DNA of 63,087 nucleotides, the filler included, from Globobulimina sp. (Eukaryota): the NCBI GenBank assembly GCA_003354225.1. It is 26 parts of 26 records of this genome, joined end to end, with 100 filler letters (N's around TTAATTAATTAA, not from the genome) between each part and the next. Parts side by side here need not be neighbours in the genome. Positions count along the whole stretch, not along the records: positions 9,729 to 12,060 come from PIVH01007334.1; 25 more parts are not named here. One strand, given 5' to 3'. Each line of letters opens with the position of its first letter. The first letter of the stretch is position 1. The translations under genes were made by a program, and so were the position numbers. Of this stretch, positions 1-63,087 are shown one piece after another. The notes beneath the pieces are model-generated. The model was not told where the DNA came from, ran no database searches, and saw nothing but the letters and a program-made list of their open reading frames with translations.

Positions 1-2332
1 AACAGCGACAGCGAATGCTCGCAATAACTGAAGGCGTCCTCGATCAGTTCCTGCCGGCGATTCAGCGCCACCTCGGCTTCCCGGTACTTGACATCGAACT
101 CCTCGTACTCTGCCATGGACAGCTTCTTGTAGCCAATCACCAGCGTCCGGCTGCCATCCCTCGCGAAGTTGGTCACGTGCCGCTTGGTCACATGTATCAA
201 CGACTTGCCGTTGCCGCCGTCATTGCCGCCGCCGCACAGTCGGAACAAAGTGCTGTCCGCGCCTTTGCAGTACAAATGGATCTCGCCCATCTCGTCCAGC
301 ACGATCACGCTCATTCGCTTCCTGCGAGCCGTGAAATCCAATGTGGCCAAGATCTTGAACTTCAACCGCTGCTTCGCCGGCTTTAGATGTATAACAATGG
401 TGCCGTCCGCCTGTCGCTCCTCTAACACAATGCCGTGGTCATACAACGCCTCGGCGAAGGCCACCTCGTCCGGAGAGGGCGACTGATATTCGATTTTCGT
501 GCGTTCTGCGAGCTTCTCCTCCGTGTTGTGCACGTCTTTGCTGTTGGACTGGACTAATTTTTGATGTCCTAAATTGAGGCTTGGCGGGGTCACGACCGGC
601 GACTCGGTGTCGAGGTCGATGTTATTGTCGGTGGTTTTGGCCGGAACGGTGGCGGAACATAACAGCAAATTGAATACGAAGTGCGTGTCGTGCTGGAATT
701 GGGCGAGCGGAGAGATGTTTTTGTTGGAAGTGTTGGTGTGCGAATGTTGGAATTGTTGGTTGAGATCGTTGTTGATCATATTCATCAGTTCTTGGCTGTT
801 GTGGAGTGTGTTGTTGCTGTGTTTGTGGTATTTCTTTTTGTGGAGTTTGAATAGTTGGTATTTTTTGCGTTCGTAGTCGCACATTTTGTGGATTAATGAG
901 GAAAAAGAGTCGAAGTCGTTGCTTGGGTGGATGTAGTTATTCGGAGCGTCGTTTTGATATTTTATTCCGCCCACACTGCACTTGGACAATTCCATGAGAT
1001 TTTGGGTGAGCGTGCCGGTTTTGTCGGTGAAGATGTAGTCGATGTGACCGAGTTCTTCGTTCAAATTGCTGTTCTTGGTCTTGGCGTGGCGGATCGCACC
1101 GTATTCCTCGTCCCAGGAATGATCCATCACCACACTCTCTTTTTTCTCCAGGCGGACGGAATCCAGACTTATCGAGTCTGGCCGTGGGCGGTTTAACTCG
1201 CTGCCATTCTTAGTGCTGCCGCCATTCGCGATATGGATATTATCTGAGACAAAGTTGCAGAAAAAGTGGGAACTAACGCCATTTTGCATGAAGACGGCAT
1301 GGTGAAAAACAGTTTTCACTCAAAACCTCAACATGTCAACATGTAAACAATGCTAGCTCACAGTGTCACTTTTACACACCTGGGTTATACGTCATCTTCT
1401 CGTCCCACGCCACCCACTGAGCCTGCATCATTTTCACCAATTCGAGCGTCACATACAATGAAAACGGTATCATCCATGAGGTCAATATCAACCAGGAACA
1501 CGTATCCAGGGCAAAGCCATGAAACCATGAATCCCGTTCCAACTCCGGGTACGGCTCACTTACCACATTCGCCGCGATCCCAAACGCCACACACAATACA
1601 AAATTGAACATCAATATGCTTAATATCATCATATTTAGTATCTTTTCAAACTTACTAAACTTAAACGGCACACTGTTCCGATTCAGCATCAACTTCGTTT
1701 CGCGCCCTACAAACAACACCAATGCGTATATAAAGTCTGCATTTACTAATTTACTGCCCCGAAATATAAAGTTCGTATCCGATAAACCCGAAATAAAATC
1801 CCCCTCTAACTCCGACTGTCGCTGCTTGACTGATAACTTATTCTCGTTTTTATTCACTTGAGCTGCTAAATACACGTCGTCATCACTTGCGTCCTCCTCT
1901 TCGTCGCCAATAGTGCCATAATTGCTGTCCTCCTGATTGTCAAATCACACATGGAACAGTCCATAAAAATGGATATAAAATCGAATGTACATTACCTTTG
2001 TGCTTAATTTTGTTTTTTCGGTGGTTTTTTTCGCAATTACAACTGCCTCCGGTTCCGGCGTAGTTTCCTCTGCTTTTTTGTGTTGCGGAATGGTGGATTT
2101 TTTGATGGATAACGCGCCGGTAAACCCATGCAACGCTTTCGTATTTGGAGGGCATTTGACGTATCCCTTTAGCTTACACAGTTGCTGATGATTGCGTATA
2201 TTATGCGTAGATTGCACAGCTCTGCGTAATTTCGGTGCATTTTCGCCATCCATGCTCGAGGTATTAATGTAGCAGACCCCGCTGTTGTCGCCATTGCTGT
2301 GGTCGCAAGATAGCACGATGCAGTCGGCCGGG
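1..2332 (-). CDS. P4-type ATPase (phospholipid flippase), internal fragment with introns at 1933-1995 and ~1245-1379
   Basis: Spliced minus-strand translation gives the A-domain YINTSSMDGENAPKLR, TM segments, IPFSLYVTLELVK, SNLNEELGHIDYIFTDKTGTLT (phosphorylation motif at 1005-1025), SPDEVA, RKRMSVIV and YCKGADS. Confidence 0.95.
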
Positions 2333-2432
2333 NNNNNNNNNNNNNNNNNNNNNNNNNNNNNNNNNNNNNNNNNNNNTTAATTAATTAANNNNNNNNNNNN
2401 NNNNNNNNNNNNNNNNNNNNNNNNNNNNNNNN
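2333..2432. other. Artificial contig linker N44-TTAATTAATTAA-N44 (first of 25, repeating every ~2.43 kb)
   Basis: Identical spacer with stops in all six frames recurs at regular intervals. Contig lengths fall slowly from 2332 to ~2328 bp, consistent with size-sorted concatenation. Confidence 0.98.
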
Positions 2433-3235
2433 AAATGCAATCCGGTCATTTCTCTGCCATTCCATCTGTGTAATTGCTTGGCTTTATCAATATAATTAAC
2501 ATTATCACAGCGGAAATCGACATCTTTTATTTCTGATTGCTTGCTATTAATATTTATATTCATATTTATATTTTTATTGTACGCCACCGTTGATGGTATA
2601 TACTGATTTATGACGGATGTTTTCATTCCTTTGTCACTGATTATACACAGCCAAGATTCAATAAATTGTTTAATAAAAGAATTGCCGATGAATAACGCGT
2701 TAATTTTATTATTAAATGGAGATTTCGATTGGTTTAAATTTGATATATATTGCTTGTATAAATTTGTGTAATATCCGTATTTCTGAATATTTTTGAGGAA
2801 TATTAAACTTTGCTTGTTTAGCTTTGTTTCATTTATTTTAAATGTCCAGTTATAAAACTGATGGATAGTGTTTACGTTACACAAATATCCAAAATCAATA
2901 TATTTACAGGTTTTATTGATTGAAAATAATCCATCATAATAAAATGGTAAAAATGAGGTTGAAAATTCCTTGTTCCATTGTTTTTCGTCAGCCATATTGG
3001 TCCAAATAATATTTGATTCAATATCCCGAATGTACTCTATCATCGTATCTATTGTGATATTCTTAGAATAAGCAAATAAATGCGGAGATAAACCCACATC
3101 GGAACGTATACATTCTCCTCGAATATGAATATTGTAATAGTATGTACCGGAAAAACAAACAACAGCCAGTGATGCTAACAGAAATAGATTGTTTCTATTT
3201 AATAACTTGCAATGTTCATTTCTCGAAACTGTCAT
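2433..3235 (-). CDS. Type II membrane protein, possibly SGNH/PC-esterase-like, 3'-truncated
   Basis: N-terminal TM helix (LFLLASLAVVCFSG) and ALFIGNSF resembling the GDS motif. Runs into the gap. Confidence 0.45.
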
Positions 3236-3352
3236 TTGGTTGTTTTCTTTCTAAATTATTTATTTTAAACTTTTCGGAGATTAGATAATGTTCTGACGCT
3301 GAACATGTAATTTGTTTTTTTTTGAGGAAAATGTTTTGTAATTTTCGTAACT

Positions 3353-4764
3353 ATGATTCTACTCGAAATCCTCGCATCATACTGGATTGTCTCCAACGCA
3401 AATTTGAATAGTTGGGTATGGATGGAAGAGACTACGCATTTACCAAATGCAGATAGTCCTGGTCCCATTGCTGTGTACAATAATACAATCTATTTATTCG
3501 GTATATTAAAAAATGTGTTCTTATGTTAAAAAATGTGTTCTTTGTTCAACATTCGACTGTGTTTTTATCATTTCACATACAAATATTTTGTATTAAAGGC
3601 GGTGAAAATTACCCAAGTCAATTAACTGAATTCGATATATTATCCCAGCAATTTGTAAATAGAGGCGACTATTCATTAAACATTGATGTCAGTGGTATCT
3701 ATGCAGGGCAGTTTTGGACACAGATTAATGAAATTGTGTATTGGTTCCAATATGATTCATTCCAATACAATATCATTAGCTATGACTTAATCAACAATGC
3801 ACAGCAAACATTTTACACAGAGGGCACTGATGAATTTTTCGAAGGACCGTGTCTAACCTCAACAGATTCTTATTTGTTTTTGCTTGGTGACAGTGGTACT
3901 TCCAATGGTAATACATTACAAATCTACAGCTTTTCATCCCAAAAATGGTCTGAAGGCCCATCAATGCAAACAGCTCGACATAGTTTTTCCTGTGTCGTAC
4001 ATCCAACATATAATACGCTGTATGCAATTGCGGGATATCCGGACGAGAAATCTGTTGAGAAAATTGAAATCAACAATATCAGAGGCAATTATTGGCAGTG
4101 GCTCGAAGATCTACCGATTTCATTGCAATACCATAGGAGCGTAATCGTAGCCGATTGGATTGTGATATTTGGCGGTGGGGCCATTAGCTATGGATACGAG
4201 GCAAGAAAGGATGTTTTTATTATCGATGCAAGCACAGAAAGTGTCACATCTGGTGCTCCATTAAAATATGCTGTGGCGTATGGTGTGCCGATAACAGTTG
4301 GAAACGTTATTTATTTATTTGGAGGAAAGGGTGTTAATAGTGATTATTTAGACAGGTGGCAATATTGCATTGTTCCAACATATGCACCAACTAACAGTCC
4401 CACAATAGAGCCGACGATACAATCACAATCAACGATGGTCACAAACAAACAGCCAACAGGTAATATTCAATCGGTATAAAATAAGTCGTACATTTATATT
4501 TTTGGGTTATTTAATTTTAACATTATGCTTTTTTTATATTACTGTATATGTATAGTTTCACCAACTTCAAGTGCAATAACACGAGAAATATGGTTGTTGA
4601 TAGGCGTTGTTTTATTGCTGACCTGCATATTACTGTTATTTTGTTGCTTGTGCCGTAAACAATCGATGCGGAAAACTGTGCTAATTAGAAACCCGATGGT
4701 TATATTAGTGGGTATCGGTGAGTACGATCAAGAACCAGATGAGCCAGATTTGAATGTATATTTG
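3353..4764 (+). CDS. Signal peptide + kelch propeller + P/T stalk + TM + start of putative caspase-like (C14) domain, 3'-truncated
   Basis: ATG at 3353. Introns 3501-3598 and ~4461-4555. Kelch repeats (IYLFGG, LYAIAG, IVIFGG), PTYAPTNSPTIEPT stalk, TM IWLLIGVVLLLTCILLLF, then NPMVILVGIGEYD. Confidence 0.7.
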
Positions 4765-4864
4765 NNNNNNNNNNNNNNNNNNNNNNNNNNNNNNNNNNNN
4801 NNNNNNNNTTAATTAATTAANNNNNNNNNNNNNNNNNNNNNNNNNNNNNNNNNNNNNNNNNNNN

Positions 4865-5759
4865 TTGTAACAACATTTACATTTCCGCCTCCACCTTCTG
4901 CGCCTTCACCATCATATTGAAGCGCATTTGGATCATAAATAGGCTGTGCATTTGCTTGGGGCGCATATGGTTGAACAATTCGAGCCGTTACCATTTGTCC
5001 ATTTGGCATTTGAACCATGAAAGATTGTGGTTGTTGCATAACTTGTTCTTGTGCCACTATTAAAGGCTGTACTTCTCCCATTGCACCATATTGTTGATTA
5101 ACAGCATTAACTTGCTGTTGAAATAAAGTGATTTTAAAAAACATTCCAATACTGATTGAAAAATCACAGTCTACATTTTTTACTCCGATTATTCTTTCCA
5201 TCTGAAAGTGACAAATACCATTATACCTTGAGTTTAATTGCTGCATTGCATTGCCAACTCTCTGCTCAATTTCTCGGCGATATGCTTCTTTTAATGTTAG
5301 CAATTTACATCGTACTGCAAATACGATTAAAGCCCATACGCAAATTAAACATACTAAAATCACAGCAGATACCCAGATATCTTACAAACATATTTGTAAT
5401 GTTTTTGTATTTTATAAAGTTGATAAAATGTAAGAATTTATTTTTCATAACTGGTAATTCCAAACGCCAAACCAAAAATCAATGCAAAAAATGAATATAC
5501 TGCAGAAATTCCAGATATTATCATTAAAACCAGTGGTATTTTTGATAAACATTTATATATTCCCCTCCAATTATATGTAAGAATTAACTGCTGTTTCAAC
5601 ACTTTGTCTAAATTCACTCCAAACATTTAGTGAAAATCTAGCTTGAAATCCTGGGTCAAATGAACTGTAATTATTAAAACGTATAATTCTGAAATCACGT
5701 ATTCGAACTGAAAATTCTACACGACTTGTATCTACTTTTTTAGATCTTCCAACACCCAT
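4865..5759 (-). CDS. Uncharacterised two-TM protein with Q/P-rich tail; apparent frameshift near 5580
   Basis: Three overlapping or adjacent ORFs joinable by a 1-nt shift and one intron. Hydrophobic segments, then a QQPQSFMVQMPNGQ tail. Confidence 0.5.
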
Positions 5760-5810
5760 TTTTTATTAGAGTTTTTACTGAACTGTAATATATAAACCAA
5801 AACCGCAGTG

Positions 5811-6788
5811 ATGTCTATAATAGCATTTGCTATATTATTGATTGGGAATAGTATCGCTGGGCCGTGTGACATCTTCGCATCAGATGGCAATCGTTGTGTG
5901 GCGGCACACAGCACAGTACGAGCACTTTTCTCAGCTTTCAACGGTGCGTTGTATCAAGTGAAGCGAGCCTCTGACAACAGAACCCAAGATATCAATACTG
6001 TATCAGCCGGCGGTGTAGCAAACTCAGCCACTCAAGACTCGTTTTGCAGCGGCACTCATTGTGTAATGCAGAGGATTTACGATCAATCCGGCCTAAAAAA
6101 CCATTTAGACGTCGCTCCAGCGGGCGGATATGTGCATCATGCGGATCTCCCTGTGAATGCCACCCGATTACGCTTGAACGTGGGGGGTAGAGCAGTGTAT
6201 GCCGCCTACTTTGAGGGTGGAATGGGATATCGAGTGGATCGGACAACCGGAGTAGCCACAGGCAATAACGCGGAGACTATGTATATGGTGACCTCTGGCA
6301 AACATTTCAATGGAGGCTGTTGCTTTGATTATGGCAATGCAGAGACCGACAACAACGATGATGGGGCAGGGACTATGGAGGCGATCTATTTTGGCAGCAG
6401 CACAGTATGGGGTCGAGGCTCCGGATCTGGGCCGTGGGTGATGGCAGATATGGAGAACGGGCTGTTTGCAGGAAATGAGAAGGTGAATAACGCGAATACC
6501 CCTCTTACTTCCACCTATGTGTTTGCGATGGTGAAGGGTGGCACGAATGGCTTTGCGCTCAAAGGTGGAGACGCGACCCGTGGATCACTTAAAACCATGT
6601 ACGATGGCGCTCGACCCGCGGGATATCAGCCAATGAGAAAACAGGGTGCCATCATTCTCGGCATTGGAGGCGATAATTCTAACTCTGCCACAGGCACATT
6701 CTTCGAAGGCGCCATGACGACGGGGTATACATCAAACAACGCGGATAACTCCGTATTTGCCAATGTTGTAGCTGCGAGATATGGATAA
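5811..6788 (+). CDS. abfB: Secreted alpha-L-arabinofuranosidase B, GH54 catalytic domain only (no CBM42)
   Basis: Signal peptide, then GPCDI..CVAAHST.RAL, IYDQSG, GCCFDYGNAE, GTMEAIYFG, GPWVMADMENGLF, GAIILGIGGDNS and GTFFEGAMT, all GH54 signatures. Intronless. Confidence 0.95.
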   Translation: MSIIAFAILLIGNSIAGPCDIFASDGNRCVAAHSTVRALFSAFNGALYQVKRASDNRTQDINTVSAGGVANSATQDSFCSGTHCVMQRIYDQSGLKNHLDVAPAGGYVHHADLPVNATRLRLNVGGRAVYAAYFEGGMGYRVDRTTGVATGNNAETMYMVTSGKHFNGGCCFDYGNAETDNNDDGAGTMEAIYFGSSTVWGRGSGSGPWVMADMENGLFAGNEKVNNANTPLTSTYVFAMVKGGTNGFALKGGDATRGSLKTMYDGARPAGYQPMRKQGAIILGIGGDNSNSATGTFFEGAMTTGYTSNNADNSVFANVVAARYG

Positions 6789-7033
6789 TAATCTATTCTG
6801 GCACTCTTTGTATATTAATAATTTGAACATGTTGTGATTTTTAATACTTATTTCTTTTTTATTATTCCTTATGTGAATTGCGATGTTTTCTTCTTATATT
6901 ATTATGTGCTAATTAATTAATTATACTTTTAAAATTTAGCAATAAAATAGAAATAATCAGCTACTGCTTAGTACGAAAAAGTTACACCAGCACTCTAGTT
7001 AAACACTACCGTAATAATCCGATTAATTGCAAT

Positions 7034-7148
7034 GGGGTAAGGTATAAGCAAACCGTTTCTGGTGACTGATAAAGGTAAAAATAATATAGGTTTGCCTTCG
7101 TTTCTCAGAAACAATATAAATCTGACGCTGATAACCTGATGCTCTTTG
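7034..7148 (+). mobile_element. Truncated copy of the MITE-like element at 30890-31042
   Basis: ~115 bp nearly identical to 30927-31041 (AAGGTATAAGCAAACCGTTTCTGGTGACTGATAAAGGTAAAAA...AATCTGACGCTGA...GATGCTCTTTG). Left TIR missing. Confidence 0.8.
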
Positions 7149-7296
7149 AAAATGTTGTGAATTGCGATGTTTTCTTCTTTTGTATTATTATATTGCNNNN
7201 NNNNNNNNNNNNNNNNNNNNNNNNNNNNNNNNNNNNNNNNTTAATTAATTAANNNNNNNNNNNNNNNNNNNNNNNNNNNNNNNNNNNNNNNNNNNN

Positions 7297-9304
7297 AAGA
7301 GAAACTTTGGATTTTACACTGGGCACCACTGAAATTCTTGTTTGGTTTGCCATTTATAGGGTTGTAGCCATGTTCGAACTCGTTTTTTGTCATAACACTC
7401 GGATGTGAATGTACTGTCGATCCATGGAACTCGAAAGAATACCCCTGTTGTCTTCCTTTCTTATCTTTGTCCATCACTATCCATCCATCGAGGCGAGCCG
7501 TTTTCCCATGGGGCAGGGACAGGGTCTTCTCTCCCCTCATACCCAATATCGTTTGTATAGGTTTTTTGTCGTGTTTGAATGTGGCCTGATACCTCAACCA
7601 ACACAGCGCCATTAGTCCTCGTTCTTGGACCGAGTCCAGACAGAAATCCTCCTTCTTTTCTCGAATAGCATACGAACCAAGGACTGGACATTCGAATGTA
7701 CAGGACGATCCATACAGACAGTTGAAATCGAACAGTAGAATATTTTGCACCATTTCGGGATCCTCGAAGATATGGGGCAATATCTTGGTATAGCCGGCGA
7801 CACCTAGTCGTTTTCGTATGGTCGAGGCTCCACCACGTATATTGGAATCGATCAGTTTGAAGGCCTTCGGTCCTAACTGGACAACATAGTCGCAAGAGGG
7901 TTCTTCGTCATATTCGGCCAGATGTTTCAGGGCCCACGAGTAGCTTAAACTGGGCAAGGTGTTGAACTCGAGCATGTCGATATTGGCCAACTTTTTGAAT
8001 GATTCCTTCATCCGTTCCACAGATATCAAAGCTCCGAGACAATCCACCGAACAGTACAAGGGTAGGTAATGCCATATTTCGGTCATGTTTTTGTCGGTCC
8101 ACAATTCCTTCAAAGTTTCAAACTTGACCGGCCCCGGTTGAGGTTCGTCCGTTCTTTTGAGCATCTTCAACGCCTTTTCCTTGTCGACACCTTTTTTGAT
8201 GTATATTTGATACTTTTCATAGGCCGTATTTAGAGTGTTAGTTTGTTTCAGGTTCGACCAAAAATCCTCATATCTCACCTCCGACAATGGTATATGCAAA
8301 TCTTTGGGGCTTTTCATCAATTCGTATGGAAACTCTAATTTGCTGAATCTATCAGGGACCCCGTATGCGTAGAGGAAATCTGGAAGGGAGACACGGGCGT
8401 TTACAAATCTGAGTATGTCCAAAAATCGAAAATAATCCGATGTCAACGCGATCCATTTCTTACTCTTTTTCAATACCCTGGGTTTCTTTTTTTCCAGATT
8501 GTATATGTACCAAGGTAGGCCATAGTTACAGAGACAGGTGAGATCGAAATTGGAATTGTAAAACAACACCACAAAACGTTGAGCATTCTCGTGTAGTATA
8601 TCCCTTAGCTTTTTCAATATGGTTTCTCTGCCAACTTTTTTCTCCTCGGTAGCTTCTTTGATCAACTGGTCCACTTTGTCGAACGTTTCTTTGTTATCTT
8701 TTATAGTTTGGGCGTAGGCTGCTTCGGACATTGTTTGTAAATACTGGACAAACGTTTCGACAAAACTAGATCCACCGTCCATGCCAAGAAAACATATACT
8801 GGTATTTAATTGTTTTTCCTTCAAATTTGAGACGATCGATACCGCTACCGGCGTATGGTGGTCCATCATCATGGTCAAGGGGTGTAGACGAAGGGCCGCT
8901 TCGGACAACTCTTGTTGGTCTCTGTCGATTTTCTGACCGAGCAATGTCTCAATGTCAGCCACCGCGAAGTACTTGTTCAGTTCAAAATCCTCCCCAGGAT
9001 CGATCCCATTGTACAGCAATCTGTCTTTGATGGTCCAGCGGGCCTTTACCCTCGCTCCTTTGAAATGATTTTTGGGCTTCTCAGTCAATAGTTCATCCTG
9101 CAAGTACTGCTGCATATCGACATTTGGATCATCTTGGACCAGCGCCAATGTGCGACATTTCTTCTTATGCATATGAAAATCCAGTCTCTGTCTCGTAAAG
9201 AAAGTTTTACTGCAATAAGGACAATCGAATTCTTGCAACAATGTATTAAGTTTCTTCAACACACTGTATCGTCCATCTTGACTTATCGTTGGAGCCGAAA
9301 TCAC
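7297..9304 (-). mobile_element. polB: Protein-primed family B DNA polymerase of Polinton/Maverick or polinton-like-virus type, partial
   Basis: C2H2-like finger (CPYC..H), Exo I AVADIET, Exo II FYNSNFDL, FLDILRF, FPYE, Exo III YCSVD, IRGG, motif A FDFNCLYG, and an inserted VSR-like nuclease (RLDG...FEFHG..HSHP). Intronless, more GC-rich than typical host DNA. Confidence 0.88.
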
Positions 9305-9930
9305 CGAGACTTCGTCGTTATTAACTCGACCAAAGCCCTGGTGGTGTCAGCCAGAAGTGCCGGTTAGCCGCAGGCTACCGACGCGAAAGGTCTGCACAGC
9401 TCACTGCTCGCAAACTCAACATTCACGCGCTACTATTCATCTGCTAGTATAGGCTCTCGCGTGTGTTCAGTAGATGAATTCTTCACGCGTTTATGTGGCG
9501 CCAGAGATGCGATCCAGTTTGTGAGCCAGGGGGTTTCCATCCGCTTGGATCTTAACCTGAATCTGCTACCAAATGTAGTAGCCCCAAGCTACTACTTATA
9601 ACAAACAATATAACAAAATAAATTGTAANNNNNNNNNNNNNNNNNNNNNNNNNNNNNNNNNNNNNNNNNNNNTTAATTAATTAANNNNNNNNNNNNNNNN
9701 NNNNNNNNNNNNNNNNNNNNNNNNNNNNTATCATAATTTGCTGTTATCCATGGAACCCAACTGTTAAGTATTTAAATATCCAAAATTGAACTCACCAACA
9801 TACAATAACACAGTATACACACAATAAACACAAAATAAAAATAAAAAACACTATAGAAACCGCCCGCCACCGCCACACCAACACCACCACCACCAAATAC
9901 ACTCAAAACATGCTATTTTTACTCACAAAC

Positions 9931-10318
9931 GATTATCAATTAATAACTTATTGATAGAGTATGGAATTAATGGATTTGAATGAGAGAGAGAGTGGCATTC
10001 ATTTAATGGGTCGAGAGATGAATATATAATGTTTGTATGAGACATGTGGGATGCGAGGCGCTACGCGCCATCACACCCACAGTCCCAACAACCATATATA
10101 TCATCTCCAACCCATAAATATGAATTTAATGGCTTGAGATATGAATATATAATGATTGTATGAGACATGTGGGATGCGAGGCGCTACGCGCCATCACACC
10201 CACAGCCTCAACAATCATATATATCATATCCAACCCATAAATATCATTAAATACAACTCTCTCCTCATCAAATATCATTAAGTTCCAACTCTACAAACAG
10301 TTATCTATATAATAATTC
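9931..10318. repeat. Y-shaped palindromic element: outer inverted repeat enclosing two tandem 123-bp hairpin units
   Basis: Units ~10001-10123 and ~10124-10242, each centred on GGCGC-TAC-GCGCC (10057-10069, 10180-10192). Outer arms ~9943-10000 and ~10245-10304 are imperfectly complementary. Confidence 0.85.
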
Positions 10319-10344
10319 AATCCAACAAATTAAATGTCTGAAAA

Positions 10345-12060
10345 TCATAAATCATTTGAGACTATAAATTGTGGCGCAAGTCTTTGCAAAAAAGAAGTTG
10401 CAATGGAATTTGTAGAATTGCTATAAATATGCTTGAATATGCTGTTACGGTATTCTTGCATCTCGAGAATATACTTTTGATGGTCCCTTGCATGTTTCTG
10501 CTTCAATTCCTTCCAATAACGGGGCAAACCTTTTACTTTCTGGCTCAACGGACGTAACAACGGAGACAAGTCGGTGACATTAATATTTCTGAAGTAATCT
10601 TCAAAGAATATGGAAGCCAATGTGTACATCTCTGCTCTATGAAGATCCATCTCGACGGAATAGCAGGAACCATAATATTCTGAATAGCCACATAAATTAT
10701 TCATGTTGGCGTTGGACAGACTGACTTCCAAAGTTGCGTCAAACATAACAGCACAGCCAAAATCTACAAAATAGATTCTCTTCCTATCTTCACTCAGAAT
10801 GATATTATTTGCTGTGATGTCATTATGGATGACACCATAATCGTTATGAATGCTTTCCAAACCATTTGCTAATATATCCCAGTATAAATTGAATAGTCTG
10901 GTTGCCTCAGCAGCGGATAACAAAAATAATTCATTCTCCACAAACTTATTAAAAGTAATATCACCGACATACTGCAAATATAGACGCGGACATTGGTACA
11001 TCTCATAATTGGGAGAGTCTGTATTGTTAAATATAATAACATGTGCAATGGGCACTGCTTTGCTTCGTTTCATCTCAAATCTTAGCAATATTTCCTTTTC
11101 ATGTTCGCATTCTTGCACAGCATTGGTTGTATAAAACGTCTTAACCGCACATAAATAATCAGACACAGAATGGTTCGCTGTTTGTGCTGCCTTCTTTTGA
11201 GTGTACGGCAGCGCTTTCATCTCAATCCATGCATGCTTTCCAGAATGGAATCTTCTCAGTATATATGGTTGCAATTTGCTCATAAAGTCATAGAGTGCCG
11301 GCTCTGTCATCTTATCTTCTTTGACCGCACCGTATAACTCATAAAATAGCTGGTTTCTGTGAGTAGAGACAGCTTCGGGAAGAAACACCAAATAAGTCAT
11401 CAGATTCCGTTTTTGAAGCCGCATTAAATATTCTCGACCAAATGTCAGTTTAAATAAGTTTCTGTACACATTGATATCCGCTAAGTAATCAATCCACGAT
11501 TCTTCCTCAAACTGCACAAAAATTAGATACTCAAAAAACATGGCAGCTAAAGAATATTCGTCCTCATAAATGCCAAATTGAGTGCGTATTTTGGATAAAC
11601 TGGGAGTTGTGGCCACAAATGGATCGTTCAGCATTAATATGAAATTTCTCGACCAACAGGAACCATAAAATGATGGCCCAGAAGTAAAATTTGCTTGTGA
11701 TACTTTCTCAGAATATGCTGAACCAAAATCAATAACACTTATTGTCTCAGTGACGGCATCAAACACCAAATTGTCCGGTTTTATATCATTGTGAATGACG
11801 GGAATGCTATGTAATCTGTGTAGTGTTTCCAGTGATTGCTTCCATAAGAAATCATAGGCGGCAACAGGCACTTTCACTGCATTGAACATTTTAGGAAATT
11901 GGAGGAAAAACTGTTTAAAGGTGTACCCTCCGACATTAGTAATGGTTAAAGTGTTGGTGGAGTCGTTGTGATGTATCAACTGACTTATTTGTAGATTTCT
12001 ATCTGACAATAAAAACAACATTTCTTTCTCATGAAAATAATGGTTTCTTAATTTAAATTG
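10345..12060 (-). CDS. Divergent protein with two tandem protein-kinase-like domains, 5'-truncated
   Basis: IHNDIKPDNL...IDFGS and AVK...IHNDITANNI...VDFG. Confidence 0.8.
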   Translation of the reverse strand, partial: QFKLRNHYFHEKEMLFLLSDRNLQISQLIHHNDSTNTLTITNVGGYTFKQFFLQFPKMFNAVKVPVAAYDFLWKQSLETLHRLHSIPVIHNDIKPDNLVFDAVTETISVIDFGSAYSEKVSQANFTSGPSFYGSCWSRNFILMLNDPFVATTPSLSKIRTQFGIYEDEYSLAAMFFEYLIFVQFEEESWIDYLADINVYRNLFKLTFGREYLMRLQKRNLMTYLVFLPEAVSTHRNQLFYELYGAVKEDKMTEPALYDFMSKLQPYILRRFHSGKHAWIEMKALPYTQKKAAQTANHSVSDYLCAVKTFYTTNAVQECEHEKEILLRFEMKRSKAVPIAHVIIFNNTDSPNYEMYQCPRLYLQYVGDITFNKFVENELFLLSAAEATRLFNLYWDILANGLESIHNDYGVIHNDITANNIILSEDRKRIYFVDFGCAVMFDATLEVSLSNANMNNLCGYSEYYGSCYSVEMDLHRAEMYTLASIFFEDYFRNINVTDLSPLLRPLSQKVKGLPRYWKELKQKHARDHQKYILEMQEYRNSIFKHIYSNSTNSIATSFLQRLAPQFIVSNDL

Positions 12061-12160
12061 NNNNNNNNNNNNNNNNNNNNNNNNNNNNNNNNNNNNNNNN
12101 NNNNTTAATTAATTAANNNNNNNNNNNNNNNNNNNNNNNNNNNNNNNNNNNNNNNNNNNN

Positions 12161-12534
12161 AATTTGAGTTGGCAAATGTTGAAAATTATATGGGTGAATA
12201 TAGTGTTTTATATGTAAATAATCGAAATTACAGTTATCATTTTAATAAATATTTAAGATTACAAAATATCGCACAAAATCAATCAGAGTCATCCAGCAAT
12301 CGATATAATCGAACATTAGAAATGATACAGAATGATTTTAATGGCACACTAACAAATAAAAATGAGATAATACAAATATTGGGTGATCAAAATAATACAC
12401 AATGGCCAATATATAGAACTGGATATATGTCAACATTAACAACGAGTTTATATGATTTACAAAATGGCAAAGCATATTTTTATGAGAAATGTGATCCAAA
12501 AAATTGCACTCCATCCCTTGCTATTGATTTGTAA
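12161..12534 (+). CDS. Peptidase C45 / acyltransferase (Ntn-hydrolase) C-terminal fragment
   Basis: YHFNKY...SSNRYNR...ILGD...WPIYR...TLTTSLYDL resembles the C45/tan-like C-terminus. Confidence 0.6.
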
Positions 12535-12688
12535 TATATTTCTATTCTTTTATTCAACTAAAAACAAACGCAGTAACCTCGGAGATGTTTGATGAACAAC
12601 AACAGTTTGCATTGGTTTGCTTAGTCAGTTGAATTGTAGTTTGAACAATGAATAATTTCGGTGTTTTGTGAGGCACTCTCATCATCAC

Positions 12689-13619
12689 TCAGTTCACTCT
12701 CATTTTTTCCTTCTCTTTCATCTCTGTTATTTTATGCTTTTCTTTATCATTCTCATTGTCGTCAATTAATTTTATGTTATCACCAATAACGTGTTCGAAT
12801 TCACTTTTTGATATGATATGGTATTCATGGATTTGTTTGGAGTCCACTAAAGTTTGACTCTTTGACCCTGTCAAGATATTTTTAATATTATCATTATCAT
12901 TTTCTTCCTCTTCTTTTTGATCATTACCATAACACTCATTTTCTCCATGTTTTCTTCGATCGAATGTTGACATATTTTCTATCGTTTTTATAAATTTTTG
13001 TGTTGATTGTTCATCGGAAATATGATCAAACATAGAATCACCATTTTTATCATTTCCATTTCAATATCGTCATATTTATGTTCCATAAGCATTTCTTTTT
13101 TTATTTTATTTGCATCGCTGTCATGGTCACTTGTATCGATATCATCTTTAATTGACTGATATTTATATTATTATCATCTATCTCAGTCTCCTTCTTATTT
13201 TTATTTTCATTTCGTGTCATTTTCTCAGAATGACAACCACATTCAACAGCTATTCCATTCAACAATGCATAAACCATAAACATATAACAAATAACTAATT
13301 TAATATGTAATATCCACTCAAAATATGCCCATTTGTTCCATTGTTTGTCATTATTTAAATGAATAAAAATAAATAAAATCACAATCGATTGCATTGAATC
13401 TGACAATGATACACTGAGTAAATCAATCAAAACAAAATATTTTAAAAACAATGATATTTTGTTATTTTTATGTTTAATTATTTTATATTTTGAAGTTTTA
13501 TCCCTTTGTTTTCTCCACAATAATATGTAGGGATAAAATTTATTTAACATTCTAAATTTTAATATGTAAAATAAAACACCAAATATCGTTGCTGCGATAC
13601 TGAGATAGAAACAATTCAT
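12689..13619 (-). CDS. Multi-TM protein with acidic tail; two apparent 1-nt deletions in A-runs (~13148, ~13060)
   Basis: Hydrophobic helices in 13101-13619. Reading is restored (IDTSDHDSDANK, ENGNDKNGDSMFDH) by adding one A at each site. Confidence 0.45.
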
Positions 13620-13888
13620 ATTTACCTTGCTTTCATTCAGTGCATTTATTTCAATATTACTGCATGAATCGTAGGAATTTAAAAATATATTTAAATTGTA
13701 AGCATTTATTGCATTGTGTACCGTACACTGAATGAGACAACTGGATGATAAACACTCTATACTGTAATCTGATGGATTCGTTGTTATATTTCATGTGAAG
13801 CGTTTTTCAGGTTAGGATTGATTGTTGATGAAAATACAAAAAGTATCTGTGTCAACAACGGTAACAGTGACATTCAGTTAATTTGAAT

Positions 13889-14492
13889 ATGGCTCTTAAT
13901 TTATATGATAATTTCCCGGCTACGATATCAGACAACAGTACAAATGCAACTAATGATAATACAAACACTCAGCAACGATTTAAATATTTGGTTGTATTGG
14001 ATTTTGAAGCAACATGTGCTAAGAATAGGAAAATAAATCCGCAAGAAATTATTGAATGGCCAGCTATTATCATCGAAACCAAAACAAACAAAATATTATC
14101 AAATAAAAATAAAATATTTCATTATTATATTAAACCAAAATATAACCCAAAATTAACACCATTCTGTACTCAGTTAACCGGAATTACTCAAGACATAATG
14201 GACAACATTGCTTATAAAAATACAGTCGAATCAGTGACACACCAATGGAATAAATGGTGCTTTGATAATAATTTGTTGCCGACATCAAAAGACAAACCAA
14301 ATGCATGTATTGTGACTTGCGGCGATTGGGATTTGAAAACGTGTTGGAAACAACAAAAGGAAATATCAAATTGTACTGTTGCTGCTTTATTTCATTCATG
14401 GATAAATATTAAAATTATATTTAAACGTAATGCACACAATCATTATCACTCGAATTTATCAATGATGTCAATGTTGAAGTATTTAAATATAA
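13889..14492 (+). CDS. ERI1/ERI3-like DEDDh 3'-5' exoribonuclease, 3'-truncated
   Basis: YLVVLDFEATC, QEIIEWP, LTPFCTQLTGITQ, VTCGDWDLK, WINIK. Confidence 0.9.
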
Positions 14493-14592
14493 NNNNNNNN
14501 NNNNNNNNNNNNNNNNNNNNNNNNNNNNNNNNNNNNTTAATTAATTAANNNNNNNNNNNNNNNNNNNNNNNNNNNNNNNNNNNNNNNNNNNN

Positions 14593-15662
14593 AATAGTAA
14601 TAACAATAACAGCGGTCCTTCTTCCCGCAGAAATGCTGAACCATCACGACCACCGCTACCAAACAATCACAATAATAACAACAACAACGCCTCATTTGCT
14701 GCCAATAACAACCCTCATAATCACAATTCAGTTCCACACAACCAAGAATTCGTTGAAATTAATCCAAATGCATTCAATAACAATAACCGACCAAATACAG
14801 CGCACAGTATGCTACATAACATGCTCTCTCTTCAATTCTGGTACGTTTCTCATCATATCCACACACATCATTTCCTCATCATAGTTGTACTTATTTCAGG
14901 ACAATATTATTGGAGACAGTATTTGGCCAATTATTTGCTTCCATTCATGCCTTATTATCACCCATATTACCAACAGTTTTGCTGAATTTTAATCTTCGAT
15001 TTAGGTCTAAAGTGTGGTGGTTATTGTTGACTTTAATTGTTTTGTTAACTGCGCGCTATCTGGTCATTGGACATCCCTTTGGCGCACAAACAGTGGACAC
15101 TGGTTTTCATGATCATTCGCATGCATATAACAAAGGAGCACAGCAAGGCGACAATGGCCATAGTTATGCCAATCCGGACGAGAAAGTTAAATATAAATCA
15201 AATGCGGAACGGGAATTTGAAAGAAAATATAATAAACATTCAAATGTAAAGTATAACCGAAATAATAATCAAAAACGAAATAGAAATGAAAATAGGAAGT
15301 TTGATGACCGGCGTTATGAGGATAGATATCGGGATGGTGGTTATGGTGCACATTATTCTGGACCGAGAGGGGGCAGACATGGACAGCCAGGCAATGGGTA
15401 TTCGAGTTATTATTCATATGGTTATAGCAGTGGTGGTTTATTTAGTGGGTATAATATAATTATGATGTTGGTGTTTGGCAGTGTGATTATGGGAATGTTT
15501 CGGAGGAATAGGAATGGAGGAAATGGTAATAATAATAATGGAGTGAATTGGAATATGTTGGCATTTTTGCCGATGTTGTTTGGTGGATTTCCAATGGGTG
15601 GATTTTTTGGTAGGTTTGGTAGACGAAGAGGAATGTTTGGGCGGAGGCGGAGATACTTTTAA
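14593..15662 (+). CDS. Uncharacterised membrane protein with N-rich and G/R-rich regions, 5'-truncated
   Basis: Open Asn-rich exon, intron ~14841-14899, TM segments, GGFFGRFGRRRG tail. Confidence 0.55.
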
Positions 15663-16074
15663 TAATGTAGTAACGGAGGAATATTGTTTGTTTTATGGTT
15701 TTTTTTAACGTATATATGCATCCTTGCACTTAAGCTTCTAGTACACTTTTGGAAAAGGATGAATCGGTACTCCGTGAAAACTCCGATGTCCTTAACATTT
15801 TAAAGTATCAAATTGTGAAATCTGCATTTTACACACAAGCTGTATTTATATGAATGATTATGAACAAACAAATGTGGTTATAGTGCACTGCACAACTGTT
15901 TAAAATGGTAATTATCGAATCAATATTTGCAATTTTAGCATGCAAATCAGCAATGTATGGGATGGGAGGAATAGGTACAATATCTACATTAGCTGTTAGT
16001 GTCAACACTTATCATAAAAATATTGTTAAGCATATATTTTTCTTTTTTGATATATACTAATATTAAATATTTAG

Positions 16075-16302
16075 AACAATCCTATTGACAATTGGCCACC
16101 TAAACAACTCGCACTTTGGATCAAGAAAATTGGCAAAACTGTAAACAAACAAAAACGTTTTCGGAAATATGCAAATAAAATGTATACACGCCACGTCACA
16201 GGATCTGATTTATTGGTGATGGATATTGAAGATTTAATTCAATTTGGTGCTGCAATAAAAGATGCGAAAATAATTCTAAAGTGTGCAAGAGGTTATGCTT
16301 AA
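16075..16302 (+). CDS. Terminal exon encoding a SAM domain
   Basis: After an AG acceptor: NPIDNWPPKQLALWIKKIG...VTGSDLLVMDIEDLIQFG...TAA. Confidence 0.65.
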   Translation, partial: NNPIDNWPPKQLALWIKKIGKTVNKQKRFRKYANKMYTRHVTGSDLLVMDIEDLIQFGAAIKDAKIILKCARGYA

Positions 16303-16608
16303 ATTATTGCAGCTGTAATGATATTACATTTCATAATTAAAAAATGTACAGACAAATTTTGTTAATTTTTAAATTAAAATTTTTAACTATATTTTTTACC
16401 TCCACTCATCAGTACCTCAGACAATGATTCATTTATCTATCTCATCGACAGAGTCCCAGTAATCTACAACATAAAGTTACCTAATTTGCCCAAATTATAT
16501 AATACAAAATTCCATACACATTCATAATCATAATCGATATAAATACCCATTCAACTATTAAAATAGCAATATTAACGGGCTCAACCCCCACAATCCCGCC
16601 GTCTATAA

Positions 16609-16923
16609 ATGTCGACATCGATGATAATGCGTCCTTTATCCCCACATACACCGCGTACACCGCCCACCACTCCGCGCCTCAACATCCCATCCACACTCAG
16701 CTTGACGCCGCAAATAATCAAAAGGTCTCAGTCTTTCCACAGACTGTACACCAACTCCTGCTCTCAGAGCCAATCCTCACTGCTCTCCCCATCATCGACC
16801 GACAATGCCGCCTCAGTCTCCTTCATTTTAGACTCAAACTCTCCCTTAAATCTCAATTACAACCCCGACCAAATCAAGCGATTCAATTCATGCACAGAAG
16901 AGGCGAAAATCTGTGAATTGCTC
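16609..16923 (+). CDS. Ser/Pro-rich N-terminal fragment, function unknown
   Basis: ATG-initiated ORF running into the gap. Confidence 0.4.
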
Positions 16924-17023
16924 NNNNNNNNNNNNNNNNNNNNNNNNNNNNNNNNNNNNNNNNNNNNTTAATTAATTAANNNNNNNNNNNNNNNNNNNNN
17001 NNNNNNNNNNNNNNNNNNNNNNN

Positions 17024-17266
17024 AACAACCACAAAGTTATTACTTTTGATATCACTCCTTTCAATAACATATCCACATCGTTTTGAAGATGGGTTTGTAA
17101 ATACATTTGCCCAATAATCACGGTTACGCCATGTTGGTTGCTCAGGCCACTCTTTTCTCATAATTGAATTCACTTTGTCTGCATCTGCTTTATAACAAGG
17201 TCTTATATTGATCCCACTGTTCAAGTTGCATTTCACTGGGATTTCCTGCCATTTTTGCAAAAACAT
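17024..17266 (-). CDS. Possible GNAT acetyltransferase N-terminal fragment
   Basis: INIRPC..DADKVNSIM...W...GYVIE pattern resembles GNAT beta1-alpha1-beta2. Confidence 0.35.
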
Positions 17267-17452
17267 TTTCTACTTCTTGCAAAAACATCTTCTACTCGAT
17301 GCGAAATATTATGCATATAATATTACATACTAAGTCCATTTTGGAAATCAAACATTTTAATACGAAACCAGCAACAACAAAAATGCAGAAAAAAACACAC
17401 AAAAAAAATGAAATACAACACAAAAATAAAAAAAATAATCACATAAACATCA

Positions 17453-18958
17453 TCAATTCAAATAAGAGTCATTTTCTTCATTATTTTCTATCGCAAATAC
17501 TTTATTTAAAACAATCGTAGCAACATCCATAGCATTTTTCGGTTTTTGCTTAAAAATTTGATTCAAATCTTGCGATTTGATGATATATTCAAATATATTT
17601 GCAACTCTCTGCTGGGCCAAAGTTGGGATCTTATCATCATTCGTTCTATCAATCGCCTGAATGATATGCTTATCAATCGACAATTTGCGCGCAATGATAA
17701 TAACAATATCATTGATTTTATTCAATTCAATATTTATATCCTTCTCGTTTTCTTGCGTAAAATACAATGTTTTTATCTCATACAAAAGTGCATTTTGGCT
17801 GATTTGGATAAACTTCATACAATGAATAATCTTCTCAATCACGCCCATACTCTGATAATTGATCGGCAACAAAATGTTCTTTATGCCATACAACTCCATG
17901 CAAAGCTGTTTGATTTTGGGATCGCGTTCGTACGAATACGCATTGGTCGTCTTCTCGTCCTCATCCATTAAATGAATCAAATTGTCATAACACACATTTA
18001 TATCACAAATAGTTTGGTTGAACGCCGATATAAAAACACTAAAAAACGACTTCAATTTATTGTGAGACATAACATATTGAATGTCGATGATTTCCCGCAA
18101 ATTATGCTGATACTTATTCAACGGGAATATCGCGATTTGGTTGCTCAGCGTCGACAATTGCCGCTGTATTTTGGTGGTAAAATGCCTCCGTTCCCGCTCG
18201 ATCTCAGTGGCCGACGCCACGCTCAATCGCCGGTTGCCTAACTCCAAACTCTCGGCAATCTCCACTTGTTTATGCAAATCGTAGATCTTCTTGAAAGTCA
18301 TCGTGCGCACTTTGCTCATATCGTGCCGGATGGACAACAAATGCGACTCCAACTCATCGATGGCAAAGTCGAAATCGCGCACGATATTGTTCTGATTCTC
18401 GCCCACAAACTGCAACTTCGTCAGAAAGCCGTTCAGATTGCGGATAAACTCCGTATTCGAGCCATCGCCGTCCTCCTCCTCCATCTCCGCCGCCACCGCG
18501 ATGGTGTTATGTAGCTTCGCCATGGCCCAGTTCGAGTGCGACTTCTCCGCCACGCGGATCTTAATCGCCTTCTCCCTCCGCGTCCGCTGCTCCTTCAGGT
18601 CCTTCAACACATCGCACTCGGTCTTACGCAATTGCCCCAACTGTTTGTCGTAGATGTTCTGCAAATCGATCATGGCCCTCTCCACCGAGTGCAGTATGCG
18701 CAACTTCTCGTGGATGCTGTTCTGAGTTTGCGAGATGGTCAACAGCTTGTTTTGAATGCCATGGAACTTCTCTCGAATCATTTCCTCCTCCTTTTCGAAC
18801 TGCAACACGTCCGGCTCGTCGTCGAGGAAATATTTGTCCAACGCGTCGCGCAATTGCTTCATTTCCAAGTTCATCTTTTCCATCTCGTCCAACACGGCGG
18901 CTTCCTGTTTCTGAGTGTCGAGACACGATTTGCTGTCAGATATTGGCCGCCTGTGCAA
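17453..18958 (-). CDS. Long coiled-coil protein, start uncertain
   Basis: 501-aa ORF rich in E/K/L/Q heptads. Confidence 0.7.
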   Translation of the reverse strand: MHRRPISDSKSCLDTQKQEAAVLDEMEKMNLEMKQLRDALDKYFLDDEPDVLQFEKEEEMIREKFHGIQNKLLTISQTQNSIHEKLRILHSVERAMIDLQNIYDKQLGQLRKTECDVLKDLKEQRTRREKAIKIRVAEKSHSNWAMAKLHNTIAVAAEMEEEDGDGSNTEFIRNLNGFLTKLQFVGENQNNIVRDFDFAIDELESHLLSIRHDMSKVRTMTFKKIYDLHKQVEIAESLELGNRRLSVASATEIERERRHFTTKIQRQLSTLSNQIAIFPLNKYQHNLREIIDIQYVMSHNKLKSFFSVFISAFNQTICDINVCYDNLIHLMDEDEKTTNAYSYERDPKIKQLCMELYGIKNILLPINYQSMGVIEKIIHCMKFIQISQNALLYEIKTLYFTQENEKDINIELNKINDIVIIIARKLSIDKHIIQAIDRTNDDKIPTLAQQRVANIFEYIIKSQDLNQIFKQKPKNAMDVATIVLNKVFAIENNEENDSYLN

Positions 18959-19454
18959 GGATACATTGCTATATTTATCTAATTATATTACTTAACGATG
19001 GAGTTATTGGCGAATTGCATAGTTTGTGATTTGCGGATTAAAACTTTGATCGATTTGGATAGAAATAAATGAGCATAATTTGAGACATGAATGCAATTTG
19101 TTTAAATCGCAGTTTTGTGACGATGCCGGACACATTTTTGCCTTAATTCGTATTGCTGCAATGAGATTGATATTGATATGCATCGATATGGTAATTAATT
19201 CTGATATACATTCTCAATTTGCAACCAATTAATTCAATTCGGACGACAATGTCTCATGTGTAGAAAATATAAAATATAAAATAAATACCATTTAATAACT
19301 CAACGAGCAAATTAAATTCATAAAAAAACAAACCGTACTTTAATTTAATTTGGANNNNNNNNNNNNNNNNNNNNNNNNNNNNNNNNNNNNNNNNNNNNTT
19401 AATTAATTAANNNNNNNNNNNNNNNNNNNNNNNNNNNNNNNNNNNNNNNNNNNN

Positions 19455-20220
19455 ATCAAACTGCAAATGTTCCACATCCCTGCTATTCTTTGCTTTGCTT
19501 TTCCATTCCGTCGCATATTGAACTTGTACACGTTTAGGTTGTGAGGGAATGCCAAGACAAGGTTTGAGGCCATTGATTGCAGAGAATTCCATCTCTAAAC
19601 TGTTCTGTTTGTCCGATATCAAAGGCAATGCACATATTTATATATCGGTTATATCCTTGCACTGAATGCTATGAATAGAACCTAACTGGAAATGATATTT
19701 TTAAGTAAGAATCTGGGAACACCATTTCTGGCAAAGTTTTGAACCCCAAGATTTGTGCTATTTTATTAATTTGAGTCGAATCTGCCATTGCATTTTTAAG
19801 CGATGCAAAGGCGCAGTTTTGATGGGTGAAAACAGAGGGAAATCCATAGATTTTTTCAATTGGGATTGGCGATATTGGCTGGATGGGAGACATTGGATGG
19901 ATGGTGACTGATGACAGCACTTTGGGCGGTTTGTAGGGGGAGAGTTTGCGTCTCGCGGTTGTGAGTTCGGCAATTTCTTGATGCAGATGGAATACTTTGT
20001 TTTTTAATATTAAATTGTTGTGGGTTAACTGCGTTTGGCGGTTTCCAAGATCTTCGATATGATCACGGATGTTTGATAGGCATTGTTTAATTACAATACG
20101 CCAATCGTGTTTGTTTGCGTCTTTTAGAGCATTTAGTTCATGTTCTAAACTTTCGACGAGTTGTAATTGATGTATTAGTTTAGTATTTAATTCAGAAAAA
20201 GGAACTGAATTAGACGACAT
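19455..20220 (-). CDS. TIP41: TIP41/TIPRL-like protein with N-terminal coiled coil, 3'-truncated; intron 19605-19686
   Basis: TLPEMVFPDSYLKI...LEMEFSAINGL...VQVQYATEWK...FD matches the TIP41 N-terminal motifs. Confidence 0.8.
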
Positions 20221-20323
20221 TATGTAAATAGCATCAAATTAATGTGCAAGGATAATGTTTTAATATTAGGGAACATAAAATTGTCATTGTGTATTTTAAT
20301 TATTTACATATAGTATTAAAGTA

Positions 20324-21491
20324 TTATTTACATATAGTAGGTCTATTAATACCATATTTGAATTCTTTTTGTTGATTCCAAGACTCTGATTCTTGATTAG
20401 CAGTTTTATTCCACTGTTCCTCTGATGGATGCTCATTCTTATGACAAAAGACAAACAAACTAACCAATATCCAGATAACTAACAATAATAACTGCAAAAT
20501 TATACCAATTGCGACATCATCTAAGAAGAAATCGACAATCAAAATTAAAATCATTAGCCCTAAAATGCAATAAGCAACAACAAAATACAAATCCATGATT
20601 GATAATTCAGACTTGTTTGGCAAATCTTGAGTTACAGAAAACTGCAACGCAGTGATAGTCAATAAAAATGCGGAAACATACGTCAACCGCACATCAATTG
20701 AAATATCCTCTTCATACATAACCACACTGCCAAACGTACAGAGTATGATAATAAATAAGGGCATTAAATTGGAGCACATATAAAAGTTTGATTTTCTAGT
20801 CACTCTTAATTTTACTACACAAAACTCAGAGTGTGTTAAATCTAACCATGGCGTCTTTAAGTTATACTCAGTCACAGATTCGCCAAATTTAACTCGGAAC
20901 TGTTGTTCCCGCATTCGTTTCACCGCAAAGCCATCGTCCAAGGTCTCATCCATTTAAAAATTGTTTGTCAAATGGGAATGAGCGAAATTCAAAGTCTTCG
21001 TGAAATATGCCCTTAAAATGTAAATATTGAATAAATAATTGGTCCTGAGGTCGATATAAAATGCGCGAGATTTCTTTTCTAGCATTTACTGATTCGATGT
21101 GTGAGCTATTTCGAAATATATAGGATAGCGAGCCAAACAAAGGGATTTTGTTTTTAATTAATTTCTTTTCGTCAGAGTTGATTTTAATAAAATAGCCGGG
21201 ATATCTATTTTGAGGATTACTGTTTGTGACAGCTCCGCTTTTAAGACTTAATTTTGCTTTCAATGTCTCGATACTTTCTGCATTTCTTTCATTAATATCT
21301 TGATATTTAATACTGTCTTTCCATAATATCTGGAAATACATTTGAATATTAAATGTTTGAGTTTTGGTGTCAATTTCAATAATTTCACATTCGCCACAAA
21401 AATAACCTTCCGCAGAAAATATTTTCGCATTTTCTGCCAGCTCTATATGGTCAACGATAGCAACGTGTTCTTCATGTTTTTCCTCTGCCAT
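20324..21491 (-). CDS. Pentameric ligand-gated ion channel (Cys-less Cys-loop family), frameshifted at ~20950
   Basis: EIDTKTQTF, FEFRSFPFDKQ, RKSNFY, four TM helices with LLTITALQF and LPNKSELSIMD. Confidence 0.8.
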
Positions 21492-21544
21492 TCTTAATTT
21501 ACTGTGCAGTTACTTGGCAGGAAAAATCTTTTGTATCTTAAAAT

Positions 21545-21785
21545 ATGAATACCGGTGATTCTAAAGTAGAAGATACAAAAGATAATACAACAGAGGATGG
21601 GCGCAGATTAGTTTATGTTCATGCATTTTTGAGACATGGTGATCGGACTCCGATCAAATTAGTGAATAAAGATAACATTGAAGCCAAATTATGGATTCCT
21701 ACTTTATCACATTATTCACATTTAGATACAGATAAAAATTCAATGCAATTTACCACGAAAAATAAAAATATCAAAATTGAAGATG
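21545..21785 (+). CDS. Histidine acid phosphatase (clade 2) N-terminus
   Basis: LVYVHAFLRHGDRTP catalytic motif. Confidence 0.85.
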
Positions 21786-21953
21786 NNNNNNNNNNNNNNN
21801 NNNNNNNNNNNNNNNNNNNNNNNNNNNNNTTAATTAATTAANNNNNNNNNNNNNNNNNNNNNNNNNNNNNNNNNNNNNNNNNNNNATATTTATGATGTTT
21901 TTTTAAGTGTTGTTTTGTGTCAATGTGGCAGTTCTGGGGAAAAAAGAGCAATT

Positions 21954-22526
21954 TTACAAATATTTACCATCATTCTGTGGTTGTTTTGGTTCAATGTTTG
22001 GATCAAGTTCAACTTCTCTCCGATCTGCTCTTATATTTGCATCAACGCCATATGTTTTTAATGTTTTTTCAATTTTCATACTTAAAATATACGGAGCAGC
22101 ATGTTCTATTGCCATTTCCTTTGCTTTCTCTAGCCACGATTGACTGACGTGCGCAATTATTATCTCAAACTCTGTATCATTCAATATACTCATTTGATGT
22201 TTCACGTCCTCTTTATTCAATGCCTCTGTTAATTTCTTAGCAATGTCTTTTGTAATTTTAGAATCAGTGGATATCATAAAACAACATGAACATAAACATC
22301 TTTTTTTACAGCAACAGTTCCGACATGTCCATAAACCGCAACATGCATATTTCCAACAACAAAATTTAAATCCACTCCATTTCTCTGTTGTCCTTCGGTC
22401 TAAAATATCGTAATGGTTTTTAATTGAAATCGTAAATACAAGTCTCTTTTGATTGAAATCCTTGATTTCATCTTCGATCATTTTTGCTGCCCCTTTCACA
22501 GCTGTGTTATTTCTTAATTCACTCAA
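21954..22526 (-). CDS. Uncharacterised protein with Cys-rich stretch (last exon)
   Basis: 190-aa ORF containing CCWKYACCGLWTCRNCCC. Confidence 0.5.
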   Translation of the reverse strand: MSELRNNTAVKGAAKMIEDEIKDFNQKRLVFTISIKNHYDILDRRTTEKWSGFKFCCWKYACCGLWTCRNCCCKKRCLCSCCFMISTDSKITKDIAKKLTEALNKEDVKHQMSILNDTEFEIIIAHVSQSWLEKAKEMAIEHAAPYILSMKIEKTLKTYGVDANIRADRREVELDPNIEPKQPQNDGKYL

Positions 22527-22744
22527 TACTTTCTAGCATGTATCGCAAATGAATACCTTGTACTTTCCAACCACCCATCAAACCCAGTATTGGATTTGCT
22601 ACATTACCAATCAAACTAACCTGTTCAGCCGTTTCTTGTTTTTTGTCTGCCATAATTTCTTACTAGAAAAGTTTTCGGTCTGTTTTTTTAATAACACCAC
22701 AAAGTCACAAACCATACCCTCAATCTGTAAATACCTTCCAAACT

Positions 22745-24216
22745 ATGAGCACAACACAAGAGAGACTAGATCGACAGTTAAATATGCTTCATTTAGTTCA
22801 TTATAAAATAAACAAAATAAACCAAAACAAAAAACATAAAAATCAGATTATTAAACGCTTGTCGTTACGGTCACGTCTCTGAAGTAGATATTTTATTATC
22901 TAAAGGCGCCGACATTCATTATTCAGACGAAGATGATCCATTTGGTGCCACGTGCTTATCAGAAGCGTCCCGTCGCGGTAAAGCAGAGATAGTACAATTA
23001 TTAATTGATGGCGGTGTCTCCGTCAATGACAAAATCTCGCACGACATCACCGCCTTACATTTAGCCTGTGAACGTGGCCATATCTCTGTAGTTTCCGTCT
23101 TATTATCAAACGATTGCGATGCCTGTCCGGCCGAATTATTCAATTTAGACACACCTTTACATTACGCCGCCGCCAACGACCATGACAATATATGTAAATT
23201 ACTATTCAATGTCGGCGGCGTCAATGTGAACATTCAAAACCGTACTGGCGACACCGCCTTACATATCTCCGTCGCAAATGATCGCTTGAAATCCACCACA
23301 ATGTTACTGTCGTTAGGCGCCGATTTATCCCTTCGTAACTATGCCGAAATGACTCCTATCATCGTGGCGCAATTAGCCAAATGCAAGCATGCCATTGAAG
23401 CCATGCAACCTTTCATCGACAAACTGCGCCAAAACGAAGAAACTCAACACAAAAAGCAACAGGAAAAGTTGGTCCAATCGAGGAAAAATACCATCAAAAA
23501 GACATTGGACTTAAGTTCGCATTCCAACGCCAACGGCCATGGCGCATTTACATACAATGACAGTGGCAATGGGCATGCGGTCATTTTGGACGAAACTGAA
23601 GCAAAATACGACTATAACACGCATCGTCAGCATAGCTTACCGGATAATTTAATGTCAGGTAAACGCGATGTGGTATTTAAGAAAGGCTTCCTACAGAAAC
23701 AAGGCAAGAAATTCAAGCATTTCCATGTGCGTTATTTTATATTGTGGTCGAACGGCTTAATGAATTATTATAGCAAAGAACATACCATATTCGCGAACTA
23801 TGCGGAGAAGTCCAAAGAGCAGAAAAGCAACGGCATGGCGCTCCGACAGAGGCATAGCAGTCACAGCGGCGACCACATCTCCGTTGACCGCCTCACCATG
23901 CAAAAGTCCAACAGTTTGTCGCCTTCGCCCGTCACTACGAGCAAATGCGAGGATAACTTATCTATGGCATTCGAGGACGTGTCTGGCGACGAAACCGGCG
24001 CCGCCGCCACGGCCACAGCCACAGACCGAAAGAAGAAGAAAAAACTTCATATTCAAACGCATAGGAAACGGAAATCAACGCTACGTAAATTAGGCTTAAA
24101 ATCGGATGTAATAAAACCAAAAGGCATCATCGACATCAATGATTTGATTGAGACGCAATTCTTAGAATTTGCCTCCGATAATACGCCCGGATGGGCCTTG
24201 ATCACCGCAGAGAGGG
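22745..24216 (+). CDS. Ankyrin repeat + split PH domain protein, 3'-truncated
   Basis: Exon 1 MSTTQERLDRQ, short intron, ankyrin repeats (TALHLAC, TPLHYAA, GDTALH), PH KKGFLQKQGK..RYFIL..YY. Confidence 0.85.
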
Positions 24217-24429
24217 NNNNNNNNNNNNNNNNNNNNNNNNNNNNNNNNNNNNNNNNNNNNTTAATTAATTAANNNNNNNNNNNNNNNNNNNNNNNNNNNN
24301 NNNNNNNNNNNNNNNNATTTTAACACGCAACAGAATAATCCTTATGGTAAATGGGTCCCTCCCATATCAGTTATCTGACTCTGCTACGCAGAGGACGATG
24401 GCTCGCAACGCTCCGCGTTGCTCCCCGTT

Positions 24430-24475
24430 CCAAAAACATTGCCAATCGTTGAAACGAAACGAAACGAAACTAAGC
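24430..24475 (+). repeat. Dispersed repeat CCAAAAAC.TTGCCAATCGTTGAA(ACGAA)nACTAAGC; second copy at 48213-48253
   Basis: Direct comparison of the two contigs. Confidence 0.75.
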
Positions 24476-24564
24476 TGTTTTTAATCTTACACTTAACATC
24501 GGTACAAAATTAAAAGTCGTGATTGTTTTTTAAATATTAATTATTTTGCAAGATGTGATAGATG

Positions 24565-26647
24565 TTATTTTGTATCAGTATCTTGAATAGGTCCCCTACC
24601 ACCACCCGCATTTGCAGCAGCACCCATTCCTCGTTTATAACTCTGCCACGCATGTTGCAGATGCGCAAAATCTTTGCCTCCACCACCACCATATTGAGAC
24701 ATAGCAATGTGATGTTGCGATCGCAAATGCTTTATATTCGCCAATAAGTTCCGGAACTCAATTCTATTGCAACCCAATCCATTCTGACTATTATTATTAT
24801 TTATCTCCACGGATTCTGTTTTATTATCACTCGAATTTGAACTTCATTCTCTATACTTTTTATCACCAATAATTTATTTAATTCCTTCCTTAAATCACGC
24901 TCATTATTTGCTTGTATATTTAATAACATTTTCCCATTCATTTTGTTAATATTAAATAAAGAAACGATTTTCTCCAAACCAATCTCCTTCAACCAATCAC
25001 TCACAGCATTTGCATCCCAATTCGACAATAAATGCGCTTCAAATTGCATATAAAAAGGCGTACCAATTTGAGCCTCCTTTTTGGCAATATTTTCCAACAC
25101 AAACTTGGCCGGCTTTTGGATCCACATTTCGCGCACTATATCGGCTACGCAATGATCAGGCGTCGGAGCATACGCTGCTTGTTTTTTGCTCTCCTCACTT
25201 TCGTCATAATCCGCGGGAAAGCTCTGTGGCCGCATCAAGGACAGCAAATAAGGCGTAACTTTGAAGCGCAGCCGATACGTACTATCATTGTTCATATCCA
25301 CTACTTCTGCGGGGAAACGTTTATAGCGATGGGGACAATTTTTATTTTGGGCGTTGCGCGGCCAACAAGCCATCACTTCGTCGCCTGGCTTATACAAAAA
25401 GTTCGGTGGATCATACACGTATTTCTCGGGCACATCTATTTTCGTGGCACCCTCGACAGTATATTTAATAACATAGGATAAGCGATGACTGTTTACTGCG
25501 ATTACTTTAGCTGTCAAACAAAACAAATACAGATATTTATTTCGGGTGCATTCAACTCGACAAAATCCAGTTAAAATGCATAGAAATCTAAATACATTAT
25601 ACACCAACGATTTATTTAGATTTAGAACGCATTTTTGCTAAAAATCTAGAAATATCAGACAAACGTTACCTTTATGTATCTCGTATTTGGCTTGAAATAC
25701 ATCTTCGTCTTCCACATAATAGGCGGACACAACCTCACCAATACGGAACCTATGCCGTGCCAAATAAACCACATACTCCGAACTGGACAACGTTACGTTT
25801 TGATAATGTACTTTTTTGCTCTGGATTTTATTTGTTCGCACAATCAAATTAAACTCGCCGCCGTCCGCTTTGTTCTCCTCTTCGTCATCGCCACGGATAC
25901 TTAGTATCTCGCCATATTGCAAATGATCATCGCTGTCATCCTCAATGCCTTTAAACAATATCGGATCATCTATTTTGAACTCATTCTGCACAGAAACAAA
26001 CGGTTTTGTTTTGGAAAAATGTGCGATGTGTTCCCAAATATAAAACCTCCAACCTTGCGACCAAGAGGTTATATACCGATCTTTGTCATAAATATTACAG
26101 TCAATTTGCCGCAATTGATTCCAGTCGAAGCATTTAAACTTTTTTAAATCATGATACGTTAAAAAAGTGCAACCAATCGGTGTGGTACACATACATTCAA
26201 TCAAATGCGGATGCATTTCTTCCGGGAAATCCGTCTCTAAAATGCACATTTCTGCATTGAAACCGCCGGGATAATCAAACAAAGAACCAAACCAAACCTC
26301 GCAGGTCCTCTCAGTACCTATTTATTTGCATATTAGGTGTAAGGATAAAATGGAAGTGCAAGGATAACAAATCGTGAATACCTGGAATAAATAAATAACG
26401 ATGTTGTACGCGATCGCATTTGGTGCCATCACCATATTGAATGGCATAGATATTTTTCTTTTGATCGCCGGTTGGATGTATTTTGATATCCGTAATGGTG
26501 CCATGATAATCCTTAACCATCATTTTGTCTTTTTTGAATAAAGGATAATATGCAACTACTTTATCACCGATATTCCAGCCATTTGCAGGTGTTTTATTGG
26601 GAACATCTTCAACAATCTTAAAGAATTCGCCTTTTTTGAATTCAACG
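24565..26647 (-). CDS. Multi-Tudor/Agenet-like + SAM domain protein, intron-containing, 5'-truncated
   Basis: Repeated G-D/E-x-V-x-A...G-x-I...Y-x-I-x-Y-x-DG barrels and SAM WDANAVSDWLKEIGL...MNGKMLL. Apparent 1-nt deletion near 24842. Confidence 0.6.
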
Positions 26648-26747
26648 NNNNNNNNNNNNNNNNNNNNNNNNNNNNNNNNNNNNNNNNNNNNTTAATTAAT
26701 TAANNNNNNNNNNNNNNNNNNNNNNNNNNNNNNNNNNNNNNNNNNNN

Positions 26748-27541
26748 TTGCGGCTCATAGCAATGGTAATTCCTGGAGTAACAAAAAGGGGCTTTGGATG
26801 ATTGACACATCAGCAAAAGATGGTTATTTTATATTGAAATCGTTGTGGAGGAACAGTTATATTTATGCGGCTGATACATTGGTAAAAGATAAGTCTGTAA
26901 TTAACGGCGTAAAAAATTGTCACTGTGCTGGCAATGCCGAATCTAAAACATGGGGAAATGGTAAAGCTCATTGGAAAATTATAGCAAAAAGCGATTTTGA
27001 GGAAAAAAAAGATGCACAAATAATACCAAATGGTACTTATAAATTTCAATGTCGGTATAAAAATAGTGTTATGTTTGAATTTGAGCAAGGAACTGGATAT
27101 AAAGATTCTGGTGGAAAAGCGATGCATGTCGCACATAATTCGAATGCAAATGCAAATGCTGTATGGAATATTGAATATTTACCGACGAAGAAATATTATA
27201 CCATACAATGTGCGGCCACTGGCAAGTATTTATATGAAAGTGGTGGTGGAACTGGGTATACCTCAGCGCAAGGAAATAGTTCTATGTTTATTGCAGCACA
27301 TAACAGTGCAAATATTTGGGGGAATAAGAAAGGATTTTGGATGATTGAAGAGGCTGCAATCGATGGCTATTTTGTAGTGAAGTCGTTATGGCGACATAGT
27401 TATCTTTATGCAGCAAGTACAGTGGTAAAAAATAAATCGGTAATTAATGGTGTGAAAAATTGTCATTGTGCGGGGAGTGTCGAAGCAACAGCATGGAGCA
27501 ATGGGAAAGGTAATTGGAAATTAATTGCAGTCAGCAAGTAA
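26748..27541 (+). CDS. Internally repeated beta-trefoil-like (fascin/ricin-like) protein, 5'-truncated
   Basis: Near-identical repeats GFWMI...DGYF..KSLWR.SY.YAA...GVKNCHCAG...W.NGK..WK.IA. Confidence 0.55.
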
Positions 27542-27779
27542 TGCAGTTTAACATCTGGTGCTCAATTTGTTGCACATATTATCTGTTCTGAAGCCAGGCA
27601 TGAGTGATGTTTTAAAGTTTTTGCTCTAATATCATATATTAATCTTTGAATTCATAATGTAATCTATCAATGTGTGTCATTGTGTGATGATTACGTCATT
27701 TGTTTTTAGTACTTTAAATTAAACTATTCTTATATTTTACTCTTGTCTTTGATATACGACTATTTAGTAAAGAACAAAA

Positions 27780-28724
27780 ATGACAAGGCCATCACTGTTA
27801 ATTACACTAGCAATAGCATCTGTTTTAATAATTTTTTATGTATTATATTGGATCAAAAAGCACAATCCATCTTTAGATTATAATGAATTAAGAAACAAAA
27901 ATGTGATCGTAACGGGTGCATCGATGGGAATTGGGGAACAAATCGCGTATGAAATCTCCAAAGGGGGAGCAAATCTTTTGATAACTGGTTTAGAGAGAGA
28001 TTTATTACAAAACGTGGCCCAAAAATGTAAAGAATATGGCTGTAAATCAGTAAAAACTGTAGCATTGGATTTATCTGCAAAAGAAAATTGCAAAATATTT
28101 CAACAATTTTGCCTAACAACATTCGAAAACGGTAAAATACATTATTTATTTTTGAACCATGCATTGATTGGACCATATATGGAATGGATAAATCCAAACA
28201 ATCTGAATCAATTTGAAAATTCATTTGAAAAACATTTTGAATTAATTGAACAAACAATGAAAATTAATATTAATTCGCACATTTTGATAGCAACATTACT
28301 ATATAAATATTTAGAAGTGCACAAAGCAAAAATAATATATGTGTCTAGTTTGGCAGGGTACGGCATTCAGCCATATGTGTCTTGGTATAGTTGTTCAAAG
28401 CATGGTACATCTGCGTTTTTTGAAAATTGGAGACTGGAGTTAGCAATGAATAAATCAAATATTAGCATTACTATTTGTAAACTAGCAATGATTAAAACTA
28501 ATTCATCCGTTATTCCATCCAAAGGTATATTATCACCATATATTGTGGATAACGCAGCTGATCCAAACTATATTGCAAAAAGAATCATCAGTGGTGGACA
28601 ACGTAGATTAAAATTTGTTTATGCTCCATTCTGGGATGCTTTTGCTGTTTGCGTTATCTCTGCAATCTCAACTCAGTTATATCAAAGGATAACTTGCAAA
28701 GTAAATTATAAACGATTTTGGTAA
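27780..28724 (+). CDS. Membrane-anchored short-chain dehydrogenase/reductase (11-beta-HSD-like)
   Basis: N-terminal TM, TGASMGIG, LFLNH, VSSLAG, YSCSK. Confidence 0.92.
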   Translation: MTRPSLLITLAIASVLIIFYVLYWIKKHNPSLDYNELRNKNVIVTGASMGIGEQIAYEISKGGANLLITGLERDLLQNVAQKCKEYGCKSVKTVALDLSAKENCKIFQQFCLTTFENGKIHYLFLNHALIGPYMEWINPNNLNQFENSFEKHFELIEQTMKININSHILIATLLYKYLEVHKAKIIYVSSLAGYGIQPYVSWYSCSKHGTSAFFENWRLELAMNKSNISITICKLAMIKTNSSVIPSKGILSPYIVDNAADPNYIAKRIISGGQRRLKFVYAPFWDAFAVCVISAISTQLYQRITCKVNYKRFW

Positions 28725-29178
28725 GCCATTCTTAAATTGTTTTATTAATTATTATCCGAATTGAAATAAACCTGAGAAATTTCTATTAATATTCGCATTT
28801 GACTTTTAAGGTTTATTCGCATTTGACAATTTCTAAGCACTGGCCTAATGTATGCAAAAAGCTTTAAAAAACTTAGTCAATCATAAAAGAAGTGTAAACC
28901 TAAAAAGTCAAATGTTATGTGTTCAAACAGGTCTAAAGTAGTCCAGGAAAGACATTTCCCTCTTTAATGACAAACAAGAATGTCACTCAATCAAAAACAT
29001 AAAACGAAACAAACAACAGAAAATTCAAACAACATAACACGAAATTTTGTAATTGATTATAATTAATTTACGATTGCANNNNNNNNNNNNNNNNNNNNNN
29101 NNNNNNNNNNNNNNNNNNNNNNTTAATTAATTAANNNNNNNNNNNNNNNNNNNNNNNNNNNNNNNNNNNNNNNNNNNN

Positions 29179-30521
29179 ATTTGACTACAAACTGACTGAT
29201 CGAATATGTATTTACTATCTTTTATTAATTTATCAACTTTATAAACTGAATTAAATTGACAATTATAATCAATTCCATTTTTTATAATCCATTGTTTTCC
29301 ATTCAATTCAAAACAAGCAATAATATTATTATTAGCATTATTAGTATTAACATTTAATAGCGTTTCTAATTCATTTTTAAATTGAATATTAATTTCATTG
29401 TTGCATTTATTTACAGCGCGGTACAATGCCATCAATGAATATAAATCCAATGCTTTATAATCAAAAACGTTTTTAATAACATCTATAATGTCCATCAATT
29501 TTGGTGTTCTATATTCAATTTGTAACAAAGTATTTAATGCATCCATATCATGAAAGTTATCATTATTTTTCACTTTTTCATGATAAATATTCCAACATTC
29601 ATCCAACATTCCCACATTACCAAATGCTGTCAAAATTTGTCGAAATCCAACACAATTTATTTGTATCTCATCCATTATATTTTCATTTGATATCAATTGA
29701 TTAAAAATTTCAAATTCTTTGCCGTCTTTTCCATATTTTGAGAATGTTAATATTGCGATACAATAGCAATCAGCACTGATATTAATATGTAATTTACTTA
29801 TAATTAAATGCCAAACATTGCATAAAAAATTATGTTTAAATTGATAATATCTTTGCGATCTACAAATACCGACAATTAATGATTGTACTACTTTGCAATC
29901 AATTATTTCTGATAATCTTTGTATTGAATTGTTAGTTGTGATATCATTCCAAATTAATTCTAAAAAATGTGGCTGTCCAAAATTTATAATTCCTTCAAAT
30001 AAACATCTTAAAATATATGCATTTAATGTATTATAACCACTGTTTACTATCATATTATTATATTCATTCATCATTAAAGTAATATTGCCAATAACGCTCA
30101 AACTATTTATTATTATAAACCATTCCTTTTCGCTTAACTCGTTTTCCGATTTGTATTTTATATCATTTATTATTTGCATCATTAAATCAGAATTTTCAAT
30201 ATTTTTATGGTTACCTTTTGATAATAAATTCATAATAATCTCGTAACAATTAACATCTGCGTGGATTTTCTCATCAATTACCAGCTTACTCCATATTTTA
30301 TGTGCTATTGTTACATTTTGCGACTCTCTGCATCCAATGAGCAATGCAAAGAGGGTGTATGTATTGGGCATAATATGCTTTTGACTCATCTCATTGTCGT
30401 ATATTTGCAATGCATTTGTGACATCCCCATTTTTACACAGTTTCATCATGTTATTGTTCACATGATAACGCAGTTTGGTGGCTTGCGATTTATAACGTTT
30501 CCTCACTCTGCTCACTGACAT
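29179..30521 (-). CDS. Pentatricopeptide-repeat protein, possibly E+/DYW-type, 3'-truncated
   Basis: PPR motifs (CKNGDVTNALQIYDNEM...PNTYTLFALL; ILTAFGNVGMLDECWNIY). C-terminal FELNGK...KVDKLIK..KYIFDQS resembles the E+/pre-DYW region. Confidence 0.75.
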
Positions 30522-30572
30522 GATGTGATAAAAACTACAAGAATACTAAAATAGAATAATATGTAAGCAAGC

Positions 30573-30643
30573 TGAAAACCTGGTTCGCTTTGAGTATGGT
30601 ATGAGTACACTCAGTACAGCACCTACCGAGCTCATGTATTGTT
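30573..30643 (-). promoter_or_regulatory. Conserved upstream element of the PPR gene; homologous copy at 35039-35100 (+)
   Basis: AACAATAC.TGAGCTCGGTAGGTGCT.TACT...TACTCAAA..GAACCA.GTTTTCA in both copies, each followed 30-50 nt later by ATGTCAG. Confidence 0.55.
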
Positions 30644-30889
30644 GCTTATGCATATCTATGCATAACATATATAGAGGGGGCAACACAGTAGCATTGCGGG
30701 TCGATAGACCCCAGAGGCAAGAAACATCGAGGCGAGAAGGAAACCAGGTGGCAAGAAACCCAGGATGAAAGAAGCTTATTTGTTATGTTTGAAATTTTCG
30801 GACCTAGAGGTTTTTGAGTAACTGAGATGAACTTGTTTTTCTGACTAAGCAAAATATTTGGGTGTTTATATATATTCTGAAATTCATGT

Positions 30890-31042
30890 ACAAAGCGCAT
30901 CCGGTCTTCAGCGTCAGATTTTTTTTGGGGCAAGGTATAAGCAAACCGTTTCTGGTGACTGATAAAGGTAAAAAGAATATAGGTTTGCATTCGTTTCTCA
31001 GAAACAATAAAAATCTGACGCTGAAAACCGGATGCTCTTTGT
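30890..31042. mobile_element. 153-bp MITE-like element with 34-bp terminal inverted repeats
   Basis: ACAAAGCGCATCCGGTCTTCAGCGTCAGATTTTT (30890-30923) matches the reverse complement of 31009-31042 with 2 mismatches. Partial copy at 7034-7148. Confidence 0.8.
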
Positions 31043-31145
31043 TTCTGAAATTCATGTACAAAATTCGTTTCTGAAATTCATGTATAAAATTCGTTTCTGA
31101 AATTCATGTATAAAATTCATTTCTGAAAATCATGTAAATAAATTC
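31043..31145 (+). repeat. 26-bp tandem repeat (TTCTGAAATTCATGTAYAAAATTCGT), ~4 copies, plus a partial unit at 30875-30889
   Basis: Direct reading. Confidence 0.9.
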
Positions 31146-31608
31146 CTTTAGGAAAATATTGGATAAAAAAAATGTTAAAAAAAAGTAGTACTAGTAGTAC
31201 TACTACTCATAAAAAAAATCTCAAAATTTAGAAATCACTGGTATGAGGGTCTATCGACCCAATGATCAAATTTCTATGTACAGATATATGCAGTCATATG
31301 TGCGGAATATGATCATATATATGATCAAAATTTCTATGTAAGGATATATGTAGTCATAAATGAGAGGAGGTCGTTGTTTAGAAATAAAGACGCTTTATAG
31401 TTTTTTTCGAGACCGTTACATTTAAAGTCTACTTATGTCTAAGAGGATTGCTTGCCAGCAGCGTGGATTAATAAATAGTCCTCACGTCATATGGTTTATA
31501 ATTCATTTNNNNNNNNNNNNNNNNNNNNNNNNNNNNNNNNNNNNNNNNNNNNTTAATTAATTAANNNNNNNNNNNNNNNNNNNNNNNNNNNNNNNNNNNN
31601 NNNNNNNN

Positions 31609-31977
31609 GAGAATGGTTTGGATGAAAATGTTAAGGTTGTAATTCCGCCAATATTTAATCATGAAAATAAAAGTAATGCAAATGATAGCTATCCATTGGA
31701 TATTTCTGATCGATATAGTTTTAGGTCGCCAGTTACGATTATTAAGGATATGGTATTTATACCGGGAGAAAGTGGCGATATTTGGGTTCATCATTTATTG
31801 GATGGACATTTCATTCATAATTTCCAATGTCCAGCTGTTTTATATGAAGGCAAATGGAATAGAGCGGGATTTAAAGGCAGTGTGTCTGTCGCGGATGGTT
31901 ATATTACATATTATTGTGGCTCATATTGGGGTGATGTTACCAATGGGAATATTTTTGTTTCATTAAAATTGAATTAA
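31609..31977 (+). CDS. C-terminal fragment, PQQ-like beta-propeller
   Basis: SPVTIIKDMVFIPGESG...LLDG...GSVSVADG pattern. Confidence 0.4.
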   Translation, partial: ENGLDENVKVVIPPIFNHENKSNANDSYPLDISDRYSFRSPVTIIKDMVFIPGESGDIWVHHLLDGHFIHNFQCPAVLYEGKWNRAGFKGSVSVADGYITYYCGSYWGDVTNGNIFVSLKLN

Positions 31978-32122
31978 ATGTACATAATATGATAAATTTG
32001 TATTATATAAATAAATAATAATAATAATATCTTTATCTATTTAGCATATTTTTGTTAATTAATTATTTTGATTTGTTGCGTATACAATTAATTAGTTTGT
32101 CTATTTTAGTGGAACAAAGAAA

Positions 32123-33216
32123 AATGTCAAACAAAAGATTTGTGATGTTTGGAGATTCATTAATGTATTATTTAACTTCTTATATAATGCATGTGTTTTA
32201 TTGGTGCATTCTCAACAATATCAAGAATAAAAACGCATCCAAACCGATATTCAAAGCATTATGCAATCGTTTTGGATGAATGCAGCAAAGATTTGCTTTA
32301 TCAAAGACACAAATTACAAGAAATAACGCCATTTTTTGATGAGCACAGAGGACACTTTGGATACAATGCAACTAATTCAAATCCAGTCAATTCAGTGATA
32401 CACATTAAAAAATATAACATCACATTCATGTTCCTATACAAACATGGCAAGGATATGCATAACGCACAAGAGCTGCTCACAAATACTCTCTTTTTCAATA
32501 AAATCGGATATGATGTGATGATCCACAACTTACTCAATATGCATATGCCGCATATTTGGCCGCTGCGCAAATATTCAACTTTCAGTGTGGAGATGATTGA
32601 GAATATGGAATATTACATACAACAAATCATTGGCAACAAATTGAATGACTCCCTTTTGATATTTGCTGCGGGGAATCCTGTCATTTTTGACCAGTCACAA
32701 CTACGTATTTGGAAAACGATGCAATTGAAACTATTGTTAAATATTAGTAATATTGATATGATGAATACATTTTTTATCAAACAAGTTTCGAAACATTTAT
32801 CTTCAAAATCTATTTTCTTTTATTTGAATCATACAATGTCCAATTTTCTTGATTTTAATGTTGACCGAAATGAAATAAATAAAGTGGAACAACTGTTGAA
32901 TAATAACTTGATACATTTGTGTGTGGCGGGATTGCATGATTTGTATGATGGCGATTTTGAATGTAAAGTGAATATTTGTTTGTTATATTCGTGGAAATTG
33001 GGGAATAATATTATTCATCATAGAATTAAGCAGTATTTGTTTGACAATAATTATTATCGACAAAAGACATATTATCATAATCAGTATGATATATACAATG
33101 CATTTGAGTTTGAACAGTTGCAACAATACAAAGTGAAACATGTTCATTACCCTCAATTAACGCCAATTGCTTGGACAAATATATTAAACATAATCAGTGT
33201 TGCTGCTGCATCATGA
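32123..33216 (+). CDS. SGNH/GDS-motif protein with apparent frameshift at ~32272
   Basis: FVMFGDSL motif in 32052-32279, continued in the +1 frame to a C-terminal HVHY motif. Confidence 0.45.
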
Positions 33217-34052
33217 AACATCTCTTAAACGTGTTTAATAAGTGCTAGTTTGATATTTATTTTGTTTTTGGCTTTGTATTTTTTGAGGAATGTGTGTCGT
33301 TTCTCCTCTTTCTTTCCTTTACATACCTGGTTGAACAGAAACTGGATCAAACAGTTTTTTCTGTGAGAGTTTGTTCATTGGATATTGCACTCCATCTACC
33401 TTTGATATTCTCTCTTGTTGTATGTCTTAGTGCTGCAACAGTCGACGGAATTTATGCGTTAAGTAGGTTGGCGCTCGCGCTACCTCAAAAAAACACAAAC
33501 ATTGAAGTCCGATCACCAACATTAAAATTAGCCCAATAGCTGTTTGTGACTGCAGTGCATTTAATGAATTAAGGGATAGCGCGAACGCAATCCCAGTTTG
33601 TGGCAATAAATTGATCGGATGTCAATGATAAACATCAACACACAAAGGGTGCAAACGACAGAGTGTTATGTGTCGACTCTGCATCCGACAAGTTAAGAAA
33701 AACAAACATAAATCACATTCTTTACAAGCAGACAAATATCATTTCACTCACTGTCTTAACACATTTATGCATATCTTTGTATATTAATAATTCCTTTTTC
33801 TTGACCGGTACCATAAATATCAGTATCTTATCAATCCAAAATGTTGTGTTTTCAAAGCATTATTCAATTCTGCTTTTGTTGATTTTCCAAGTAACTTCTT
33901 TTCATATTCAACCAAATCATTTACAAAACCTGAATTCGNNNNNNNNNNNNNNNNNNNNNNNNNNNNNNNNNNNNNNNNNNNNTTAATTAATTAANNNNNN
34001 NNNNNNNNNNNNNNNNNNNNNNNNNNNNNNNNNNNNNNTTGATCATACATAA

Positions 34053-34149
34053 GTATGATCACATATTCTGTACATACAAATTTGGTCATACATTGAAAAA
34101 AAAAATCAATGGTGCATAAATTTGATCATACATACCGGTGTGATCATAC
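34053..34149. mobile_element. 97-bp TGATCA-rich element with 11-bp TIRs at the start of a G-beta intron
   Basis: GTATGATCACA (34053-34063) and TGTGATCATAC (34139-34149). Interior is similar to the reverse complement of 31262-31290. Confidence 0.55.
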
Positions 34150-34929
34150 ATATAATCCCATACTTTGGCCATTGCGTCGATGGAGCCAGACACAAATATA
34201 TGAGACTCCTTCCACACTGCCACCGATTCCACGTCGCCATTATGCTCCACAAAGGTGCGGATTGGAGTTTGTCTCTCGATGTCCCATAATATGCAGGAGG
34301 CGTCGCCTGAACTGGTCAAGATTTGGTTTTCATCCACGAATCTACAGCAGGACAAATAGCCTAATTAATATATTATATTATTGTCGAATGCGAATAAGCG
34401 TAATACCTTCGTGTTGTTGCAACTCTCTGTAAGGCTGTTTTACTTCCCATCCCACAGAGTCCTTTATGTTGAACACAGAGCACAAGTTATCCAAACCGCC
34501 GCTGGCCACAAACCTTCGTTGCGGAGAATAAGCGCAGGTCATAACCCACGCCGAGCGCAAAGGAATTGCGATTTTCTTGTTGGTCGAAGTGGTGTTCCAA
34601 ACTAATAACTTTCCGTCTTGTGAGGCAGACACAATATCCTCTGAATTTTCTGCCCAATGTAAAGCATATATTTTGCCAAAATGGCCAGGTAATTTTCGTC
34701 TTAATCTGAATGAAGCTGCGGGATTTAACTCAAACAAACCATTTTTTTGCGCGTCCTCCCGATGATATGTTCCATGATTTCTTTGTAAGGCCGTTGCTTC
34801 TGTTCGTAATACACTGTCGTCCTGACCTGAACACTTTTTCTCAATTTCCTCTTTTAACTGATCAATTTGTTGACGCGCCTTCCGATACTTATCATCGATA
34901 TCATTTGGTGCTCCTAACAAGGCGTACAT
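34150..34929 (-). CDS. Heterotrimeric G-protein beta subunit, 3'-truncated
   Basis: GHFGKIYALHW, SASQDGKLLVW, AIPLRSAWVMTCAYSP, SGGLDNLCS, TSSGDASCILWD, SGSIDAMAKVWD. Intron ~34361-34405. Confidence 0.97.
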
Positions 34930-35579
34930 TCTAATTCTGCTCACTTCTGACAGTGACACTCAAAACAAGTAATTTAACATTTTTAAAAATCCTTTTCGTA
35001 AACTGTTATGATATACTTATATAATATTGAGCATATAGAACAATACCTGAGCTCGGTAGGTGCTCTACTCATAGGGTACTCAAACTGAACCATGTTTTCA
35101 TCCACATCTTATTTTATATCAACATACCACCATGTCAGCATGGCTCGTTTAATGGTAATGCACGGTAAATTGCGATCCAATGCATTAATCCAACTAAGTT
35201 ATGCTTTCTTTTATTTGTTGTATTGTATTGCGCTCTGTGATTGTTTATGTGCACATAGCTCAATTTAGGTTTAAATCCTGTTGTTGCACTGGCGATAGCC
35301 ATTCAGGTTTGTGTTATATATTTTTGGTTGTGATGTGAAAAATATTCTCTTTCTCTGCAAGGATATTCTCTTTGTGTGTTTGTGAAAGGATAATTTTTTC
35401 CGTTTTGTATCTTGTTTTAATTATTTTTATTCCTTGTTTTATTTTGCTTCTATGTTTTGTTTTATATGTTTTGTTTTACTTTGTTAGTTTTTTCTATTTT
35501 GCTTTATTTTTTACGTGTTTTATTTTGCTTTGTTTTAAATTTATTCTATTATATTTGCAAGGATCTAAATGAACTCTAA

Positions 35580-36023
35580 CTAATTTTTCATAAACAAAAA
35601 TGTACATTTTTGAGAGCAAATAGAATCATCAAATGTGCATTTTCCATATTTTACTTTCATTTCCATGTGGCACCATCCATAAACCAAATACACCAATCGT
35701 GATTTTTTGTTGTATACCGAGTATGAAGAAGGAGCTGCAAAATATGGATCTCTACTCAAAGTAAACAGCATACTTGCAAACAATGTTATTTATACATATT
35801 ATTATGACATAATCTTACAATCGAACATGTATTAATACTGCTTCTTTATATCATCGATAAACTCATGGGGTATAATATTTCCAGATCTAAACTTTGCATA
35901 TGCTGATCGCAAACTGAAAGCGGTAACTAGATCTATCATTCAATCTTGGATCAGCTTACTGAAACTTAGTGGAAATGAAAACAAATCGAAAGGAACATCA
36001 ACGTGAATAGTTGCTGTATCCAT
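35580..36023 (-). pseudogene. Degenerate member of a lineage-specific family (LVxG..R...IP..I motif)
   Basis: One frame with several in-frame stops gives DLVTAF...NIIPHEFIDDIKKQY and YLVYGW. A related LIYGYTREIE start lies at ~36300 (+). Confidence 0.35.
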
Positions 36024-36468
36024 AGTGTCAAAATATACTGAATTGTTCAGTTATATTCTGATAAGACGTGTGTTAACCCACCCGCCCATCAACGAATTAA
36101 ACGTCAACGTTTGAATCGTTTCTCCCAAAACGCAGTAAAAGTGGAATTACTCCACTCCTTTTGACCAGTTTACCACACTTAGTGGAGTAAAATAGAAAAC
36201 AAAAAATACTTTTGTACGTGATTAGTAAAAGAAACAAAACACAAAACTTTATATCCGACTCAAAAACAAATAAATGAAACACTGACCAATGTCAATGAAG
36301 ATACCACTCATTTAATTTATGGCTATACCCGCGAAATTGAACAAACATTAAATATATATTACTCCATTNNNNNNNNNNNNNNNNNNNNNNNNNNNNNNNN
36401 NNNNNNNNNNNNTTAATTAATTAANNNNNNNNNNNNNNNNNNNNNNNNNNNNNNNNNNNNNNNNNNNN

Positions 36469-38641
36469 CCAATTTCAATAATTGAGTGTGTTGTGGTGGT
36501 GGCAATTTATTCAACAATTCTTTTATTTTTGGAGGTAACGAATCTCTTAATTTCCTATCACCCTCTTCCTCTTTCTTATCACCAACACCATCCTCATCCT
36601 CATCATTATTTATTTTTTGTAAGAATCGAATTCCCGGACGAAACGCAGTCAATTGGGTTAAATCCGGCAGAGTTATGCCATTATCCTTCATTATTCCGCC
36701 ATTATCATCAATAAAGTCAGTCATATCAATGAAGTTAGCTCGCGACGCCTCAGTCCCATCCTTTTTATTATGCTTATTAGCCTTAAAAGCATTAATCTTA
36801 ATCCTCGATGCTATGGTTGGCTGAATTTGAATGATGTTCTTTTTCCTTTCCATCATTGACCGCGGCAAATGACTCCGTTGATTGATTATTTTCTGCGACG
36901 CTTTCCGTTGCGAGGTTTGTTTCGCATGAATTAAAGTGTCCCGATATTGCTTGGACACTGGCAACAAATCTAAAAAGGTAAACCTTTCGATGCAATTCAA
37001 TAATCTTTGAATACGGTTGCAAGGCTGTTCGTTATTCCTTTTCTCACAAACAATGTGCAATGCTTTCAAGTCACACGATCGTTGCATAAATTTGATATAC
37101 AACTTCCAGATCTGTTTTGTGTCATTATTCTTGGGATTCAATTGCGGCAAAATATTCTCAAAGATTTGCTGCAACTCATTCTTGGAGTTCTCGTCTTTTT
37201 TAGTCATCAAAAACTGCACATAACATATCACAAATTCCGGCTTATCCTTAAAATATTTAAATCCATTTTGAAATATGCGGAAAGCGCAGGCACTGTCCGC
37301 GTTCATGTATTCTTCAATCCGACCTTCCGCCACATACAACTGCCAAAATTTGCAGGTATTGGACGATATGGTTTGGATGAAAAAGTTCCGCGCCGCCGCT
37401 ATGGTCTTGCAACGACGCAGAAAATACAAATACTGGATGTAAACCAATGAATTATTGGCCATTTTGCTCAACAAATCCAAATATGCTTCATCTGTTTCCT
37501 GTGTGTTAACGTTTGGGGTTATTTTGCTTTCAATGCACACGAATAATGAATCAGACAATCAGTGCAAGGATACCTTGACAGTGTAATTGTTCTCTAAGAA
37601 CTGCAAATATTTGAATTGTATCAATAAGCAGTTATGCCCGATTCGGTGCAGACACTGTTTATAAACATGCAATGTGCGGTCCTTCCCTCTGTTGGAATAG
37701 GTCCACTGTATATACATCAGCCAGATGTCGGGGAACAGGGACATGGTCATCAGGGACTGTCGGAATGTGAACTCCATTCTCCTCCACAGATCTGTCTTAC
37801 TCACATTCTGTTTGTTTAACAATTCGAAGTCTATGAATCTTTTCCATAGTTGGATCTGTTGATAATTCCTTTCCTGAGCATGCTGGTTATTACTTGGAAC
37901 GGTGTGAATGTGCAACAAAATGCCTCTTCGCCATCGTCGTCGGTCCAAATAACATTGCTTTGTGGACTCGTTTTGGTGTTTGAATTTGTCGTAATACGCT
38001 TGTGCTAATTGCTGATTTAGGGATTTTTCCCATGCTATGTATTCATCCCATAATTTGTCACAATCTTCGATCGGTAATCTGATCACTTTGTGATATTCCT
38101 TCCTTATTTGCAATGTGATGTCATCGATGTTGTGTTTGTCACATAAAATATGCGCATTTGTCTTCAAAAAATGGAAATATGATCGCCATAATGGCGTAGA
38201 CTTAATGTCTTGGCCTATTTGTTTGATGGCAAATTTGTAGGCTTCGTTTAAGTTTTTTAAATAAATATCTTTGGATTTGGTATTATTTTCGTTGATTTCG
38301 TTGATTTTGCGACACAATGCAATGTAAACAAGATATAATTCAACGTCGTAACATTTATTATTGATACATTTTTTGAACAGATTGGTGGCAATGTCATAAT
38401 TGCTGTGATGCATTTCGACTTCGATATAATACTTCCATTGGCGAGCAGAGGTTGGAAATATGTCTAAAAATAAGGTCAAAATATGTCGCTGTTCTTCAAG
38501 TGTTCCCTCTTTGTCTGCGCGGCTGATTATATGCATCCAACTTTCTACGTCATATTTATCTGTTTGTACTAAATTGTCTGCATTCTCGCGCGCTGTTAGG
38601 TGACGGTTTAGTTTTCGTTTTTTAGAAGGTGGTGGTGGCAT
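36469..38641 (-). CDS. CSTF3: Cleavage stimulation factor 77 kDa subunit (HAT repeats), 3'-truncated; intron 37499-37573
   Basis: YDVESW, FPTSARQWKYYIEVE, IGQDIKSTPLW, IQLWKRFIDFE..N, LVYIQYLYFLRR, AFRIFQNGFK, PDLTQLTAFRP, LLNKLPPP. Confidence 0.92.
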
Positions 38642-39270
38642 TATTTAGACTGTTAACGACTCGAGTTTCTTACATAGATAATCCACACCCCCCACATAGA
38701 TAATACATACGCATTAATGCTGTTTCAGATAAATATGGCAACGTCCGTAAACCTCATGCACCAATCCTGATTTTTTATTGTATACCGCGTCTTAAAAANN
38801 NNNNNNNNNNNNNNNNNNNNNNNNNNNNNNNNNNNNNNNNNNTTAATTAATTAANNNNNNNNNNNNNNNNNNNNNNNNNNNNNNNNNNNNNNNNNNNNTG
38901 AAGTGTTGTAAAGTGACCACCATCTTTGTCTGCGGTACCAGTCACATTGGTGCATACAAAGTGGCTTTCTACTAATTGCGATTGTGTCATTATATGAAAT
39001 ATTGGAATATGGCTTTGTATACCGAAAATTCAATTATAAATTTGTTCTGGATTTGCAAACCCAAGACAAAGTTATAACAAACACAGAACAAATCCAAGAC
39101 AAATCTATATCAAACCGTTTGAAAACATATCGTTGATTGAAAACATCGTTTATTGAGGGGTTATCTTTTGGAAATAATTGGAATATATCGTTGATTGAAA
39201 ACCTTTTTCAAAAATCTTTTTATTCAAACTCCAAATGCTACAAAAACGAACAGCTTTTAGCAGCTAGATA

Positions 39271-40602
39271 ATGCCGAAGAAATCTAAAAAACAATATTCT
39301 TTTCCCATATTAAAAAGGAAAGAAATTATAAAATGTATGAAAGAATTAGGAATATCAATAATTGAGTCAGATTTAAAATCGCCACATGAAGAAAAATGTA
39401 AAATTATATATGCTGAAATATTATGTAAATTAATGGGTATCAACGTATTAACAAAATCAATATCATACAATAAATTATCATTATTTGAGTATCCGTCATT
39501 GCACGAATCATCAATAATATCTGTTCGTTTATTTCGTGAATTGATTAAATTTATGCAAAAAGTGGGTGTGCCGAATTTTTCAATTTCCGATTTAATATCA
39601 CCAGAGTCATCAAGAACGATTCGGAATTTATCAGCAATTATCAACTTTGCCAGATGGAGAGAGCAAAAATATCAAATTTATTTGTCGCAAAAGACAAAAA
39701 TGAACGAATTAAATAAATCATTAAAATCAATAACAGAGCAAAATAATATCTTAGCAAACGAATTTGTGAAATTAAATCAAAAAAAAGAAACAGAAAAACC
39801 GCAAATCGATATTTTAAAATCGGAATTGAAAGAATTACAAAAACAAATGGATGCGGCTCATAACCAAATGGAAAGCAAAGGAGATATCGCTCACACAATA
39901 AAAAAAGAAATAAAAAATCTAAAAGCAATCGACGGCGAAAAGAAATCAATTTTGAATAAGAATACCGATGTTATTGAAAATTTAGACAAAAAAATTGTAA
40001 AATCACCACAAAGAATTAAAAAAGAATTAAAGTTAATTAGCAGCAGGATCGAAAAAGACAAAATTGAAATACATACAAAAAATGATAAACTAAATTGTGA
40101 TAAAAACAAAATACATCATTTGAAAGCATTAAACGAATTAATAATTTGTCGCATAAATGAAATGAAAGAAATAAATATTTTGAAAAATGAGAAATGCTAT
40201 AAATTTGAACAAGAAATCAAAAGATTACAAACTTTGAAGATTTCAAATGAAAAAGAATTGAAATCAATGATAAAATCGCACAAATTAATAAATATAAATT
40301 TAAATACAAAAAAGAGTGAATATTCTATATTGGTCCAAGAACATGAAACAAAAAAACAAGAGATACAAATTAAAAATAAGCAAATTAATGATTTAAAAAA
40401 AAAACACTCCGAAAAAAGAATTTCAAAACAAACAGAAATTTCAAATTTAGACAAACAAATTGAAGTAAAAAAAGAATCGATTAATAATTTATTGAAAGAA
40501 AATAAATATTATGTCAATCAATTAAATATAAAATATAAACAATTGGTAGAAAATGTAAACAATTATCAAAAGAATATGAAACGCGCAATGGATAAATGGT
40601 GA
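39271..40602 (+). CDS. NUF2: Kinetochore protein Nuf2
   Basis: YSFPILK..EI, FSISDLISPESSRTIRNLSAIINFARWRE, IVKSPQRIK, long coiled coil. Confidence 0.93.
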   Translation: MPKKSKKQYSFPILKRKEIIKCMKELGISIIESDLKSPHEEKCKIIYAEILCKLMGINVLTKSISYNKLSLFEYPSLHESSIISVRLFRELIKFMQKVGVPNFSISDLISPESSRTIRNLSAIINFARWREQKYQIYLSQKTKMNELNKSLKSITEQNNILANEFVKLNQKKETEKPQIDILKSELKELQKQMDAAHNQMESKGDIAHTIKKEIKNLKAIDGEKKSILNKNTDVIENLDKKIVKSPQRIKKELKLISSRIEKDKIEIHTKNDKLNCDKNKIHHLKALNELIICRINEMKEINILKNEKCYKFEQEIKRLQTLKISNEKELKSMIKSHKLININLNTKKSEYSILVQEHETKKQEIQIKNKQINDLKKKHSEKRISKQTEISNLDKQIEVKKESINNLLKENKYYVNQLNIKYKQLVENVNNYQKNMKRAMDKW

Positions 40603-40881
40603 TTCTCTCGCTTGGCTCTCAGCAATCATAACTTGACTCTGATAATTATAACATTTTCTTATTTAACATGATGCAGACTTGTAATTTGTTTGCTTTCTTC
40701 AACGATATATTCAGATAGATAACACCCACTGTATAGTGTATACAGAATATTTCCTCTAGGCTCCAATTTTATTATTTTAATTACGTAATTTACCAACATT
40801 ACCTTAACGATATCCATTCAATTATACATTTGTAAACGAGTCTCCGATAAGTTACAACATAATTGAATAAAATGTAAACGA

Positions 40882-40906
40882 GTCTCCGATAAGTACTGAT
40901 TTTTTT
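40882..40906 (+). repeat. 25-bp dispersed repeat GTCTCCGATAAGTACTGATTTTTTT; identical copy at 55132-55156; local partial duplication at 40831-40852
   Basis: Direct comparison. Confidence 0.8.
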
Positions 40907-41028
40907 TGCTGTTCGAAAAGGTTTTTTTTTTTAGCACTGATCTTATCGAACACCTCAGCATTAGCTTTTATATCTATATACCAACAAAACATATTCATTT
41001 TATTGTTGGTGATTTGCTGGTGCATAAA

Positions 41029-41097
41029 TCTCGCGTTGCTCAATTGGTAGAGCACTGTTTTATGCAGGGAATCCAGGTTCAAATCCTGGCGTGAGTG
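41029..41097 (+). tRNA. tRNA-like sequence (pseudogene or SINE head) with shortened anticodon arm
   Basis: Acceptor CTCGCG/CGTGAG, D arm GCTC-AATTGGTA-GAGC, T arm CCAGG-TTCAAAT-CCTGG. Only 19 nt between D and T arms; anticodon arm CTG-TTTTATG-CAG. Confidence 0.65.
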
Positions 41098-41328
41098 GCG
41101 GTATGGCGCATTATACTAATTGTCAAAATCATTGTCGCTCAGTTTCTTTTCATAATCATTGTCGTTTTTTAGGAATTCCAGGATTTTAGAACTTTGCGTC
41201 TGTACAGAAATGAATTGCTGGGTGACAANNNNNNNNNNNNNNNNNNNNNNNNNNNNNNNNNNNNNNNNNNNNTTAATTAATTAANNNNNNNNNNNNNNNN
41301 NNNNNNNNNNNNNNNNNNNNNNNNNNNN

Positions 41329-43156
41329 AATTTTTCTTGTCTCATTGCCAAGAATTTACTTTCTAAAAACTGGCAAACATAATCCATTTGTGTTTTTGCC
41401 TCAGCTTCCAAGAAATCCAATGTTACCAAATAACACAATAACAATTGATCGCTGCTGAAAAAGACCCATTCCATTTCATTTCGGTCTTTACTGACATGCG
41501 AATCATATCCTTTTTGTAATGCTTTTCCTAACATTGCAGGGTATGACGCTTTATATTGTCTGCCAGTCAGTGCTAAACACACAAATACTTTATTGGCGCC
41601 ATGGCCATATCCCTGCGCATATTTTGGATCTGGAGATGTATATATGCCGCGACCATAAAATCCGGTATCTGTCTGATGTCGAATTGCCACTCCATCCGGC
41701 ACTTTCAATCCCGTTTCCGATATCGGATCAAAATTACCGCTCCGTGTCCAATGATATACAATCTTCGGATAACTTAGATTAGCAATCCCAAATTGAACAT
41801 ATTCAATGCATTTGAGGTTGAATCAATACCTGACGCTCAAATACATGACATATCCATTTTGGATCACAGAGCTAATTAACCTTAACACAGTACCAATTTC
41901 CTGGCACATCGTAAAATATTTGACAATGAAGTTCTGCACAAATGTTATATTAACAATGCTGCCATGCACTTCACGTATTGCATTGAGAACATTTGTTGCT
42001 AAGTCATCTCTCATTGACATTATGTATTTGGGAATGGCTGGTTTTGGCCGAATAGTGTCACACAGTGAGCATTGATACTGTTTTATATCCATATTCATTG
42101 AAAAACAGCCATTGCAAAACCATGCTGCTCCTTTATTTAATTCCTGCTGCATTTTCAACGCAAATGACTCATCAGAACGCATCCTTTGTTCATCCTCGTT
42201 TTGCTGCAAAAACAAAAACAAAATATTCATAATAACCCAACAAAAACGTATTTGAAACAAAATGTAATTAACTTTCTGTTCATAATATTTTGCAGCATCC
42301 ATATCTTCCTTTGCCTGCAGAGCAAGAGCAGCTCGCTCATTTTCTAATGTCTGCTCTGTGCATTTCAATAAATCTTCGACCTGCTGTTTCTGGAATATTT
42401 TGGCCATCGCTCCGTCCTCATCATGCTGTGCAATGTGCGCTAATTTCACAAAAAAAGCAACAAACTTAACATACTTTCTTCCGTTTAAGCTCTCTCTCTT
42501 CTGCTTCCAATTGAGACTGGATTTTTTTTGCCAAATAGGCATCCTCCAATTCCTATATTGTTTTTTTTTGCAGCTCGCATTCGATATAAATATGTACAAA
42601 TAAATAAAATTAACTTTTTGTTTTAATTCGGCCTGATTTATTTTATTTAAATCTTGCTGCAATTTCCTAGCGATTTCTTCATCTTCGTCGTGCTTTTTTG
42701 CCTTTTTAGCTTCGCATATTTCGCAGTATGCCATTATTGAGATATTTGTATAAGTACACACTGAACATTCCCATTTCTCATCTAATTACAAGAAAGGAAT
42801 TATATTAATTATTGCAAAATAAATGTATTTGTTGTTATTATGCCTGGATTTATAGGTTTTCTGTTGAGAGTGTTTTTGAGCACAGATTGGATATTCTTTT
42901 TGCTGTGTCGTTGTATGGATGGATGGTGAATTAAATTATGTGTTGCTGTGCTATTTATTTTCTTTGTGATGATTTTATTCAATTTATGTTTAGATTTATT
43001 GTCGTTGATATCATATTTAATTGTATTTTTTGAGGCTTTTGATTTTGATTTGATTTGTTTTGCGTGACAGTTCTTCTTTTTTTGTGGTTGTGTCTTTGAA
43101 TTAGGATTGGTATCGTTTGAAGTTGTGGGGAATGGCAGATATCGACGATGTGACAT
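41329..43156 (-). CDS. RanBP2-type Zn fingers + MIU/UIM-like helices + PARP-like ADP-ribosyltransferase domain, multi-exon
   Basis: WECSVCTYTN..CEIC and WFCNGC..CSLC; DEEIARKLQ and DESFALKMQ; catalytic IVYHWT, YGRGIYTS, EMEWVFF. Start codon uncertain. Confidence 0.75.
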
Positions 43157-44821
43157 TTTGAAGATGGTTCTCGATGTTTTCTTGCTGTGATGCTGAAATG
43201 ACAAGGATTGTGAGTTGAGATATAATAAAATTATCAGCAAAACAATTATTAAAAGAAAACGTTATTTGTTAATGTCCGTTATATACCGATGTATACTTTG
43301 GTACTTACAACAATCCATAAAAATGTTTAAATTAATTTAAATACACAACACAAACAAATAGTACACACAAAGTTATCCTGTTTTTATTATTGCGTTAATT
43401 TAGTAAATTTATAATTTGGTATCAATACATTACCATTAATATTAATTTTATTAATATCAATTTGATTTAGTTTCGAATATATTTTAGTGGACCATCCCAT
43501 ACTACATTGTTTCCCGCCATATTTGGTTAATATATTATTTATGAAATCCTTTGGTCCCAATCTCGCAAATAAATCACCATTTAATTTATTATTTACATTA
43601 TCTTTGGTATGCCATGAAAGTAAATGTGTTATAACCTCTTCTTTGTCCAATCACTTTANNNNNNNNNNNNNNNNNNNNNNNNNNNNNNNNNNNNNNNNNN
43701 NNTTAATTAATTAANNNNNNNNNNNNNNNNNNNNNNNNNNNNNNNNNNNNNNNNNNNNTCCTTGCTCTCATCACTGTTTTGTTGTGGTTCGAATTCATTG
43801 TAATTGTTTGAGTGATAATTTAATTTAATTTTTTTCATTATTTTATGCATAGACTCTATTTGAGTTTGTTCAGAATATTTGCTAATGAAAACAAATAAAT
43901 TTTTCCATCCCCCAAAGGTATCCACTGTTTCATTCATACATTGTTTTAAGACAATGTCCTCTGTGTCATGCAATAAACGGTTAAATCTTAACCAATGTTG
44001 TAAATGTTCGTTGCTTCGTGGTGTTTCGCTTCTGTCCCATACACCATCAGAATCAGAATCAGATGACAATGACATCATCAAATCAAATCAACGTTGTCAA
44101 GGAGGTATAAACTTATTATAAATACAGCTGCATTCTACGTTTTTACTTCACCACAGTACTGCTTCATCATCCGTCGGGCCGTCAGGCCGTCACCATGTCT
44201 TATTGTCAACTTATCATTCTTCATATTGTATCAATTTGTAAGTACATTATATGCAATAACGTTTACTTCACGAAATACAATATATTTACCTACAAATCTC
44301 CATAATTAGACATTTATTATAATAGCGCTCAAACAACAGAATATCCATCAACATATCAGTCAATTGCAAGAGAACCTGTATCCACTCAACAATCTGAATA
44401 TAGTCAATATTCCATACTCACAGATCCCCGAAGTTACGTTAAATGCAAAACAAATGCACGTTAAATTAAAACAAATAAAAACATACGTATACCGTTGAAT
44501 AGATCTACCTTTTTGGATTTATACCACAGTCATTGCTTTTTTAGCGTGTTTATTCGGCTCTGTGTGGATATGCTTATGTGTTCGTTGCAGGACCAGAGAG
44601 CTTCGACAAAAGTTAATTAGCAAATACATAATTGTAATATAAATAATTTGCAAATTGTATTATAAATTATATACAAAAACAAAAGGTATATTGTAGCAAA
44701 AGAAGAAGAACCTGCAATTAAATCAATTTCCGAAAGCATAAAATCCGGCGATGACATACCATCGGAAATAAAGTTAAAATCACCATCATCCTTTGTATCA
44801 AACGAAATATCAATACCTTCA

Positions 44822-45559
44822 ATGGCTCTTTTAAAGTCTCAAAAAAATCTAAAACAAATGGAAATACAACAAAATATTACTGCTGTCGACGAATTTTGTA
44901 TCGAAAGCAGTGAATCTGACGAAAATTTAATTTGCAAAGGAAATACATTGCATCCATATGCATCACAGGAAACCGGTCATACTTCAACAAACCGACGGAA
45001 AATGGGTCCATGCTCTTCATCGCAACGCAAACCATCCATGCGCTTATCATCAGATGTTGAGAGTATGGGTGTTGAGAGTGTCGATGTTGATGAAATTATA
45101 ATTTATACCGAAAATGATAGATATTATAAGCCCAAAAAAAGGAAATTTAAAACGAGTAAAACAACAGAAAAACAGAAACATTTTGCAAAGAATGATACTA
45201 TGACTCTCAGATTGGATGATGAAATAAGTAAAGATGGCGATAAATCGACTCATTATTATTCAGATGGCGACGATGATATATATTTAGTGACTGAAATGGA
45301 AAAAGAATTTATAAGACATTATAATAAAAATAAAGCAAAGATAGAAAATCAAATGCATAAAGAAAGAGAATTTGGTGTACATATAAAAAATAATTTGACC
45401 GAAGAGAAATTGATAACGACTGATATTGTACGTTCAATGGAAATTGATTTACGGTCTCCAAAATCACAAACGACAGTGACTAATAATGATGGAACAAGCT
45501 GTGATAACTCAAATGGTGAAAATATTGAAATATTTGAGGCTTATTGCGGTCTAAAATAA
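44822..45559 (+). CDS. Last exon of a probable single-TM protein, low complexity
   Basis: 245-aa ORF. An upstream exon at ~44503-44612 encodes a TM helix. Confidence 0.45.
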   Translation: MALLKSQKNLKQMEIQQNITAVDEFCIESSESDENLICKGNTLHPYASQETGHTSTNRRKMGPCSSSQRKPSMRLSSDVESMGVESVDVDEIIIYTENDRYYKPKKRKFKTSKTTEKQKHFAKNDTMTLRLDDEISKDGDKSTHYYSDGDDDIYLVTEMEKEFIRHYNKNKAKIENQMHKEREFGVHIKNNLTEEKLITTDIVRSMEIDLRSPKSQTTVTNNDGTSCDNSNGENIEIFEAYCGLK

Positions 45560-46330
45560 ATTTGATTTCTTTGTTGGTTGTTAATTAAACATTTGTTTTT
45601 ATCTATATTTTGTTTTACGTACAAATAAGAAACCTACAATGTCAGATTGAATTAAATATTAATTCGAGTCGAATGAAATAAAAGAAATAAGTTCCGATCC
45701 GACTATATTATTTCTTGATGATATGAACCAAAGTTTCGATAATTTTCTGGTTCCGAAAATGTACATCTAGTGAACTAAAAATAGAATCTTTACATCTACT
45801 ATTTAATTATGGGTTGCAACAATTGTTCTTTGACATTATTTTTCCAAATGGTACAATCAGCACTGATTCTTATATTATCTGTTGGATTGATCCCTATCTA
45901 TTTATGTGGATTTTTCATTCCTGGCTGTATTGTTGTTCTTATTTTTCGTACAATTGGTTGCAAGAAATGTGTTCCAAAATTATTCGATTTTTATTTACAT
46001 TTTGTATTTTGGCCATTTACAGGATATCTTGGATATGTTAAAATGCCTTGGATCCGTTATAAATATGGATATAAAGTTTTGTATTTGGNNNNNNNNNNNN
46101 NNNNNNNNNNNNNNNNNNNNNNNNNNNNNNNNTTAATTAATTAANNNNNNNNNNNNNNNNNNNNNNNNNNNNNNNNNNNNNNNNNNNNTGGCCGGCGTTC
46201 CAGGGGTCCCTGGCGTCTGTAAGGCCATGTTTAATGCTTTGTTTTTGGCGCTAAAAATAAATAAAGTCACAAAATCATAAAGTTTTTTCATAATATAGGA
46301 CAATGTCAGCATCCCAATACCTATAACATA

Positions 46331-48058
46331 ATGGACTCAACAGGACTAGATAAGAGTGGCTGGGTGAACAAGAAAGCCCAAGTCATGCCCTCATGGAACC
46401 CACGTTACCTCGTCGCAGACCCTCTACTCCTTCGACTCAAATACTTCAAAGAGCGCCCACAAGACCTGACCACCAAAGAGCGTGGAGAACTAAAACTGGC
46501 CAACTGCACAGTGAGCGGTATGTAACAATATATACTAATACGCAAATTCGCAATGTTACACCCAATCACATCCACAGTGGACCAAACGACCTCAGATGAG
46601 AGCGTCTATAGATTCTTAATCACCACCTCCGACCATCGGAAGACTTTCCATTTGGAAGTGTCGACCCAATACGAGATGGCGGAGTGGATCCGCGTGATCC
46701 GCCTGGTCAGCGACTTGGGAGTGACCAAGCAACAGATCATGGAAGAGAGCAAAATGAGCGACAACTTCGAGACCTTCAAGTACAGCGTGGAGACCTTATT
46801 AGAACGCTTAGACACACAGTCCACGGAAAGCAGGCGCAGTTTGGACCGCATTGCCAAACAAAAATGGAAATCCAAGTGTCGTTTAATCGAATTGCGCGAT
46901 GAGATGGAGGAGAAACACCGAAAATTACGCATCAAGCAACAAGAGATGAAGGCGCAGGAAAAATCTTACCGTGAGGACCTGTCGCATTTAAATCAGGCAC
47001 TGTATGTGTTGCAGCAACAGGTATTGCATATAAATGATGTCTTTTCCTACGCAAATTCGCAACATTTGCCCGTTGCATTACAGGTGCGCCGATCCAACGA
47101 GATCCAACAGCAAATTGTAGAGAAATTCGGCAACAATCAGGACCCCAATATGACTACTTTGGATAAGGCCAAGTCGGCAGTGGCTTTGTGCCGTACTCTG
47201 TTGTCCAACAATCCCAATAAAAGATACATAAAATCCAAGTCACACAACGTCAGCACCAATGCGCCCAAATTGCCGCAAGACGACACAAAGGAGCACAAAG
47301 TGGAGCAGTTGGTGCACAAAAACAAGAAAGTGCGCAAATCGAAGAAAAAAGGGCGAGCGCGCTCCTATTCCGATTTGACTGTGTCCAAATCGGACGTGTT
47401 CGAGGACGAAATGGCGAAGATTATAATGGACGCGTTCCCGCAGATATTGTCCGATGAGGAGCAGAAAAAGAGCGAGATCCGCGCCGCCAATCAGAATATG
47501 TACGAGATTCAGAATGAAAATGTCATCAAAATCTTCGAATTGTATCATAGGTACTATGTCGAGATCCATTTGCCGCGCGAGATGGAACTACGCAAAGTAC
47601 GGACGAAATGCGAGCAGAAATACAACTCTTTGCGCTACGTCAGCAATAAGAAGGAGTTGGCGCGGCGGGAAGAGGACGAAATCGATTGGGTGATGATGGA
47701 GATGAAGCGGGCCATCGACCGGTTGAACAAAGAGGGCGTGTTGTCGCCCAATGAGAAGGATAAAAAGAATAAGAAGAAGGATAAGAAGAATAAGCCCAAG
47801 AAGCGGGATAATGGGCATCATGAGAATGAGGAGGCAAATCATTACAAACCGCCGCAGAATGTGCATAGGGACTCTTCGACGATGATTCCAGTGTTGGCGC
47901 ATAGGTCTACGTGGAGTGAGGCGTCGGATACGATATTTCAGTTAAATGTGGCGCGGCAGCAACAATATCAGGCCACCAAGGATTTGGAGGAGTCGCTCAA
48001 ATCCAGGGAAGTGGTGAAGTCGTGGTATGAAGAGAAGATTGTGCAGCAACAGTATTAA
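46331..48058 (+). CDS. PH domain + coiled-coil protein; intron ~46518-46577
   Basis: KSGWVNKKA..SWNPRYLV..LKYFK..RGELKL and EMAEWIRVI. Confidence 0.85.
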
Positions 48059-60759: not shown

Positions 60760-62815
60760 CTTCCTCATCACCACCGATCATTGGCTGTGCTTCGCCGAAA
60801 AAATCCCGCACCCAAAATGCGTGGATACCATCTTTTTTCATTTTGTTTTTGATGGAGGGAGCCGGCAAACCCACTTTCTTCATTTTCACATATTTGCCCA
60901 TATCTGGTTTAGGACACGGCGCTGTCATCGGTCGCTTGCCTCCGCCACCAATGATTGGCTGTGCTTCGCCAAAAAAATCCCGCACCCAAAATGGATCAAT
61001 GCCGTCCATTTTCATTTTATTCTTCACGGAGGTCTCGGGCATGCCAATTTTTTTCATTTTCGCATATTTTTTAAACTCTGGTTTAGGGCACGGTGCCTCC
61101 ATTGGTTTGCCACCGCTGTCGTCATCGTCTAGTTTCTCGCCGAAAAATGTAGCCACCACTTTTTTATCAATGCCATCCATTTTCATTTTGTTGCGGACAC
61201 TAAAATGTTTTTTGATTGGGTGAAAAAAGTGTTTCTTTTAAAATGCAGGCAATCAAAAAGTCACAAACCTTGTCTCCGGCATTCCAATTTTCTTCATTTT
61301 TTCGTATTTTTTTAAATTATGTTGACTTAAATCAATTCCATTTAGCGGCTTTGGTGCTGGTTCGCCTTTGTTTAGGTTTACGTAAATCAGTTTGGTTTGA
61401 CACGGAATTGAATGCAAATACACATACCGGCAAATTTAGCGATTTGTGCAGCAGTAAATCCGTCCATTTTCATTTTGTTCTTGATGCTATTCATAGGCAT
61501 ACCAATTTTTTTCATTTTATTGTACTTTTGCATGGTGTCCAACATTCCCAATATAGATTTCGTGTCATCTGTGATTGGACCCTGACCCGATTCTTTTTGT
61601 TTAGCTGCCAGCAAACCGCCCACTGTGCCTTTAATAGCATCTTTATGTTCGGCTTAGATTATATTTTATATTAAACAGAAACAAAATAACTGTACATAGG
61701 TCACACAAACAAAAACATTTTAATATACAGATCATATATATCCATCATACCTGGCTCCTTAATTTTAACTTTTTTCTTACTTTTGCCACTGCCAAAAGGC
61801 AGTTTACTCGCTAGGGCAGCGGCAGCAAACCCAAATTTATTCCCACTTAGCCTGGGCGACGGCGACGGCGACGTTCCAGCCAATGCAAACAACGCATTAC
61901 GTGTACTCTGGTTTGGATTTGTATTTTTTTTTAAGTTTTTAATGATATTATTTAATCCCAATATTTGTTCATCGAATTCCTTCTCTCTCTGCCTATGCGA
62001 GGTCACATTTTCATCGACCTGGTCGTTTAAGTCGCGGTTCGTAAACCGTATCTTTTCAATGATTTCGCGCAATTCTGCATCGGTTTTGTTTTTCAAATCC
62101 GCCAAATCTTCGGCTTTGATCTTCTTTCGTTCCAATGCTTCCATCTCAACCTTAAGTGCTATGCGTTTATGATATGAATACTTTGCATTCCAATCAGCAA
62201 AAACTGAGACATTAACTAACTTAATTCGCGCTCTTTGAATTGCTTCTTGATTTTATACAGTTCGTTTTGAAATTGGTCCCTTTCTTTGTATATCTTATTG
62301 ATGAATCCCTCATCTTTTTCTTTCAATAATTTCAATTCGTTTTTGATGGTTTCCTTATCCATATTTAATCGCTCCGTCATTGTTTTTGATCGCTCGAACA
62401 ACGCAGTACGTTCCTCTTTGGATTCAGCCAATTCGCTCTGCAAACTCTTGCATTTATTGATATTCTCCGCCAACTCCTTCCGTAATTTGATAATTTCCTT
62501 ATCTTTCTCCGTTAACACTTTCTTGTTTTTGGCCTCCGTTGTTTTAGTAAATGACGGTTTCGCTGAAGGCTCATTTATAATTTGCAATGCTTTTATAGTT
62601 TGTTGTAGATTATTTATTTTATGTTGGTGTTGCAATTTGCTTTGTTTTTCGGCAGCTTTCAACGTGTTTGTCTCTGCGCGCATTGTCTCCAATTCTTTGC
62701 TTAAATGCAATAACCGCGTTTCATGCGCCATAGGTTCGGGTTTGTTTTCTTTTGTGTCTTCTTCATTTATGTGGATTACCTTTTTTTGGTGCAAATCTGT
62801 CTGTAATTCTACCAT
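60760..62815 (-). CDS. Coiled-coil protein with repeated KY.KMKK.GMP...IKNKMKMDG modules (CCDC53 C-terminal/formin-associated-like), partial, multi-exon
   Basis: At least four copies of the module, preceded by heptad-rich exons. Confidence 0.65.
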
Positions 62816-63087
62816 TTGTTTTCGTATTAATTCAATTTCTTTCTGATAATCTGTGCGTTTTTAATGTTTTTAGGGTGTATAGGTACAGTATGTATGCAGA
62901 AATAACGTAACTCAATGCTTGGTTATCCAGCGTGTCTTGTATTTGTTTATATTTTAGATTGTATGAAGTTTGTTCATTTTGTCGCTCTGGATATGATATC
63001 ACATATTTATATATAATTGGTGGTTGTGGCCATGATTGAATGTGCATATATACCTTGTTTAAGTTTTTTATTTTCATTTTCTAATTG

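Follow-up and report, generated by a model that had tools for sequence, protein, structure and literature searches.

A Y-shaped foldback in a Globobulimina sp. assembly as the very probable 5' end of a Crypton-like tyrosine-recombinase transposon

Described relatives and the locus

Crypton DNA transposons were reportedly described by Goodwin in 2003. Integron attC sites are folded single-strand recombination sites with extrahelical bases, the termini of parvoviruses carry tips of the GNA type, and Helentrons combine asymmetric inverted repeats with a terminal hairpin and insert without target duplication. According to the accessible text of the relevant reports, Cryptons lack inverted repeats and have direct repeats of 4-6 bp (PMC3212892, PMC13465315), and an active member, CryptonF-1_cRei, both excises and gains copies (PMC9977147). 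DIRS elements possess an internal region complementary to both ends, together with trinucleotide ends (accessible part of PMC7192593). As far as the available portions of two further papers go, the working site of CTX attP(+) arises when a single strand that carries two inverted sites folds into a forked hairpin (PMC3089051), and the bacterial elements SE-6283 and SE-6945 circularise one strand and multiply (PMC9345347).

The window, by which we mean the whole 63,087-nucleotide stretch of DNA analysed here, is a chain of unrelated contigs of ~2.3 kb joined by linkers (44 N, a 12-base AT palindrome and another 44 N) that recur every ~2430 bases from position 2333; adjacency within it implies no genomic linkage. 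The genome searched was a 70-Mb eukaryotic assembly of 48,370 contigs. The Y-shaped structure, which an earlier note on this DNA had placed at 9931..10318, sits in contig C7334, and we conclude that it is very probably the 5' end of a non-retro, Crypton-like tyrosine-recombinase transposon, itself probably of foraminiferan origin. The first base of the contig (window position 9729) already lies inside the element, so the element's other end is missing in the window copy. What is present is the terminal 586 bp of a copy (9729..10314, minus strand), recognised by similarity to other copies, with identities over the shared part of 95% to L002, 84% to L003 and 87% to L014/L015. Since minus is the recombinase coding strand in the gene-bearing copies, this segment represents the 5' end of the element. 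The structure is present as the note had described it, but its true limits are 9911/9932-10314 on the minus strand. The element is inserted 30 nt past the stop codon of a host gene, an ORF without introns (10345..12021, minus strand) that encodes two divergent kinase domains in tandem. The position 3' of this gene on its sense strand had been read correctly, but the gene is merely a flank, unique to this copy.

In its working the element is Crypton-like: a tyrosine recombinase is its sole gene, reverse transcriptase is absent, many copies are non-autonomous, and a short identity between end and target replaces a target duplication. It nonetheless fails one defining feature of the group, the lack of inverted repeats: a terminal inverted repeat of 16 bp is present, together with a mirror of both ends inside the element and a folded end of 270-390 nt. 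The perfect repeat measures 3 bp, as against the 4-6 bp of Cryptons. On account of the inverted repeat and the internal mirror we class the element as Crypton-like rather than assign it to a described group. With DIRS-1-type elements it shares an internal region complementary to both ends, a trinucleotide at the termini (and, here, at the target), integration by a recombinase and single-stranded DNA intermediates, which for our element are presumed from its anatomy. It has DIRS ends without DIRS genes, however: reverse transcriptase, RNase H, gag and inverted terminal repeats of ~300 bp are all lacking, an intron is kept, and the internal region, which is not an exact complement, belongs to the 5' end.

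As in CTX attP(+) and attC, the stem of a forked hairpin with extrahelical bases is built from two inverted recombination-like sites, and identity with the target is short, so that by analogy the element may work in the same way. Those sites are bacterial and served by the host XerCD or an integron integrase, whereas the element is eukaryotic and has a recombinase of its own, with a hairpin several times longer and bulged every 7-8 nt. A Y outline and GNA-type tips recall parvovirus termini, but the end is integrated with host flanks, no NS1 or capsid gene accompanies it, and the fork is a tandem duplicate missing in two of five copies. SE-6283 and SE-6945 are likewise recombinase elements that multiply and form one-strand circles (putative in our case), but they have four core genes and a 6-bp crossover region, and the accessible part of their description reports no attC-like inverted structure (PMC9345347). 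Searches of the open literature, PMC12130899 included and Repbase reports and subscription journals aside, gave no paper on such a layout in a recombinase-only element. Our study adds a divergent recombinase family, a 3-bp core defined by empty sites, co-variation of mirror and ends between subfamilies, and a ladder of bulges accompanied by GNA loops on one strand.

Copies, junctions and recombinase

The 388-base structure has 15 matches in its own genome; the collection of homologues that the earlier note had called for therefore revealed not a single-copy sequence but a dispersed repeat with varied flanks. Similarity between copies always ends at window position 10314, where nine right junctions adjoin nine differing flanks, and a conserved second end is found at 16 left junctions, all with different flanks (the left ends of L011, which has no flank, and L029, which has a 1-base insertion, were excluded). 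Both ends are present in L003 (1286 bp) and L017 (1796 bp). Each end carries ATA (TAT on the minus strand) as a 3-bp direct repeat, at 10312..10314 in the window copy, with host DNA from 10315. Next to it lies a 7-nt terminal spacer (10305..10311, minus strand), identical in eight of the nine right ends except for one terminal base in L006. Five right-end matches with one mismatch (L039-L043) were without an element end and were rejected.

A search for empty sites, also suggested in that note, found two. In a contig of run X1, L017 position 259 is connected to 2053, and the three letters at the joint could belong to either side; X1 is possibly the source sample, and the intervening letters are marked as not known. 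Runs X3 and X4 hold a paralogue of the L017 site without the element. The L003 flanks, fused at one ATA, align at 82% over 165 columns, gap-free at the junction, to the paralogues L072 and L071/L075 of a host repeat gene. Both tests thus indicate a 3-bp common core without further duplication, at odds with a classical foldback element that duplicates its target. For L017, none of 25 checked places among 41 flank matches in the element's own genome crosses the junction; the flank L017:1-220 is itself a high-copy repeat, the 41 matches being to part of it. The target reads TG-ATA-W, with G at -1 in 16/16, T at -2 in 15/16 and A or T at +1 in 8/9. The 5-mers of end and target match at four of five places, an agreement that near-identical donor and target would also give, while the perfect repeat is only 3 bp. 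We infer that ATA is the crossover core.

Several observations concern individual copies. The first ~120 bases of L006, L008 and L010 are 99-100% identical and their flanks unlike, indicating recent movement. At L012:1-60 the far end is fused into the Y of another copy at TG-ATA-T, either a nested insertion or an amplification chimera, and in L031 (1-1545, minus strand) an alpha-tubulin-like ORF is followed by a remnant of only ~33 far-end bases. A cluster of short GC hairpins at L002:255-312, just ahead of the element-like part, may be a different small element. Short copies carry, in place of the recombinase gene, a variable tandem array of ~50-60 bp units (L003:470-720, L009:450-850, L005:1320-1523 and L012:360-646, but not L015 or L017), every unit with a GAA mini-hairpin on the minus strand. 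A scan of JGI metagenomes for the element ends gave 75 pattern hits, none of them confirmed.

The recombinase gene was found in only two copies in the element's own genome. The ORF is truncated in L017, where just ~240 bp lie beyond the gene end, and whole in L015. It runs on the minus strand and begins ~340 bp inward of the folded end; L015, the one copy found with an unbroken gene, is on a contig that ends short of both element ends. The gene is split by a 60-nt GT-AG intron, and the spliced product of 683 residues has the catalytic motifs R183, K218, H337, R340, H366 and Y375. One homologue with a name comes from Nonionella stella, a foraminiferan, and this, along with the presence of introns in genes, points to a probable foraminiferal host. 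The spliced layout recurs in the named homologue P0024, in which the intron stretch is absent, and six homologues end at approximately the intron position. Retention of the intron speaks against an RNA step. Neighbours in the protein atlas, at 0.94-0.96, were PF00589 (phage integrases), DUF3504 and DUF3435. The structure model of exon 1 (pLDDT 84.6) matched Cre (E 2e-7) and XerA (Z 10.4, rmsd 2.7 over 123 residues), and that of P0024 likewise matched Cre; as modelled, the enzyme is a divergent tyrosine recombinase with a Cre fold.

A HMMER search of 1.84 billion representatives gave 22 hits, among which P0021, a fibronectin protein, was dropped, and the family conserves a CxC-H-C insert past the catalytic lysine. 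It comes from a group with little-described mobile DNA and goes unrecognised by Pfam and PHROGs models: the recombinase fell below every Pfam cut-off, and PHROGs returned nothing for four proteins. DUF3504 was seen in one of 12 family members, below the cut-off at E 0.005, and not in the element's own protein. The own-genome search for DUF3504 gave no match, with controls equally silent, and a word-indexed protein search with exon 1 returned none among 1715 candidates. Reverse transcriptase, RNase H, gag and Rep were all absent from the ORFs of L017 and L015. The genome holds a second, distant member of the recombinase family (L044:3-764, minus strand, E 4e-5), beside which the remainder of L044 is occupied by an unrelated, bacterial-looking ORF; genome-wide, RVT_1 matches number at least 150, and many of them lie in frames that stay open for >1000 codons, so that help in trans is conceivable.

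The folded end and its internal mirror

Folding of both strands placed the Y far beyond chance (z -14 to -17). The minus strand gave -188.4 kcal/mol as RNA (z -16.7) and -103.1 kcal/mol as DNA (z -15.9), the plus strand -157.3 kcal/mol (z -14.0), and in each case 0/100 shuffles equalled the native fold. The outer arms and two tandem units were found where the earlier note had seen them, the units sharing 93% identity at a spacing of 123. On the minus strand, unit 1 (10001..10121) forms a ~55-bp stem with seven single T bulges (10006-10051) and a GTA triloop at 10062-10064, and unit 2 (10124..10244), its tandem duplicate, has seven single T bulges (10129-10174) and a GTA triloop at 10185-10187. 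The outer stem, also given for the minus strand, has an inner arm at 9943..10000, the initial ~17 nt of which are the internal half that mirrors the near end, and an outer arm at 10245..10304, the final 16 nt of which double as the imperfect terminal inverted repeat between the element ends (14/16).

The periodically unpaired A's reported for the plus strand are real: single bulges on the 3' arms of the minus strand are T in 18/18, a count that corresponds to about 11 independent sites because the units are duplicates. CA precedes 12 of these 18 T's. In the minus-strand DNA fold the T bulges are spaced 7, 7, 8, 7, 8 and 8 nt within each unit, and there are four further single-base bulges on the 5' arms and seven G-T pairs. 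The tips read GC-GTA-GC on the minus strand in both units (10057-10069 and 10180-10192), as had been noted. A compensatory pair claimed between the units also held, being G-C in four, T-A in two and broken in two of eight units, but wider covariation within units did not, since 42/500 shuffles attained the score over these eight units. Two columns of the outer stem have changes on both sides. Five copies have an assembled hairpin, with two units in three of them and a single unit in L017 and L005; the long foldback is therefore what matters, and the fork is optional. Judged by sequence, it is unlikely that the one-unit form is an assembly collapse, as the single unit resembles an L003 unit throughout.

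The base of the Y mirrors the joined ends of the element. From 9943 onward it pairs with the near end, and the stretch at 9911..9936 (minus strand) complements the far end, 0.9-1.5 kb away from this mirror; the latter half is unpaired when the element is integrated and paired in the modelled circle. Between the halves is a 6-nt internal spacer (9937..9942, minus strand), which in the folded circle would oppose the terminal spacer of 7 nt, the two making up a loop of mismatches at the centre. The far end differs among three subfamilies, and the internal half changes along with it. In all three copies with both parts the best partner of the mirror was its own far end (-24.8, -12.4 and -23.2 kcal/mol), compared with only -6.9 to -12.1 kcal/mol for the far ends of other subfamilies. 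When the minus strand of L003 was joined in silico at one ATA, the predicted fold reached -118.2 kcal/mol against -97.5 integrated, a gain of 21 kcal/mol, with a duplex that spans the junction and a small mismatched centre of 7 versus 6 nt. For L017, where the far-end pairing is short (-12.4 kcal/mol), the values were -83.4 and -76.0, a gain of 7 kcal/mol; in L002 the internal core is lost. The 15-nt core at 9933-9947 occurs exactly in seven element copies and at two unrelated places, L079 and L080, which are not element copies; matches with one mismatch were set aside as mostly chance (87 versus 53 in the control).

Folding energy and mini-hairpins both favour one DNA strand. The minus strand folds better in 8/8 units, and a change that the window copy has in the mirror gives a G-T pair on the minus strand but a mismatch on the plus strand. 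Across 12 loci scanned whole, C-GNA-G hairpins number 33 on the minus strand and 0 on the plus strand, although the 33, drawn from related copies, represent about four motif types rather than 33 events. They comprise the tips of the Y (GTA) and the internal array of the short copies (GAA and GCA), whose stems have changes on both sides. Hairpins of the GCGNAGC kind are far more stable in DNA than in RNA form and are found at single-strand origins and the N4 promoter, according to the accessible text of PMC13037366. The hint at single-stranded DNA in the earlier note is supported, as are its inference of a selected structure and the mobile element that it named as one option. Two features had escaped that note: the mirroring of the far end by the base of the Y, and the absence of the fork from two of five copies.

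Proposed route and competing explanations

The route that we propose would begin with one strand, the minus, being exposed or copied out. Its two ends would be joined at the 3-bp core to give a single-stranded circle, in which pairing of the internal region across the junction would yield a duplex; this would offer the recombinase two arms around a mismatched centre, with the long hairpin or Y as its cap. At the 3-bp core, the recombinase would then swap one strand pair with a target that is double-stranded, and replication by the host would complete the insertion, so that copies could multiply. It may be that the regular T bulges set strand choice or recombinase contacts, and that they prevent extrusion of the palindrome from duplex DNA; the single strand could be primed or protected by the GNA hairpins. 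The whole mechanism is inferred from anatomy, and no circle or strand exchange was observed: circle junctions numbered 0 in nine right ends, and there was no back-joint in the contigs of four runs; as contigs drop rare forms, this absence counts neither for nor against a circle. Granted that the Y is the end of a recombinase transposon, we consider a single-strand route likely, and the full reading, a recombinase transposon with a single-strand circle that folds into its own recombination site, is in our judgement still probable.

The main rival is the classical Crypton route, in which a double-stranded circle would be excised and reintegrated by two strand exchanges, the mirror being an accessory recombinase-binding site and the hairpin serving promoter control, RNA silencing or stability. 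The Goodwin model and clean Crypton excisions, in the accessible text of PMC3212892 and PMC9977147, favour such a duplex route; a protein-binding site would likewise co-evolve with the ends, and on the coding strand the hairpin does precede the recombinase ORF. Yet end and target share just 3 bp, which is short for two exchanges over a 6-8 bp overlap, and co-evolution of a binding site does not explain why G-T pairs, T bulges and GNA loops favour one strand; we regard this route as unlikely. It is quite improbable that movement is DIRS-like, with a transcript copied by a reverse transcriptase in trans and the mirror splinting or templating the cDNA ends before the recombinase integrates them, even though termini of three nucleotides and an internal region that complements each end are typical of DIRS and a DIRS reverse transcriptase is able to act in trans (both from the accessible part of PMC7192593), reverse transcriptase genes are many in this genome (at least 150 matches) and the fold is very stable as RNA too. 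Neither the whole copies nor L015 contain reverse transcriptase, RNase H or gag, long inverted terminal repeats are missing, the internal region is at the 5' rather than the 3' end, and L015 keeps the recombinase intron, near which six homologues stop.

An HUH enzyme encoded elsewhere in the genome could also move the element in the manner of a Helentron or Replitron, with the recombinase as cargo; asymmetric inverted repeats with a terminal hairpin but no target duplication, and internal arrays of short hairpins, would fit. We find this very improbable, because no gene lies between the ends except that of a recombinase, which has its full catalytic set and was seen in these copies only, because a 3-bp core is common to ends and target as in recombinase elements, and because the gene-bearing copies have no HUH Rep/helicase, only the recombinase. 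That the Y is a structured RNA or 3'UTR element serving the kinase gene, a possibility raised in the earlier note, would suit its place 30 nt past the stop codon on the sense strand, which is also the strand of best fold, but nine right junctions with nine unrelated flanks, some within coding DNA, make this extremely improbable. Rfam likewise offered no family (best E 0.093, far below gathering; 0 matches in four loci). A side effect on the kinase transcript is possible, yet it is not the reason the structure exists. A parvovirus-like terminus conflicts with an integrated end that has host DNA past it in 9/9 right junctions and with a gene for a tyrosine recombinase. An amplification fold-back or assembly artefact is scarcely credible: contigs L006 and L008-L011 do break at the hairpin centre, and L012 may be a chimera, but five diverged copies share the same imperfect hairpin with structure-keeping changes, its arms are not perfect inverted copies, and pieces of it occur in other runs.

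With its ends defined, its 3-bp core established, its recombinase intact and a folded substrate predicted, this family makes the single-strand route testable on short oligonucleotides. Such a route would connect the ends of DIRS elements and the attC/attP(+) chemistry of bacteria with the DNA transposons of eukaryotes, and would provide an enzyme that places single-stranded DNA into a short target. We see an even chance that the element stands for a class of eukaryotic transposons whose only gene is a recombinase and which travel as folded circles of single-stranded DNA, the counterpart in eukaryotes of integron cassettes and CTX phage. Its members would build their own attachment site by pairing the mirror over the circle junction, would require just 3 bp of identity with the target, and would use a T ladder read by the recombinase with its Cys/His insert. 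If so, this could be how Cryptons gain copies, the mechanism so far missing, and the internal complementary region of DIRS elements could have its DNA ancestor here.

Two other places in the window deserve mention in their own right. The ORF at 7241-9346 (minus strand) begins with an N-terminal C2H2-like finger; nothing in it rose above the cut-off in Pfam or PHROGs, and its motifs are reminiscent of what we take to be a protein-primed B-family DNA polymerase of the Polinton type. At 5811-6788 (plus strand) lies an intron-free alpha-L-arabinofuranosidase B catalytic domain (E 2e-135), with GC above its surroundings, which is possibly an acquired gene.
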